Positions 1 through 64,000 of a DNA stretch of 64,000 nt are shown in pieces. Both the position numbers and the translations under genes were made by a program. Numbering within the stretch: the first letter of the stretch is position 1; the number at the start of each line of letters is the position of its first letter. Under the pieces are notes generated by a model that was not told where the DNA came from, did not search any database, and was given only the letters and a program-made list of their open reading frames with translations. Origin of the DNA: Escherichia coli (GTDB lineage Bacteria; Pseudomonadota; Gammaproteobacteria; Enterobacterales; Enterobacteriaceae); the NCBI RefSeq assembly GCF_044647545.1, contig NZ_CP172818.1, one strand, 5' to 3'.

Positions 1-1205
1 GGGTGACGGTACAGCATGTCGTACGGCAGGCCCAGCTCCAGACCAATCTTACGCACTTCGTCTTTGAACAGCTCTTTCAGCGGTTCAACCAGGCCCATCT
101 TCATCTCTTTCGGCAGGCCGCCCACGTTGTGGTGAGATTTGATGACATGTGCTTTACCGGTTGCAGAAGCAGCAGATTCGATAACGTCAGGGTAGATAGT
201 GCCCTGCGCCAGCCACTTCACGTCTTCCAGTTTCAGTGCTTCTTCATCGAATACTTCAACGAAAACGCGACCGATGATTTTACGTTTTGCTTCCGGATCG
301 TTTTCGCCAGCCAGCGCTGACAGGAAGCGATCTTCTGCCGGTACGTGAACAATGTTCAGACCAAAGTGATCGCCAAACATATCCAGAACCTGCTCTGCTT
401 CGTTGAGACGCAGCAGGCCGTTGTCGACGAATACGCAAGTCAGGTTTTTACCGATAGCGCGGTGCAGCAGCATTGCGGTTACGGAGGAATCCACACCACC
501 AGAGAGGCCGAGGATGACTTTATCGTCGCCTACCTGCTCGCGGATGCGAGCTACAGCATCGTCGATAATTTTCGCTGGCGTCCACAGGGCTTCACACTGG
601 CAGATATCACGCACAAAACGCTCCAGCATGCGCATACCCTGGCGAGTGTGAGTCACTTCCGGGTGGAACTGTACGCCATAGAAGCGTTTTTCTTCGTTAG
701 CCATGATGGCGAACGGGCAGCTTTCGGTGCTGGCTACGGTGATGAAGTCGGACGGGATAGCGGTAACTTTATCGCCGTGGCTCATCCAGACATCGAGCAG
801 AGGTTTACCGTCTGCTGTCAGAGCATCTTCGATACCGCGAACCAGTGCGCTGTCGTTTACGACTTCAACCTGCGCATAGCCAAATTCACGTTCGTTAGAG
901 GCTTCAACATGACCACCCAACTGCATTGCCATGGTCTGCATACCATAGCAAACGCCGAATACCGGTACGCCTGCTTCAAAGACATACTGCGGCGCACGCG
1001 GGCTGTTTTCTTCGGTGGTGCTTTCCGGGCCGCCGGAAAGAATAATGCCGCTTGGATTGAAGTCACGAATTTGTGCTTCTGTCACATCCCACGCCCACAG
1101 TTCGCAGTAAACACCCAGTTCACGCACGCGGCGCGCAACCAGTTGGGTGTACTGAGAACCGAAGTCCAGAATGAGGATGCGATGCTTATGAATGTTTTCC
1201 GTCAT
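1..1205 (-). CDS. guaA: GMP synthase (glutamine-hydrolysing), N-terminal ~400 codons; 3' end lies beyond the window start
   Basis: Minus-strand ATG at 1203-1205 translates [27 protein letters not shown]..., recognisable as GuaA. Absent from the ORF track because its stop is outside the window. The long plus-strand track ORFs 3..320 and 345..1208 are antisense shadows. Confidence 0.92.
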
Positions 1206-1273
1206 TGACGCTTATTCCGAGGCAAGTGAAACAGATAATATAAATCGCCCGACATGAAGTCGGGCGAAGAGAA

Positions 1274-2740
1274 TCAGGAGCCCAGACGGTAGTTCGGGGA
1301 CTCTTTAGTAATGGTCACGTCGTGAACGTGGCTTTCCTGAATGCCCGCACCGCTGATACGTACAAACTCCGCTTTAGTACGCAGTTCGTCGATAGTACCA
1401 CAGCCGGTCAGGCCCATACAGGAGCGCAGGCCGCCCATCTGCTGGTGAATGATCTCTTTCAGGCGACCTTTATAGGCCACGCGACCTTCGATACCTTCCG
1501 GCACCAGTTTGTCGGCAGCGTTGTCGCTCTGGAAGTAACGGTCAGAAGAACCTTTGGACATCGCGCCCAGAGAGCCCATCCCACGGTAAGACTTGTAAGA
1601 ACGGCCCTGGTAGAGCTCGATTTCACCTGGGGATTCTTCAGTACCCGCCAGCATGGAACCTACCATCACCGCGCTTGCACCAGCAGCGATAGCTTTGGCG
1701 ATATCGCCAGAGAAACGAATACCACCGTCAGCGATAACCGGAATCCCGGTGCCTTCCAGGGCTTCTACTGCGTCAGCAACGGCGGTGATCTGCGGAACAC
1801 CTACGCCAGTCACGATACGCGTCGTACAGATAGAGCCAGGGCCGATACCGACTTTAACCGCGCTGCAACCAGCTTCTGCCAGAGCGCGTGCCCCCGCAGC
1901 TGTTGCCACGTTGCCGCCGATGATTTGCAGATCCGGATATTTAGCACGAGTTTCACGGATACGCTGCAGAACGCCTTCAGAGTGACCGTGAGAGGAGTCG
2001 ATCAGCAGAACGTCAACGCCTGCGGCAACCAGCGCGTCGACACGCTCTTCGTTACCAGCGCCAGCGCCAACCGCTGCACCAACACGCAGACGGCCTTGCT
2101 CGTCTTTACAGGCGTTCGGTTTACGTTCCGCTTTCTGGAAGTCTTTCACAGTGATCATGCCGATCAGGTGGAATTCGTCATCAACCACCAGCGCCTTTTC
2201 AACGCGTTTTTCGTGCATTTTTGCCAGCACCACTTCACGGGCTTCGCCTTCACGCACGGTTACCAGACGCTCTTTCGGCGTCATGTAAACGCTAACCGGT
2301 TGATTCAGATCGGTCACAAAACGCACGTCACGACCGGTGATGATGCCGACCAGTTCGTTTTCTTCGGTAACCACCGGGTAACCCGCAAAGCCGTTACGTT
2401 CAGTCAGTTCTTTCACTTCACGCAGGGTGGTTGTCGGCAGCACGGTCTGCGGATCAGTTACCACGCCAGATTCGTGTTTTTTCACACGGCGAACTTCTTC
2501 TGCCTGGCGTTCAATGGACATGTTTTTGTGGATAAAGCCGATACCGCCTTCCTGAGCCAGAGCAATAGCCAGGCGCGCTTCCGTTACGGTATCCATTGCT
2601 GCGGAAAGCATAGGGATATTCAGACGAATAGTTTTCGTCAGCTGGGTGCTGAGGTCAGCAGTATTCGGCAGAACGGTAGAATGAGCAGGAACGAGGAGAA
2701 CGTCGTCAAACGTCAGAGCTTCTTTAGCGATACGTAGCAT
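1274..2740 (-). CDS. guaB: IMP dehydrogenase
   Basis: Track ORF 1274..2809 contains [18 protein letters not shown]... after a 23-codon upstream extension; start set at the internal Met to give 488 aa with CBS and IMPDH catalytic regions. Confidence 0.95.
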
Positions 2741-4245
<1,505 letters not shown>

Positions 4246-4268
4246 AAAAATCGCGTAAAAAGGTGCAT

Positions 4269-4488
4269 TAAGCCAGCACGAATTCAACGCGTTTTTTCGA
4301 TATTAAACCATGCCCATGCTGACAGAAGTAATCCACTGCACCACAAGCTTTTAACACCTGCAACGCCTGATGACACTCAGGACAAAGTGCCTTGATTTCG
4401 GTAAATTTTCTCCCGCAAGATCGACAACGAGCATCTCGCCGTTATCCTGATCAAGCATCATGCTAGATTGTGGACAATGCAGTTCCAT
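4269..4488 (-). pseudogene. yfgJ: yfgJ-like zinc-ribbon small protein, frame-disrupted
   Basis: Minus-strand ATG at 4486-4488 gives MELHCPQSSMMLDQDNGEMLVV... and stops after 45 codons. A second frame encodes ...ARCRSCGRKFTEIKALCPECHQALQVLKACGAVDYFCQHGHGLISKKRVEFVLA* ending at 4269-4271. The start-to-stop span is 220 nt, not a multiple of 3. Too short in either frame to appear in the ORF track. Confidence 0.45.
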
Positions 4489-4557
4489 ATGAAACGCTCC
4501 ACATTCGCAGCCATTCCCTCTCCGTTCAGAAAGGGAAAGCAGATAAAAACACGATAA

Positions 4558-6030
4558 TTACTTACTTTTCTTGATGTGCTTCATCAGACGCTTACGCTTG
4601 CGCATCTGAGTCGGCGTCAGGGTATTACGCTTGTTCGCATACGGGTTTTCCCCTTCTTTGAACTGAATACGAATCGGCGATCCCATTACGTCCAGCGATT
4701 TGCGGAAGTAGTTCATCAGGTAACGCTTGTAGGAATCAGGCAGGTCTTTCACCTGATTACCGTGAATCACCACAATCGGCGGGTTATAACCCCCGGCGTG
4801 GGCATATTTCAGCTTCACTCGACGACCGCGTACCAGCGGCGGTTGGTGATCTTCAACCGCCATCGTCATGATGCGCGTCAGCATAGAGGTCCCCACACGA
4901 CGGGTGGAGCTGTCATACGCTTCACGTACTGATTCAAACAAGTTACCAACACCACTGCCGTGCAAGGCAGAGATAAAGTGCACACGAGCAAAATCGATAA
5001 AGCCCAGACGGAAGTCCAGCGTCTCTTTCACCTGCTCTTTCACTTCCTGGCTCAGGCCGTCCCACTTGTTCACTACAATCACAAGTGAGCGCCCACTATT
5101 GAGAATAAAGCCCAGCAAGGAGAGATCCTGATCGGAAATACCTTCACGCGCATCAATCACCAACATCACCACGTTGGCATCTTCAATGGCCTGCAACGTT
5201 TTGATTACCGAGAACTTCTCTACCGCATCGGTGATTTTGCCGCGTTTACGTACGCCAGCGGTGTCAATGAGCACATACTCACGTCCGTCGCGTTCCATTG
5301 GAATGTAGATACTGTCACGCGTCGTGCCAGGCATGTCGTAAACAACAACGCGTTCTTCACCGAGAATACGGTTAGTGAGCGTAGACTTACCGACGTTCGG
5401 ACGACCCACAATCGCCAGTTTGATCGGCAGACTTTGCGGGTCGAAGTCGTCTTCCTCTTCTTCTTCGCCGTTCTCTTCCGCTTCAAATTGCGCCCAGTAT
5501 TCGGCGTCTTCGTCGACTTCTTCTTGCGGTGCGAGATCTTCCATCCACGGCAGCAGCACGTGCTCCAGCAGACTTAATACGCCACGACCGTGAGACGCGG
5601 CGATCGGGTAGATTTCACCTAAACCAAGCGAGTAGAAATCAACCACTGCCTGATCGGGATCCAGACCGTCAGTTTTGTTTGCCACCAGGAAGGTCGGTTT
5701 TTCACGGGAGCGCAGATGTTTAGCAATCGCTTCATCCGCCGGCATCAGGCCCGCGCGCGCATCCACCATAAACAGTACGACGTCCGCTTCTTCAATCGCC
5801 AGCAGCGACTGTTCCGCCATGCGGGTTTCTACACCGTCTTCTGTGCCATCAATCCCGCCGGTATCAATGCAGATAAACTCACGGCCTTCAATTTCCGCAC
5901 GACCGTACTTACGGTCACGAGTCAGACCCGGGAAATCCGCAACCAGCGCATCTCGGGTGCGAGTTAGACGGTTAAATAACGTGGATTTTCCTACGTTAGG
6001 GCGCCCGACAAGCGCGACCACAGGTACCAT
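4558..6030 (-). CDS. der: Ribosome-associated GTPase Der (EngA), tandem GTPase domains
   Basis: Track ORF 4558..6069 contains [22 protein letters not shown]... after a 13-codon extension; two G domains (GRPNVGKS repeated); 490 aa. Confidence 0.93.
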
Positions 6031-6147
6031 GTTTAAAGCCTCATTTTTATAAATCATCAGACAACGCACGCTATATTCGTGTCGTTGTTAAAAACAGGAA
6101 AACGGCCCCTGTCCAGGAGCCGTTTTCAAAGTGAACGACAGAGACGA

Positions 6148-7326
6148 TTAACGTGTAATAGAGTACACGGTTCCGTCTTTTGCCTGGATCAGCAGTTTGC
6201 CGTCAGCGGCAACCGGTTCAGTCTGGAAACCGGAACTATCAACTTTTTGCTGGGCAACGAAACGACCATCTTCGACGTTAATCCAGTGCAGATAACCTTC
6301 ACTGTCACCTACCACCAGGTTGCCATTATACAGCACCGGAGAAGTCAGCAGGCGATGCAGCAGATCGCTTTGTGTCCACAGCGTAACGCCGCCATCAATG
6401 GTCAACGCCATCACCCGGTCATTTTGATCGACCAGATAGATGCGATTGCCGTCGACGATGAAATCATTCACCGAACCCAGTTCGCGTTTCCACATAATCT
6501 GACCACTGCGCAGATCAAGCGCCGTCAGGTTACCATTATAGGCCAGCGCGAAAACAACGCCGTTAACAACGACGGGTGTCGTGTCAACATCGCTCAGACG
6601 GTCAATTTCGGTAGAACCGGTCGCCTGGGAAATACGCTGCTGCCAAATCATCTGGCCCTGTTCCATCAGCACTGCGCTGACGCGACCATTATCGCCACCC
6701 ACGACGGCCGCACCAAAAGCCGTTGCCGGCGCAGACTCGCCACGCAAAGAGAGCGAAGGCATATCGAGGTTAACTGTCCATTTGACAGCGCCGTCAGCTT
6801 CGTTCAGCGCTTGTAACTGACCGTTACTGGTGTGGATTAACACCAGACCGTCGCTGACCACCGGACGCGAAAGTGCTTCACCCGCGACTTTAGTTTGCCA
6901 TGCCACAGTACCATCGCTGGTATTCAGCGCGTAAACCTGCGCCTTTTCGCTGCCAATGTAGACATGCCCACCAGACACGGTCACACCGCCAGAAAGTAAT
7001 GCAGGCTCTTTAGAGAACCAGCCATCTTTCTCGGCCAGGCTGACAGACCAGATTTCTTTGCCATCATCCGCATTCAGCGCTTTTACTAAACCAGCGCGGT
7101 CCGCTGCATAGACAACGTTGTCCGCCAGTGCCGGATGAAGATTGGAATAGAAGTTGCCAATGCCGCTACCAACGGAAGTGCTCCACGCAGTAGTCGGCGT
7201 AAACTGGTTTTCAACGGTTGGCAATGGGGACATCTTTACCACATCTTCTTCGCTGTTAAACAGCGAACAGCCGCTTAAAAGGGTAACGGAAAGCAGTCCT
7301 GGCAGCAGTAATTTACGCAATTGCAT
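6148..7326 (-). CDS. bamB: Outer membrane protein assembly factor BamB (lipoprotein, beta-propeller)
   Basis: 392 aa, MQLRKLLLPGLLSVTLLSGCSLF... with lipobox LSGC and PQQ-like repeats. Confidence 0.93.
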   Translation of the reverse strand: MQLRKLLLPGLLSVTLLSGCSLFNSEEDVVKMSPLPTVENQFTPTTAWSTSVGSGIGNFYSNLHPALADNVVYAADRAGLVKALNADDGKEIWSVSLAEKDGWFSKEPALLSGGVTVSGGHVYIGSEKAQVYALNTSDGTVAWQTKVAGEALSRPVVSDGLVLIHTSNGQLQALNEADGAVKWTVNLDMPSLSLRGESAPATAFGAAVVGGDNGRVSAVLMEQGQMIWQQRISQATGSTEIDRLSDVDTTPVVVNGVVFALAYNGNLTALDLRSGQIMWKRELGSVNDFIVDGNRIYLVDQNDRVMALTIDGGVTLWTQSDLLHRLLTSPVLYNGNLVVGDSEGYLHWINVEDGRFVAQQKVDSSGFQTEPVAADGKLLIQAKDGTVYSITR

Positions 7327-7336
7327 CGGGTCCCTC

Positions 7337-7957
7337 TCAGATGGACAAATTATTAATTTTCATCTGCATCATTTCGCTCAGTGCCGGGGTAACATCGCTT
7401 TTCACGCCTGCTTCCCATGCACTACGCGCACCTTGCTTATCACCTTTGCTCAGCAATGCTTCGCCACGCAGGTCGGCAACAATGGCAGCCCACCCTTCAC
7501 CTTTGATGGTATCGAGGGTCTTCAGCGCGGCATCAGCCTGCTTGAGCTGTACCTGAACGCGGGCAAGACGCAGATTTATCACGGCTTTGAGATTTTCATC
7601 GCTCGTGTCCGCCAATCCCTGTTGTAACTGGGTGGCAGCTTTCTCTAGTTCATTTTTGTCAACAAATTGCTGCGCAAGTTCCAAAGAAGCCAGCGCACCA
7701 TAGGTATTTTTATTTTCAGCAGCAAATTTTTCCGCCGCCGGGATGCTATCCGGTTTGCCTTCGCTCACTGCGGTAACCGCATTTTGATAGGCAAGAGAAG
7801 CGGAGCGTGCAGAATCAACCTGATGGCTATTCCAGTAGCGCCAGCCAATCAGTGCGCCAACGCCCAAAATCACCCCAACAGCCAGTGCTTTGCCATTTTC
7901 AGCAAAAAAGCGTTTAACCGCTTCAACCTGGTCGTTTTCGTTCTCGTAAATTTCCAC
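7337..7957 (-). CDS. yfgM: Ancillary SecYEG translocon subunit / TPR-like membrane protein YfgM
   Basis: 206 aa, MEIYENENDQVEAVKRFFAENGKALAVGVILGVGALIGW...; single TM segment followed by a TPR-like domain. Confidence 0.9.
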   Translation of the reverse strand: MEIYENENDQVEAVKRFFAENGKALAVGVILGVGALIGWRYWNSHQVDSARSASLAYQNAVTAVSEGKPDSIPAAEKFAAENKNTYGALASLELAQQFVDKNELEKAATQLQQGLADTSDENLKAVINLRLARVQVQLKQADAALKTLDTIKGEGWAAIVADLRGEALLSKGDKQGARSAWEAGVKSDVTPALSEMMQMKINNLSI

Positions 7958-7974
7958 GCTGTCCTTCTCCTTCC

Positions 7975-9249
7975 TTAACCCAGTAACGTGCGCAAATGCG
8001 CGGCTACGCTATCCTGCGCAACTGCCGTTTGCTCACCAGAGCGCAAATCCTTCACTACTGCTGTGCCGTTAGCCACTTCAGACTCACCCAGCACCACAGC
8101 AACGCGGGCACCCCATTTATCAGCACGGGCAAACTGTTTCTTAAAGTTGCCGCCGCCGTGGTTGGTCATCAATTTCACGCCCGGTAATTCATCACGCAGA
8201 CGCTCAGCTAATGCCATAGCCGCAGATTGTGTATCAGCACCTGAAGCCACCAGGTATATATCGACAACAGGATCGGCTTTAAATTCCGGATTAACGGCCT
8301 GTACTAACAATACAAGACGTTCGAGGCCCATCGCAAAACCGACAGCCGGTGTTGCACGACCGCCCAGTTGTTCCACCAGACCGTCATAACGACCGCCTGC
8401 ACACACGGTGCCCTGGGAGCCGAGACTGTTAGTCACCCACTCGAAAACGGTACGGTTATAGTAATCCAGACCACGCACCAGACGCTGGTTGACGGTGTAA
8501 GCGATCCCCGCGCTCTCAAGCAGTTTGCACAGACCGGCAAAATGCTCACGAGATTCCTCGTCCAGATAATCGCCTAATGCCGGAGCGTCGTTGAGAAGCG
8601 CCTGCACTTCCGGATTTTTTGAATCCAGCACGCGCAGCGGGTTAGTGTACATGCGGCGTTTGCAGTCTTCGTCCAGCTTTTCTTTATGCTGCTCAAGGAA
8701 TGCCACCAGCGCATCGCGGTAATTGGCGCGTGCTTCCAGCGAACCGATAGAGTTCAGCTCAAGAGTTACGTGCTCGGAAATACCCAGCGCGCGCCACCAG
8801 CGGGCAGTGAGCATAATCAGTTCGGCGTCGATATCCGGACCTTGCAGACCGAAAACTTCGCAGCCCAACTGATGGAACTGACGATAACGCCCTTTCTGCG
8901 GACGCTCGTGACGGAACATAGGCCCGATATACCACAGACGCTGTTCCTGATTGTACAGAAGACCATGCTCGATGCCGGCGCGTACACAGCCCGCCGTCCC
9001 TTCAGGGCGCAGAGTCAGGCTGTCGCCATTGCGATCCTCAAAGGTGTACATCTCTTTTTCAACCACGTCGGTGACTTCACCAATCGCACGTTTGAATAGC
9101 GGGGTCTGCTCTACAATCGGCAAGCGGATTTCACTGTAACCGTAGCTGCCGAGCACGTTTTTCAGTGTGCCTTCAATGCGCTGCCAGATGGCCGTTTCGC
9201 CAGGCAGGTAATCGTTCATGCCGCGAATGGCTTGAATGTTTTTTGCCAC
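7975..9249 (-). CDS. hisS: Histidine--tRNA ligase
   Basis: 424 aa, [33 protein letters not shown]...; class II aaRS motifs. Confidence 0.95.
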
Positions 9250-9359
9250 GTTTATTCTCTTTCTGAATATAAAAATGAACCCTCAACGCTTCCCTCAATG
9301 TTTCGGGAGCCATGCGGGTTCAATCATACACGGGAAGCGAGGCGCTTCCCATCACGTTA

Positions 9360-10478
9360 TTATTTTTCAACCTGCTGAACGTCAATTCGACGCGCTTCGT
9401 CCAGCTGACTGGCTTTCGCACGAATGCGCGCTTCCAGCTGGTCGATCATATCGTTGTTGTCCAGACGGTCTTTGCGCACGCCATCTTCATAGAGGCCGCT
9501 TTTCTTGTTGCCGCCGGTGACGCCGAGTGTAGAAACCAGCGCCTCACCTGGGCCATTCACCACGCAGCCGATAATCGAAACGTCCATCGGAGTGATGATA
9601 TCTTCCAGGCGTTGCTCCAGCGCGTTAACCGTACCGATAACATCAAACTCCTGACGCGAACAGGTTGGACAGGCGATGAAGTTGATCCCGCGCGAACGGA
9701 TACGCAGCGATTTCAAAATATCGAAACCGACTTTGATCTCTTCGACCGGATCGGCCGCCAGCGATACGCGCAGCGTGTCGCCGATGCCTTCAGACAGCAG
9801 CAGACCTAAACCAATGGCGGATTTAACCGCCCCGCTGCGCGCACCACCCGCTTCGGTGATCCCCAGATGCAGCGGCTGATCGATCTGTTTTGCCAGCAAA
9901 CGATAAGACTCAACAGCGAGGAAGACGTCAGACGCTTTCACGCTGACTTTGAACTGATCGAAGTTCAGGCGATCGAGATGATCAACATGACGCATGGCGG
10001 ATTCCAGCAACGCCTGCGGCGTCGGTTCGCCATACTTTTCTTGCAGATCTTTTTCCAGCGATCCGGCGTTAACGCCAATACGGATCGGAATGTTTTTATC
10101 GCGCGCACAGTCAACCACCATGCGAATACGCTCTTCATTACCGATATTGCCAGGGTTAATACGCAGACAATCGACGCCGTATTCCGCTACTTTCAGCGCA
10201 ATGCGATAGTCGAAATGGATGTCAGCCACCAGCGGCACGTTAACCTGCTGTTTGATGAGTTTGAACGCTTCTGCCGCGTCCATCGTCGGTACGGAGACAC
10301 GGACGATATCAGCGCCAACACGTTCCAGCGCCTTGATTTGATTGACCGTTGCTTCGACGTCTGTCGTACGCGTATTGGTCATGGACTGTACGGCGATGGG
10401 AGCACCATCGCCAATCGGCACATTCCCAACGTAAATACGTGTTGATTTTCTACGTTGAATTGGAGCCTGGTTATGCAT
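9360..10478 (-). CDS. ispG: 4-hydroxy-3-methylbut-2-en-1-yl diphosphate synthase (IspG/GcpE)
   Basis: 372 aa, [36 protein letters not shown]...; C-terminal CPTCSR iron-sulfur motif. Confidence 0.95.
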
Positions 10479-10504
10479 GAAAAATCTCCCGCGTTACCCG
10501 TCTG

Positions 10505-11515
10505 TTACTGCGCCGGTGATTGTTCGGCATTGAGGGTCAGACGCGCAACCTGGTTAGTTCTGATAAAACGACTCAGATCGACAGGTTTCCCTTGATACTG
10601 GATCTGTACTGCGGCTGGCGCACCAATTTTCAGTTTGTACGGTGCCTGGCCGGTTAAGTTCAAATTACCGTCTTTACGCTGCATACCGCTAAACAGTTTT
10701 TTACCGGTAGCATCGGTGACTTCCAGCCAGCAATCGGCAGTAAAGTTCATCACCAGCGCATTCGGGTCAACCGCCGGCGTAGTCACGCCAGCCTGATCGG
10801 TTGGCAACGGCGCAGCGCCATCTGGTGTTGTTGTTGCCGCTGGTGCCGGAGTCGCAGCGGTATCAACATTTGCCTGCGAAGGTGGAACAACCGCATTCTG
10901 TTGTGAATCGACGGTTGGCGATGGAGCCGTCGTCGCGGCAGGTGTTTGCGTGTTAGTTGCGGTGGTATCCACCGGTGATGTCGGCGTGGTCGCCATAGCC
11001 TGATCTGTGGTTGTCGACGTATCTAACGGTACACTCTGGCTTTGATTATTATTCAGTTCCGCAGAAGATTGATCGGCCATAGTGGTGATCTCTTCCTGCT
11101 GAGCTTTGTGGTCTTGCCACCACCAGGCACCGCTCAGGCCAATAACCACAAACAACACCAGCCAGGTGAAGGTCATCAGCCAGCCGTCACGTTTTTTGCG
11201 GCGTTTACCGAGGGAAAAACTCTGCATCGGCGCAACTTTTGCAGCCCGTAGTGGAGCCTGCTTTTCCAGCCCTGGCAGCAGTTCTTCTTCTGGAATATGT
11301 ACCAGACGCGCATAAGAGCGGATATATCCGCGCAGGAATGTTGAAGCAAGATCGGCGGGTGCCTTATCTTCTTCAATGTCGCGTACCGTGGAAACCTTCA
11401 GGCAAAGTCGCTCGGCAACGGCCTGTTGACTAAGTCCTAGTTGTTCGCGAGCATTACGCAGGCGAGCGCCGGTAGTAAGTGCTTCATTTTGGTCGTGCGT
11501 GGCTTCAGTATTCAT
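10505..11515 (-). CDS. rodZ: Cytoskeleton protein RodZ (HTH domain, TM segment, low-complexity Thr/Pro/Ala linker)
   Basis: 336 aa, [37 protein letters not shown]...; long T/P/A-rich periplasmic linker. Confidence 0.9.
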
Positions 11516-11799
11516 TCGCTGCAGGTACGTTTAAATGAGAATTGAGATGCCGGTGAACCATCATGCTCACCCACACCGCGAAACATCCGTTAAGTTAACC
11601 GTTATCATACAGTATAAGACCGTCTGTGTGCTCGTGACAAAGCCCACATTCACTAAGGCTAACTTACTGTTGCATCGTTACATACTGCCTTAAAGTCAGC
11701 AAAAACGCACCGTTAATATTGACCAGACAATTGCAACTTAATACTTCATTCATAAAAGATTACGCCACGGTACATAAAGTAACCGTGGCGTAATGGCTA

Positions 11800-12954
11800 T
11801 CAGACCGCTTTAATATCGATGGCTTCACCCTGCATCCGTTTACGCAGGGTACGTTTCGTACGGTCGATAACATCGCCCGCCAACTGACCACAGGCAGCAT
11901 CGATATCATCACCACGAGTTTTACGCACAATAGTGGTGAAACCGTAGCTCATCAGCACTTTAGAGAAACGGTCGATACGACTGTTTGAGCTGCGTCCATA
12001 CGGCGCGCCAGGGAACGGGTTCCACGGGATCAGGTTGATCTTACACGGCGTATCTTTCAGTAGCTCCGCCAGTTGGTGCGCGTGTTCAGTGCCGTCGTTA
12101 ACGTGGTCAAGCATCACGTATTCAATAGTGACTCGGCCCTGATTGGCGTTGGATTTCTCCAGATAACGGCGTACCGCAGCAAGGAACGTTTCGATATTGT
12201 ACTTTTTGTTGATCGGCACAATTTCGTCACGAATTTCGTCGTTCGGCGCGTGCAGGGAAATTGCCAGTGCAACGTCGATCATATCGCCCAGTTTATCCAG
12301 CGCCGGAACTACACCGGAAGTGGAAAGCGTCACGCGACGTTTTGACAGGCCAAAACCGAAATCATCAAGCATGATTTCCATCGCCGGAACGACGTTGTTC
12401 AGGTTGAGCAGCGGCTCGCCCATACCCATCATCACGACGTTAGTGATTGGGCGCTGACCGGTGACTTTTGCTGCGCCGACAATTTTCGCCGCACGCCACA
12501 CCTGACCGATAATTTCCGATACCCGCAGGTTGCGGTTAAAGCCCTGCTGGGCGGTGGAACAGAATTTACACTCCAGCGCACACCCCACCTGCGAAGAGAC
12601 GCAGAGCGTGGCACGGTCGTCTTCCGGGATATACACCGTTTCGACGCGCTGATCGCCAACGGCAATTGCCCATTTAATGGTGCCGTCAGATGAACGCTGT
12701 TCTTCAACCACTTCCGGTGCACGGATTTCCGCCACCTCTTTCAGTTTGCCGCGCAACACTTTGTTGATGTCGGTCATCTCATCAAAGTTGTCGCAGCAAT
12801 AGTGATACATCCACTTCATCACCTGATCGGCGCGGAAGGGTTTTTCACCTAAATCTTTAAAAAACTCCCGCATCTGCTGACGGTTGAGATCCAGCAGGTT
12901 GATTTTTCCATCTTTAGTGGTGACGTTTTCAGGTGTGACTAATTGTTCAGACAT
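11800..12954 (-). CDS. rlmN: Dual-specificity rRNA/tRNA adenine-C2 methyltransferase RlmN (radical SAM)
   Basis: 384 aa, [32 protein letters not shown]...; CALECKFC radical-SAM cysteine motif. Confidence 0.93.
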
Positions 12955-13103
12955 ATGCTATTCCGGCCTCGTTATTACACGTTATGGCCCCTGGAGGGTT
13001 GAAAAAAGAAACGCCCCGGTGAGCGGCTGCTCGTCCGGGGGCGCTGCATTGTACAAATTCTGGCGCACGGATGCCACGTTTGCACGTAGCATTTACGAAA
13101 TTA

Positions 13104-13535
13104 TTAACGGGTGCGCGGGCACACTTCGCCTTCGCCGAAGAAATAAGCGATTTCGCGAGCGGCAGATTCGACGGAATCAGAACCGTGGGTACCATTTTCG
13201 GTCAGGCTGTCAGCGTAATCAGCACGCAGAGTACCGGCCAGTGCGTTTGCCGGATTGGTCGCGCCCAGCAGATCGCGGTGACGCTGAACAGCATTTTCAC
13301 CTTCCAGCACGGAAACAACGATCGGGCCAGAAGTCATGAATTCAACCAGACCATCAAAGAACGGTTTTCCATCGTGTTCAGCATAAAAGCCACGAGCCTG
13401 TTCAACGGTCAGGTGCAGCATTTTGGTGCCGACAATTTTGAACCCTGCAGCTTCAAAGCGCGCAAAGATACTACCAATCACGTTTTTTGCTACCGCGTTC
13501 GGTTTGATGATGGAAAAAGTACGTTCAATAGCCAT
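13104..13535 (-). CDS. ndk: Nucleoside diphosphate kinase
   Basis: 143 aa, [39 protein letters not shown]... Confidence 0.95.
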
Positions 13536-13683
13536 TTTTACCTCTGTAAATTGTTCTGTTGTTGTCTGTACCAGCGTACGAGATGGCGCGGATTATAATG
13601 AGCAACAGAGCCGTTGACTATTGATGAAGGTAACATTTTTTTAAAATAAACCCAGTTTAAGCAACAATCAGGGGCAAAACAGA

Positions 13684-15996
13684 CTATTGCATGACAAATT
13701 TCACTGTCGCTATTTGCCCCACCTCATCCATCACCAGCAATTGATAATCGCCTTTATCCGTCAAATGCAGGGTCACGTTGCGCCCACGTTCAGTTAACGG
13801 TTCGCCGTTCAGAAACCACCAGCGTTCACCTGCCCCTCCACTTGATTGTAACGGCAAAGTCGCTTCCGCTGCGCCCGGTAAACGTTTAATAATCGCGCCA
13901 TCGCGCACACCTGTTAGCTGCAGCGGGAGTTGTGCATCGTGACCGTATGGCGGGCAAATTGTCGAGGCCGGTGGCAAGCGCACAGCGCGACGTTCTGATG
14001 CGGGCAGCCAGGGTTCCAGCGGTAGCGGCCAGACATTTATCATTTCTTGTCGCGCCTGAGGGCAATCAGCGGCAACACGTTTGCCGTTTTCATCCAGCCA
14101 GATGGGGAAACGAATGCCATTAATGCCTTCCTGCTCCGGCAGTAATAGAGTTGGCGGCTGACTCCCGTCCAGCAGCCAGGTTGCCAGGCGGCGGCGACAG
14201 TTACTGTCACCTTCCGGCAAAGACTGTCCGCCCGGCCAGCAGATAACGCCACGACTTACAGAGTCAGGACGTGGGTCTTCCGGCAGATTCGCACTGCGCG
14301 ACAGTAAGATATTATTGACCTGATTCAACAATGGTACGGCGCTGGCAAAGCCAAACTGACCAACAACGGGCGTGCCGTCCGGTCTGCCAGTCCAGATCCC
14401 AATGACATAGCGAGCGTTAACCCCAATCGCCCAGGCATCACGATAGCCATAGCTGGTGCCCGTTTTCCATGCCAGTGGGGCGACGCGCGGCAAGGCACCA
14501 TCCGGCAAGGGTTGCGCTTCATCAGCCATAATCCGGCGAATGATCCACGCAGCCCCCGACGACATTAAAGGCCGTTCAAGCAGCGGATCATCAGGCTGTA
14601 AGCGCAATTTACCTGCCTTGCCGTGGCGAGCAAACGCGGTATACGCTGCCGCCATATTTTCCAGTTTTGCACCAGCGCCGCCGAGAATGAGCGAAAGATT
14701 CGGCGCAGCACCGTTGGGCAAATATAACGGCAATCCAGCATTGCGTAACTTTGCCGCAAACCGTTTCGGTCCATAGGCTTCCAGCACCTGCACAGCAGGT
14801 AAGTTCAGCGATCGCACCAGCGCCTCACTCATGCTGATCGGCCCATGAAAACCGCTGTCAAAGTTGCCAGGTCGGTAATCACCGGTGCGTCGGGGGACGT
14901 CTTGCAACAGCGATGCCGGGTGGATCAAGCCTTCATCCAGCGCCAGACCATAAACAAACGGTTTGAGCACCGATCCTGGCGATCGGATCGCATTGACCAT
15001 ATCAACATGACCAAAGCGTGAATCATCGTTGAGATCAACCGATCCCACCCAGCCGCGAACACGCATATCGGTATGATCAACCACGATCATCGCCAGTGAG
15101 CTGCGCGGTGGCAATCGTCCTTTCCAGTTTTGCGCCAGTTCTTCCAGACGTCGTTGAAGACCGGCATCCAGCGTAGTAACGATTTTGTCGCTTTTGCTTT
15201 TACCGAGCATCATGCGCGAAAACAGCGGTGCCAGTTGCGGCATTTGTCGGGGTGCCAGCCAGATGGGTTCTTCCCTTGACTCTTTTACCTGCTCACGGGA
15301 CCACACACCTTGCACGGCCATCCTTTCGAGCACTTTATTACGCGCGGCTTCGGCACGTTCCGGCCAGCGATCCGGGCGCAGTCGGCTGGGCGCTTGCGGC
15401 AACACCGCCAGCATTGCCGCCTCGGAATAGCTTAAATTCGCAGGCGATTTTCCGAGATAAGCCCAACTTGCCGCACCGATCCCCTGCAACGTACCGCCAA
15501 ACGGAGCGCGGTTAAGATACAAGGTCAGAATTTCACGCTTAGACAGATGCCACTCCAGTTGCAACGCGCGCCAGAGCTGGCGAATTTTGCCGCCAAATGT
15601 TTTGGGGTGAGGATCAAGCAGACGAGCAACCTGCATAGTGAGCGTGCTGCCACCGGAAATAACCCTTCCCGAAGTGAGATCTTGCCATGCTGCGCGCGCC
15701 ACCGAGAATGGATTCACCCCCGGATGCTTCCAGAACCAGCGATCTTCATAATTGATCAGCGCTTCAAGGTAACGTGGAGAAACATCTTCGATTGTTACCG
15801 GATAACGCCAGATGCCTTCCGCATCGGCAAAGCGCCAGAGCGGCGTCCCATCCTGCGCCACAACCACTCGTGCGGGATTGACTTCATGCAGCGGTAGAGG
15901 CCAGAGTTTATCTGCTCCCCACGCTGCAAGAAAAAGGAGAAATGGCGCAGCTGCCAGCGTTATCCAGCAGCCGCGTTTGGTTAACAAGCGAGGCAT
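13684..15996 (-). CDS. pbpC: Penicillin-binding protein 1C (bifunctional glycosyltransferase/transpeptidase family)
   Basis: 770 aa; start codon abuts the yfhM stop, implying co-transcription. Confidence 0.9.
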   Translation of the reverse strand: MPRLLTKRGCWITLAAAPFLLFLAAWGADKLWPLPLHEVNPARVVVAQDGTPLWRFADAEGIWRYPVTIEDVSPRYLEALINYEDRWFWKHPGVNPFSVARAAWQDLTSGRVISGGSTLTMQVARLLDPHPKTFGGKIRQLWRALQLEWHLSKREILTLYLNRAPFGGTLQGIGAASWAYLGKSPANLSYSEAAMLAVLPQAPSRLRPDRWPERAEAARNKVLERMAVQGVWSREQVKESREEPIWLAPRQMPQLAPLFSRMMLGKSKSDKIVTTLDAGLQRRLEELAQNWKGRLPPRSSLAMIVVDHTDMRVRGWVGSVDLNDDSRFGHVDMVNAIRSPGSVLKPFVYGLALDEGLIHPASLLQDVPRRTGDYRPGNFDSGFHGPISMSEALVRSLNLPAVQVLEAYGPKRFAAKLRNAGLPLYLPNGAAPNLSLILGGAGAKLENMAAAYTAFARHGKAGKLRLQPDDPLLERPLMSSGAAWIIRRIMADEAQPLPDGALPRVAPLAWKTGTSYGYRDAWAIGVNARYVIGIWTGRPDGTPVVGQFGFASAVPLLNQVNNILLSRSANLPEDPRPDSVSRGVICWPGGQSLPEGDSNCRRRLATWLLDGSQPPTLLLPEQEGINGIRFPIWLDENGKRVAADCPQARQEMINVWPLPLEPWLPASERRAVRLPPASTICPPYGHDAQLPLQLTGVRDGAIIKRLPGAAEATLPLQSSGGAGERWWFLNGEPLTERGRNVTLHLTDKGDYQLLVMDEVGQIATVKFVMQ

Positions 15997-18900
15997 TTAC
16001 GGTCTGACAATCAGCAAATCTTCAGCCGCGCCGGTCGCCCGCCATTGGGGAACATACATTGATTCCACCATCGGTTGCGGTACCTGATACGTTCCCGGCG
16101 TCACCGCCCGCGCCAGATACACCAGCGTTACCGGTTGGTATTCATCAACGGCAACCGCCGCCACAAAGCGATCGTCACGGAACTCAATGTGCTTAATGCT
16201 CGCCTGCTGCATCTGGTTCAGTAAGTTTTGCACTTCGCCACCACTTTGCTCCAGGCTGGCGCTACCGTTCGCCAGATTCTGGTTTTCCAGTTCCAGACCC
16301 GCAGGCAGCAGATCCACGACTAACGCATCCGGCACGCTGTTACTGGCTTTTACCTGCAACCAGACCAGCACCAGATCGCCGCTACGTAACGAGTCCAGCG
16401 ATTTGCTCTTACCATCAGTACCAAGAATATGACGCTCGATTTGCAGCACATTGTTCGCCGGTAAAGGTGCGGATTGCGGATAACCGCTGGCATCCACACG
16501 CAGCCATAACGGCTGATCGCCACTGTTGGTCACCTGCAAGGTGGCAAGTTGATCACTATTCAGATTGCTGTTTAGCGTTTTCTCGCCTGTCAGCGGCTCA
16601 GCTGAGAAAGAGGTTTGCGCCTGCCATTTACCCGGTAAATCCTGAACCGTACGGGCAGCCAGGAACAACGCGTTACTTTCCTGCGTCGATAGCCAGCGTT
16701 CACCAAACGCCTGCTGCGAAAGCGTATTCAGCAAAGTGTTCTGCTCATCGGGTAGCAGTTTATTTTCTTCCAGCAAGGAGAGCATTAACGCGTTGTCGCG
16801 CAGTGGGCTACCGTAATCACCCAGCCATTTCCGCTCATCATTACGCGGCGTTTTCAGCGCCAGCGCAATTGCTTCTTCACCACGCGTCGCATCACCCATG
16901 GTTTTCAGCGCAACGCCAAGTTGCAGCAGCGGTAAACCAGAAGCGGCATCTGCACGATGCTCCCAGATTTCACGCAGCGCACCCAGTGGAGCTTTTTGCT
17001 GACGGGCCAGCACCAGCGCAGCGTAAGACTGTACGGCGAATTTACTGGCTTTGAGATTATCCGCATACGGAATCGACATCATGCCCGGATCTTGTAAATA
17101 GCGCAGTAGACGCTCATTCCCCCGGTTAATGGCGTCTGTCGGCACGCTGTAACCCTGCTCACCTGCGCGGACCAGGAAATCCATCACGTAAGCCGTCAGC
17201 CAGTACTCTTCATCACCGTTTTTATCCCACAGCGCAAAGCCACCGTTATCACGTTGCATTTGCAGTAAACGAGAAATGCCGATATCGACTGCCGCACGGC
17301 GCTTCTCATCACTGTCGCCTTTGATGCCCAACGCCTGCAGTTGGGCTGCGTTGGTGTAAAGTGACGGGAACAGGCCGCTGGCGGTTTGCTCCAGACAACC
17401 GTACGGATACGCTTTTAACTCTTTGATATAACGTGCAATATTCAACGGTGGTTTGCCGCTCAACAACAATTGCCCTTCCAGCGTAACAGGCGAGAAGTTT
17501 TGCAATCCATCAGCTGGAATCGCCCATGTCTCACCAGGCTGCAACGCCGTACCGTAATTGACCGTTTGTGCCGGGAATGCCGGACGGACGCCGATTTTCC
17601 ACTGTTTATGCTGATCGGCAACGGTTTCCCCCGGTAACGCTAACCCGCTAATGGTGGCCTGAATGTCACCATCGCCAAACCCCGTCAGAGCACGCACCGG
17701 GATAAACAGCGTAGTACGCACCCCTGGCGCTAATTCAACGGCTGCGGGTGAATCGCTGACCAGTTCAAGCAAACCACTGGCGGTCAGGGCAACGTTCAGT
17801 TTTTGCGGTTTATCGGTAAGATTAGTGATATCCAGCGTCAGACGCGAGGTATCGCCACTCGCCATAAAGCGCGGCATGTTCAGTTCAGCAATCACCGGTG
17901 CGGCAACTATCACTTTGCTTTCGTTGCTACCGAAGTCATCTGCCGTCCAGGCTTGCGCCATGACGCGCAATTCACCGTTAAAATCGCCAATCGGCAGTGC
18001 AACCGAGCCTTCGCCCTGTTCGTTGAGCGTTACCGGCAGCGCCTGCTGCGCGACAATATTGACGTGATTGACCGGCGGTTTACCACCACGTTTCAGCTCA
18101 TCACCATCGCCACCGAAACGCAGAGCTGCCAGACGCCCCTGACCTTCAATAACCTGACCGTAAATATCGTAAATGTCTGCGCCATAGCGTTTCTGACCAA
18201 AGAACGCCTGCCACGGATCTGGCGTAACGTAGCCAGTAATATTCAGCACACCACTATCAACGGCAGACACCAGCACATTCACCTGTTTAGGCTTCTCGCC
18301 ATTTTTAGTGCTGGCTTTAATTTTCACGGTTAATGGTTGATTGGGACGCATTTTTGCTGGTGTTTCCAGCGCCAGATCGAGGCGACGGTTTTCATCACCA
18401 AGCGGCAGATGCAACACACCAACCGCGCGTTTTGGCGTCGCGGAGCGAGATTTATCGCCAGGACGCACCACCAGCGTACTCAAATAAAGATCATGACGAT
18501 TCCAGGTTTTATTGACCGGAATCGTCAGATCCAGCCCTTGAGCCGGAACATCAATCTCTTGCCACCACAGCGGCCCTTCACTGGACTCGACCATCGCATA
18601 ACCTTTACCCGCCGTTGGCGCAGCAATATGCAACTTAATGGTATCGCCAGGGCGATAACTGGCTTTATCCAGTTTCAGCGTGACACGGTCGGGTCGCACG
18701 GCACCGCTCCCGTCGCTGTTGTCCTGCCAGCTATAGCCAGCCCAGAAACGCACACTACTGACCGCTTCATTCGGCGCTTTGACTTCCAGACGATAAGCGC
18801 CCCACTCTACCGGGAAACTGACCTTGCCGGTTTCGTCCGCTTTCAGATCCAGAGTTTGTTCATTTTCGATCAGATCTTTTTGATCAAACTGTGACTGCCA

Positions 18901-20955
18901 GCCTTCATCTTCTGACCAGTTCCAGTAGTAATCGCGGCGTTCGCGAATCAGGCGCACCTGCAAGCCCGACACGGCTTTTTTTACGCCTTGCGCATCGCTA
19001 TAAACGATGTCAAAAGCGGCGTTACTGCCTTCATCAACAATGGGCTGTTTCACAGTGCTGTCAGTGCGATAATCGTAAGCCGATTTCGAGGCGAACTGCG
19101 GACGGATCCCCGGCAATGCATCGGCAGGCCAGATAGCCTGCTCAGCGCGGCGCGTCACCGGGCGACCGCCCGATTCCAGCAAACTACCCTGGAAAATAAC
19201 CTGTAATGGGGAATGCGTTTCCTTCCACTGGCTTTCTGTAGAAACTTCGCCACGCCCTTTATCATCCAGCGTCAACTGAACTTCATCCAGCGTGCGGGAA
19301 AGATTTTCGGCAGCTATCTCGCCGAATTCGAAACCAGGTAAGGCTGACACAGCTTCACGCAGTGGGCGCAGGAAAAGTTGCCCTTGCAAAATATTACCAT
19401 TAGCAGGCGCACCATACAGGTAGTACCCCACCACGGAGAATTTCACTTCATCTTTCGGCGTTAGCGGGGTTTTCTCACCGGTCAGATTCAGCGCCATGCG
19501 CTCTGGCATAAAATCTTCGACGTGGAAATCCCACATCCGGTACTGGTTATCGCCCGTGTTAGCGCGAATATGCCACATACCGGTTGCCGCATTGCTATCG
19601 AGTGGCCAGGTAAAGTGGTAGAGGCCATTCTCCGGCTGACTAACGACGCTCCTGAGTACCTGCCCGTCGGGTTTAATCACGTCTAACTTGATGGGTTGAT
19701 CGGGCAATGCTTTACCGTCTGCATCACGCAGCAAACCATTGAGGATGACCGTTTCACCCGGGCGATAAAGATCGCGCGGGCCAAACATGAAAAACTGTTT
19801 GCTATAGCCCGGCGCGCCAGCAATGTTAAATTCCGCTAAGTCCAGCGCCGGGAGTTTTAAATCGAGTAGCGTTGTCTGACCGTCTTTACGCGCCAGCAGT
19901 AATGCCGCATTTTTATCATTTTCCAGCTGCACATGCCCCTGAGCATCACTGGTTGCCTGAGTCAGAGTCTGCCCTTTCTCATTTAATAAAGAGACTTCTA
20001 TTCCTTGCTGGGCCGCGCCGTTTTCCAGACTTTGGGTAAAGATATCCAGACGATTGTGATAACGGTGAGCTGAAACGCCGATATCACTTAACGTAAACAG
20101 CGTCGCGGGATTACTGTAATCGTAACGTCCAGCCTGATTCATCACAGCCAGATACACGCCTGCCTGCTGAAGCGGTTTGATATCGCCCAGCGGCAGCAAT
20201 AATTTTTCACGGGTGTTACGCGCAGGATTGAGATCAAACCGTCCAGTGTAGACCAGATCCGCCATCTGCAGCAGTTTGTCTGACTGCCAGTTCGCCAGCG
20301 AATTGCGGTATTCCCATTGGCTAATGAAAGCGGGCAGTGATTCTGGTTTCACACGGAAGAAGTTAACATCGACATTGTTAACGTTGAGCGCCATTACCGG
20401 CAGCCCTTCAATAACTTTACCAGGTAACAACGAACCACGGCTGGCAAAACCGACGCTGGGTTGGATATCACGGGTAGTTATAGTTTTTTCGTCATCTTTA
20501 CTGAAGGTTGCGTTGTTGAGTGCTTTGACCTCCTTGCCAATAGTGACGATCAAATCACGTTTCGGTTCGAGGTGGCGTAAACGCAACTCTTTAAGATTAT
20601 CTGACAGCTCCCAGGCACCATCCACTTTGCCGCTTTTCTTATCGACGACATGGATAACGCGTGAGAAATCCTGATCCGGGTCGAGAGGAATGGAGAACGT
20701 CAGCACCAGCGTGGCTGCGCCATCAAGTTGAACTTCAGAGAGATCCAGCAATGTCAGCGCCTTACCGGCACTCTGTTGGGCCAGTTTTTGTCGCTCCGGC
20801 GCGGAAAGTTTTGCTGAACTCACGTTTTCTGAAGAGGCCGCTTTAGTAACTTCAGAAGGCGCATCTTTTTTCACCGCTGTTGGCGCGTTATCGTTGTTGT
20901 CGCACCCTGCCAGCGCCAGCATTAGCATGCAGGCGGCTACGCGTAACTTTTTCAT
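15997..20955 (-). CDS. yfhM: Alpha-2-macroglobulin family lipoprotein (ECAM)
   Basis: 1652 aa, MKKLRVAACMLMLALAGCDNN... (lipobox LAGC); very large periplasmic protein. Confidence 0.9.
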   Translation of the reverse strand: MKKLRVAACMLMLALAGCDNNDNAPTAVKKDAPSEVTKAASSENVSSAKLSAPERQKLAQQSAGKALTLLDLSEVQLDGAATLVLTFSIPLDPDQDFSRVIHVVDKKSGKVDGAWELSDNLKELRLRHLEPKRDLIVTIGKEVKALNNATFSKDDEKTITTRDIQPSVGFASRGSLLPGKVIEGLPVMALNVNNVDVNFFRVKPESLPAFISQWEYRNSLANWQSDKLLQMADLVYTGRFDLNPARNTREKLLLPLGDIKPLQQAGVYLAVMNQAGRYDYSNPATLFTLSDIGVSAHRYHNRLDIFTQSLENGAAQQGIEVSLLNEKGQTLTQATSDAQGHVQLENDKNAALLLARKDGQTTLLDLKLPALDLAEFNIAGAPGYSKQFFMFGPRDLYRPGETVILNGLLRDADGKALPDQPIKLDVIKPDGQVLRSVVSQPENGLYHFTWPLDSNAATGMWHIRANTGDNQYRMWDFHVEDFMPERMALNLTGEKTPLTPKDEVKFSVVGYYLYGAPANGNILQGQLFLRPLREAVSALPGFEFGEIAAENLSRTLDEVQLTLDDKGRGEVSTESQWKETHSPLQVIFQGSLLESGGRPVTRRAEQAIWPADALPGIRPQFASKSAYDYRTDSTVKQPIVDEGSNAAFDIVYSDAQGVKKAVSGLQVRLIRERRDYYWNWSEDEGWQSQFDQKDLIENEQTLDLKADETGKVSFPVEWGAYRLEVKAPNEAVSSVRFWAGYSWQDNSDGSGAVRPDRVTLKLDKASYRPGDTIKLHIAAPTAGKGYAMVESSEGPLWWQEIDVPAQGLDLTIPVNKTWNRHDLYLSTLVVRPGDKSRSATPKRAVGVLHLPLGDENRRLDLALETPAKMRPNQPLTVKIKASTKNGEKPKQVNVLVSAVDSGVLNITGYVTPDPWQAFFGQKRYGADIYDIYGQVIEGQGRLAALRFGGDGDELKRGGKPPVNHVNIVAQQALPVTLNEQGEGSVALPIGDFNGELRVMAQAWTADDFGSNESKVIVAAPVIAELNMPRFMASGDTSRLTLDITNLTDKPQKLNVALTASGLLELVSDSPAAVELAPGVRTTLFIPVRALTGFGDGDIQATISGLALPGETVADQHKQWKIGVRPAFPAQTVNYGTALQPGETWAIPADGLQNFSPVTLEGQLLLSGKPPLNIARYIKELKAYPYGCLEQTASGLFPSLYTNAAQLQALGIKGDSDEKRRAAVDIGISRLLQMQRDNGGFALWDKNGDEEYWLTAYVMDFLVRAGEQGYSVPTDAINRGNERLLRYLQDPGMMSIPYADNLKASKFAVQSYAALVLARQQKAPLGALREIWEHRADAASGLPLLQLGVALKTMGDATRGEEAIALALKTPRNDERKWLGDYGSPLRDNALMLSLLEENKLLPDEQNTLLNTLSQQAFGERWLSTQESNALFLAARTVQDLPGKWQAQTSFSAEPLTGEKTLNSNLNSDQLATLQVTNSGDQPLWLRVDASGYPQSAPLPANNVLQIERHILGTDGKSKSLDSLRSGDLVLVWLQVKASNSVPDALVVDLLPAGLELENQNLANGSASLEQSGGEVQNLLNQMQQASIKHIEFRDDRFVAAVAVDEYQPVTLVYLARAVTPGTYQVPQPMVESMYVPQWRATGAAEDLLIVRP

Positions 20956-21161
20956 TTTTCATCCCTGCCACAATGGCCCGTTAGCAACGTCGAATAATTA
21001 TTATGCGTGAGAATTTACGTTATGTAATTCAGTATCACGCCCATACAATCCGAATTTTAGTGAGAATTGTGGCTCAGACAGCCAAATCAGCCTCTTTTGC
21101 TTGTCGCTTTTCACTAAACATCCGACAATTTAGCCTAACCCCGGCAAAAATGGAGATGCCT

Positions 21162-22007
21162 ATGTCCACGACATGGTTTGTAGGAGCCGACTGGCTCGCC
21201 GAACATATTGATGACCCGGAAATTCAGATTATCGATGCCCGCATGGCGTCGCCTGGACAGGAAGATCGTAACGTTGCTCAGGAGTATCTGAATGGACATA
21301 TTCCCGGCGCAGTGTTTTTTGATATCGAAGCGCTTTCTGATCACACTTCCCCGCTTCCGCACATGCTGCCGCGCCCGGAAACGTTCGCCGTGGCGATGCG
21401 TGAGTTAGGCGTTAACCAGGATAAGCACCTGATTGTCTATGACGAAGGTAATCTTTTCTCAGCCCCACGAGCATGGTGGATGCTGCGCACCTTTGGTGTA
21501 GAGAAAGTGTCGATTCTGGGGGGTGGACTTGCAGGCTGGCAGCGCGATGTTCTGCTGTTAGAAGAAGGTGCAGTAGAGCTGCCGGAAGGAGAGTTTAACG
21601 CCACGTTTAATCCTGAAGCCGTGGTGAAAGTCACCGATGTGTTATTGGCAAGCCATGAAAATACGGCGCAAATTATTGATGCCCGCCCGGCTGCACGTTT
21701 TAACGCAGAAGTTGATGAACCTCGCCCAGGTTTACGTCGCGGACATATTCCCGGTGCATTGAACGTTCCGTGGACGGAACTGGTGCGCGAAGGCGAATTA
21801 AAAACGACCGATGAACTGGATGCGATATTTTTTGGTCGCGGCGTCAGCTATGACAAACCGATTATCGTCAGCTGCGGCTCTGGTGTAACGGCAGCCGTGG
21901 TTTTGTTGGCACTCGCGACGCTGGATGTGCCAAACGTGAAACTGTACGACGGCGCATGGAGTGAATGGGGCGCACGGGCAGATTTACCGGTTGAGCCATT
22001 GAAATAA
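21162..22007 (+). CDS. sseA: 3-mercaptopyruvate sulfurtransferase (tandem rhodanese domains)
   Basis: Track ORF 21003..22007 contains MSTTWFVGADWLAEHIDDPEIQIIDARM... after a 53-codon extension; start set to give 281 aa; active-site CGSGVTA present. Confidence 0.9.
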   Translation: MSTTWFVGADWLAEHIDDPEIQIIDARMASPGQEDRNVAQEYLNGHIPGAVFFDIEALSDHTSPLPHMLPRPETFAVAMRELGVNQDKHLIVYDEGNLFSAPRAWWMLRTFGVEKVSILGGGLAGWQRDVLLLEEGAVELPEGEFNATFNPEAVVKVTDVLLASHENTAQIIDARPAARFNAEVDEPRPGLRRGHIPGALNVPWTELVREGELKTTDELDAIFFGRGVSYDKPIIVSCGSGVTAAVVLLALATLDVPNVKLYDGAWSEWGARADLPVEPLK

Positions 22008-22023
22008 GCTTTTTACAGGCAAT

Positions 22024-22053
22024 AAAAAACCGCCGAATTTGGCGGTTTTTTAT
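22024..22053 (+). terminator. Rho-independent terminator downstream of sseA
   Basis: Hairpin AACCGCCGAATTTGGCGGTT followed by a T tract, 17 nt after the sseA stop. Confidence 0.6.
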
Positions 22054-22469
22054 TGCTGGTCTGTTCCCTCAATATACCAAACACCCACGACACAAACTCC
22101 TAACCTCTTTCAACAAAAAATTTCTTTATTATATCCACTGCGGCCCTTTCCGCCAACTTAAAAAATGTTCGGTAATAAAATAACCTGGCTTATTAGTCCG
22201 AATTCGGACAAATATAAACAAATCAGCTCAATATTAAAAATACTAATCGGTAAAAGATATTACTTAAACGTGTAAATTCACTTTCTTTAAACAACAAAAA
22301 ACCGCCAAAATCAGGCGGTTTTTTGTTGCTGGTTTGGTTCGCGGCCTTTCCAGCAGATTGGCTTGTGTTGCATGAGCAACGCAGGTGCTTCACAGCAAAG
22401 CAATACTCGCCAGTAACTCTCTTTTTGTCAAGCGAAAGAGAGTAATCATTGTTTATTTAGCGTATTATC

Positions 22470-22757
22470 GACACCGGCCCTTTCCGCCGTCTCGCAAACG
22501 GGCGCTGGCTTAAGGAAAGGATGTTCCATGGCCGTAAATGCAGGTGTTTCACAGCGCTTGCTATCGCGGCAATATCGCCAGTGGTGCTGTCGTGATGCGG
22601 TCTTCGCATGGACCGCACAATGAAGATACGGAGCTTTTGTATCGTACTTATTGTTTCTGGTGCGCTGTTAACCGAGGTAAATAATAACCGGAGTCTCTCC
22701 GGCAACAATTTATTGGTGGTTAACAACCTTCAGAACAGCAGGTAAGCCCGAATGCCG
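22470..22757 (+). ncRNA. ryfA: RyfA-family small RNA locus; boundaries approximate
   Basis: Position between sseA and sseB matches where ryfA sits in E. coli K-12. Ends at hairpin ATGCCGCCCTTTGGGGCGGCAT plus ATTTT (22731-22757). 5' end not determinable from sequence alone. Confidence 0.35.
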
Positions 22758-22776
22758 CCCTTTGGGGCGGCATATT

Positions 22777-23553
22777 TTAGATTATCCGGTTCTGTTTAAA
22801 GTCACGCAAAAAACCACCCCAGCGACGTTCATAGAATGGCACAATATGTTCGGTAATAAAGTGGCTAATTCCTTTTTCCCCTTTTTTCACCTGACAAATA
22901 TCGATGGGTTCATCGCCAGGTAATGTATCGGTCGCTACACTTCCCGCCGCCTGAATAATTTCTTCGATATCACCATCGGCTTCAATGCCAATAAGTAAAT
23001 TAGGCTGTGCCTCTTTGTTCTCTTTAATTGAACAAATAAAAGCACGCTTCACCGGCTTAATAGTTTTAAATAAGGTGGTGAGAGAATCAATCATTTGTGC
23101 TGGTGGCTCTGCGACTTCCGATAATATCAGCGATTCACCGCCCTCCAGTACTTCCTGGCTGCTCAGCGGATTTCCTTCTTCACCAATCAACAAACTGATT
23201 TCACGCGGCATAAATTCTTTACCGGTTGGCAGTTTGGCATTAAGGAAGAGCGTTTCGCCAAGGGTCATCTCAAACAATGTGCGAACGGGCATTACGACAA
23301 ATGCCTGTTCGTCTTCAACCGCCTGTTGAAGTGCTTCTAACGAGGTAAAAAAAGGAATGACGCTGGTGCCGTCTTCTTTTTCCCAGTGCTGTAAATCAAG
23401 CGCGCTATCTTCAACCACAGCCTCGCCCTGCGCCGCCGTACCCGGCACCCAGACGGTGGATTCCAGTAGAGTACGGAAAAAGGCCGGGCGGTGCGCCGGT
23501 TCGGTTGCTGCTTTTTCCAGCAGGTCTTCAAGTTCATTTTTTGTTTCGGACAT
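22777..23553 (-). CDS. sseB: Enhanced serine sensitivity protein SseB
   Basis: Track ORF 22777..23562 contains MSETKNELEDLLEKAATEPAHRPAFFRTL... after a 3-codon extension; 258 aa. Confidence 0.88.
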   Translation of the reverse strand: MSETKNELEDLLEKAATEPAHRPAFFRTLLESTVWVPGTAAQGEAVVEDSALDLQHWEKEDGTSVIPFFTSLEALQQAVEDEQAFVVMPVRTLFEMTLGETLFLNAKLPTGKEFMPREISLLIGEEGNPLSSQEVLEGGESLILSEVAEPPAQMIDSLTTLFKTIKPVKRAFICSIKENKEAQPNLLIGIEADGDIEEIIQAAGSVATDTLPGDEPIDICQVKKGEKGISHFITEHIVPFYERRWGGFLRDFKQNRII

Positions 23554-23589
23554 AAGAACCACAATTCATTCAACGTTCGGGGCACAAGT

Positions 23590-23688
23590 GCCTGATGCGC
23601 CATACTTATCAGGCCTACAAGGGATTCACAATTTGTTGAATTTGCAATACTTTGTAGGCCGGATATGGCGTTTACGCCGCATCCGGCA
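23590..23688. repeat. REP (repetitive extragenic palindromic) element pair
   Basis: GCCTGATGCGCCATACTTATCAGGCCTAC and GTAGGCCGGATATGGCGTTTACGCCGCATCCGGCA in inverted orientation between sseB and pepB. Confidence 0.7.
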
Positions 23689-23695
23689 TATTAGT

Positions 23696-24979
23696 TTACG
23701 CCGTTAACAGATTAGCAATCGTGCGCACACCAAGTCCCGTAGCACCCGCAGACCACTGTTCAACCGGCGCTTTACGGTAAGTCGCCGAGCAGTCGATATG
23801 CAGCCAGCCTTGCTGATAGTTCTCAACAAAGTGCGACAGGAAGCCCGCCGCCGTGCTCGCGCCTGCCGGGTACGCCGCGCTTCCGGTATTGTTCAGTTCG
23901 GCAAAGTTAGACGGCAGCTGGCTGCGGTGGAACTCCGCCAGCGGCAGACGCCAGAACGGTTCATTCTCCTGCGCGGCACTCGCCAGCAAGCGACCGGCAA
24001 GCGCATCGTCAAAACTGAACAGCGCGTGATAATCATTACCCAGCGCAGTTTTCGCCGCCCCGGTGAGGGTCGCCGCATCAATGATCAGTTCCGGTTTCTG
24101 CGCACTGGCATCAATCAGGCCATCGGCCAGCACCAGACGCCCTTCCGCATCAGTGTTCATCACTTCAACTTTTTTACCGTTGCGATAGGTAATAATATCG
24201 CCCAGTTTGAACGCGTTGCCGCTGATCAGGTTATCCGCACAGCAGAGGAACAGCTTCACGCGCTTGTTCAGTCCGCGCGTAATGGCAAACGCCAGCGCCC
24301 CGGTAACCGTTGCCGCGCCGCCCATGTCCGACTTCATCGAGTCCATAAATGCGGTCTGTTTGATGCTGTAGCCGCCGGAGTCAAAAGTGATGCCTTTACC
24401 AACCAGGCACGCGTACACTGGCGCTTCTTTATCGCCAGTTGGGTTGTAATCCAGCGCCAGCAATACCGGAGAACGTTCTGAACCGCGTCCGACGGTGTGC
24501 AGCCCCATATAACCTTGATCACGCAGATCTTCGCCTTTGGTGATCCGGTAAGTCACACAATCGCCCGCGACATTGCTGATCAGATCAACAGCACGCTGTG
24601 CCAGTTGCGATGGCCCCAGTTCTTCTGCCGGTGCGTTGATGGTGTCACGCACCCAGTCGATGATCATCAGGCGGTTATCCAGTTCCTGGCGCTGGGCATC
24701 GTCCAGATCCGGCCACTCCACTTTACGCGTGCCTTTCGGGGCTTTGTAACCTTGCCAGAATGCCCAGCAGCGATCCGCATCCCAGCCTTCTCCGCTTAGC
24801 TGAACATGCTTGATGCCCAGACCATCAATCTTGCGCGCCGCACGCTGGATAAGCCCCAGATCGTCTGCCCCGTTCAAATGCAGGGTAATGCCATCATTAT
24901 TAATGCTGTAAGTTGCTTTTTCTCCCCAGCGCGCATCGGCAGGTTGGATAGAGAGGGTAATTTTCATCGCTTCTGTCAT
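23696..24979 (-). CDS. pepB: Peptidase B (M17 leucyl aminopeptidase family)
   Basis: Track ORF 23696..25027 contains [30 protein letters not shown]... after a 16-codon extension; 427 aa. Confidence 0.93.
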
Positions 24980-25027
24980 TTTAGTTATCCTTATTCGTTT
25001 AACGCAAAACGGGTCCCCCCAGCCCAT

Positions 25028-25228
25028 TTACTCGGCCTCGTCAAGCCAGACCAACAAAATCGCTTCGAGGATTTTTTCGTTGGATGCCTGCGGGTCGTCG
25101 TCGAAATCTTCCAGATCGCAAATCCACTGATGCATATCGGTGAATCGAACCGTTTTCGGATCAAGATCGGGATACGCATCGTACAGTGCTTCGCCAATTT
25201 CGCGGCTATCGGTCCACTTAAGTCCCAT
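25028..25228 (-). CDS. iscX: Fe-S cluster assembly protein IscX
   Basis: 66 aa, [47 protein letters not shown]... Confidence 0.9.
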
Positions 25229-25239
25229 ACTAACCTCTG

Positions 25240-25575
25240 TTAATGCTCACGCGCATGGTTGATAGTGTAACGCGGGATTTCGACCACTAAATCTTCGTCG
25301 GTAACGCGCGCCTGGCAGCTTAAACGGCTTTCCGGCTCCAGTCCCCAGGCTTTGTCCAGCATGTCGTCTTCCTGCTCTGAGCTTTCCGGCAGCGAGTCAA
25401 AACCTTCACGAACGATGCAGTGGCAGGTGGTGCAAGCACAGGATTTTTCACAGGCGTGTTCAATCTCGATACCGTTACGCAGCGCAACGTCGAGAATGGT
25501 TTCACCACTATTCGCTTCCAGAACAGCGCCATCAGGGCAGAGATCCTGATGAGGCAAAATAACAATCTTTGGCAT
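25240..25575 (-). CDS. fdx: [2Fe-2S] ferredoxin of the isc operon
   Basis: 111 aa, [53 protein letters not shown]... Confidence 0.93.
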
Positions 25576-25576
25576 A

Positions 25577-27427
25577 TTAAACCTCGTCCACGGAATGGCC
25601 TTTCAGCGCACGACGAACCGACTGGTCCATGCGGCGAGCGGCGAAATCCTGGGTTTGTTTGTCTACGTTTTTAATCGCTTGTTCGATGGCGTCAACATCA
25701 TCGCCCTGCGCCACTTCACTCAGGTGAGCGGCAGCATCGTCGATATCCTGACGTTCTGCGGCGCTTAACAGCGCGGCATCAGCAGCCAGCGCGCCGTGCA
25801 GACTTTCCAGCACACGCGCCGCTTCTACTTTTTGTTCTGCCAGCATACGGGCTTTTACGTCCTGCTCGGCATAGCTCATTGAGTCTTTGATCATCGAAGC
25901 GATTTCGCTATCGGTCAGACCGTAAGACGGTTTGACCTGAATAGACGCCTCAACGCCGGTGGATTTCTCCATCGCCGTCACGCTCAAAAGACCGTCGGCA
26001 TCGACCTGGAACGTTACGCGAATATGCGCGCCGCCAGCCGGTAGCGCCGGGATACCACGCAGTGCAAAACGCGCCAGCGAGCGGCAGTCCTGCACCAGTT
26101 CACGTTCACCCTGCATCACATGGATAGACATTGCCGTCTGACCATCTTTAAAGGTGGTGAAATCCTGGGCGCGGGCCACCGGAATCGTGGTATTACGCGG
26201 GATCACTTTCTCCACCAGGCCGCCCATGGTCTCGAGGCCCAGCGACAGCGGGATCACATCCAGCAACAGCATTTCGCTGTCCGGCTTGTTACCCACCAGA
26301 ATATCCGCCTGAATCGCCGCGCCAATAGCGACGACTTTATCCGGGTCGATAGAAGTCAGCGGTGGACGACCGAAAAATTCGCCTACTCGTTCACGCACCA
26401 GCGGCACGCGAGTAGAACCGCCCACCATCACCACTTCCAGCACTTCATCAGCTTCTACGCCCGCATCTTTCAGCGCGCGACGACAAGCCAGTAAGGTTCG
26501 TTTTACCAGTGGCGCGATCAGTTCATTGAATTGTTCACGGCTGATTTCGCCCTGCCAGCCCGCAACGTTAACGGTCACAGAGTCCGCATCGCTCAGCGCG
26601 ATTTTGGCTGCAATGGCGGCATCCAGCAGTTCACGCTGAACGCGGTTATCGCTACGATCAGGAATGCCCGCCTGCTCGCGAATATAATCCGCCAGCAGAT
26701 GGTCGAAATCATCGCCGCCGAGCGCGGAATCACCGCCGGTTGCCAGCACTTCAAACACGCCGCGACTTAAGCGCAGAATGGAAATATCAAACGTCCCGCC
26801 ACCGAGGTCATAAACGGCGATCACGCCTTCCTGACCGGAATCCAGCCCGTAGGCGATAGCCGCAGCGGTCGGTTCGTTAAGTAAGCGCAGGACGTGAAGG
26901 CCCGCCAGACGCGCCGCGTCTTTGGTGCCCTGACGCTGGGCATCGTCAAAGTACGCCGGAACGGTGATAACTACACCATCCAGCTCGCCTGCCAGGGCTT
27001 CAGTTGCCCGCGCCGCCAGTGCTTTGAGGATGTCCGCAGAAACGCGCACCGGGTTCAGCAGTCCTGCCGCCGTTTCAATCATCGGAAGGCCGTTTTCGCT
27101 GGCCTGGAATTGATAAGGCAGATGTGGATAGCGTTGCTGGATATCAGCCAGCGAGCGCCCCATCAGGCGTTTAACAGAACTAATGGTGTTGGCGGTGTCG
27201 AGCGCTGCGTTAGTACGCGCGTCATAACCCACCGAATGCCCTTGCTGTTGATAGTGAACAACAGATGGCAGCAGGTGACGGCCTTCATGGTCGGCTAACG
27301 TTTCGGCCTGACCGCTGCGCACTGTCGCCACCAGCGAGTTGGTTGTGCCCAGGTCGATACCGGCCGCCAGACGACGCTGATGCGGCGCAGCACTCAAACC
27401 AGGTTCACTAATTTGTAATAAGGCCAT
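25577..27427 (-). CDS. hscA: Fe-S cluster assembly chaperone HscA (Hsp70 family)
   Basis: Track ORF 25577..27481 contains [36 protein letters not shown]... after an 18-codon extension; 616 aa. Confidence 0.93.
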
Positions 27428-27443
27428 GTTTAGCTTCCAGAAA

Positions 27444-27959
27444 TTAAAAATCGAGCAGTTTTTCTTCGAGTTGTTCGGCACTGCTTCGCAGTTTATCGAG
27501 AAAACGCAGCTTACGCACGGTATCCGCCGCCGCGTCCCACGTCTCGTTGTCTAACTGTTCAACCATCAACTGATGGCGGGTATCAAACATCTTTTTCACA
27601 CGTTTGATAAAGCTTTCCAGCCGCGCTTCATCTTTCGCCTGTTCGATCTCGTCCAGTTCTTCGCGCAGTTCCAGCTGTTCCATCAGGAACGCGGTGTCGC
27701 GCACAGTATGCTGCTCGCTGGCGAGATCAAAACCGTGCAAAGAAAGTAAATATTCCGCGCGCATTAACGGATGACGCAGCGTTTGCCAGGCCTGGTTAAT
27801 GGTTGCAGATTGCTGTACGGCGGCGAGTTGTTCCGCCTGGCTTCCGCTGGCGAATTTATCAGGATGATACTGACGTTGTAGATCCTGAAAACGCAGGCTC
27901 AGTGCCTGGGTATCGAGTTGATAACGGGCAGGCAAGCCAAAGAGGGTGAAGTAATCCAT
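27444..27959 (-). CDS. hscB: Fe-S cluster assembly co-chaperone HscB (J-domain)
   Basis: 171 aa, [36 protein letters not shown]... (HPD motif). Confidence 0.93.
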
Positions 27960-28054
27960 AACATTCTCAGGGCTGCGATCCGCCGCGATAACGGCGAATC
28001 AGGTAAAACAAACCCCACGCGCAGGCGACCACGGTGGGGTTATCGGTATGCGCA

Positions 28055-28378
28055 TCAAACGTGGAAGCTTTCGCCGCAACCACACTCATCTTTGACGTTC
28101 GGGTTAGTGAATTTAAACCCTTCGTTCAGGCCTTCTTTTACGAAGTCCAGCTGCGTACCGTCCAGAAATTGCAGGCTTTTGCCATCGACCACGACTTTCA
28201 CGCCTTTGTCTTCAAACACGATGTCTTCCGGCGTCGGTTCGTCAACAAATTCCAGTACATAAGCCATACCTGAACATCCGGAGGTTCTCACGCCCAGACG
28301 CAGGCCAAACCCTTTGCCGCGGTTAGCCAGAAAGGTATTTACTCGCGCTGCTGCACTGTCGCTCAGTGTAATCGACAT
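28055..28378 (-). CDS. iscA: Iron-binding A-type carrier protein IscA
   Basis: Track ORF 28055..28384 contains [40 protein letters not shown]... after a 2-codon extension; 107 aa; C-terminal CGCGESF. Confidence 0.93.
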
Positions 28379-28394
28379 AACCAAACCTCAACTC

Positions 28395-28781
28395 TTATTT
28401 TGCTTCACGTTTGCTTTTATAGTCCGCAATGGCGGCTTTGATCGCGTCTTCTGCCAGAATAGAACAGTGAATTTTCACCGGCGGCAGTTCAAGTTCTTCA
28501 GCAATATCGGTGTTTTTGATCGCCTGCGCTTCGTCGAGAGACTTCCCTTTCACCCATTCGGTGACCAGGGAGCTGGAAGCGATAGCAGAACCGCAGCCGT
28601 AAGTTTTAAAACGCGCGTCTTCAATGATACCTTCATCGTTGACTTTAATCTGCAACTTCATCACGTCGCCACAGGCCGGTGCACCCACCATGCCGCTGCC
28701 GACGTTCTCGTCGTTGTTGTCAAAGGAACCCACGTTACGCGGATTCTCGTAATGGTCGATAACTTTTTCGCTGTAAGCCAT
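28395..28781 (-). CDS. iscU: Fe-S cluster scaffold protein IscU
   Basis: 128 aa, MAYSEKVIDHYENPRNVGSFDNNDENVGSGMVGAPACGDVMKLQIKV... Confidence 0.95.
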   Translation of the reverse strand: MAYSEKVIDHYENPRNVGSFDNNDENVGSGMVGAPACGDVMKLQIKVNDEGIIEDARFKTYGCGSAIASSSLVTEWVKGKSLDEAQAIKNTDIAEELELPPVKIHCSILAEDAIKAAIADYKSKREAK

Positions 28782-28808
28782 TATAAATTCTCCTGATTCC
28801 GATACCGA

Positions 28809-30023
28809 TTAATGATGAGCCCATTCGATGCTGTTCAGATCCACGCCCTGCTTGTACATTTCCCACAGCGGAGAAAGGTCACGCAGACGACCGATGGATT
28901 TACGAACTAACTCGATGGTGTAGTCGATCTCTTCTTCAGTAGTAAAACGACCTAAAGAGAAACGGATAGAGCTATGTGCCAGCTCGTCGTTCAGCCCCAG
29001 CGCGCGCAGCACGTAGGACGGTTCGAGGCTTGCTGACGTACAGGCGGAACCTGAAGAAACCGCGAGGTCTTTCAGCGCCATAATCAGCGACTCACCTTCA
29101 ACGTAGTTGAAGCTGACGTTGAGAATGTTCGGCGCACCGTGTTCCAGGTCACCGTTCAGGTAAACTTCTTCGATATCTTTGATGCCGTTCCACAGACGGT
29201 TACGCAGGCCGCGCAGACGTTCCATCTCGGTCGCCATCTCTTCTTTTGCGATGCGATAGGCTTCGCCCATACCAACGATCTGGTGAACAGGCAGAGTGCC
29301 GGAACGCATACCGCGCTCGTGACCGCCGCCGTGCATTTGCGCTTCGATGCGTACGCGCGGTTTACGACGCACATACAGCGCACCGATACCTTTCGGGCCA
29401 TAGATTTTGTGACCGGAGAATGACATCAGGTCAACTTTCAACTGGCTCAGGTCGATAGGCAGTTTGCCCACGCTCTGGGTTGCATCAACGTGATAGATAA
29501 TGCCACGAGCACGGCACATTTCGCCGATAGCCGCGATATCCTGCACCACGCCGATTTCGTTATTCACGTGCATGATAGAAACGAGGATGGTGTCGTCACG
29601 CATCGCTGCTTCCAGTTCTTTCAGGTCGATAATGCCGTTACGCTGCGGTGCCAGGTAGGTGACTTCGAAACCTTCGCGCTCCAGCTGACGGCAGGTATCC
29701 AGTACCGCTTTGTGTTCGGTTTTACTGGTGATGATGTGCTTGCCTTTTTTCTGATAAAAGTTGGCTGCACCTTTGATCGCCAGGTTGTCAGATTCGGTTG
29801 CACCAGAGGTAAAGACGATTTCACGCGGGTCAGCGCCGACCAGATCGGCAATCTGATTACGGGCGATATCAACCGCTTCTTCAGCCTGCCAGCCGAAACG
29901 GTGAGAACGGGAGGCCGGGTTACCAAAGGTTCCGTCCATCGTCATAAACTGCATCATTTTCTCGGCAACACGCGGGTCCACCGGCGTGGTTGCGGAGTAG
30001 TCGAGATAAATCGGTAATTTCAT
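28809..30023 (-). CDS. iscS: Cysteine desulfurase IscS (PLP-dependent)
   Basis: Track ORF 28809..30047 contains [41 protein letters not shown]... after an 8-codon extension; 404 aa; [15 protein letters not shown]-lysine motif. Confidence 0.95.
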
Positions 30024-30134
30024 TGCTCTATAAACTCCGTACATCACTCAATGCAAGGAACCAGGCTACCGGCTGGATGTACGACCGTGTTTACGGAGTG
30101 TTTAGCACTCCGGCCTGATTCTGAATTCTTTTTA

Positions 30135-30623
30135 TTAAGCGCGTAACTTAACGTCGATCGCGTCTTGTGTGCGGGTGCGTGGCGCGTCGTGAGTATGCTG
30201 ACGACCAGACACATCCAGCACTTCCTGGTTATTAACCAGTTCGCCTAAAGTAATGTTATTGAGAAAACCGGTAAGACGGTCGCTCAAATCACGCCACAGC
30301 GCGTGGGTCAGGCATTTATCGCCGCCCTGGCAGCCGCCTTTACCCTGACAACGGGTGGCATCTACAGATTCGTCAACGGCGCTAATCACTTCGCCAACGG
30401 CGATGCTGCTGGCATCTTTGCCTAACAGATAACCACCGCCTGGTCCACGTACGCTGGAAACCAGACCATTTTTACGCAGACGGGAAAACAGTTGTTCCAG
30501 ATAAGAAAGGGAAATTCCCTGACGTTCGGAAATATCAGCCAACGGTACCGGGCCCGCTTCAGAGTTGAGCGCAACGTCAAGCATTGCGGTCACGGCATAG
30601 CGCCCTTTAGATGTCAGTCTCAT
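30135..30623 (-). CDS. iscR: Fe-S cluster assembly transcriptional regulator IscR (Rrf2 family)
   Basis: 162 aa, [46 protein letters not shown]...; three-Cys cluster-ligand region. Confidence 0.93.
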
Positions 30624-30679
30624 GTCTTACTTCACCTCAAACTCGCCCCTGCCCGGGGTTTTTTATTGTAAAAGTGGGG

Positions 30680-30765
30680 GTATTGCATAGCAGGGTCAAG
30701 TCTGACATTCCCGAGTAAATTGGTCAACTATTTACTTGACTGATTTAGTCGGGTATTTAACCTTC
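30680..30765 (-). promoter_or_regulatory. iscR promoter region with IscR autoregulatory operator-like sequences
   Basis: Minus-strand reading ...TAAATAGTTGACCAATTTACTCGGGAATGTCAGACTTGACCCTGCTATGCAATACC... upstream of the iscR start. Resemblance to IscR type-1 sites is from memory; exact footprints not verifiable here. Confidence 0.45.
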
Positions 30766-30798
30766 AGTGCCATTTTTTTATCGTGGCGTTTGTACCTG

Positions 30799-30873
30799 TT
30801 GTCGGATGCGGTGTGAACACCTTATCCGACCTGGACCAAGCCTGATAAGACGCGTTAAGCATCGCATCAGGCA
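30799..30873. repeat. REP element pair
   Basis: TGTCGGATGCGGTGTGAACACCTTATCCGACC and GCCTGATAAGACGCGTTAAGCATCGCATCAGGCA between the iscR promoter and the trmJ stop. Confidence 0.65.
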
Positions 30874-30880
30874 ACCACTG

Positions 30881-31621
30881 TTATTCGGCCTTGTTACCTT
30901 TATTCTGCTGCTCAATAGAAGCCAGAATCCCGCGCAGGATATTCAATTCCTGGCTTTCCGGGCGTGCACGGGTAAACAGACGGCGCAATTTATTCATCAC
31001 CTGCCCCGGATGGTTTTCACGGATAAAACCGGTTGCCAGCAGCGTTTGCTCCAGATGACCATAAAAACGCTCCAGATCATCGACCAGCGGATACGGCGTC
31101 TCTTCATGCTCGACCTGCTCGCCATTTTCCTGAGTTGCCAGCCAGGCCATGCGCACTTCATAGGCAATAACCTGAACCGCCATCGCCAGGTTCAGCGAAC
31201 TGTATTCCGGGTTAGCCGCAATCGCGACATGATAATGGCATTTCTGCAGCTCTTCATTGGTCAAGCCGACGCGCTCGCGACCAAACACCAGCGCCACCGG
31301 GGTATTTGCCGCTTCAGCGACGCTTTTCAGACCGCATTCGCGCGGGTCGAGCATCGGCCACGGCAGCGTGCGAGAACGTGCGCTGGTGCCCACCACCAGG
31401 CTACAACCAGCCAACGCTTCGTCGAGCGTATCGACGATGTGCGCATTACCAATCACATCGCTGGCCCCTGCTGCCAGGGCAATCGCCTGGGAGTCGGGTT
31501 TCACCAGTGGATTAACCAGCCACAGATTGGTTAATCCCATTGTTTTCATGGCACGGGCAACAGAACCCATATTGCCGGTGTGTGACGTCTCCACCAGCAC
31601 AATTCGAATATTTTGCAGCAT
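30881..31621 (-). CDS. trmJ: tRNA (cytidine/uridine-2'-O-)-methyltransferase TrmJ (SPOUT family)
   Basis: 246 aa, [39 protein letters not shown]... Confidence 0.9.
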
Positions 31622-31739
31622 TGTCTTTCTTCGTCTAAAGATTATTCGCGCATCTTATCATAAAACGAAGACAGATGCCGATCTCGCTGCTATACTCTGC
31701 GCCGTTTTCCCGTTCTTTAACATCCAGTGAGAGAGACCG

Positions 31740-32543
31740 ATGCATCCGATGCTGAACATCGCCGTGCGCGCAGCGCGCAAGGCGGGTAATTTAATTGCCA
31801 AAAACTATGAAACCCCGGACGCTGTAGAAGCGAGCCAGAAAGGCAGTAACGACTTCGTGACCAACGTAGATAAAGCTGCCGAAGCGGTGATTATCGACAC
31901 GATTCGTAAATCTTACCCACAGCACACCATCATCACCGAAGAAAGCGGTGAACTTGAAGGTACTGATCAGGATGTTCAATGGGTTATCGATCCACTGGAT
32001 GGCACTACCAACTTTATCAAACGTCTGCCGCACTTCGCGGTATCTATCGCCGTTCGTATCAAAGGCCGCACCGAAGTTGCTGTGGTATACGATCCTATGC
32101 GTAACGAACTGTTCACCGCCACTCGCGGTCAGGGCGCACAGCTGAACGGCTACCGTCTGCGCGGCAGCACCGCTCGCGATCTCGACGGTACTATTCTGGC
32201 GACCGGCTTCCCGTTCAAAGCAAAACAGTACGCCACCACCTACATCAACATCGTCGGCAAACTGTTCAACGAATGTGCAGACTTCCGTCGTACCGGTTCT
32301 GCGGCGCTGGATCTGGCTTACGTTGCTGCGGGTCGCGTTGACGGTTTCTTTGAAATCGGTCTGCGCCCGTGGGATTTCGCGGCAGGCGAGCTGCTGGTTC
32401 GTGAAGCGGGCGGCATCGTCAGCGACTTCACCGGTGGTCATAACTATATGCTGACCGGTAACATCGTTGCTGGTAACCCGCGCGTTGTTAAAGCCATGCT
32501 GGCGAACATGCGTGACGAGTTAAGCGACGCTCTGAAGCGTTAA
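31740..32543 (+). CDS. suhB: Inositol monophosphatase family protein SuhB
   Basis: 267 aa, MHPMLNIAVRAARKAGNLIAKNYETPDAVEASQKGSNDFVTNVDKAAE...; WVIDPLDGT motif. Confidence 0.93.
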   Translation: MHPMLNIAVRAARKAGNLIAKNYETPDAVEASQKGSNDFVTNVDKAAEAVIIDTIRKSYPQHTIITEESGELEGTDQDVQWVIDPLDGTTNFIKRLPHFAVSIAVRIKGRTEVAVVYDPMRNELFTATRGQGAQLNGYRLRGSTARDLDGTILATGFPFKAKQYATTYINIVGKLFNECADFRRTGSAALDLAYVAAGRVDGFFEIGLRPWDFAAGELLVREAGGIVSDFTGGHNYMLTGNIVAGNPRVVKAMLANMRDELSDALKR

Positions 32544-32687
32544 TGACTCAGGCGGGTGATATCACTCACCCGCCCTCGCCTTTCAGGCGCTATTCCGAAA
32601 TACTTCCTCACCGCTTTACTTTCTTTCGTCACTCTCCCACCATCTTTCCCCGATTAATGGATGATAAAGAAGTCGCAAGGAAAGGTT

Positions 32688-33542
32688 ATGGCGCTGCCAG
32701 TGAACAAACGCATTCTCAAAATTCTGTTTATTCTCTTTGTTGTTGCCTTCTGCGTTTATTTAGTGCCGCGCGTCGCCATCAACTTCTTCTATTATCCTGA
32801 CGATAAAATATACGGTCCCGACCCCTGGTCGGCGGAATCCGTCGAATTTACGGCTAAGGACGGTACTCGTCTGCAAGGCTGGTTTATTCCTTCTTCGACG
32901 GGCCCTGCTGATAACGCCATTGCTACCATTATTCATGCTCACGGCAATGCCGGAAATATGTCCGCCCACTGGCCGCTGGTCAGTTGGTTACCCGAGCGTA
33001 ATTTCAACGTTTTTATGTTTGATTATCGCGGGTTTGGTAAATCAAAAGGCACGCCGTCCCAGGCCGGATTGCTGGACGATACGCAAAGTGCCATCAATGT
33101 GGTGCGCCATCGCAGTGATGTAAACCCACAACGGCTGGTGCTGTTCGGGCAGAGTATTGGCGGGGCGAATATTCTGGATGTTATTGGTCAGGGTGATCGT
33201 GAAGGCATACGTGCGGTGATCCTCGACTCCACATTTGCCTCTTATGCGACCATCGCCAACCAGATGATCCCCGGCAGTGGCTACTTACTTGATGAGAGTT
33301 ACAGCGGCGAAAATTACATCGCCAGCGTCAGCCCGATCCCGCTTTTACTCATTCACGGTAAAGCTGATCACGTTATCCCATGGCAGCACAGCGAAAAGTT
33401 GTATAGCCTGGCAAAAGAGCCAAAACGGTTGATCCTAATCCCGGATGGCGAACACATTGATGCTTTTTCCGATCGTCACGGCGATGTTTATCGCGAACAG
33501 ATGGTGGATTTTATCCTTAGCGCGTTGAATCCGCAGAACTAA
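32688..33542 (+). CDS. yfhR: Alpha/beta-hydrolase fold protein YfhR (membrane-anchored putative esterase/peptidase)
   Basis: MALPVNKRILKILFILFVVAFCVYLV... with GQSIGG nucleophile elbow. Alternative upstream ATG at 32661 (track ORF) cannot be excluded. Confidence 0.8.
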   Translation: MALPVNKRILKILFILFVVAFCVYLVPRVAINFFYYPDDKIYGPDPWSAESVEFTAKDGTRLQGWFIPSSTGPADNAIATIIHAHGNAGNMSAHWPLVSWLPERNFNVFMFDYRGFGKSKGTPSQAGLLDDTQSAINVVRHRSDVNPQRLVLFGQSIGGANILDVIGQGDREGIRAVILDSTFASYATIANQMIPGSGYLLDESYSGENYIASVSPIPLLLIHGKADHVIPWQHSEKLYSLAKEPKRLILIPDGEHIDAFSDRHGDVYREQMVDFILSALNPQN

Positions 33543-33732
33543 CCCATGATCGCTAGCACGATAATCATTCACAAAACCACCTTAAGACATGCTAATCCAC
33601 TGGTCAGAACAATTTAAGATGAGAAAAATTCTGTGACGCTTGCCAACATTTCTGATGATTAGCATTCCCTTCGCCATTTCCCTGAGCAAACTTTAGCTAT
33701 TCTTATCAATTATGCTTATGGGAGATCTACAG

Positions 33733-35013
33733 ATGATGCCTACGCTTGCTCCACCATCTGTCCTTTCGGCTCCCCAGCGCCGCTGCCAGATCTTGCTGAC
33801 GCTCTTTCAGCCGGGGTTGACCGCCACCACGGCAACTTTCAGCGAGCTTAATGGTGTGGATGATGATATTGCCAGTCTTGATATCAGCGAAACAGGACGA
33901 GAGATCCTGCGCTATCATCAACTCACACTGACTACTGGTTATGACGGTAGCTACCGGGTTGAAGGTACAGTGCTTAACCAACGTTTGTGTTTATTTCACT
34001 GGCTACGACGTGGTTTCCGTCTGTGTCCGTCATTTATTACCAGCCATTTCACCCCCGCCCTGAAGAGTGAACTGAAGCGGCGCGGAATTGCGCGTAACTT
34101 TTACGACGATACCAATCTACAAGCGTTAGTGAATCTCTGCTCCCGACGGCTGCAAAAACGCTTTGAAACGCGCGATATTCATTTCCTGTGTCTGTATCTG
34201 CAATATTGTTTGCTGCAACACCACGCTGGAATTACGCCTCAGTTTAATCCGCTCCAACGTCGCTGGGCGGAATCCTGCCTTGAATTTCAGGTAGCGCAGG
34301 AAATTGGACGCCACTGGCAGCGTCGGGCGCTCCAGCCTGTACCGCCTGATGAGCCACTGTTCATGGCATTACTTTTTTCCATGTTGCGGGTTCCCGATCC
34401 ACTGCGGGATGCGCATCAGCGGGACAGACAACTGCGTCAGTCTATCAAACGTCTGGTAAACCATTTTCGTGAGCTGGGAAATGTTCGTTTTTATGATGAA
34501 CAGGGGTTGTGCGATCAGCTTTATACCCACCTCGCCCAGGCGTTAAATCGCAGTTTGTTTGCCATCGGTATTGATAACACCCTGCCGGAAGAGTTCGCCC
34601 GCCTGTATCCACGCCTGGTGCGCACCACCCGCGCGGCGCTGGCCGGATTTGAAAGTGAATACGGCGTCCATCTTTCTGATGAGGAAAGCGGTCTGGTCGC
34701 GGTGATTTTCGGTGCCTGGCTAATGCAGGAAAACGACCTGCATGAGAAACAGATTATTCTACTGACCGGGAATGATAGCGAGCGAGAAGCGCAGATTGAG
34801 CAGCAGCTACGCGAAATAACGTTACTGCCGCTCAACATTAAACATATGTCGGTAAAGGCATTTTTGCAGACAGGCGCTCCGCGCGGCGCGGCACTGATTA
34901 TTGCGCCTTATACCATGCCGTTACCGCTCTTTTCACCACCGCTGATCTATACGGACCTGACGTTGACAACACATCAACAGGAGCAGATCCGCAAAATGCT
35001 CGAATCAGCATGA
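33733..35013 (+). CDS. csiE: Stationary-phase inducible protein CsiE
   Basis: Track ORF 33712..35013 contains MMPTLAPPSVLSAPQRRCQILLTLFQPGL... after a 7-codon extension; 426 aa. Its 3' end overlaps the convergent hcaT 3' end by 9 nt. Confidence 0.85.
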   Translation: MMPTLAPPSVLSAPQRRCQILLTLFQPGLTATTATFSELNGVDDDIASLDISETGREILRYHQLTLTTGYDGSYRVEGTVLNQRLCLFHWLRRGFRLCPSFITSHFTPALKSELKRRGIARNFYDDTNLQALVNLCSRRLQKRFETRDIHFLCLYLQYCLLQHHAGITPQFNPLQRRWAESCLEFQVAQEIGRHWQRRALQPVPPDEPLFMALLFSMLRVPDPLRDAHQRDRQLRQSIKRLVNHFRELGNVRFYDEQGLCDQLYTHLAQALNRSLFAIGIDNTLPEEFARLYPRLVRTTRAALAGFESEYGVHLSDEESGLVAVIFGAWLMQENDLHEKQIILLTGNDSEREAQIEQQLREITLLPLNIKHMSVKAFLQTGAPRGAALIIAPYTMPLPLFSPPLIYTDLTLTTHQQEQIRKMLESA

Positions 35014-36144
35014 GGGAACAACTTTCGGGCGCAAAAACATTGCCGGAAGCGCCACCAGCGCCATCACCCAGAACACGCCGTGGCCGAGATATTGATACAG
35101 GAAACCGGCGAAAACGGTCATGATGGCGATACTGCCGCCCATCGCGACGGCAGAGTAAACCGCCTGTAAACGGATGACTTCGCTACCCTGGCGAGCAGCA
35201 ATGTAGCGCATAGCGGCCAGATGGCACACGGTGAAGGTGCCGCAATGCAAAATTTGCACCATAATCAACCACAGTAGCTCAGTGGTTGCCCCCATAATTC
35301 CCCAACGCAATACCCCACATACTGCCGAGATCAGCAACATATCACGGGCGCTACAACGGCGGAAAAGCTTATTACTCAGCGCAAAGATAATGACTTCTGC
35401 CACCACGCCCAGCGACCACAAATAGCCCACCGCCGAGGCCGAGTAGCCAGCTGCCTGCCAGTAAATGGCGCTAAAACCGTAATAGGCCGCATGTGCCCCC
35501 TGCAATAAACAAACGCAGGCCAGAAAGCGCCAGTTCTGGCGAACCAACGCCAACCACGCAGACCAACCGGTGCTCTCCTGCTGGCGGCTTGCCCCTTGTG
35601 GCTGAATCGTCGGACGGATGAGAAAGCCGAGCAGCATGGATGCCACGCCCAACGTCAACAGCGCGAGGATCACCCGATAATCAAACATACTGACCAGTTT
35701 GCCCGTCAGCGCCGAGCCAATGACAAACGCTACCGAGCCCCACAGTCTCACTTTGCCGTAATCAAGCGGGAACTGCTTTTGCCACGTATTCGCCAGTGCA
35801 TCGGTCAACGGTACCAGCGGTGAGAAAAAGAGGTTAAAGCCAATCATCACCAGCATCAGCCACGCTACGTGCGCCCCCGCCCAGAAGGCGACAGCAAAGA
35901 GAAGTGTCAGCAGTGCCAGCACGCGCAAGGCGGAAATCAGGCGGGAAGGATCGCTGACGCGGGGCGCGATGAGCAAACTCCCGAGGAAACGGGCAACCAG
36001 ACCCGCCCCCAATAACAGGCCGATGGTTTCTGGCGTTAAACCAATACCTTTAAGCCAGACGCTCCAGAAAGGTAGAAAAATGCCGTAACTAAAAAAGTAT
36101 GTGAAATAACCGAGCGCCAACCAGCGCGTGGATTGCAAAACCAT
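35005..36144 (-). CDS. hcaT: MFS transporter HcaT (putative 3-phenylpropionate permease)
   Basis: 379 aa, MVLQSTRWLALGYFTYFFSYGIFLPFWSVWLKGIGL...; 12-TM MFS profile. Confidence 0.88.
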   Translation of the reverse strand: MVLQSTRWLALGYFTYFFSYGIFLPFWSVWLKGIGLTPETIGLLLGAGLVARFLGSLLIAPRVSDPSRLISALRVLALLTLLFAVAFWAGAHVAWLMLVMIGFNLFFSPLVPLTDALANTWQKQFPLDYGKVRLWGSVAFVIGSALTGKLVSMFDYRVILALLTLGVASMLLGFLIRPTIQPQGASRQQESTGWSAWLALVRQNWRFLACVCLLQGAHAAYYGFSAIYWQAAGYSASAVGYLWSLGVVAEVIIFALSNKLFRRCSARDMLLISAVCGVLRWGIMGATTELLWLIMVQILHCGTFTVCHLAAMRYIAARQGSEVIRLQAVYSAVAMGGSIAIMTVFAGFLYQYLGHGVFWVMALVALPAMFLRPKVVPSC

Positions 36145-36303
36145 GAGTCCCTCCCGTCAGGAGGCGTTAGTCTGGGGTTAATCGAATGTTGGTGCAAGTT
36201 GAAAAATAAGAATATTCGAGCCTGCTTCCTGATGTCTGTAACGCCAGTTCACAAGCACTAAAAAACTGCGAGCCGCGACGCATGTTGCAAAAATAATGCG
36301 TAA

Positions 36304-37194
36304 TTATGCCGTTACGCATGCCAAACGTTCCTGCACAATGGCGATGAAATCGCGTAATGCCGGCTTCATCTCCCCTTTCTTCCACGCCATCAGTAAAGCA
36401 ATGGCAGGCACATTTCCGGCAATGGGTCGAAATACCACCTGGCCGGTATTAAAATTATTCATATAACCGGGTATCAAAGTGACGCCCAGCCCCATCCCCA
36501 CCAGATTCATGGTCACCAGAATATTCGTTGCCACCTGGACGATATTTGGCTGGCTGTTTTCTTGCGCAAACCACGCTTTAACGATCGGCGCAAGCGAACC
36601 GGAATACGCTGGATCAGTACTGACGAAATTCACGCCATCCAGTTGCACGGCAGTGATCTCTTTTTCATGTGCTAAAGGGTGATCAACCGGTAACACCACC
36701 ACTAATGGTTCGTCAAAAAGCTCCAGATAATCAATCTCCGGGCTATAAACGGGATGGCGCATTAAGCCGACGTCGAGTTCACCACGGCGAATTTTTTCTT
36801 CCTGTTCCGTGGTGATTAAACTCACCAGCTCAATTAAGGTGTCTGGCTGTCTGAGACGAAACATCGGTAATACTTTTGGCAGTAAATTCACTTCCGCCGA
36901 TGGCACAAAGCCAATGGTTAATTGTCTGTCTTCCTGAACAATTTTCCGCGCCCGTAATTTGGCATTTTCCGCTTGTTCGAGGATTGCCAGCGCGTCCTGG
37001 AGAAAACATTCTCCCGCCGCCGTCAATGCGACTTTGCGCTTATCCCTCACCAGTAACGGAACACCGACACAGTTTTCAAGATCGCGGATCTGGCTGCTTA
37101 ACGAAGGCTGTGAGGTATGCAGTTTTTCCGCCGCACGGGTAAAGTTCAGTGCCTGCGCCACTGCGACGAAATAGCGTAAATGCCGTAGTTCCAT
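36304..37194 (-). CDS. hcaR: LysR-type transcriptional activator of the hca operon
   Basis: Track ORF 36304..37287 contains MELRHLRYFVAVAQALNFTRAAEKLHTSQPSLSSQIRDLE... after a 31-codon extension; 296 aa. Confidence 0.9.
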   Translation of the reverse strand: MELRHLRYFVAVAQALNFTRAAEKLHTSQPSLSSQIRDLENCVGVPLLVRDKRKVALTAAGECFLQDALAILEQAENAKLRARKIVQEDRQLTIGFVPSAEVNLLPKVLPMFRLRQPDTLIELVSLITTEQEEKIRRGELDVGLMRHPVYSPEIDYLELFDEPLVVVLPVDHPLAHEKEITAVQLDGVNFVSTDPAYSGSLAPIVKAWFAQENSQPNIVQVATNILVTMNLVGMGLGVTLIPGYMNNFNTGQVVFRPIAGNVPAIALLMAWKKGEMKPALRDFIAIVQERLACVTA

Positions 37195-37293
37195 CACCTT
37201 CCCCTTGTTATCGAAAAAACGTCTCAGCTGGTAGAAATTAACTATTTCACATATTAGCAGCCAACCAGCAACATCCTTATGGCACAAAAATAG

Positions 37294-39205
<1,912 letters not shown>

Positions 39206-39206
<1 letters not shown>

Positions 39207-39526
39207 TGAATCGAATTTATGCGTGTCCCGTTGCGGATGTGCCGGAGGGTGAGGCTCTCCGGATCGATACCTCGCCCGTCATCGCCCTGTTCAACGTAGG
39301 CGGCGAGTTTTATGCCATTAACGATCGTTGCAGCCATGGTAATGCGTCGATGTCAGAAGGGTATCTGGAAGATGACGCCACGGTGGAGTGCCCGCTGCAC
39401 GCCGCCAGTTTTTGCCTGAAAACGGGGAAAGCATTATGCCTGCCCGCCACCGATCCGCTAACCACTTATCCAGTACACGTTGAAGGTGGTGACATCTTCA
39501 TCGACTTACCGGAGGCGCAGCCATGA
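39206..39526 (+). CDS. hcaC: 3-phenylpropionate dioxygenase ferredoxin component (Rieske)
   Basis: 106 aa; [11 protein letters not shown]...CPLHAASF Rieske ligands; 1-nt overlap with the hcaF stop. Confidence 0.9.
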
Positions 39527-40335
39527 GCGATCTGCATAACGAGTCCATCTTTATTACCGGCGGCGGTTCGGGATTAGGCCTGGCGCTGGTCGAGCGATTT
39601 ATCGAAGAAGGCGCGCAGGTTGCCACGTTGGAACTGTCGGCGGCGAAAGTCGCCAGTCTGCGTCAGCGATTTGGTGAACATATTCTGGCGGTGGAAGGCA
39701 ACGTGACCTGTTATACCGATTATCAACGCGCGATCGATCAGATCCTGACTCGTTCTGGCAAACTGGATTGTTTTATCGGCAATGCGGGCATCTGGGATCA
39801 CAATGCCTCACTGGTTAATACTCCCGCAGAGACGCTCGAAACCGGCTTCCACGAGCTGTTTAACGTCAACGTACTCGGTTACCTGCTGGGCGCAAAAGCC
39901 TGCGCTCCGGCGTTAATCGCCAGTGAAGGCAGCATGATTTTCACACTGTCAAATGCCGCCTGGTATCCCGGCGGCGGTGGCCCGCTGTACACCGCCAGTA
40001 AACATGCCGCAACCGGACTTATTCGCCAACTGGCTTATGAACTGGCACCGAAAGTGCGGGTGAATGGCGTCGGCCCGTGTGGTATGGCCAGCGACCTGCG
40101 CGGCCCACAGGCGCTCGGGCAAAGTGAAACCTCGATAATGCAGTCTCTGACGCCGGAGAAAATTGCCGCCATATTACCGCTGCAATTTTTCCCGCAACCG
40201 GCGGATTTTACGGGTCCGTATGTGATGTTGGCATCGCGGCGCAATAATCGCGCATTAAGCGGTGTGATGATCAACGCTGATGCGGGTTTAGCGATTCGCG
40301 GCATTCGCCACGTAGCGGCTGGGCTGGATCTTTAA
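39523..40335 (+). CDS. hcaB: 2,3-dihydroxy-2,3-dihydrophenylpropionate dehydrogenase (SDR family)
   Basis: 270 aa; N-terminal ITGGGSGLG Rossmann motif; 4-nt overlap with hcaC. Confidence 0.9.
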
Positions 40336-41547
<1,212 letters not shown>

Positions 41548-41643
41548 CCAGGATAATTAGCGAATATCTCAATGCCTGGGGCGTGGCGAGGTGCCAGAGT
41601 GTGTATTACGTTTAAATCACATTATCTTGCAAAGGGATTGGTT

Positions 41644-42066
41644 ATGAACACACTACGTTATTTTGATTTTGGAGCTGCCCGCCCCGTTTTGTTATTAATT
41701 GCCCGTATCGCCGTGGTCTTAATTTTCATTATTTTTGGTTTTCCCAAAATGATGGGCTTTGACGGTACGGTCCAATATATGGCCTCGCTGGGCGCGCCGA
41801 TGCCGATGCTGGCAGCTATTATTGCGGTAGTTATGGAAGTGCCCGCCGCGATATTAATCGTGCTTGGCTTTTTCACCCGTCCGCTGGCGGTGCTGTTTAT
41901 TTTCTACACGCTGGGTACAGCGGTAATTGGTCACCATTACTGGGATATGACCGGCGATGCGGTTGGGCCAAATATGATTAATTTCTGGAAGAATGTCAGT
42001 ATCGCTGGCGCATTCCTGCTGTTGGCAATTACCGGGCCGGGGGCGATTTCTCTCGATCGCCGTTAG
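41644..42066 (+). CDS. yphA: DoxX-family inner membrane protein
   Basis: Track ORF 41572..42066 contains [35 protein letters not shown]... after a 24-codon extension; 140 aa, multi-TM. Confidence 0.8.
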
Positions 42067-42070
42067 GAAA

Positions 42071-42105
42071 GATGCCGGATGTGGCGTGAACGCCTTATCC
42101 GGCAT
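42071..42105. repeat. REP element
   Basis: GATGCCGGATGTGGCGTGAACGCCTTATCCGGCAT between yphA and yphB. Confidence 0.6.
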
Positions 42106-42113
42106 TTTATAAA

Positions 42114-42986
42114 TTACAGCAACGCAACCCGCAACGACATCTCTGAAGTTGTTGATTCCCCTGGTGCAAGCGCAATGAGGTCACCACCTTCCGGGCGATG
42201 ATGGTCATCCGGCGCATGACTCATCGGTTCCAGACAGAAGAAATCAAACGCATATCCTTTATCAAACGCCGGGTCGGAAACAAAGATGAAATAACACGGT
42301 GCAGGCGGCGTCGTTTCCATGATGATGGCATAACCCTCCTGCGGCTGCTCGATGCGGGCCTGACCATTCCATCCGGCAAAACCATTGTTTACCCACTGGC
42401 GCGGCAACGGCGTGAGCTGGTTAAAATCCAGTTCCTGCGGTAGCTGCTCGCAAAACTCACCCGCCAGCCACTGCTCCCGCTCCAGCCAGTAACCGCTCGC
42501 CTGTGCCTGAATCCGCGTTTGCGGCGACAACGGAAAATAAGGATGCCAGCCGGTACCAAATGGCAGCGTCTCTGCCCCTTGATTGGTAACAGCGAGCGTC
42601 ACCGTCAGCGTATCCGCCGTTAAATGAAACGCCTGACTTACCCGATAGTGATAAACACCGCTGCGATGTTCATACACCAGACACAAGCTATCTTCGCTGC
42701 GCGAGACACATTGCCACTCGCCCAACCAGCCGTCGCCGTGCAGATAGTGCGCATCCCACTCAACATTCGGTTGCAGTTGATACTCACGCCCCTGCCAGAC
42801 AAAACGATTGCCGCTCACCCGGTTTGCAAACGGCACCAGCGGAAAACAAGAGGCATCGGTTGCCACACCGCTTTTTTTACCGGGACGTAAGAGCGGCGTC
42901 GCGTCACGCCAGAAGCCTTCGATGACGCCGCCCCGGTCAGAAACGTCCAGCTTTAGCGGCCCGTGAGATAAGGTATAGATGGTCAT
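42114..42986 (-). CDS. yphB: Aldose 1-epimerase (mutarotase) family protein
   Basis: 290 aa, MTIYTLSHGPLKLDVSDRGGVIEGFWRD... Confidence 0.85.
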   Translation of the reverse strand: MTIYTLSHGPLKLDVSDRGGVIEGFWRDATPLLRPGKKSGVATDASCFPLVPFANRVSGNRFVWQGREYQLQPNVEWDAHYLHGDGWLGEWQCVSRSEDSLCLVYEHRSGVYHYRVSQAFHLTADTLTVTLAVTNQGAETLPFGTGWHPYFPLSPQTRIQAQASGYWLEREQWLAGEFCEQLPQELDFNQLTPLPRQWVNNGFAGWNGQARIEQPQEGYAIIMETTPPAPCYFIFVSDPAFDKGYAFDFFCLEPMSHAPDDHHRPEGGDLIALAPGESTTSEMSLRVALL

Positions 42987-42997
42987 CCGCTGACTCC

Positions 42998-44059
42998 TTA
43001 ATCCGGGAAGTTAATCACAACTTTCCCGCATTTACCGCTCGCCATCAGCGCATAGGCATCTCCTGCCTGTTCCAGTGAGAAGCGATGGGTAATGGCATTA
43101 CGCGGCCACAGTTTCCAGTCCGTTAAATCGTGGGCGCATTTTTCCATATGGAACAGACTGGTCACCCAGGAGCCGATAATCCGCCGTTGATGGTGCATCA
43201 GGTCGGCGCTAACCTCGAACTCGACTTTTCCGGTTTCACCAATGTAAACCACGCGTCCCCAGTCAGCAGTGGATTGCAGTGCCAGCAAGCGACCTGCGGC
43301 ATTACCGGAACAATCGAGCGCAACATCCGCGCCACCGTGGGTGAGTTCGGCGATAATCTGAGGCAGACCTTCGGTGGTTGCTAAATAGCCGTGATCCATC
43401 ACCCCTAACTGTTTAGCCATCGCCAGACGTTCCGGCAGCATATCAACGCCGATGATCCGTTTTGCACCGCGACCTTTCGCCAGCATCATCGCCATCATGC
43501 CGACCGGCCCCAGACCGACCACCAGCACGTTATCACTGCCGGAAACTTCGCCGCGCAAAATCCCTTCATACGCTGTACCAACGCCGCAACTGATAAACGC
43601 ACCATCTTCATAGCTCAGCGCGTCCGGGAGCAGGATCAGATCTTTTTCTTCCGCCAGCAGGTATTCAGCATGGCCGCCGTCACGCTGCCAGCCGTAAGCC
43701 GCTTTTCCTTCGCCAGTACAAGAGATAGGAAAACCACGACGGCAGTTCGGGCAAAAACCACAGCCAGAAATGTGATACACCAGCACACGGTCGCCCTCTT
43801 TAAAATGGTGGCAGCCTAGCCCCATCGCCACAATTTGCCCGCACGGTTCATGACCGTTGATAAATCCCTGGTATAACGGTTTATCGGGTGCCGCCGCCGT
43901 AGCGCGGTGCTGGTGGTAGATATAGTGGACATCGCTTCCGCAAATTCCGGAGGATTTCATTTTGATCAGTACCTGGTTAATACCCGGCGTCGGCACCGCA
44001 ACTTCCCGCAGATCGACGGTCGAATTTCCTGGTAAATAAGCTGCCAGCATCGTTTTCAT
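42998..44059 (-). CDS. yphC: Zinc-dependent alcohol/sugar dehydrogenase (MDR family)
   Basis: Track ORF 42998..44092 contains MKTMLAAYLPGNSTVDLREVAVP... after an 11-codon extension; 353 aa; GHEPCG zinc motif and GLGPVG NAD motif. Confidence 0.85.
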   Translation of the reverse strand: MKTMLAAYLPGNSTVDLREVAVPTPGINQVLIKMKSSGICGSDVHYIYHQHRATAAAPDKPLYQGFINGHEPCGQIVAMGLGCHHFKEGDRVLVYHISGCGFCPNCRRGFPISCTGEGKAAYGWQRDGGHAEYLLAEEKDLILLPDALSYEDGAFISCGVGTAYEGILRGEVSGSDNVLVVGLGPVGMMAMMLAKGRGAKRIIGVDMLPERLAMAKQLGVMDHGYLATTEGLPQIIAELTHGGADVALDCSGNAAGRLLALQSTADWGRVVYIGETGKVEFEVSADLMHHQRRIIGSWVTSLFHMEKCAHDLTDWKLWPRNAITHRFSLEQAGDAYALMASGKCGKVVINFPD

Positions 44060-44124
44060 AAATCCCTCATTAACAATACGATTAATTTTCATCCCTGCCG
44101 CACCCGCGCCAGGGGCGTTTAGGT

Positions 44125-45123
44125 TTAGCGTTTCGCTTTACTGCTTCGCTGAGTCAGCAAGATATTCGCCAGCACCGCCACCACGATGATGACGCCGCGC
44201 ACCACCTGCTGGAAAAAGGAGTTAATCCCTAGCAGCACCAGACCGTTACCGATTAGCGTAATCACCAGTACGCCAAGCAGCGTACCGAACAACGAGCCGC
44301 GACCGCCGGAAAGCGCCGTACCGCCGACCACGACCGCGGCGATGACGTCAAACTCCAGACCGTTTGCGGCACCTGCGTTACCGGAACCGAGGCGCGCCGC
44401 CAACAAAATGCCGGTCACCGCCGCTAATAATCCCGAAAGGGTAAAAATAAGAATGCGTACCCGACGAACGTTAATACCGCACAACTGCGCTGCAGTGGCA
44501 TTACCGCCAACAGCAAAAACCGAGCGCCCGAAAGCGGTTTTGCGGCTAATGAACACAAACAGCGCAAATAACACCATCATGATCAGCGCGGATACCGGCA
44601 CACCGAGAAATTGTCCGCCCAGCCAGTCCAGCACTTCGTTTTCGTTAATTGGCACTGGCAAGGCGTTCGTCATAAACAGCCCCATTCCGCGCAGGGCGCT
44701 CCATAAACCCAGCGTGGCAACAAAACTTGGCACATTAAACACGCCGCGCAGCACCCCGGCGAGCGTTCCCATCAGCGCACCTAACAGCAACACCAGCAGA
44801 CAAGCAATCGCCAGCGGAACGTCAAATTGCAGCAAAAACGCCAGGCACACTGAAACAAAAGCCACCATCGGCCCAACGCTGACATCAATTTCACCGGAGA
44901 TAATAATCAGCGTCATCGCCCAGGCGGCGATCCCGATGGTGGCAGCATCGCGCAGCACGTTCATCTGGTTATTCAATGAGATAAAGCCAGGCGCGTTCAG
45001 GGAGAAGACCAGATAAAGAATGGCAATCACCACCAGCAAACCGATCTCATTAATATGGCGACTGACAAATTGTTTGAGCGAGACGCTCTTGCCCTGCGGC
45101 AATGGTAATGACGAAGCAGACAT
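44125..45123 (-). CDS. yphD: Sugar ABC transporter permease
   Basis: 332 aa, multi-TM; adjacent to yphE/yphF. Confidence 0.88.
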   Translation of the reverse strand: MSASSLPLPQGKSVSLKQFVSRHINEIGLLVVIAILYLVFSLNAPGFISLNNQMNVLRDAATIGIAAWAMTLIIISGEIDVSVGPMVAFVSVCLAFLLQFDVPLAIACLLVLLLGALMGTLAGVLRGVFNVPSFVATLGLWSALRGMGLFMTNALPVPINENEVLDWLGGQFLGVPVSALIMMVLFALFVFISRKTAFGRSVFAVGGNATAAQLCGINVRRVRILIFTLSGLLAAVTGILLAARLGSGNAGAANGLEFDVIAAVVVGGTALSGGRGSLFGTLLGVLVITLIGNGLVLLGINSFFQQVVRGVIIVVAVLANILLTQRSSKAKR

Positions 45124-45147
45124 CTTCAGGTTCCTCGGTAAAATTCA

Positions 45148-46659
45148 TCAGTGCACAGACAGAATGGCGGACATCAGCTCATCCACATTGACCGGCGAGT
45201 GAAACTCCTGCGAGAACGTACCGTGCTGTAATAACAGGATGCGGTCACACACCAGCGGCAACTCCTCCACTTCACTGGAGATAAACACCACGCTTTTTCC
45301 TTCGGCAGCCAGCTCGCGGACAATACGGTAAATCTGCTGTTTGGCTTCGATATCGACGCCACGCGTTGGCTCGTCGAGCAACAAAATCTGGCTGGCGGCA
45401 TAGACCCAACGACCGATCACCACTTTTTGCTGATTGCCGCCAGAAAGCGTGCCGATGGGCGTTTCGCTACTGGCGGCCTTGACCGTCATCCGCTGCATCA
45501 CCTCTTCGGTCAGGCGGCGGATGGTGGACCATTGCAGCACACCGTTGGCGCTGATTTTTTGCCGATTGGTCAGCACTGTATTTTCGTCAACGCCCAGCCA
45601 GGGAATGATCCCCGCTTCTTTGCGGTTTTCTGGCGTATAGCCAATGCCGCGTTTCAGCATGTCGTCGTAATCGGGGCGCGTGATTTTCTCGCCGTTGATA
45701 ACAATTTCGCCCTGTTCATACGTCTCCAGCCCAACTATGGCTTTCAACAATTCACTGCGCCCTGCCCCCAGCAGGCCAGCAATGCCGAGCACTTCGCCGC
45801 GACGTAGCGTAAAGCTGATATCCTCCAGCTTGGGCTTATGGCGTAACGCACGGACTTCCAGCACGGCTTGATCCATAATTTCCTGAGGGGCAACCGGCGC
45901 AATATCAACGTGATCGCGCCCGAGCATTAGCGACACAATATGATGCGTAGAGGTGTTTTCGAGCATCACATCGCCCGCTACCTGACCATCGCGCATAACG
46001 GTGGCACAGGAGGCAATGCGGCGAATTTCTTCCATCCGGTGGCTGACATAAATCACCGCCACGCCCAGTGCCGACATCTTTTTCACCGCGCTGATCACCA
46101 GTTCAACTTCCGCACTGGCAAGCGAGCTGGTGGGTTCATCAAGAATGACCACGCGCGGCTCGCCCTTCATCACCCGCGCAATTTCCACCAGTTGCTTTTG
46201 CGCCGGGCTTAGCGTTGAAACAAGTTGTTCAGGGCTAACGTCAACGCCCAACGCCTGCAAGCAACGTTGGGCGTCCTGCGCCATTTGCAGGTAATCAATC
46301 ATGCCGTTGCGGCGGGGCCACTGACCGAGGCAGAGGTTTTCCGCCACAGTCAGTCCCTCCACCAGACTTAACTCCTGATAAACCGCACGAACCCCCAGTT
46401 CAGCGGCACGGCGAGTCAGCGTAGCTTCGTCACCTTCCAGTCGCGTCTCGCCAATCCAGATATCACCGCTATCCGGACGTTCACTGCCGGTAAGCATTCG
46501 AATGAGGGTCGATTTGCCCGCGCCGTTTTTGCCTAACAGCGCACGAACTTCGCCTTTATTGAGCGTGAAGTTAACGTTATCCAACGCAACGACGCCGGGG
46601 TAACGCTTATTTCCTGCCACCACTTTTGCTACCGGGACTGCCTCTGTTGCCGTGAACAT
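45148..46659 (-). CDS. yphE: Sugar ABC transporter ATP-binding protein (tandem ABC domains)
   Basis: 503 aa; two Walker A motifs (GKNGAGKST and the second half) and LSGGNQQK signature. Confidence 0.9.
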   Translation of the reverse strand: MFTATEAVPVAKVVAGNKRYPGVVALDNVNFTLNKGEVRALLGKNGAGKSTLIRMLTGSERPDSGDIWIGETRLEGDEATLTRRAAELGVRAVYQELSLVEGLTVAENLCLGQWPRRNGMIDYLQMAQDAQRCLQALGVDVSPEQLVSTLSPAQKQLVEIARVMKGEPRVVILDEPTSSLASAEVELVISAVKKMSALGVAVIYVSHRMEEIRRIASCATVMRDGQVAGDVMLENTSTHHIVSLMLGRDHVDIAPVAPQEIMDQAVLEVRALRHKPKLEDISFTLRRGEVLGIAGLLGAGRSELLKAIVGLETYEQGEIVINGEKITRPDYDDMLKRGIGYTPENRKEAGIIPWLGVDENTVLTNRQKISANGVLQWSTIRRLTEEVMQRMTVKAASSETPIGTLSGGNQQKVVIGRWVYAASQILLLDEPTRGVDIEAKQQIYRIVRELAAEGKSVVFISSEVEELPLVCDRILLLQHGTFSQEFHSPVNVDELMSAILSVH

Positions 46660-46681
46660 AGGGACCTCTGCGAATCAGCGA

Positions 46682-47665
46682 TTAGGGCAGACCATCAACG
46701 TGCGTTGCCAGCCACTGTTTACCGTCTTCCGTTTTGGTATAGAGATCGATAGGCACCTGAATCACTTTTTCACCGTCGGCTTGTTTATTGATAACCTTCA
46801 AAGTTTGCGCGAAAACAGCATTGCCCATTTTCTTACCGGAAATATCCACCACCGCTTTCAACACCTGATTGTTTTCCAGCTCCTGAGCAATTTCAGTGGT
46901 CATATCCGAACCGAAAACAGCAATTTTTCCGGCCTGATTTTGATTACGTACCGCTTTTACCGCGCCGAGTGTCGCTCCGCCCGATTCCCCCATAATGGCG
47001 TTGAGATCCGGCGTGGAGATAATCAGTTTTTCACCAACGGAAATCGCTTTATCTAAAACAGTCCCTTCCTGATTAGCGACTATTTGCGCGCCGGGAACGC
47101 GGGATTTTAATACTTCTTCAAATCCTTTACGTCGCTGCACACAAACTTCAAAGGCTTCGCAATTGATGACGGCAATTTTCGGCTGGTCAATTTTGTTGGC
47201 AATAAAATAATCGGCGGCAGCATTACCCAGTTTTTTACCAAATTCCAGCGGATCGCCGACCAGATACGCCGAGACATATTTATCGACGCCTTTTTGATTA
47301 ATACAGGTGTTGTAGCAAATCACCGGAATACCCGCTTCACTGGCGCGACGAACGGTACGGCTACTGCCATTTTCAGACACTGCCGATAAAATAATGGCAT
47401 CGACATTACGCGCCACGAGGGTATCAACAAAGGTACTTTCTTTCGAAATATCACCCTGGGCGTTAGTTTCAATTAACTGTACCTGTACTGAAGAATCTTT
47501 TGCCGCATCCTGAACGCCCTGACGCACGCCAGCGTAATATCCCTGGGTATCAAGGTATATTGCGCCAATGGTCATTTCTTTATCCGCAGCCCTGGCAAAT
47601 AGTGCGCTACCTAATAGCGTAGCTATTAATAATAGATTACGGGTTATTCTCATTTTTTTAGGCAT
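46682..47665 (-). CDS. yphF: Periplasmic sugar-binding protein of ABC transporter
   Basis: 327 aa, MPKKMRITRNLLLIATLLGSALFARA (signal peptide) followed by a periplasmic-binding fold. Confidence 0.88.
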   Translation of the reverse strand: MPKKMRITRNLLLIATLLGSALFARAADKEMTIGAIYLDTQGYYAGVRQGVQDAAKDSSVQVQLIETNAQGDISKESTFVDTLVARNVDAIILSAVSENGSSRTVRRASEAGIPVICYNTCINQKGVDKYVSAYLVGDPLEFGKKLGNAAADYFIANKIDQPKIAVINCEAFEVCVQRRKGFEEVLKSRVPGAQIVANQEGTVLDKAISVGEKLIISTPDLNAIMGESGGATLGAVKAVRNQNQAGKIAVFGSDMTTEIAQELENNQVLKAVVDISGKKMGNAVFAQTLKVINKQADGEKVIQVPIDLYTKTEDGKQWLATHVDGLP

Positions 47666-47761
47666 AGTGCCTCCTGTAGGGTTTTTATTTACAACGGCTC
47701 ATTTTAATTATTTGAGCGTGAGCGGCAGCGCGTGCCGCTCAAATATTACAGTTAATAGGGT

Positions 47762-50700
47762 TTAGTGAACGTAGTTAAAAATAAAAGGCATCACAGTGGT
47801 GAATAATGCCGCTTTCGGCCAGGCCGGATTAATCGCCGTCAATTCAGCGCGAGCAGATTCATAGTGCGCAACCTCCCCGAGTCCCGCGGACGCCAGCATC
47901 GCCACCATCAGGCATTTTTCTTTATGCTGCTGTTGTAAATCGCCATACAGCGACAACAGGTCAGGTTGTGAAACAGCAAAGAAATCCGCCTCAATACTGG
48001 TTTTCGCCATCTCTTGCGCCCACTGTTTCATTTCACTAAACAGTTGCTGTGCGATTTGTTGTTCGCCCAGCAGTCGCAGCGCCATTCCTTGCCAGAAGAG
48101 ATAATCAACCGGCTGATCGTTGTAATAACTGTGAATGTTAATGGTGCGATCGCCAGTCGCCGCCAGACGTAAACAACGCATCGCTTCAGTTTCATCACCC
48201 TGCGCGTTGGCGCATATCGCCTGCCAGAACCAGATGTCGTTATCAGTTTGCCCCGGTAAACGGCCTTCGCTTAAATTCTCCGGATAATGCAGCGCGGCAT
48301 GAAGCAGTTCGCTGGCCTGCTGCGGCTCTCTGGCATCAAGATGCTGCCAGGCGCGTAATAACTGGTTGAGGATAAATTGACTGGTGATCTTCCCTTCCCC
48401 GCCTTCCCACGGGTGGAATTTGCGCGTGGCGAGAATGTCCGCCGCTTTGTCTGCCTGCCCCGTGAGATGCCACAAATTGAGCAGTTCTGCGGTCATGTCG
48501 TCGCGTTTCAGCGCAATTTCCAGATTATTTTCCAGACGCGCCAGTCGTTTCTCCGGTGTGGCTCCGCTTAACTTATCCAGCAAATCCCGTTCGAAAAGCA
48601 GACGTGCATCCTGCGGCGCAAGCTGATAAGCATTATCAAGATAACGCGCGGCCAGCTCATAATCGTGTTGCTTATTCCACGCATGGATCGCTAACCCGCG
48701 CCAGCCGTCGGCAAACTCCGGCGACATCTCTACGCAACGTTGCCATAAAGTAATGGCTTTGTTGTAGCTGCGCTTGTTGTAGTAGAAGCAGGCCAGTAAA
48801 TGACGGGCAAACCAGCACTCTTCAATACTCTCCAGCGCCGCCACTTCTTCCAGCGTATTCGGGAAACGGACAAACTGCGGGAAGACATCAATGGCTTTTG
48901 CGACCAGTTCGCCGCGTTCGGCTTTCGGCAATAAACTCGCCTGCAGATAAAGCGGCAGCGTGCGCTGGCAGTCCAGTGCGTTCAGCATCTCTGCCGCCAG
49001 GGTGGGCATTCCCCAGTTAATCAGTTGCCCGGCGGTCATCAGGGCGTTAACGTCGCGTCCCTGACACAGACCGCGCCACTGCGCGAGGGCTGATTCGCTA
49101 CGACCATCGAACCAGTTCAGCCACCACAGAGTGGCGTTCAGCGGATAATCGCGCAGCAGTTTCTCGCGCTGCAAACGCGCGTTGTCCTGACGACCACTTA
49201 ACACCAGCAGCAGATTATGCAGGCAAAGCACTTCCTGATTGGTTGGGCAGGCGCGAAGACTTTGTTGGCAAAAATCCAGACCAGCATCGAAGTGACCATT
49301 ACGCGCCGCCAGTCGTGCCAGACCATAATAGCCGCCTGCTTTACTATTGCCGCTCCAGACCGCCCGCCAGAAATCCTCTTCGGCTTGTTGATATTGTCCC
49401 TGACGTTCGTAAGCACTGGCGCGAATCAAACTGGCCTGTCCGCACTGCGGATTTTTGTTCAGCGCATGTGCGCGTTTCAGCGCCTGAGTGGCATACGCCA
49501 CCGTTTGCGGGAAGTCGGCGCGGTTATATTCCAGCATCGCCAACGCCAGGTTACAGCGATAATCCAGCAAGTCCAGCGCCACGCCGCGCAGGTAGTAATC
49601 GAAGGGGGAACGGCTGGCATGATGATATTGCTCCAGATGCTGACCGATAAACCAGGCTTCATCTGTACTGGTAATGTCTTGTGCTGACAGTGGCGCTTTG
49701 GCGACGTCCGGCAACGGCAACTCTTGCGGCTGATGTTCCTGATAACTCAGTATGATATTGCCGTCGGCATCGGAGAGCTCAATGGTTAGTCTGTCAGGAT
49801 TGATACCGTGCAACACGCCCTGGATGGCGGTCGCTGGCATCAGTGCCACGGCATCATCAAGTAACGCGTTGCATTTGCCGATTTCGCGGATCGCCAGGCG
49901 GTATCCGTTCAACGGAGAGATGGCATACAGCCCCCACTCAATCCCCCGCTCACTACGCTGGAGTTTTATCACCGCATCGCGGGAGGCATTTTGCACCATG
50001 CCCAGAGAATGGTAAGGCAGGAAATACTGCTCGAAACGCTTCTCTTCGTACGCATCAAGCCAGGTAAAATCAGGCTGGTTATCGGCAAAAATACCGGTCA
50101 TCAGTTCGATATACGGGCCGTTATTGTCGGTCAGACTCTTATCCCACGCCTGGCCAAATTCGCTGTGTCCCCAACTCCACTGTTTTTTACCTGGCGCAAT
50201 ATGGTGGTTGGCAACGTGCAGCAAACCGCCATCTTCATCGTGACACCACGCGCCAACAAAATCGTACTGTGATTTTTCAGCCATATATGAGGTTGGAACA
50301 GGCACATTTTTATAGCGAGAAATGTCCACTCCAGCGGAGTAGTCCACTTTGTAGTAAGTGCCGGTGGCGATGGGGAAAGCAGAGACGGCCCGTTTGCCGT
50401 GATCAAACACCGCCGTTACATCCGGCGGGAAGACGCTCTGATGCCCTTCCCCCCCTTTCACTGCCGGGTTGGCCCACCACAAGAAATGACGCGGCGTGGC
50501 GTTGCCGTTATAGACGCGGCTGGCGATTTCCAGCGCCGCCCGGTCAGGGCGCAGGGTGAAACCTGTCATCACCTGTAAACCATGCATCGGCTCCGTTTCG
50601 CCTACCCACACTGTCTGTGCGCCGTCTTCATGGGCTTCGAGGGTGAAATCAACGGGCATAAAGGTGGTCGGGCGATGGTGTTGCGGCCAGTTAAACTCAA

Positions 50701-51043
50701 TCCCGCCGGAGATCCACGGTCCCAGCAGCCCCACCAGCGCAGGTTTAATGACTTCATTGTGATAGACAAAATCGCGCTGTTTCACTTTATCCCATGCGCG
50801 ATGCACCCGACCGCCCAGTTCCGGCAGGATCATCACTTTGATGTAGTCATTTTCCAGCCACACCGCCTGCCAGGATTTCAGGGTTTTCTGCTCGCTCAGC
50901 GTATCGGTCACGCCGTAGGGATAAACCGCGCCGGACGATCCCTGATAAACGCGATTTTCCAGGAACATGGGATGTATATCCTGCGGCCCGGTTTCATAGG
51001 TCGGGATCTCAACGCGCTCTTGCCACACTTTTACTGGAGTCAT
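47762..51043 (-). CDS. yphG: Large uncharacterised protein with C-terminal TPR-like repeats
   Basis: Track ORF 47762..51136 (1124 aa); probable start at MTPVKVWQERVEIPTYETGP... (1093 aa). Function not assignable from sequence. Confidence 0.8.
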   Translation of the reverse strand: MTPVKVWQERVEIPTYETGPQDIHPMFLENRVYQGSSGAVYPYGVTDTLSEQKTLKSWQAVWLENDYIKVMILPELGGRVHRAWDKVKQRDFVYHNEVIKPALVGLLGPWISGGIEFNWPQHHRPTTFMPVDFTLEAHEDGAQTVWVGETEPMHGLQVMTGFTLRPDRAALEIASRVYNGNATPRHFLWWANPAVKGGEGHQSVFPPDVTAVFDHGKRAVSAFPIATGTYYKVDYSAGVDISRYKNVPVPTSYMAEKSQYDFVGAWCHDEDGGLLHVANHHIAPGKKQWSWGHSEFGQAWDKSLTDNNGPYIELMTGIFADNQPDFTWLDAYEEKRFEQYFLPYHSLGMVQNASRDAVIKLQRSERGIEWGLYAISPLNGYRLAIREIGKCNALLDDAVALMPATAIQGVLHGINPDRLTIELSDADGNIILSYQEHQPQELPLPDVAKAPLSAQDITSTDEAWFIGQHLEQYHHASRSPFDYYLRGVALDLLDYRCNLALAMLEYNRADFPQTVAYATQALKRAHALNKNPQCGQASLIRASAYERQGQYQQAEEDFWRAVWSGNSKAGGYYGLARLAARNGHFDAGLDFCQQSLRACPTNQEVLCLHNLLLVLSGRQDNARLQREKLLRDYPLNATLWWLNWFDGRSESALAQWRGLCQGRDVNALMTAGQLINWGMPTLAAEMLNALDCQRTLPLYLQASLLPKAERGELVAKAIDVFPQFVRFPNTLEEVAALESIEECWFARHLLACFYYNKRSYNKAITLWQRCVEMSPEFADGWRGLAIHAWNKQHDYELAARYLDNAYQLAPQDARLLFERDLLDKLSGATPEKRLARLENNLEIALKRDDMTAELLNLWHLTGQADKAADILATRKFHPWEGGEGKITSQFILNQLLRAWQHLDAREPQQASELLHAALHYPENLSEGRLPGQTDNDIWFWQAICANAQGDETEAMRCLRLAATGDRTINIHSYYNDQPVDYLFWQGMALRLLGEQQIAQQLFSEMKQWAQEMAKTSIEADFFAVSQPDLLSLYGDLQQQHKEKCLMVAMLASAGLGEVAHYESARAELTAINPAWPKAALFTTVMPFIFNYVH

Positions 51044-51154
51044 GGTGCCCTCAATATTAACAAGACATACTGAATTAAAAGATTTGTGGCAGTGTATTGA
51101 ACAATCTGGCAATGTTTTCGCGGAATAATCACGCAATTAACTAAACAAGGTTTA

Positions 51155-52354
51155 GTGAAGATGAGAGCCTGCATTAATAATCAACAGATTCGCCACCATA
51201 ACAAATGCGTGATTCTGGAACTGCTGTACCGGCAAAAGCGCGCCAATAAATCAACGCTGGCCCGGCTGGCGCAAATTTCGATTCCGGCAGTCAGTAATAT
51301 TTTGCAGGAACTGGAAAGCGAAAAACGGGTGGTGAATATCGACGATGAAAGCCAGACGCGCGGGCATAGTAGCGGTACATGGCTGATTGCGCCGGAAGGA
51401 GACTGGACGCTGTGCCTGAACGTGACGCCCACCAGCATTGAGTGTCAGGTCGCTAATGCCTGTTTAAGTCCGAAAGGCGAATTTGAACGCTTTCAGATTG
51501 ACGCTCCAACGCCGCAGGCGCTGCTGTCCGAAATCGAAAAATGCTGGCATCGCCACCGTAAATTGTGGCCGGACCGCACCATCAATCTGGCTCTGGCAAT
51601 CCACGGTCAGGTTGATCCGGTGACTGGCGTGTCGCAAACCATGCCGCAAGCGCCGTGGACAACGCCGGTTGAGGTAAAGTATCTGCTGGAAGAGAAGCTC
51701 GGCATTCGGGTGATGGTCGATAATGACTGCGTGATGCTGGCGCTGGCGGAGAAATGGCAAAATAATTCGCAGGAACGGGATTTCTGCGTGATCAACGTTG
51801 ATTACGGCATTGGCTCGTCGTTCGTGATTAACGAGCAAATTTATCGCGGCAGTTTGTATGGTAGCGGGCAAATTGGTCACACCATCGTTAATCCGGATGG
51901 CGTCGTCTGCGACTGCGGGCGTTACGGCTGCCTGGAAACCGTCGCCTCGTTAAGCGCATTAAAAAAACAGGCCCGGGTATGGCTAAAATCACAACCGGTT
52001 AATACTCAGCTTGATCCTGAAAAACTAACTACCGCGCAGTTAATCGCTGCCTGGCAGAGTGGAGAACCGTGGATCACCAGTTGGGTTGATCGCTCTGCCA
52101 ACGCCATTGGTTTGAGTCTGTATAACTTCCTCAACATCCTCAATATTAATCAGATTTGGTTGTACGGTCGCAGTTGTGCCTTTGGTGAGAACTGGCTTAA
52201 TACCATTATTCGCCAGACGGGATTTAACCCGTTCGACCGCGACGAAGGACCGAGCGTGAAAGCGACGCAAATTGGCTTTGGGCAATTAAGCCGCGCACAG
52301 CAGGTGCTGGGAATTGGCTATTTGTATGTTGAGGCGCAGTTACGGCAGATTTGA
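51155..52354 (+). CDS. yphH: ROK-family (NagC/XylR-like) transcriptional regulator
   Basis: 399 aa in track; N-terminal wHTH (STLARLAQISIPAVSNILQELE) and ROK sugar-kinase-like domain with CDCGRYGCLE zinc motif. Divergent from the yphG-B gene run; exact start uncertain. Confidence 0.85.
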   Translation: MKMRACINNQQIRHHNKCVILELLYRQKRANKSTLARLAQISIPAVSNILQELESEKRVVNIDDESQTRGHSSGTWLIAPEGDWTLCLNVTPTSIECQVANACLSPKGEFERFQIDAPTPQALLSEIEKCWHRHRKLWPDRTINLALAIHGQVDPVTGVSQTMPQAPWTTPVEVKYLLEEKLGIRVMVDNDCVMLALAEKWQNNSQERDFCVINVDYGIGSSFVINEQIYRGSLYGSGQIGHTIVNPDGVVCDCGRYGCLETVASLSALKKQARVWLKSQPVNTQLDPEKLTTAQLIAAWQSGEPWITSWVDRSANAIGLSLYNFLNILNINQIWLYGRSCAFGENWLNTIIRQTGFNPFDRDEGPSVKATQIGFGQLSRAQQVLGIGYLYVEAQLRQI

Positions 52355-52410
52355 TGGCGCAATAACGTAGAAAGGCTTCCCGAAGGAAGCCTACAGATTA
52401 ACCGTTTCGC

Positions 52411-53664
52411 TTATGCGTAAACCGGATAACGTGCGCAGATGTCGAGAACTTTACCTTTGATGCGCTCGATAACAGCTTCATCATTGATGCTGTCCAGCAC
52501 GTCACACATCCAGCCAGCCAGTTCTTTCGCTTCGGCTTCTTTAAAGCCACGACGGGTAATCGCCGGAGTACCTACACGAATACCGGAGGTCACAAACGGG
52601 CTCTTCGGATCGTTCGGTACGCTGTTTTTGTTGACGGTGATGTTAGCACGGCCCAGAGCGGCGTCAGCTTCTTTACCGGTCAGGTTTTTATCAACCAGAT
52701 CAACCAGGAACAGGTGGTTATCAGTGCCGCCGGAAACCACTTTGTAGCCGCGTTCCAGGAACACTTCTACCATCGCTTTAGCGTTTTTAGCGACCTGCTG
52801 CTGGTAAGTTTTGAACTCAGGCTCCATCGCTTCTTTCAGAGCAACCGCTTTACCAGCGATTACGTGCATCAACGGGCCGCCCTGACCACCAGGGAAAACG
52901 GCAGAGTTCAGTTTTTTGTACAGCTCTTCGCTACCACCTTTCGCCAGGATCAGGCCGCCGCGCGGACCCGCCAGGGTTTTGTGAGTGGTGGTAGTAACAA
53001 CGTGAGCATGAGGAACCGGGTTCGGGTAGACGCCAGCAGCAACCAGGCCCGCAACGTGCGCCATATCAACGAACAGGTAAGCACCGATGCTGTCAGCGAT
53101 TTCACGCATTTTCGCCCAGTCCACCACGCCGGAATATGCAGAGAAGCCACCGATAATCATTTTCGGTTTGTGTTCTTTGGCTTGTTTTTCCAGATCGGCG
53201 TAGTCGATATGACCGGTAGCATCGATACCGTAAGGAACGATGTTGTACAGTTTACCGGAGAAGTTAACCGGAGAACCGTGAGTCAGGTGACCGCCATGCG
53301 CCAGGTTCATACCCAGAACGGTATCGCCTGGTTCCAGCAACGCAGTGTACACCGCAAAGTTAGCCTGGGAGCCGGAGTGCGGCTGGACGTTAGCGTAGTC
53401 AGCGCCGAACAGTTCTTTCGCACGATCGATCGCCAGTTGTTCAACGATATCAACATACTCGCAACCGCCGTAGTAGCGTTTGCCCGGATAACCTTCAGCA
53501 TATTTGTTGGTCAGCTGAGAACCCTGCGCCTGCATTACGCGAGGGCTGGTGTAGTTTTCGGAGGCGATCAGTTCGATGTGCTCTTCCTGACGTACTTTTT
53601 CCTGCTCCATAGCCTGCCACAGTTCGGCATCATAATCGGCAATGTTCATTTCACGCTTTAACAT
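52411..53664 (-). CDS. glyA: Serine hydroxymethyltransferase
   Basis: Track ORF 52411..53670 contains [38 protein letters not shown]... after a 2-codon extension; 417 aa. Confidence 0.95.
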
Positions 53665-53942
53665 CCGCATCTCCTGACTCAGCTAACAATAAAATTTTTG
53701 GCCTTTATAGGCGGTCCTGTTGGACAACGGCGAACAGTATAACCGAATCATTGTGCGATAACAGGTCTTGACAAAGGAATTTACGCAAACGATTACCTTC
53801 AGGCTGCGCAAGGCTTTGGAGAATAAAGAGCTTGCAACCGGAAACGGATTTCTTTTCAGGTTTGTGATGCAAATTTTTCACTTCATCACATTCTTTCTGA
53901 AAAACACCAAAGAACCATTTACATTGCAGGGCTATTTTTTAT

Positions 53943-53965
53943 AAGATGCATTTGAGATACATCAA
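53943..53965. promoter_or_regulatory. NsrR-type operator in the hmp promoter
   Basis: AAGATGCATTTGAGATACATCAA, an imperfect inverted repeat matching the NsrR consensus as I recall it, 27 nt upstream of the hmp ATG. Confidence 0.55.
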
Positions 53966-53991
53966 TTAAGATGCAAAAAAAGGAAGACCAT

Positions 53992-55182
53992 ATGCTTGAC
54001 GCTCAAACCATCGCTACAGTAAAAGCCACCATCCCTTTACTGGTGGAAACGGGGCCAAAGTTAACCGCCCATTTCTACGACCGTATGTTTACTCATAACC
54101 CAGAACTCAAAGAAATTTTTAACATGAGTAACCAGCGCAATGGCGATCAACGTGAAGCCCTGTTTAACGCTATTGCCGCCTACGCCAGTAATATTGAAAA
54201 CCTGCCTGCGCTGCTGCCAGCGGTAGAAAAAATCGCGCAGAAGCACACCAGTTTCCAGATCAAACCGGAACAGTACAACATTGTCGGTGAACACCTGTTG
54301 GCGACGCTGGACGAAATGTTCAGCCCGGGCCAGGAAGTGCTGGACGCGTGGGGTAAAGCCTATGGCGTACTGGCTAATGTATTTATCAATCGCGAGGCGG
54401 AAATCTATAACGAAAACGCCAGCAAAGCCGGTGGCTGGGAAGGTACTCGCGATTTCCGCATTGTGGCTAAAACACCGCGCAGCGCGCTTATCACCAGCTT
54501 CGAACTGGAGCCGGTCGACGGTGGCGCAGTGGCAGAATACCGTCCGGGGCAATATCTCGGCGTCTGGCTGAAGCCGGAAGGTTTCCCGCATCAGGAAATT
54601 CGTCAGTACTCTTTGACTCGCAAACCGGATGGCAAAGGCTATCGTATTGCGGTGAAACGCGAAGAGGGTGGGCAGGTATCCAACTGGCTGCACAATCACG
54701 CCAATGTTGGCGATGTCGTGAAACTGGTCGCTCCGGCAGGTGATTTCTTTATGGCTGTCGCAGATGACACACCAGTGACGTTAATCTCTGCCGGTGTCGG
54801 TCAAACGCCAATGCTGGCAATGCTCGACACGCTGGCAAAAGCTGGCCACACAGCACAAGTGAACTGGTTCCATGCGGCAGAAAATGGCGATGTTCACGCC
54901 TTTGCCGATGAAGTTAAGGAACTGGGGCAAGCACTGCCGCGCTTTACCGCGCACACCTGGTATCGTCAGCCAAGCGAAGCCGATCGCGCTAAAGGTCAGT
55001 TTGATAGCGAAGGTCTGATGGATTTGAGCAAACTGGAAGGTGCGTTCAGCGATCCGACAATGCAGTTCTATCTCTGCGGCCCGGTTGGCTTCATGCAGTT
55101 TGCCGCGAAACAGTTAGTGGATCTGGGCGTGAAACAGGAAAACATTCATTACGAATGCTTTGGTCCGCATAAGGTGCTGTGA
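53992..55182 (+). CDS. hmp: Flavohemoprotein (nitric oxide dioxygenase)
   Basis: Track ORF 53971..55182 contains [33 protein letters not shown]... after a 7-codon extension; 396 aa; globin, FAD and NAD domains. Confidence 0.93.
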
Positions 55183-55188
55183 TTTGAT

Positions 55189-55214
55189 GTTGCCGGATGG
55201 AAACATCCGGCAAC
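55189..55214. terminator. Hairpin between convergent hmp and glnB (probable bidirectional terminator)
   Basis: GTTGCCGGATGG-AAAC-ATCCGGCAAC perfect stem-loop immediately after the hmp stop. Confidence 0.55.
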
Positions 55215-55226
55215 CCTTGACGCGGT

Positions 55227-55601
<375 letters not shown>

Positions 55602-55625
55602 CTAAACGTAACACATAACGCCAAT

Positions 55626-56960
55626 TCATTCCTTGAAATCGTTTGCATCCAGCTCGTGTCGGGAAAGCAGTTTATAAAATTCTGTCCGGTTGCGCCCCGC
55701 CATTCTCGCCGCGTGGGTGACGTTGCCTTTGGTAATTTGCAGCAGCTTACGCAAATAGTTGAGTTCAAACTGATTACGTGCCTCAACAAAGGTTGGCAGC
55801 GCCGTATTTTCACCCTCCAGCGCCTGCTCTACTAATGCATCACTAATCACCGGAGATGAGGTCAGCGCCACGCACTGTTCAATCACGTTGACCAACTGGC
55901 GTACATTACCCGGCCAGCTAGCGGTCATCAGGCGTTTCATTGCATCGGTGGAGAACGCGCGGACAAACGGTTTATGTCGCTCTGCCGCCTGGCGCAACAG
56001 GTGATTTGCCAGTAGCGGAATGTCTTCTGTGCGCTCTGCCAGAGCCGGAATTTTCAGGCTGACAACGTTGAGGCGGTAATAGAGATCTTCACGGAATTCC
56101 CCGCGCGCCATCGCTTTTGGCAGGTCGCGGTGAGTGGCGGAAATAATCCGCACGTCGATATCAATATCGCGGTTACTGCCCAGCGGGCGCACTTTACGCT
56201 CCTGCAACACGCGCAGCAGTTTGACCTGCAACGGTGCAGGCATATCGCCAATCTCATCGAGAAATAGCGTACCGCCTTCCGCCGCCTGGAATAAACCTTC
56301 GCGATTGCTGACAGCGCCAGTAAACGCACCACGCGCATGACCAAACAGCTCCGACTCCAGCAATTGCTCGGGCAATGCGCCACAGTTAATAGCAATAAAT
56401 GGTTTGCTGTTGCGCGGGCTGGCGTTGTGGATAGCCTGGGCGAAAATCTCTTTCCCGGTGCCGCTCTGGCCGTTAATCAAAACGCTAACGTCTGATTGCG
56501 CCACCAGCCGCGCCTGTTCCAGCAAACGCAGCATCAGCGGGCTGCGGGTGACAATCGCCTCGCGCCAGCGTTCGTCGGTGGCTGGCGCGGATTGTTCCAG
56601 CGCATCGTCAATTGCCTGATATAGCGCGTCTTTATCGACAGGCTTGGTGAGAAAACTGAACACGCCCTGCTGTGTTGCAGCAACGGCATCGGGAATAGAA
56701 CCATGCGCGGTAAGAATAATTACTGGCATTCCCGGCTGCACTTTCTGGATTTCAGCAAACAGCTGCATACCGTCCATTTCATCCATCCGCAGGTCGCTGA
56801 TGACTAAATCTACTTTTTCGCGATTCAGTACCCGTAATCCTTCAGCGCCACTTTCCGCCGTGACCACGCTGTAGCCTTCGCTGGTCAGGCGCAGGCCAAG
56901 CAGTTTCAGCAATCCCGGATCGTCATCGACCAATAATAAATGCGCAGGTTTATGGCTCAT
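55626..56960 (-). CDS. glrR: Sigma54-dependent two-component response regulator GlrR (QseF)
   Basis: Track ORF 55626..57062 contains [25 protein letters not shown]... after a 34-codon extension; 444 aa; receiver, AAA+ (GESGTGKE-like, GAFTGA) and HTH domains. Confidence 0.9.
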
Positions 56961-57663
56961 CAGGAGTGACCTCATCGGTGGATGGCGCGGGCTTTTCACT
57001 CTCGTGCGGCGTATCCGGCGAGAAATTTCCAGCCGGTTTGCGGGTCGAGAGCTGGCGTTCAATATCGGTCAGGTTTTCCAGCTTGCGGGTAGTGAGTTCC
57101 AGTTGCTGTTGTAGAACGTGATGTTGCTGGCGCAAAGTATCCAGCTCGCTGTCGCTGGACTGCTGGAGTTTACTGTAGCGTTGGCGCTCTTCCGCCAGTT
57201 GCAGTTGCAGCGCCTGACCGTCGCGCCAGAGTTGATACAGAGGGCGAACCTGTGCCGGGATCTCGGTACTTAGCGCATCAATGCGCGCGACCAGCTGGCG
57301 GCGCTCATACGGCGTAATTTTGGCGTCGGCGAGCAAAATCCCTTGTTTAAAGGTATTTTGCCAGCTGCCGTCGTCATATTGGCGGGCTTGCTGACGCGAC
57401 TGCGCAGGCATTAAACGATCAGCACAATCCATCGCCCGCAGCCAGTAAAGCGGATTGGTTTCGGTTGATTTACCTTGCAGCGCCCAGATGTCGCTACATT
57501 CAGTAGAAAGATAGTCAGCCAGTTGATAAACCGGAATTTTTTCTTCTGCTGGCGTATCAATGGCTGGCTTATTGTGACTCTGCACGCAACCCAGCAATGC
57601 CAGACATGGCAGCCCTGCCAGCCACAGCCGTCGGGGCAATAATCGTTGAAAAATGTGTCGCAT
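56950..57663 (-). CDS. qseG: Outer-membrane lipoprotein QseG (YfhG)
   Basis: Track ORF 56950..57669; start taken at MRHIFQRLLPRRLWLAGLPCLALLGCVQS (lipobox LLGC). 3' end overlaps the glrR start by 11 nt. Confidence 0.85.
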   Translation of the reverse strand: MRHIFQRLLPRRLWLAGLPCLALLGCVQSHNKPAIDTPAEEKIPVYQLADYLSTECSDIWALQGKSTETNPLYWLRAMDCADRLMPAQSRQQARQYDDGSWQNTFKQGILLADAKITPYERRQLVARIDALSTEIPAQVRPLYQLWRDGQALQLQLAEERQRYSKLQQSSDSELDTLRQQHHVLQQQLELTTRKLENLTDIERQLSTRKPAGNFSPDTPHESEKPAPSTDEVTPDEP

Positions 57664-57827
57664 ATTCACCAGACTTAAAGCCTATCCCAGTGGGCGTAAT
57701 TGTTGCAGGCAGTTTGGACATGGACAGCGCGGAGAAACCGGAGCGTACATGTCGTACGTGAAGATTTCGAGCACTGCCCGGGGCCAAACTGGCAAATAAA
57801 ATAGCCTGATGGGATAGGCTGTTAGCA

Positions 57828-59255
57828 TTATTTCGTGTTTTTCGACGACGGTAATTCAATGCGGAAACAAACATCTTGCCCGCTCTCGTCGACCAGATAC
57901 AGTTCCCCTTGCATACGGCGAATACAATCCCTGGCAATGCTTAATCCCAGACCGCTGCCCTTCACCGCCCCTTTTCGCTGGTGGCTTCCCTGAAAAAAGG
58001 GTTCGAAGATCATGGCGCGTTCCTCTTGCGGAATGGGCGTGCCTGTATTGATGACATCAATATAAACCCGCGCACCATGTAAACTGCTGCGAAGGCAAAT
58101 GTTACCGGATTCAGCCCCGTAGTGCACCGCATTGGAGTAAAGATTATCCAGTACGCTCATCAGCAGCATTGGCTCCGCCAGGCAAGCTGTTGCTTTGAGA
58201 TCAACGTCGGTATGCATCATTTTAGCCCGTGCGGGCAGGCTATGAGCAGAAACTACTGTCTCCACCAGCGGTGCTAACTCAACATTCTCCAGTTCCACCG
58301 CACTGTCCGCTTGTTTACGGTTGTAATCAAGCAGTTGTTCGATCAGTTTTTGCAAATTGCGGCTGCTGCTATCAAGGATGCTCACCACCTCTTTTTGCTC
58401 GGGCGTAAGCGGCCCGACAACCTGGTCAGCCAGTAATTCAGTGCCCTCGCGCATACTCGCCAGCGGGGTTTTTAATTCATGAGATAAATGTCTTAAAAAT
58501 TGATGGCGTTGGGATTCCAGCCATGACAGGCGCTCACTTAACCAAAGAATACGTTGCCCAACCGAGCGTAACTCGCTCGGTCCACTGAACGAGACGCTAT
58601 TGCCCAGAGAACGCCCTTCCCCCAGCCGGTTGATCATGCGCTCGATATTTTTCACCGGCCCGATAATCATCCTCGTGAAAAGTAGCACCATCACCAGACT
58701 CACCAGAAATAGCACCAGCGATTGCCAACCAAAATATTGCCCACGTTCGGCGATTTCACGCTGAAGTTGCTGCCCACGAGAGAACACCACTGTGCGCGTG
58801 GCCTGCACCATTTCGGTATTGGCACTGGCAAAGGCTTCCAGACGCGCGGCGGCAGCAGCATCGGGACCGCTGTTGTTACACTGAAGTTGAGCCAGATTAT
58901 TCAAATCCTGACGTAATGCCTGGTAGAGTTTATCGTCCGGCAGCACGCCTGCGTGGGCATCGAGCATTTCGCTATAACGCTTGCGCTGGCTTTGATAAAC
59001 CTTCGCAAGCGTAGGGTCGTCCAGCACGCAATACTGACGGTAGCTGCGCTCCATTTCCAGTGCCGCGTTGGTCATCGCTTCACTGCGCCGGGCATCAATA
59101 AGCGTAGTGCGGTTAACCAGCGCCGCCTGATCGCTAAGCGCATTCAGGCTTTGCCAGGCTTGCCATGCCAGCACCAACAGGGGTAGCAGAATCAGCAAAA
59201 ATGCCAGCATTACCAGTTGTCGTAATGAGCGGGGAAAAACGGGCCAGCGTTTCAA
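57828..59255 (-). CDS. glrK: Sensor histidine kinase GlrK (QseE)
   Basis: Track ORF 57828..59318 extends upstream into the glmY terminator. Probable start is a TTG at 59253-59255 reading (M)KRWPVFPRSLRQLVMLAFLLILLP..., giving 475 aa; HAMP, HisKA (SHELKTPL) and HATPase domains. Confidence 0.85.
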   Translation of the reverse strand: MKRWPVFPRSLRQLVMLAFLLILLPLLVLAWQAWQSLNALSDQAALVNRTTLIDARRSEAMTNAALEMERSYRQYCVLDDPTLAKVYQSQRKRYSEMLDAHAGVLPDDKLYQALRQDLNNLAQLQCNNSGPDAAAAARLEAFASANTEMVQATRTVVFSRGQQLQREIAERGQYFGWQSLVLFLVSLVMVLLFTRMIIGPVKNIERMINRLGEGRSLGNSVSFSGPSELRSVGQRILWLSERLSWLESQRHQFLRHLSHELKTPLASMREGTELLADQVVGPLTPEQKEVVSILDSSSRNLQKLIEQLLDYNRKQADSAVELENVELAPLVETVVSAHSLPARAKMMHTDVDLKATACLAEPMLLMSVLDNLYSNAVHYGAESGNICLRSSLHGARVYIDVINTGTPIPQEERAMIFEPFFQGSHQRKGAVKGSGLGLSIARDCIRRMQGELYLVDESGQDVCFRIELPSSKNTK

Positions 59256-59311
59256 GGTGTTACTCTCGTCAGACGCGAATAGCCTGATGCTAACCGAGGG
59301 GAAGTTCAGAT

Positions 59312-59497
59312 ACAACAAAGCCGGGAATTACCCGGCTTTGTTATGGAATAAGGCGGTGCCTAACTCGACGTTTCGCCCGAGGGTTGATATAGCTACGCTG
59401 ATATCAGAAGTTGGACGGCAGGCACCTTGTTGTGCGTCATTCGAATTTTATGTAGCACGTCCCGAAGGGGCTGACATAAGTCGGTGAATGAGCCACT
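59312..59497 (-). ncRNA. glmY: GlmY small RNA (regulator of the GlmZ/glmS cascade)
   Basis: Minus strand reads AGTGGCTCATTCACCGACTTATGTCAGCCCCTTCGGGACGTGCTACATAAAATTCGAATGACG...AAAGCCGGGTAATTCCCGGCTTTGTTGT, matching GlmY as I recall it; intrinsic terminator hairpin at the 3' end. Not in the ORF track. Confidence 0.8.
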
Positions 59498-59508
59498 GGT
59501 TACTATTA

Positions 59509-59524
59509 TGCAGTAACTGTGCCA
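59509..59524 (-). promoter_or_regulatory. Sigma54 (-24/-12) promoter of glmY
   Basis: Minus strand TGGCAC-AGTTA-CTGCA (GG-N10-GC spacing), with the GC element about 13 nt upstream of the glmY 5' end. Confidence 0.7.
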
Positions 59525-59612
59525 ATAAAGAAAATAGTTTGGTAACGTACTGATTGTACGCTGTTTTGAAGGGGTTATGGCTTCTTCGCTATTTGGCTGT
59601 AAATCAGCCACT

Positions 59613-59726
59613 GTGTCGCTAAAAAGAGACAACTTAAGATAAACTTATTAGATGCCATTAAAATCAATTAGTTAAGTGTCGCCAGAAAGCGACACGGTAA
59701 ACCACCCATTGTCGTGATTTACAGAC
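59613..59726. promoter_or_regulatory. Three GlrR-type activator binding sites upstream of glmY
   Basis: Three 18-bp inverted repeats of form TGTCN10GACA: TGTCGCTAAAAAGAGACA (59613-59630), TGTCGCCAGAAAGCGACA (59676-59693), TGTCGTGATTTACAGACA (59709-59726), at about -116 to -229 from the glmY 5' end. Confidence 0.65.
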
Positions 59727-59735
59727 ACAAAAAAG

Positions 59736-59760
59736 CTCCCGAAGTTGGGAGCTTATAATA
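59736..59760 (-). terminator. Rho-independent terminator of purL
   Basis: Minus strand hairpin GCTCCCAACTTCGGGAGC followed by TTTTTTGT, about 50 nt downstream of the purL stop. Confidence 0.6.
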
Positions 59761-59811
59761 GTAGTTGGTGCTTAATGCCTCATCCGGCTGCAAAACCAAT
59801 GGGTTGACGGC

Positions 59812-62800
59812 TTACCCCAACTGCTTACGTGCATTGCGGAAAATACGCATCCACGGCCCATCCTCGCCCCAGTTTTCCGGATGCCAGGAGTTACTGACAG
59901 TACGGAAAACACGTTCCGGGTGCGGCATCATAATGGTGACTCGACCGCTTTCAGTCGTGACCGCCGTAATACCATTCGGAGAACCGTTCGGGTTAGCCGG
60001 GTATGTTTCAGTGACTTTGCCGAAGTTATCGACATAGCGCAGTGCCACCAGCCCTTTGCTTTCCAGTGCCGCCAGATGCGCCGCATCACGCACTTCCACG
60101 CGCCCTTCACCGTGAGAGACAGCAATCGGCATCTGCGAGCCCACCATCCCCTGCAACAGCAGCGACGGGCTTTGGGTTACTTCTACCAGACTGAAACGCG
60201 CTTCAAAGCGATCGGAGGTGTTACGCACAAAACGTGGCCACAACTCGCTACCAGGGATCAGTTCACGCAGATTAGACATCATCTGGCAACCGTTACATAC
60301 CCCCAGCGCCAGCGTTTGCGGACGGTGGAAGAAGGTTGCAAACTCATCGCGTACACGGTCATTGAACAGGATAGACTTCGCCCAACCTTCACCGGCACCC
60401 AGTACATCACCGTAGGAGAAACCACCGCACGCGACCAGGGCGTGGAAATCCTCCAGGCCCGTGCGTCCAGCCAGCAGGTCGCTCATATGCACGTCGATAG
60501 CATCGAAGCCTGCACGGTGGAAAGCTGCCGCCATTTCAACATGCGAGTTCACGCCCTGCTCACGCAGTACGGCAACTTTCGGACGTGCGCCAGTGGCAAT
60601 ATACGGTGCTGCCACATCTTCGTTGATATCGAACGACAGTTTCACATTCAGGCCCGGATCGGCGTCGTTTGATTTCGCCTGGTGCTCCTGGTCAGCACAC
60701 TCCGGGTTGTCACGCAGACGCTGCATCTGCCAGGTAGTTTCTGCCCACCAGACACGCAACGTGGTGCGGCTTTCGCTAAATACAGTCTGCCCGTTGGCAG
60801 TAATCACAAAATGGTCACCGGAAACCGCCTGCCCTACATAATGGACGCAATCCGCAAGCCCATGCTGCGCCAGTACGGACTCGACCGCTTCACGGTCAGC
60901 GGCACGAACCTGAATCACCGCACCCAGTTCTTCGTTAAACAACGCCGCCAGGCGATCGTCACCCAGAGAGGCGATATCTGCGTCAATGCCACAATGACCA
61001 GCAAAGGCCATTTCCGCCAGCGTTACCAGCAGGCCGCCATCAGAGCGGTCGTGATATGCCAGCAGCTTACGTTGTGCAACCAGCGCCTGAATCGCGTCAT
61101 AGAAGCCTTTCAGTTGCGCAACATCGCGTACATCTGCCGGTTTGTCGCCAAGCTGACGATAAACCTGCGCCAGCGCCGTTGCGCCCAGCGCGTTATTGCC
61201 TTTGCCCAGATCAATCAGCAGTAATGCGTTATCTTCGGTAGAAAGCTGCGGCGTGATGGTGTGACGCACATCTTCCACACGGGCAAATGCAGAAATCACC
61301 AGCGACAGCGGCGACGTCATTTCGCGCTCTTCGTTACCTTCCTGCCAGCGGGTTTTCATCGACATAGAGTCTTTACCCACCGGGATCGTCAGGCCCAGCG
61401 CCGGACAAAGTTCTTCGCCCACAGCTTTAACGGCTTCATACAGGCCCGCATCTTCACCAGGGTGGCCTGCCGCCGCCATCCAGTTGGCGGAAAGTTTAAT
61501 GCGTTTGATATCGCCAATCTGTGTTGCGGCAATATTGGTTAACGCTTCACCGACCGCCAGACGGGCAGAGGCGGCGAAATCCAGCAGCGCAACCGGCGCA
61601 CGCTCGCCAATCGCCATCGCTTCGCCGTAGTAGCTATCGAGGCTGGCGGTAGTGACCGCGCAGTTAGCGACCGGCACCTGCCACGGACCCACCATCTGAT
61701 CGCGCGCTACCATGCCGGTTACGCTGCGGTCACCAATGGTCACCAGGAAAGTTTTCTCCGCCACGGTCGGCAGGTGCAGCACGCGTTTCACCGCGTCAGC
61801 AATGGTAATCCCTTCACGAACCAGCGCATCACCCTTCGCTTTCAGCGTTTGTACTTCGCGGGTCATCTTCGGCGTTTTACCAAGCAGTACGTCCAGCGGC
61901 AGATCGATCGGCTGATTATCAAAATGACGATCGTGCAAAGAAAGATGTAATTCTTCGGTGGCCTCGCCAATCACCGCGTATGGCGCGCGCTCACGCTTAC
62001 ACAGTTCGTCAAACAGCGGTAACTGATCGGCAGCAACCGCCAGCACGTAGCGTTCCTGGGATTCGTTACACCAGATTTCCAGCGGGCTCATGCCCGGTTC
62101 GTCGCTCAGGATATCGCGCAGTTCGAATTTACCGCCGCGCCCGCCGTCGCTCACCAGTTCCGGCATGGCGTTAGAAAGACCGCCTGCGCCAACGTCGTGG
62201 ATAAACAGGATTGGGTTGGCATCACCAAGCTGCCAGCAACGGTCGATCACTTCCTGGCAGCGACGCTCCATCTCCGGGTTGTCGCGCTGTACGGAAGCAA
62301 AGTCGAGGTCCGCATCAGACTGACCAGATGCCATGGAAGACGCCGCGCCGCCGCCAAGACCGATGTTCATTGCCGGGCCGCCGAGAACGACCAGCTTCGC
62401 ACCAACGTTGATCTCGCCTTTTTGTACGTGATCGGCGCGAATGTTGCCGATCCCACCCGCCAGCATGATCGGTTTGTGATAACCGCGCAGCTCTTCGCCA
62501 TTGTGGCTGTTCACTTTTTCTTCATAAGTACGGAAGTAGCCGTTCAGTGCCGGGCGACCAAATTCGTTGTTAAACGCCGCGCCGCCCAGCGGGCCTTCGG
62601 TCATGATGTCCAGCGCGGTGACAATGCGCTCAGGCTTACCGAAATCTTCTTCCCACGGCTGTTCAAAGCCCGGAATACGCAAGTTGGATACGGAGAAACC
62701 GACCAGACCGGCTTTCGGCTTTGCGCCACGCCCGGTGGCACCTTCATCGCGGATTTCACCGCCGGAACCGGTCGCCGCGCCCGGCCACGGAGAAATCGCC

Positions 62801-63699
62801 GTCGGGTGGTTGTGAGTTTCGACTTTCATCAGAATATGCGCCGGTTCCTGATGGAAATCGTAGCGGCCCGTTTCGTGGTCAGCAAAGTAGCGGCCCACTT
62901 CAGACCCTTCCATGACGGCGGCGTTATCTTTATAAGCAGAGAGAACGTGATCCGGCGTGGTTTCGAAGGTGTTTTTGATCATCTTGAACAGCGATTTCGG
63001 CTGCTGTTCACCGTCGATAATCCAGTCGGCGTTAAAAATTTTGTGACGGCAGTGCTCGGAGTTCGCCTGCGCGAACATATACAGCTCGATGTCGTTCGGG
63101 TTACGACCAAGCTTTGTGAACGCATCCTGCAGATAGTCAATCTCATCTTCCGCCAGCGCCAGACCAAGACGCAGGTTAGCGTCGATTAGCGCCTGACGGC
63201 CCTGCCCCAGCAAATCAATGCTGGTGACCGGGGTTGGCTGATGATGAGCAAACAACTGCTCTGCATCATCTAAAGCAAAAAAGACCGTTTCCATCATGCG
63301 GTCGTGCAGTTCAGCGGTCACCTGCTGCCATTGTTCATTAGTCAGCGTACCGGCTTCTATATAGTAAGCCACGCCGCGCTCAAGGCGGTTTACCTGTTGT
63401 AGACCGCAATTATGGGCGATATCGGTCGCTTTCGAAGACCAGGGAGAGATGGTGCCAGGACGCGGGGTCACCAGCAGGAGTTTGCCTTGCGGGGCGTGGC
63501 TGGCGAGTGCCGGGCCATATTTCAGCAGGCGTTCAAGTTGTGCGTGCTCATCATCGTTTAACGGCGCATTGAGGTCAGCAAAATGGACATACTCGGCGTA
63601 AATATTGTGAACCGGGAGCCTGGCAGCCTGAAAACGTGCCAGCAGTTTGTTGATTCGGAATGCCGACAATGCAGGCGAACCACGCAGAATTTCCATCAT
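59812..63699 (-). CDS. purL: Phosphoribosylformylglycinamidine synthase (FGAM synthase, large single-chain form)
   Basis: Track ORF 59812..63855 contains [40 protein letters not shown]... after a 52-codon extension; 1295 aa. Confidence 0.95.
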
Positions 63700-63776
63700 A
63701 AGTCTCTCGTCTTCTAAGCTTTCGGTGTACCCAAGGGGGGGGAAACGGGCGTCATTATAAAGAATCTGATGCGCTG

Positions 63777-63792
63777 ACGAAACCGTTTGCGT
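63777..63792. promoter_or_regulatory. PurR operator (pur box) in the purL promoter
   Basis: ACGAAACCGTTTGCGT, a near-perfect palindrome matching the pur-box consensus ACGCAAACGTTTTCNT on the opposite strand, about 80 nt upstream of the purL ATG. Confidence 0.55.
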
Positions 63793-63957
63793 GGAAATAA
63801 AATCACCATCGTGAATTAGCAACGCGTGCCGCCAATGGCTGTAATAAGTTGCCAACTGGCGCAGGTTTACGCAAAATGCCGCTCATTTATGAGTAAACCT
63901 TTCACTATTATTACGTTTTTTCAAGCTGGGACGCGCACGACACAGAGAATTAACTAA

Positions 63958-64000
63958 TTGAAAAAATTAAAGATTAATTATCTGTTCATCGGCATTCTGG
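63958..64000 (+). CDS. mltF: Membrane-bound lytic murein transglycosylase F, first 14 codons only (runs off the window end)
   Basis: TTG AAA AAA TTA AAG ATT AAT TAT CTG TTC ATC GGC ATT CTG reads (M)KKLKINYLFIGIL, matching the MltF signal peptide as I recall it. TTG start and identity are tentative. Confidence 0.5.
   Translation, partial: MKKLKINYLFIGIL

Follow-up and report, generated by a model that had tools for sequence, protein, structure and literature searches.

The window analysed here is a stretch of 64,000 nucleotides of Escherichia coli DNA (contig NZ_CP172818.1) that carries on its minus strand, in this order, glmY, glrK (qseE), qseG, glrR (qseF) and glnB. The glmY gene (59350-59497, minus strand; Rfam GlmY RF00128, 145 bits) is located immediately upstream of glrK, as expected for this locus. 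The coding sequences of glrK (57828-59255, with its TAA stop codon at 57828-57830) and qseG (56950-57663) are both on the minus strand; the qseG AUG is found at 57661-57663 and its Shine-Dalgarno sequence, GGUGA, at 57666-57670. They are separated by a spacer of 164 nt that corresponds to positions 2689507-2689670 of K-12. The genes qseEGF have been described as one operon with a sigma-70 promoter upstream of qseE, and in E. coli QseG reportedly limits the activity of QseF (PMC6075780).

The original prediction for this spacer was a 10-bp inverted repeat, GCCTATCCCA (57680-57689) and TGGGATAGGC (57810-57819), and both 10-mers are present at those positions. Actually, the perfect complement is 11 bp long (57679-57689 and 57810-57820) and extends imperfectly to 16 nt with 88% identity (57674-57689 and 57810-57825). 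The local hairpin described at the second copy is also real (57803-57820, followed by ATTTTATTTG on the minus strand); in the RNA it reads AGCCU-AUCCCAUC-AGGCU, then AUUUUAUUUG, a weakly terminator-like arrangement with a predicted energy of -6.0 kcal/mol. The frequency expected by chance had been put at about 1 in 100, close to what we obtained, 16 of 3000 shuffled spacers (~0.5%) having a perfect inverted repeat of at least 10 bp. Compared with its own reverse complement, the spacer was 62% self-complementary over 155 nt (E=1e-9), and the minimum free energy of its RNA was -65.3 kcal/mol (z=-4.7), with none of 200 shuffles being equally stable. This palindrome covering the whole spacer, together with its recurrence as a repeat family, is stronger evidence than the 10-bp repeat alone. 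The long-range stem that had been proposed is predicted to pair, as the base of an imperfect hairpin of ~60 pairs across the insert with its apex, CGUAC-GACAU-GUACG, at 57744-57758 of the minus strand (RNA folding), but the two functions offered for it, hiding of the qseG ribosome-binding region and binding of a protein, found no support. Folding energies are alike for the two strands (-63.6 vs -62.3 kcal/mol), so that strand-specific folding, sought as a sign of selection at the RNA level, was not found. In Rfam no family reached the gathering threshold for the spacer, the only match being a sub-threshold one of the Xanthomonas sRNA sX9 to the inner hairpin (57693-57759, minus strand; 32.3 bits, with the threshold at 44; E=0.005), which is probably a generic hairpin resemblance.

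The limits of the insert could be established from two Escherichia-like assemblies that carry an empty site (SRR31341456 and ERR3179213). In them the sequence AATAATGC-TAA-GTCTGGTG is uninterrupted, exactly so in L143 (QseG 90% identical), where the empty site AATAATGCTAAGTCTGGTGAATATG reads ...GAAATAATGCTAAGTCTGGTGAATATG..., and nearly so in L016 (QseG 79% identical), reading ...AAATAAAGCTAAGTCTGGTGAATATG. The filled allele of E. coli reads ...AAATAATGC-TAA-[144 bp]-TAA-GTCTGGTGAATATG, i.e. AATAATGC-TAA-GTCTGG has become AATAATGC-TAA-[element]-TAA-GTCTGG. From this comparison of empty and filled alleles the body of the element, one long imperfect palindrome, was placed at 57678-57821 (144 bp, minus strand) and the two copies of the duplicated TAA target at 57822-57824 (upstream) and 57675-57677 (downstream), both limits agreeing with the flanks in the family alignments. 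With both TAA copies the element covers 57675-57824, or 2689519-2689667 in K-12, and leaves the qseG Shine-Dalgarno just outside. In the orientation of the operon the 5' terminal inverted repeat, CAGCCTATCCCA (consensus GAGCCTATCCCA), occupies 57810-57821 and the 3' one, TGGGATAGGCTT, occupies 57678-57689. They contain respectively the second and first 10-mers, so the 10/11-bp repeat makes up the core of the element's terminal inverted repeats. These 12-nt ends match at 11 of 12 positions in the glrK-qseG copy, and they co-vary across 42 copies. Where the element is missing the two genes are close together, at 1 nt in Salmonella enterica, 23 nt in C. koseri and 17 nt in K. oxytoca. The original prediction had been made to depend on conservation in orthologous spacers, and on this point it fails, the repeat being absent in these three species and in the two Escherichia-like genomes. 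In Escherichia sp. E4930 the element is present between glrK and qseG.

The 164-nt spacer has matches at 5 places in the median E. coli genome and at as many as 8 in some. The other copies lie in ycbX-rlmL, pyrH-frr, pheM-pheS and ucpA-cysP, and in some strains also in glnA-glnL. Among the loci examined, K-12 yielded five copies, 2 of them forward and 3 reverse (the one near pheM is at 1798985-1799131). Of the four K-12 copies that lie between genes of the same strand, two are on the strand of the genes and two on the opposite one. The E. coli records with a best match of at least 90% identity numbered 5426, about the number of complete genomes, and since the copies seen at other loci aligned at 89% or less, these matches correspond to the glrK-qseG copy. 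Judging from them, the glrK-qseG element is present in essentially every complete E. coli genome, i.e. fixed. Copies at 76-88% identity were detected in plasmids of Klebsiella, Citrobacter and Pantoea and in a Salmonella record listed as a plasmid in PLSDB, and Enterobacter plasmids carry copies of the family too; across Enterobacterales the repeat is borne by chromosomes as well as by plasmids. Furthermore, at least 120 stretches across Enterobacterales matched a degenerate pattern of 28 positions, in Yersinia, Serratia, Photorhabdus, Pectobacterium, Erwinia, Pantoea, Klebsiella, Raoultella, Citrobacter, Enterobacter, Kosakonia, Buttiauxella, Leminorella and others. When nine copies were combined into a profile, it retrieved 157 distinct copies in the loci examined, 66 of them full length and mostly of 147-150 bp; with the nhmmer profile of family copies the glrK-qseG body scored 153 bits (E=2.5e-45).

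The edges of the family are sharp in the alignment of copies, with the end consensus T(T/A)A-GAGCCTATCCCA...TGGGATAGGCTC-T(T/A)A. The flanking trinucleotides are direct and not inverted repeats, TTA/TTA in 26 cases and TAA/TAA in 16, so that the two flanks agree in 42 of 60 copies (Fisher p=6e-11); one clean case of discordance, TTA/TAA, was seen. The long hairpin is also kept. Across 42 non-identical copies 95% of the cells were paired, and compensatory double changes were found in 15 of 34 pairs (for example, columns 10/144 change from AU to GC in 13 copies, and columns 60/92 from AU to CG in 13). In the helix formed by the terminal repeats, helix 1 of the family, 8 of the 9 pairs had compensatory changes. 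None of 500 shuffles reached the observed values, and controls in which the alignment was slid were paired at 29-43%. A small hairpin is conserved at each terminus of the family element, the subterminal one at 57803-57820 being 90% paired across the 42 copies. The covariation that was to be looked for is present, among paralogous copies of a mobile repeat, but not among orthologues of a regulatory site. The equal folding of both strands and the presence of copies in both orientations relative to host genes point to a palindrome that is mobile at the level of DNA, and not to a regulatory structure specific to a host mRNA.

All these features indicate that the repeat between glrK and qseG very probably represents the ends of a fossil transposable element of the miniature inverted-repeat type (MITE), 144 bp long and inserted within the Escherichia lineage. 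Its body is below ~300 bp and has no transposase gene and no conserved peptide; it has terminal inverted repeats, a target-site duplication, precise empty sites and multiple dispersed copies. A transposase supplied in trans would have recognised the terminal inverted repeats and put the element into the TAA between the glrK stop and the qseG ribosome-binding site, duplicating the target. This would have happened within the genus Escherichia, the insertion being now fixed in E. coli, and it would have pushed apart two genes that formerly abutted. In the empty allele the ATG sharing bases with the glrK stop (TAATG) could serve as the qseG start, and in E. coli qseG would now be read from the downstream AUG, which is preceded by a Shine-Dalgarno of its own. 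Since a single transcript covers the operon, the element would be carried in the mRNA, folded into a long hairpin complete in itself, with the qseG ribosome-binding site lying beyond it. In our judgement, whatever it does to expression is a by-product (the loss of a tight coupling, perhaps an altered stability) rather than a purpose-built switch, and the insertion would be functionally near-neutral, with a secondary role in coupling, processing or stability being possible. The 1.15 Mb of loci examined contained no autonomous insertion sequence whose ends matched those of the element. A 1.6-kb pair of inverted repeats in locus L136 was considered as autonomous partner and discarded, as it encloses phosphotransferase-system sugar-transport and other host genes.

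What looked like a long-range inverted repeat specific to a virulence-related two-component operon would thus be corrected to the ends of a fossil mobile element, which for this reason should not be followed up as a riboregulator particular to this operon. It is a long-known kind of fossil miniature transposon and an ordinary feature. The empty-site alleles fix its exact boundaries and the T(T/A)A target duplication. In addition, the insertion provides a natural experiment in which two previously overlapping genes were parted, and it may contribute to QseG being limiting in E. coli.

The element can probably be identified with the RSA repeat of E. coli, a name that was matched by description and not by sequence, on the basis of length, copy number, strand split, palindromic nature and the older literature. 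RSA was reportedly listed by Blattner et al. in 1997 as a repeat of 152 bp with 6 copies, and is said to be included by Bachellier et al. in 1999 among the short palindromic enterobacterial repeats. The original prediction knew of no described element here, which is probably wrong, since the sequence fits RSA in K-12 by length, copy number and strand split. In the GenBank annotation of K-12, RSA is entered six times at 150/151 bp, with 2 entries forward and 4 complement (PMC5172473, Table 1); the present element has 150 bp with both TAA copies, and of the six copies thus expected in K-12 five were located (up to 8 exist in other strains), with a compatible split of 2/3. Both are intergenic and palindromic, and in this comparison by description we know of no difference. 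Within the reference list of PMC3751351, RSA figures as a dispersed enterobacterial intergenic element, and a work cited there (Bachellier & Hofnung 1996) gives it also as the 'BEE95' family. The diagnosis as a MITE stands apart from the name RSA. In the RefSeq record of K-12 (NC_000913.3) there are no repeat features at the five copies of the family, nor at the REP found in glnA-glnL; the E. coli annotation in RefSeq no longer marks this repeat family, and spacers such as this one keep looking mysterious as a result.

Other known repeats were compared. Identity with ERIC (IRU) was suspected from the apex of the hairpin and rejected by alignment both to the consensus and to a genuine copy. Against the 127-bp ERIC consensus 31 of 500 shuffles aligned as well as the element did, and the family profile gave ERIC 6.7 bits, whereas a genuine ERIC copy, from ahpC-ahpF, reached E=7e-25 against that consensus when tested in this way. 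ERIC and the present element are both long imperfect palindromes, intergenic or intra-operon, co-transcribed, widespread in Enterobacterales and with longer variants carrying internal insertions, but the termini differ (ERIC starts TATAC...) and so does the copy number, a 44-nt ERIC core being found at 10 places in the median E. coli genome. The apex itself (57739-57760, TCACGTACGACATGTACGCTCC) resembles the ERIC centre (TCACTTACTTATGTAAGCTCC) at 17 of 22 positions, the only place where the profile matches the ERIC consensus; this likeness, which is not significant alone, could reflect distant kinship or convergence. YPAL/RU-2 of Yersinia and RU-3 are also small palindromic enterobacterial repeats, of 103-168 bp and with fortuitous open frames (Delihas 2007, PMC2759123), but they were discarded because there is no sequence similarity beyond 8-mers. 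The Correia/NEMIS elements of Neisseria and other bacterial MITEs share with the present one the terminal inverted repeats, the short A/T-rich target duplication, the lack of a transposase gene, the insertion beside or between genes and the hairpin in the mRNA; processing by RNase III has been demonstrated for Correia (PMC10969869). They are however unrelated in sequence and host, and Correia duplicates TA instead of T(T/A)A. Finally, REP/BIME are likewise intergenic palindromic repeats carried in transcripts, but the REP units are of 20-40 bp, very numerous and leave no T(T/A)A duplication. REP are mobilised by a different class of transposase.

The function put forward originally, a dedicated cis-regulatory RNA stem in which long-range pairing hides the qseG ribosome-binding region and controls its translation, is very improbable. 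The hairpin is predicted to be very stable and its base lies 3-4 nt upstream of the Shine-Dalgarno, whose unpaired probability in partition-function folding was slightly lower with the element (0.04-0.08) than without it (0.07-0.31). Yet both the Shine-Dalgarno and the AUG are outside the stem, on its 3' side, and their minimum-free-energy pairing was identical when the element was removed in silico, so the predicted accessibility is about unchanged and sequestration by the stem is not supported. Furthermore, the sequence is wholly absent from the orthologous operons of Salmonella, Citrobacter, Klebsiella and the two Escherichia-like genomes, and it appears at many unrelated loci in both orientations. 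A binding site at the DNA level, with the two arms as half-sites for GlrR/QseF, IHF or another regulator, deserves slightly less credit still. Dimeric DNA-binding proteins typically recognise inverted repeats, and a transposase would itself have bound these ends, but half-sites 120 bp apart that are the termini of a mobile repeat, and that are missing from the orthologous operons, argue against this second proposal. By eye, neither a QseF-type TGT-N12-ACA motif nor a convincing IHF consensus was seen in the element, and a consensus scan of the operon strand of the spacer found no sigma-70-like promoter. That the inverted repeat arose by chance and has no meaning is practically negligible as an explanation. 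The ~0.5% of shuffled spacers with one 10-bp inverted repeat speak for it, but the whole spacer is palindromic and more than 150 copies exist with conserved ends, and this family evidence refutes it.

More room, although still on the unlikely side, should be given to an exaptation of the RNA, in which the long hairpin, or the 5' subterminal hairpin with its U-run, acts as a partial terminator, an RNase III or RNase E site or a barrier that affects stability. If so, glrK would be uncoupled from qseG-glrR-glnB and the low level of QseG would be partly set by the element. The terminator-like motif at 57803-57820, followed by AUUUUAUUUG, and the long imperfect duplex, a substrate of the RNase III type, are compatible with such a role. 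RNase III is known to cut a REP hairpin inside the sRNA GlnZ (bioRxiv 10.1101/2022.04.01.486790), ERIC and Correia elements affect mRNA decay (PMC10969869), and the reported limitation of QseF activity by QseG in E. coli (PMC6075780) fits as well. So does the destruction by the insertion of an overlapping stop/start junction. The fixation in essentially all E. coli, with the hairpin preserved at this place, leaves room for a secondary function. Against it, the small hairpin is weak, with a stem of 5 pairs, -6 kcal/mol and an interrupted U-run, and neither strand folds better than the other. The Term-seq tables examined (Adams 2021) list no 3' end in the spacer, in an operon that is very weakly expressed, the only one near glrK being that of GlmY. 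The RNase III sites that have been mapped close to pheM and within ahpC-ahpF are outside the repeat copies of those places, and two links to the enzyme were dropped accordingly: the Gordon 2017 site at 1799278 is upstream of pheM and outside the copy at 1798985-1799131, and the site at 639695 is outside the ERIC copy of ahpC-ahpF. The ERIC copy in that spacer (K-12 639513-639629) has 78% identity to the consensus (E=7e-25), and the RNase III site is in a second, separate hairpin downstream of it.

Returning to the insertion of a MITE, its consequences for the reading of qseG deserve some attention. On the minus strand an open frame of 48 codons (57682-57828) runs through the element, from an ATG (57826-57828) that overlaps the glrK stop (TAATG) to a UAG stop at 57682-57684. 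In the empty allele of L143 the ATG in TAATG is the called start of a qseG of 243 aa, and by this comparison the frame in E. coli appears to be the remnant of an ancestral upstream qseG start. The insertion clearly parted this ATG from the remainder of qseG. The encoded peptide is not conserved and the reading frame differs between lineages; in others, an indel of 1 nt moves the frame started at TAATG to a different one that is still open. Of the family copies, 30-45% are open in each frame on the operon strand, and 58-59 of 59 are closed in all three frames on the opposite strand. The frame is weak evidence for function because ~40% of the copies are open in any given frame on this strand. 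It is also conceivable, although quite improbable, that the insertion rewired qseG translation in such a way that E. coli now depends on the element. The ancestral TAATG overlap would have coupled qseG to glrK, and the frame of 48-50 codons, in two different frames depending on the lineage, ends 8-13 nt before the qseG Shine-Dalgarno, so that ribosomes leaving glrK could melt the hairpin and pass to qseG. A fossil transposon would then set a low and limiting level of QseG, tuning QseE/QseF-GlmY signalling.

Some other members of the family have features of their own. One plasmid copy is found, identical, on many plasmids of Klebsiella, Citrobacter, Enterobacter and E. coli (locus L002, 2497-2646, and L011), and therefore the repeat has spread horizontally as a passenger. 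In L002 it is flanked by an acyltransferase gene, beyond which comes a pagP-like gene, and by a gene that is called an MFS transporter in that record and an RND efflux permease in others; mer genes are close. There is also a longer subfamily, of about 206-214 bp, with an insertion of ~60 bp formed by two short palindromes near the apex of the hairpin. Its flanks are intact, TTA/TTA or TAA/TAA (L009 1497-1708, and also L026, L027, L031, L075 and L132), and its hosts are Salmonella, Citrobacter, Klebsiella, Pantoea and a soil metagenome-assembled genome. It recalls the internal-insertion variants described for ERIC.

Lastly, the copies in glnA-glnL lie in the glnA 3'UTR, ~43 nt past the glnA stop, in E. 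coli STEC639 (L006, 1503-1646) and E. whittamii (L111, 1238-1383). The same spacer of K-12 (4056340-4056624, L139) has a REP instead, at another position and inside the sRNA GlnZ, i.e. REP occupies in K-12 the spacer where other Escherichia strains carry the present family. Homologues of GlnZ have been grouped into classes by 'insertions' (bioRxiv 10.1101/2022.04.01.486790), and a copy of the family in glnA-glnL may account for one E. coli GlnZ variant.

Follow-up and report, generated by a model that had tools for sequence, protein, structure and literature searches.

TTG as the start codon of the sensor kinase gene qseE (glrK) downstream of the glmY terminator in Escherichia coli

In E. coli the gene for the sensor kinase QseE (GlrK) follows the small RNA gene glmY so closely that its reading frame remains open into the glmY terminator. 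The locus thus poses two questions, namely at which codon translation of the kinase begins and whether its mRNA arises from a promoter of its own or from transcripts that run through the terminator. From annotation, comparison of related genomes and published transcript data, qseE is very probably translated from the TTG at 59255-59253 into a 475-aa membrane sensor kinase, with an mRNA that comes from its own weak sigma-70 promoter. The start assignment as such is strongly supported by the existing annotation, the comparative signature and published start-site mapping taken together.

The kinase gene and its annotated start codon

The E. coli genes glmY–qseE(glrK)–qseG–qseF were located on the minus strand at 57.8-59.8 kb of the window (the whole 64-kb stretch of DNA that was analysed), downstream of purL. 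A 461-nt query spanning the start region was run against complete E. coli genomes and found a match of at least 95% identity in 5425 of 5426. The window DNA at this locus was 100% identical to that of E. coli FDAARGOS_497, and the annotation of the 100%-identical strain lists purL, qseE, qseG and glrR as neighbours. The kinase encoded here is the QseE/GlrK sensor histidine kinase: it was 100% identical to NCBI QseE/GlrK entries in a protein comparison, it showed the Pfam architecture HAMP (PF00672), HisKA (PF00512) and HATPase_c (PF02518), and its gene lies in the order glmY-qseE-qseG-qseF. The arrangement does not differ substantively from that of E. coli K-12, which has the same glmY, terminator, sigma-70 promoter, 25-nt leader and qseE-qseG-qseF genes.

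The coding sequence occupies 57828-59255 on the minus strand (475 aa plus stop), as defined by the open reading frame, RefSeq and the 100% protein identity. Read from TTG 59255-59253, the frame closes at the stop codon 57830-57828 and measures 1428 nt, corresponding to 475 aa. The RefSeq coding sequence of qseE (WP_001297612.1, locus positions 2806-4233) converts to 59255-57828 of the window and starts exactly at 59255. The same numbering is used by the Goerke laboratory. In the supplement of PMC6075780, a primer named "qseE +1 to +45" begins with ttgAAACGCTGGCCC, and primer BG1390 places qseE +1 at the T of ttgAAACGCTGG. For glrK/qseE of E. coli K-12 (yfhK, b2556), RefSeq and the Goerke laboratory accordingly give the same TTG and the same 475-aa product. 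The first-pass annotation, made from the sequence alone, had arrived at this TTG and a 475-aa kinase as well, and RefSeq, the Goerke laboratory numbering and a comparison of 79 species all bear it out. Its N-terminus, (M)KRWPVFPRS, can be read directly from the minus strand, where the TTG is followed by AAA CGC TGG CCC GTT TTT CCC CGC TCA. The TTG start is already the standard annotation and is not a new result. No entry for glrK, qseE, yfhK or b2556 was found in the searchable supplementary data of the Ribo-RET, TRAINSPOTTER and INRI-seq papers.

Deposited versions of the kinase carry N-termini of at least four kinds, with total lengths of 460-463 aa (start at Met16), 475-478 aa (TTG/GTG), 497 aa (TTG in the terminator) and 513-538 aa. 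Variants of this sort include P0003, P0013, P0014, P0015, P0054 and P0087, the long forms being translations of the glmY terminator and even of part of glmY. The versions of 460, 475, 497 and 538 aa coexist because the start is placed differently by different gene callers.

At the other end of the gene, the spacer between qseE and qseG (57670-57827, 160 nt) contains nested inverted repeats with arms at 57674-57689/57810-57825 and 57710-57730/57771-57791. It matched 9632 places in 5425 genomes, with a median of two places per E. coli genome, and therefore has the appearance of a palindromic intergenic repeat of low copy number. No second copy was present in the 64-kb window, and the only Rfam hit was sX9, below threshold with 32 bits against 44.

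Conservation of the start region among Enterobacteriaceae

The first-pass annotation had named an alignment of GlrK N-termini as a means of checking the start. For this comparison the orthologous locus was collected from 80 species-representative Enterobacteriaceae genomes, 79 of which were usable. A start codon was present at the position aligned to 59255-59253 in every one of them (TTG in 73 species, GTG in 6 and ATG in none). Bases 2 and 3 of this codon were invariant, and neither CTN codons nor TTA occurred as synonyms, unlike at nearby ordinary leucine codons downstream, which switch freely between CTN and TTR. The position of the codon also coincides with the onset of codon periodicity. 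Over codons 2-25 the mean column entropy was 0.47, 0.13 and 1.13 bits for the first, second and third codon positions, compared with a flat 1.43, 1.49 and 1.40 bits over the 45 nt upstream of the TTG. Because entropy is periodic from the TTG on and flat before it, this codon marks exactly where coding constraint sets in, and residues 2-15 are subject to it.

Upstream of the start, in-frame stop codons were found at distances of 4 to 130 codons that varied by species, and 32 of the 79 species had no in-frame upstream start at all. A U-tract of the glmY terminator was recognisable in 66 loci; the TTG within it was in frame and open in 23 of these, and out of frame or separated by a stop in the other 43. 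In most species the upstream extension is not preserved as an open reading frame. A representative search at 50% identity put all Enterobacterales orthologues in one cluster, and two extra loci were reached via fragmentary proteins. Both have TTG at the aligned position, and in one of them, which belongs to a clearly more distant Enterobacterales genome, the spacing GAGA-N8-TTG is the same. At the start codon, the contrast between T-to-A changes (0 lineages) and T-to-G changes (4 lineages) was considered as a sign of selection against ATG and was rejected, the numbers being too small.

In the leader, 7 nt separate the TTG from a preceding Shine-Dalgarno-like GAGAG (59263-59267, minus strand; -12 to -8), which was recognized by its conservation and its pairing with the anti-Shine-Dalgarno sequence. 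The GAGA at -12 to -9 was 81-95% conserved among the 79 species and forms the sole conserved block of an otherwise variable leader. The duplex energy with the 16S tail before the TTG was -3.4 kcal/mol in E. coli, with a mean of -3.7 kcal/mol over the species, so the Shine-Dalgarno sequence of qseE is only moderate and not strong. The 5' end of the mRNA (59280-59196, 85 nt) showed no unusual structure (fold z = +0.6), and on this ground a structured leader controlling the TTG was dropped as a candidate.

In seven loci (L064, L067, L070, L073, L075, L077 and L079), which belong to Buttiauxella, Dryocola, Cedecea and one Enterobacter-labelled genome, the GAGAG is changed to GAGATG or GAGATA. Where it reads GAGATG (L064, L067, L073, L075 and L079), and also at L082:1201-1212, an in-frame ATG is created three codons before the conserved TTG. 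Such an ATG was seen in Buttiauxella, Cedecea, Dryocola and a few others, including one distant Enterobacterales genome. For Cedecea and Dryocola the NCBI annotation starts at this ATG (MKLLNQW...). In species other than E. coli, the exact start may therefore vary by a few codons, with a possible shift of three codons in these genera.

The glmY terminator and the qseEGF promoter

The small RNA gene upstream of qseE is glmY. A full-length match to Rfam RF00128 was obtained at 59497-59350 with 145 bits (gathering score 33) and an E value of 4e-34, covering model positions 1-163, and an intrinsic terminator comes directly after the match. According to PMC4152352, GlmY is made as an RNA of 184 nt and processed to 148 nt. 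From +1 at 59497 and the length of 184 nt, the 3' end was calculated as 59314, and the gene thus covers 59314-59497 on the minus strand (processed form about 148 nt). The terminator (59312-59344, minus strand) was defined by RNA folding as a 14-bp hairpin with the GC core GCCGGG/CCCGGC and the U-tract UUUGUUGUAU. The fold of the 121-nt region had z = -4.8, and the U-rich run follows and overlaps the hairpin. The hairpin is retained across genera with compensatory changes in the alignment, e.g. GGCAGGG/CCCTGCC.

An in-frame TAA in the terminator loop (59328-59330, minus strand) closes the qseE frame upstream, in agreement with the limit of the open reading frame. Between this stop and the kinase gene, the U-tract holds two consecutive in-frame TTG codons (59313-59318, minus strand; 59318-59316 and 59315-59313). 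The first-pass annotation had placed an in-frame ATG at 59316-59318, within the glmY terminator, and had described the longer open reading frame as ATG-initiated. The location was right, because the hairpin at 59344-59312 includes the codon in its 3' arm/U-tract. The codon itself, however, is TTG (CAA on the plus strand), and the 496-aa reading frame begins with this TTG, which the ORF tool prints as 'M'. With TTG at 59318-59316 and the in-frame TAA at 59330-59328, the frame contains no ATG at all on the upstream side of 59255. Neither of the TTG codons in the U-tract is a real start.

In the 64-kb window the motif TGTC-N10-GACA has only three exact copies, at 59614-59631, 59677-59694 and 59710-59727, all of them 117-230 bp upstream of the glmY +1. 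They agree with the binding sites that have been published for the activator GlrR/QseF at the glmY sigma-54 promoter (PMC4152352). Just past the purL stop codon and upstream of this control region, a canonical intrinsic terminator was noted at 59733-59754 on the minus strand, formed by AAGCTCCCAACTTCGGGAGCTT followed by TTTTTG.

For qseEGF a sigma-70 promoter has been reported whose start site precedes the TTG by 25 nt (PMC6075780, citing Reichenbach et al. 2009). By our coordinate conversion, this start site corresponds to the A at 59280 (minus strand) and leaves a 5' UTR of 25 nt. From the published start site and its conservation, the hexamer TAGCAT at 59287-59292 (minus strand; -12 to -7) was assigned as the -10 element. 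It is found in 60 of the 79 species, in most cases at a distance of 30-33 nt ahead of the start codon. The putative -35 hexamer, deduced from the start site and the -10 element, is TTGTAT at 59310-59315 (minus strand), which leaves a spacer of 17 bp and overlaps the U-tract of glmY; TTGTAT at a spacing of 17-18 bp was found in 34 of the 79 species. A promoter scan of 59000-59850 returned no sigma-70 site, which, given the threshold of the scan, is not evidence of absence, and the site was missed because TTGTAT matches a -35 consensus at only 3 of 6 positions.

Very probably, the mRNA is driven by this weak sigma-70 promoter, which is squeezed between the glmY terminator and qseE. Its putative -35 element overlaps the terminator U-tract, its -10 element TAGCAT lies at 59292-59287, and transcription begins at 59280. 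This gives a leader of 25 nt in which the GAGAG Shine-Dalgarno sequence precedes the TTG by 7 nt. The weakness of both promoter and start codon, combined with a modest Shine-Dalgarno sequence, fits the very low level reported for the kinase. According to the account in PMC6075780, global proteomics gave 11 molecules of QseG and 36 of QseF per cell while QseE went undetected, and QseE signals are weak.

Alternative starts and the origin of the mRNA

Translation could also be imagined to begin at the first in-frame ATG, codon 16 (59208-59210, minus strand), which is given by the sequence and starts the 460-aa versions among the database entries. The kinase would then have 460 aa, and the TTG would be no more than an internal leucine codon of an untranslated leader. 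ATG is the strongest start codon, and several automatic gene callers choose Met16 (the 460-463-aa entries P0003-P0006 and P0087). However, codons 2-15 are under purifying selection with wobble at the third position and hence are translated. Codon 16 is not ATG in 18 of the 79 species, where ACG, ACA, ATC, ATT, GTG or GTT takes its place, and in 12 of the 79 no ATG occurs within 40 codons. There is next to no pairing with the anti-Shine-Dalgarno sequence ahead of codon 16 (mean -0.8 kcal/mol), and by its sequence the shorter form would drop the positive tail of K2, R3, R9 and R12 ahead of the first membrane helix. A start at Met16 is therefore very improbable. Still less credible, with a probability close to nil, is a start at the terminator TTG 59318-59316, which would give a 496-aa protein including LYLNFPSVSIRLFASDESNT and would need glmY-qseE read-through transcripts. 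This frame is the longest open reading frame, and equivalents of 497 and even 538 aa have been deposited for some Citrobacter genomes, e.g. C. rodentium ICC168 (P0015). The codon, however, forms part of the 3' arm/U-tract of a stable hairpin, and the published start site lies downstream of it (PMC6075780). In the 79-species alignment there is no codon periodicity between 59318 and 59255, and in most species the 496-aa frame is interrupted or out of register. The extensions of Citrobacter and Escherichia resemble each other (…FPSVSI…) because conserved promoter DNA, CTCAGTTAGCAT, has been translated. As the -35 hexamer falls at 59315-59310, the terminator TTG is more plausible as part of the promoter than as a start codon. 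Both TTG codons of the U-tract are absent from the mRNA that begins at 59280, so that the 496-aa frame is a longest-frame artefact.

Even if translation starts at TTG 59255, qseE might be expressed mainly by read-through of the glmY terminator, in which case glmY-qseEGF would act as one operon and the two-component system would regulate itself through the glmY sigma-54 promoter; the first-pass annotation had likewise considered that glrK translation may depend on such read-through. Only 58 nt separate the 3' end of glmY from the TTG, and since the E. coli U-tract UUUGUUGUAU is interrupted by G and A, some leakage is plausible. Proteus mirabilis shares the order glmY-qseE-qseG-qseF with E. coli, again with glmY immediately before the kinase gene, and in this species RT-PCR and reporter assays point to co-transcription of glmY with qseEGF, no promoter of its own being found for qseEGF (PMC8745638). 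Here, RT-PCR joins glmY to qseF and glmY is reported to lack a terminator, whereas E. coli has both the terminator and a separate qseE promoter, and the Proteus paper itself sets its co-transcription against the situation in E. coli. For E. coli K-12, the reporter data described in PMC6075780 (Goepel and Goerke, PLoS Genet 2018) contradict read-through. The lacZ fusions from -70 to +107 and from -480 to +107, the former lacking the glmY promoter and the latter with the whole glmY locus, had indistinguishable low activities, and neither was changed by deletion of qseF or qseG. Earlier RT-PCR in E. coli, as cited in that paper (Reichenbach et al. 2009), had shown read-through from the glmY promoter to be virtually absent. 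Independent transcription of qseEGF is also stated by the same group in PMC4152352 and one further paper. The EHEC papers draw glmY apart from a qseEGFglnB operon, and no report of glmY-qseE co-transcription was found in the EHEC literature that we checked. In addition, the conserved -10 box stands at the correct distance from the start codon, so that the operon does not lack a promoter of its own as a read-through operon would. That most qseE mRNA arises by read-through is thus very improbable; the idea fits Proteus and is contradicted for E. coli under the conditions that were studied, and the dependence on read-through suggested for glrK did not hold.

For E. coli, the comparative signature identifies the 475-aa form with the TTG start as the correct one, and the main value of the result lies in the quality of annotation. 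With a qseE promoter separate from glmY, the tempting model of a kinase that regulates itself via read-through from a small RNA under its own control is removed. Our reading thus leaves the current understanding of the QseE/QseF-GlmY system unchanged. The gene resembles other bacterial genes with conserved non-ATG (TTG/GTG) starts in that it combines a weak start codon with a Shine-Dalgarno sequence throughout the family and encodes a protein of very low abundance; compared with that class, selection of the TTG for low expression is in the case of qseE something that we infer. The weak start may have been selected to keep QseE scarce. A further-reaching version, which we regard as speculative and on balance unlikely, is that retention of TTG reflects active selection holding QseE far below QseG and QseF, and that the overlap of the -35 element with the U-tract could let heavy glmY transcription occlude the qseE promoter. 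If this were true, promoter occlusion by glmY transcription would constitute a feedback for which the conditions studied to date have given no sign. What remains of mild interest for the family is the weak TTG/GTG start that is found throughout it, together with a -35 element that would overlap the terminator of a small RNA.

Follow-up and report, generated by a model that had tools for sequence, protein, structure and literature searches.

The small RNA gene glmY of Escherichia coli K-12 (b4441, formerly sroF or tke1; Reichenbach 2009, as cited in PMC3045617; Göpel 2011) is transcribed in dependence on RpoN, phosphorylated GlrR and IHF (PMC3045617). A sigma-54 element is the published GlrR-dependent promoter, and an overlapping sigma-70 promoter with the same start site gives basal expression (PMC3045617). 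Mutagenesis and EMSA demonstrated the function of the GlrR operators, with ABS2 and ABS3 essential and ABS1 dispensable for promoter activity; two IHF-like sites flank ABS3, and the sigma-54 promoter requires IHF, which binds to the fragment (PMC3045617). According to the same work, glmY invariably sits upstream of glrK-yfhG-glrR, and in Yersinia, Serratia, Pectobacterium and Dickeya the overlapping sigma-70 promoter is absent and glmZ, too, is transcribed from a sigma-54 promoter (PMC3045617).

In K-12, the 184-nt GlmY RNA is converted by 3' processing to an active form of 148 nt; it does not itself base-pair with glmS but sequesters RapZ and so blocks cleavage of GlmZ by RapZ/RNase E, and GlmZ, together with Hfq, activates glmS (PMC4152352). 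RapZ free of glucosamine-6-phosphate (GlcN6P) stimulates phosphorylation of QseE/QseF, which GlmY-bound RapZ cannot do (PMC7073468). The products of glrK, qseG and glrR have also been described as the QseE/QseG/QseF "three-component" system, in which QseG is required for kinase activity; transcription of qseE begins 25 bp ahead of its initiation codon, and a separate, weak sigma-70 promoter just past glmY serves the qseEGF operon (PMC6075780).

The window analyzed here is a 64-kb stretch of E. coli DNA. Its gene order, with hmp on the plus strand, glnB-glrR-qseG-glrK-glmY-purL all on the minus strand, and mltF on the plus strand, is the same as in K-12. Almost certainly, the locus is E. coli glmY in its standard form, with GlrK, QseG and GlrR intact; the mechanism is transferred from K-12. 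The gene, its position and its architecture are the same as in K-12. The locus is already known, matches the accounts of Göpel 2011 and Khan 2020, and represents no new biology; the earlier note on this DNA had likewise recognized a known system, and the gene and the architecture are indeed those of K-12 glmY/glrK-qseG-glrR.

Identity, extent and termination of the GlmY RNA

An Rfam scan of the whole window identifies a match to RF00128, GlmY_tke1, at 59350-59497 on the minus strand, with a score of 145.2 bits (E 2.4e-32; the gathering score of the family is 33 bits), and the alignment runs over the full length of the model (positions 1-163 of 163). The earlier note had proposed this very search and had named a failure of the covariance model to hit 59312-59497 as the outcome that would speak against GlmY; the GlmY model matched. 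Alignment with K-12 b4441 places the primary transcript at 59314-59497 on the minus strand (184 nt), with the A at 59497 as +1, so that the claim of a complete minus-strand GlmY RNA of about 186 nt with its terminator is right to within 2 nt. The gene is identical to b4441 at 182 of the 184 nt; the two substituted bases, 59444 and 59381, are both unpaired in the predicted fold. The covariance-model match delimits a GlmY core of 148 nt (59350-59497, minus strand) that, judging by its length, appears to coincide with the processed, active form of the RNA; the remaining 38 nt (59312-59349), which lie beyond the model, represent the terminator hairpin region.

At -66.7 kcal/mol, the minimum free energy fold of glmY is better than those of all 200 shuffled sequences (z = -4.8). 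The predicted structure consists of a 5' stem-loop, a central branched stem-loop, which is the RapZ-binding element of GlmY, and the terminator. In this fold, the intrinsic terminator hairpin occupies 59312-59344 on the minus strand, with a 14-bp stem (ACAACAAAGCCGGG / CCCGGCTTTGTTGT) and the loop TAATT, and its sequence is identical to that in K-12.

GlmY and GlmZ are homologous members of the same Rfam clan (CL00011), and in a permissive rescan of 59000-60000 a lower-scoring GlmZ match overlaps the position of the gene, so the question arises whether the RNA is GlmZ or a GlmZ-like paralog pairing directly with glmS, rather than the decoy GlmY. Within the clan, the GlmY model scores highest here and prevails in clan competition, and the permissive rescan returns no family besides the GlmY clan match. 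Furthermore, the RNA is nearly identical to K-12 glmY and adjoins glrK, the conserved glmY position, whereas glmZ adjoins hemCDXY and, in E. coli, has neither a sigma-54 promoter nor GlrR sites (PMC3045617). On the strength of synteny, identity to K-12 glmY and clan competition, a GlmZ identity is very improbable and was rejected in favor of GlmY.

The glmY, glrK, qseG and glrR genes share one strand, no more than 58 nt separate the 3' end of glmY from the start of glrK, and a report on Proteus mirabilis describes glmY-qseE-qseG-qseF as an operon (PMC8745638). By analogy, glmY and qseEGF could form one operon in which read-through of the terminator results in positive autoregulation of GlrK, QseG and GlrR. 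A simple terminator scan of 59200-59850 is compatible with leaky termination in that its calls are limited to the terminator of purL and a fortuitous hairpin on the plus strand; the glmY terminator is missed because its T run is interrupted (TTTGTTGT). In K-12, however, lacZ fusions and RT-PCR revealed virtually no read-through and no autoregulation, qseEGF being transcribed from its own promoter (PMC6075780), and both the terminator, with its strong stem, and the whole glmY-glrK spacer are identical to those of K-12. A common operon is therefore unlikely in this strain, and separate transcription of glmY and qseEGF is the preferred reading. Counting back from the TTG codon at 59255 by the published distance places the qseEGF transcription start at about 59280, and the putative sigma-70 promoter at about 59280-59315 on the minus strand; we infer that the -10-like hexamer is TAGCAT at 59287-59292. 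Neither this promoter nor the processing to 148 nt was among the features listed in the earlier note.

Promoter elements, GlrR operators and IHF sites

A scan of the window with the pattern TGGCAC-N5-YTGCA yields a single match in 64 kb, TGGCAC-N5-CTGCA (TGGCACAGTTACTGCA), at 59509-59524 on the minus strand, immediately upstream of glmY; the canonical -24/-12 promoter that had been pointed out is thus present and is the only one that the window matches. The GG and GC dinucleotides of the element are located at -26/-25 and -14/-13, respectively, relative to +1 at 59497, that is, the element has the -24/-12 form and lies at the right distance from the transcription start. Compared with the consensus TGGCAC-N5-TTGCW, the -12 element CTGCA shows one departure (C for T), which is identical in K-12, and the entire element is unchanged across six E. 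coli alleles.

The -12 element is overlapped by the hexamer CATAAT (59505-59510, minus strand), which was read directly from the sequence as the -10 element of the sigma-70 promoter known from K-12. It had not been listed in the earlier note. A generic promoter scan of 59200-59850 calls no sigma-70 promoter; CATAAT escapes it because there is no good -35 element, in line with the published description of this promoter as weak. The silence of the generic scans does not count against the sigma-70 promoter or the glmY terminator because their rules are too strict for a weak CATAAT and an interrupted T run.

The pattern TGTC-N10-GACA occurs exactly three times in 64 kb, and all three occurrences are exact matches, packed into 118 bp just upstream of glmY at a distance of 117-230 bp from +1. 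These GlrR/QseF sites, given here without strand, are ABS1 at 59710-59727 (TGTCTGTAAATCACGACA; -230 to -213), ABS2 at 59677-59694 (TGTCGCTTTCTGGCGACA; -197 to -180) and ABS3 at 59614-59631 (TGTCTCTTTTTAGCGACA; -134 to -117). Shuffling of the window leads to an expectation of 0.75 matches on average, and by our estimate the probability that three operators fall within 118 bp is below 1e-6, far beyond chance. The sites had been characterized as three evenly built operators: their number and shared build hold, but the spacing is uneven, 33 bp from ABS1 to ABS2 and 63 bp from ABS2 to ABS3, start to start (about three and six helical turns). The feature end set at 59726 falls one base short of the end of the first operator, which is at 59727.

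Exact matches to the IHF consensus WATCARNNNNTTR are found on both sides of ABS3, namely AATCAATTAGTTA at 59662-59674 on the plus strand, in the gap between ABS2 and ABS3 (-177 to -165), and AATCAGTACGTTA at 59543-59555 on the minus strand, in the gap that separates ABS3 from the promoter (-58 to -46). The promoter-proximal site is unchanged across the six E. coli alleles. These two sites, too, are additions to the features noticed previously. All three operators, both IHF sites and the sigma-54 element are contained in the span from -238 to +22 that corresponds to the published reporter fragment (PMC3045617). Farther upstream, the purL terminator hairpin called by the terminator scan (59733-59754, minus strand) forms the boundary of the glmY control region, and the purL stop codon is at 59812-59814.

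The glrK-qseG-glrR genes and the annotation of the purL-glrK interval

The glmY gene is located downstream of purL and upstream of glrK-qseG-glrR. Full-length genes without internal stops encode GlrK, QseG, GlrR, GlnB and PurL, and the encoded proteins are close to identical to those of K-12, with no substitutions in GlnB (112 aa) and eight in PurL (1295 aa). The glrK (qseE) gene for the sensor histidine kinase, at 57828-59255 on the minus strand, starts with TTG and encodes 475 aa, 474 of which are the same in K-12 (the exception is H119N). Its product matches the Pfam families HAMP, HisKA and HATPase_c and retains the H-box HELKTP at residue 259, that is, it has the composition of a histidine kinase; no GlrK-specific NCBIfam model reaches its cutoff, and an identical RefSeq record annotates the gene as qseE.

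The qseG (yfhG) gene at 56950-57663 (minus strand) encodes an outer-membrane lipoprotein of 237 aa that differs from the K-12 protein by three substitutions (N29S, E129D and H230D). The protein passes the NCBIfam equivalog NF007997 with 359 bits against a cutoff of 234, matches the Pfam YfhG lipoprotein family PF13942, and has an N-terminal lipobox-like motif, ...ALLGC; the gene is sandwiched between those for the kinase and the regulator. The first 11 nt of glrR (qseF; 55626-56960, minus strand) lie within the end of qseG. This gene encodes the sigma-54-dependent response regulator (444 aa, with the single substitution N269D relative to K-12), which passes the equivalog NF011695 with 982 bits against a cutoff of 763 over residues 1-444. 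Pfam identifies the Response_reg, Sigma54_activat and AAA lid domains, and both D56 and the GAFTGA motif (residue 211) are retained; the C-terminal HTH has no separate Pfam match at E<=0.001. The protein combines a REC domain, a sigma-54 AAA+ domain and a C-terminal DNA-binding region, and residue 269 is the only position that differs from K-12.

Thus, the cognate glrK-qseG-glrR genes do lie immediately downstream of glmY, as had been stated, with 1, 3 and 1 residue differences from K-12, respectively, and relative to the published three-component system (PMC6075780) the proteins are full length, at least 99% identical and preserve the motifs. The further claim that the whole GlrKR-to-GlmY module is intact stands for the step from GlrK, QseG and GlrR to glmY; RapZ, GlmZ, glmS, rpoN and ihfA/B lie outside the window, which holds only GlmY from the RapZ-GlmY-GlmZ-glmS circuit (PMC4152352, PMC7073468).

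By analogy with K-12, phosphorylated GlrR would bind the three ABS, with IHF bending the DNA, and its AAA+ ATPase would open the sigma-54 holoenzyme complex and raise glmY transcription, while basal transcription, beginning at the same position, would come from the sigma-70 promoter. The RNA, trimmed at the 3' end to 148 nt, would then act as a decoy that sequesters the RNase E adaptor RapZ; GlmZ would thereby escape cleavage and, with Hfq, activate glmS translation, restoring GlcN6P for cell-envelope synthesis. GlcN6P-free RapZ would stimulate QseE/QseF phosphorylation, and binding of RapZ to GlmY would put an end to this stimulation, closing a negative feedback loop. Past the glmY terminator, qseEGF would be expressed from its own weak sigma-70 promoter.

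The earlier note had further stated that the open reading frame track extends glrK through the glmY region. Mechanically, two reading frames do exist here, and the track on which that statement was based apparently showed the extended glrK. As worded, the statement is not supported: in the glrK frame, the longest ORF begins with the TTG at 59318 (496 aa) and shares no more than the final 5 nt of glmY, and no glrK-frame ORF traverses glmY because the frame is closed by a TAA at 59328-59330, inside the terminator loop. Both in K-12 and in PGAP annotation, GlrK starts at the TTG at 59255 (475 aa), and the 21 codons added by the extension lie upstream of the published qseE transcription start, partly within the glmY terminator. 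A separate, unrelated ORF of 79 aa (59393-59632, minus strand) spans the 5' part of glmY together with the sigma-54 promoter, an IHF site and ABS3; Pfam gives no match for it, and it is regarded as spurious. Given the closed frame and the lack of a Pfam match for the 79-aa ORF, the readings under which the region would be protein-coding, either as an extended GlrK or through the 79-aa ORF, have a negligible likelihood and were dropped; an RNA gene with its control region accounts for the interval.

The curated K-12 annotation includes a glmY ncRNA feature (b4441, 184 nt). In contrast, there is no feature under glmY in any of the PGAP RefSeq E. coli records examined, namely FDAARGOS_497 and 24 others that are spread over the identity ranking and four of which were opened directly. 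The warning that ORF-based annotation would miss or overwrite glmY is accordingly borne out in its first part, the gene being missed in PGAP records, but not in its second, given that no ORF overwrites the RNA. On ORF-only or PGAP-style tracks, the roughly 560 bp separating purL from glrK seem vacant or occupied by spurious ORFs, and a covariance-model pass would repair this gap in the annotation.

Conservation across species and variation within E. coli

A scan of one genome per species (GTDB set) with the pattern GCCTNNCGNCCA-N35-60-GAGTNAGGCNCCGCC matches at least 120 loci, all from Enterobacterales or unclassified metagenome bins. The promoter played no part in the selection of these loci because the pattern lies wholly inside the RNA. 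A glrK homolog is encoded downstream in 110 of the 120 listed loci, nearly always starting about 100-500 bp away. Most of the 10 listed loci without glrK have too little downstream flank to tell; three others (L067, L104 and L116), whose flank exceeds 2 kb, look like glmZ loci, and L067 and L116 share the promoter pattern of the Serratia glmZ loci. The consensus fold of 99 distinct GlmY sequences comprises 32 pairs, with 99% of the alignment cells paired and compensatory changes at five pairs, several invariant helices being fixed in part by the search pattern and carrying no weight.

The promoter and operators were tabulated for the 107 listed glmY loci with at least 420 nt of upstream sequence, the window included. 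The pattern TGGCA[CT]-N5-NTGCW is present at a fixed offset in 106 of these. An exact-pattern count of the operators proved too low (Escherichia albertii seemed to have none) owing to variants of the form TGTC-N10-GACG, and the sites were recounted with up to one mismatch allowed. Under this rule, against a background of 0.29 sites per kb in the flanks, exactly three operators with spacings of 31-33 and 62-64 bp are found in 98 of the 107 listed loci, and the distance between ABS2 and ABS3 is 63 bp in 94 of these 98 three-site loci (among the matches listed). The 33/63 spacing in the window is the modal value among the listed loci. A sigma-54 element combined with three sites at these spacings is thus shared with the glmY/glmZ promoters of other Enterobacterales, Salmonella, Yersinia and Serratia included. 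The position of the cluster varies between genera: in Escherichia, Citrobacter and Enterobacter, ABS3 has an offset of -107 from TGGCA, compared with -122 to -145 in Yersinia, Serratia, Pectobacterium and Dickeya, where the cluster is 16-38 bp farther away.

These observations bear on the possibility that the three operator motifs and the -24/-12 match arose by chance and have no regulatory role. The motifs are short, and shuffling of the window produced three operators somewhere in 64 kb in four of 100 trials and one promoter match in 14 of 100. In the actual sequence, the three operators are confined to the one place where they are expected, the same number and spacing of sites recur in nearly all listed loci, the operators, unlike the spacers, do not vary within E. 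coli, and their function has been demonstrated in K-12. Conservation led to rejection of a chance origin, which is scarcely conceivable.

Within E. coli, the 571-bp locus (59250-59820) is 100% identical to the corresponding region of several complete genomes and is present in 5425 of 5426. Comparison of six E. coli alleles reveals no variable positions among the 54 nt of the operators or the 16 nt of the sigma-54 promoter, as opposed to 26 of 160 in the spacers; there are 3 variable positions in the 184 nt of glmY and 2 in the 26 nt of the IHF sites, with the motif preserved. Comparison with K-12 reveals no change in the operators, in either IHF site, in the sigma-54 element, CATAAT or the terminator, or in the glmY-glrK spacer, and the differences consist of the two unpaired RNA substitutions, a divergent spacer between ABS3 and the IHF site, and a few changes in the 3' region of purL and between ABS2 and ABS3. 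No large strain-specific insertion relative to K-12 is found near glmY, and only small indels occur elsewhere in the window. From the sequence comparison, the differences from K-12 appear to be neutral-looking polymorphisms.

The most concentrated of these differences lie in the spacer separating ABS3 from the proximal IHF site, where a minority allele (about 59556-59600) matches exactly in 87 of 5426 complete E. coli genomes, among them those of strains that probably belong to ST648/phylogroup F, such as IMT16316. This allele has about 11 substitutions compared to K-12, including a change of TATAAT to TACAAT at about 59554-59559; the TATAAT hexamer is present in the five other alleles examined and is lost here. 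All the varying spacer positions are outside every element of known function, and it is improbable that the minority allele changes glmY regulation in this lineage. If it did, it could act by altering IHF-dependent looping or by removing a cryptic upstream sigma-70 start, and could thereby retune glmY expression.

Altogether, glmY is a textbook small RNA under dual sigma-54/sigma-70 control by the adjoining two-component system, and the tabulation over about 100 species independently reproduces the promoter architecture published from 39 genomes.

Colinearity with K-12 and other RNAs of the window

The window is colinear with positions 2631331-2695843 of E. coli K-12, with an identity of ~96-98.5%. 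Three intergenic points of the window, ~24992-25028 between pepB and iscX, 30800-30834 between iscR and trmJ, and 52392-52401 between yphH and glyA, lack ~130-180 bp that are present in K-12; these K-12 segments may be REP-type elements. The sseA-sseB intergenic region (22019-22778, plus strand), the K-12 counterpart of which holds timR, ryfA and timP, is rearranged in the window compared to K-12. Rfam matches to IS128 (22138-22338, 188 bits) and ryfA (22474-22778, 314 bits), both on the plus strand, are found here, along with a pair of terminator-like hairpins (22024-22063 and 22297-22336) that are 78% identical and lie 273 nt apart. Because K-12 2653352-2653549 aligns with 22292-22490 at only 92% identity, the alignment suggests that this region of the window contains ~230 bp that are extra relative to K-12. 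Two known RNAs lie where expected: the sroE sRNA (9269-9360, minus strand, 116.6 bits), which in K-12 too is located between hisS and ispG, and the iscRS stability element (30025-30134, minus strand, 136.5 bits).

Variation in the glmY control region

The spacer between ABS3, the GlrR operator nearest to the glmY promoter, and the proximal IHF site (59536-59613) is a minority allele, with an exact match (at least 99%) in only 87 of the 5426 complete E. coli genomes. It differs from K-12 by ~11 substitutions within ~45 nt; for example, the window has TACAAT at ~59554-59559, a hexamer that is a perfect TATAAT in K-12 and in four other E. coli alleles. In E. coli UTAK-6 (L127, NZ_CP157151.1 4208750-4209209), the CATAAT -10 hexamer carries a 1-nt deletion (CAT-ATAG), which would impair the sigma-70 promoter and bring the -12 element closer to +1.

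In Escherichia albertii NBRC 107761 (L005), GACG replaces GACA in the right half-site at all three operator positions, and the third operator also has AGTC instead of TGTC. These variant operators lie ~200-330 nt upstream of glmY, and the DNA upstream of them is unlike the 3' end of E. coli purL; the control region may have diverged or been relocated. The locus of Candidatus Symbiopectobacterium sp. 'North America' (L059) is the only one of the 107 glmY loci among the matches listed without the TGGCA[CT]-N5-NTGCW pattern; the sequence at the position of the sigma-54 element is TAGCATGAATAGTGGA, and promoter decay in a symbiont genome may be involved.

Three loci from Serratia and its relatives (L067, L076 and L116), captured by the GlmY RNA pattern, have no glrK downstream and look like glmZ loci. 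In all three, a match to the sigma-54 promoter is accompanied by one or two exact TGTC-N10-GACA sites; in L067 and L076, the second site is looser, TGT-N12-ACA. Outside Escherichia and Klebsiella, glmZ is likewise under GlrR and sigma-54 control (PMC3045617), and the predicted promoters and sites of these loci fit this published arrangement.

Annotation of glmY and the overlapping ORF

A glmY feature is absent from PGAP-annotated complete E. coli genomes in RefSeq (e.g., L001 and L125-L128): in all 24 RefSeq E. coli records sampled across the identity ranking, the annotation under the glmY match is 'None', and the gene (b4441) is annotated in the curated K-12 MG1655 only. In the window, a 79-aa ORF with a TTG start (59393-59632, minus strand) covers the 5' part of glmY, the sigma-54/sigma-70 promoter, the proximal IHF site and ABS3. 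A Pfam search with this ORF yields no match, and it is almost certainly spurious; ORF callers could place calls of this kind on top of the glmY sRNA.
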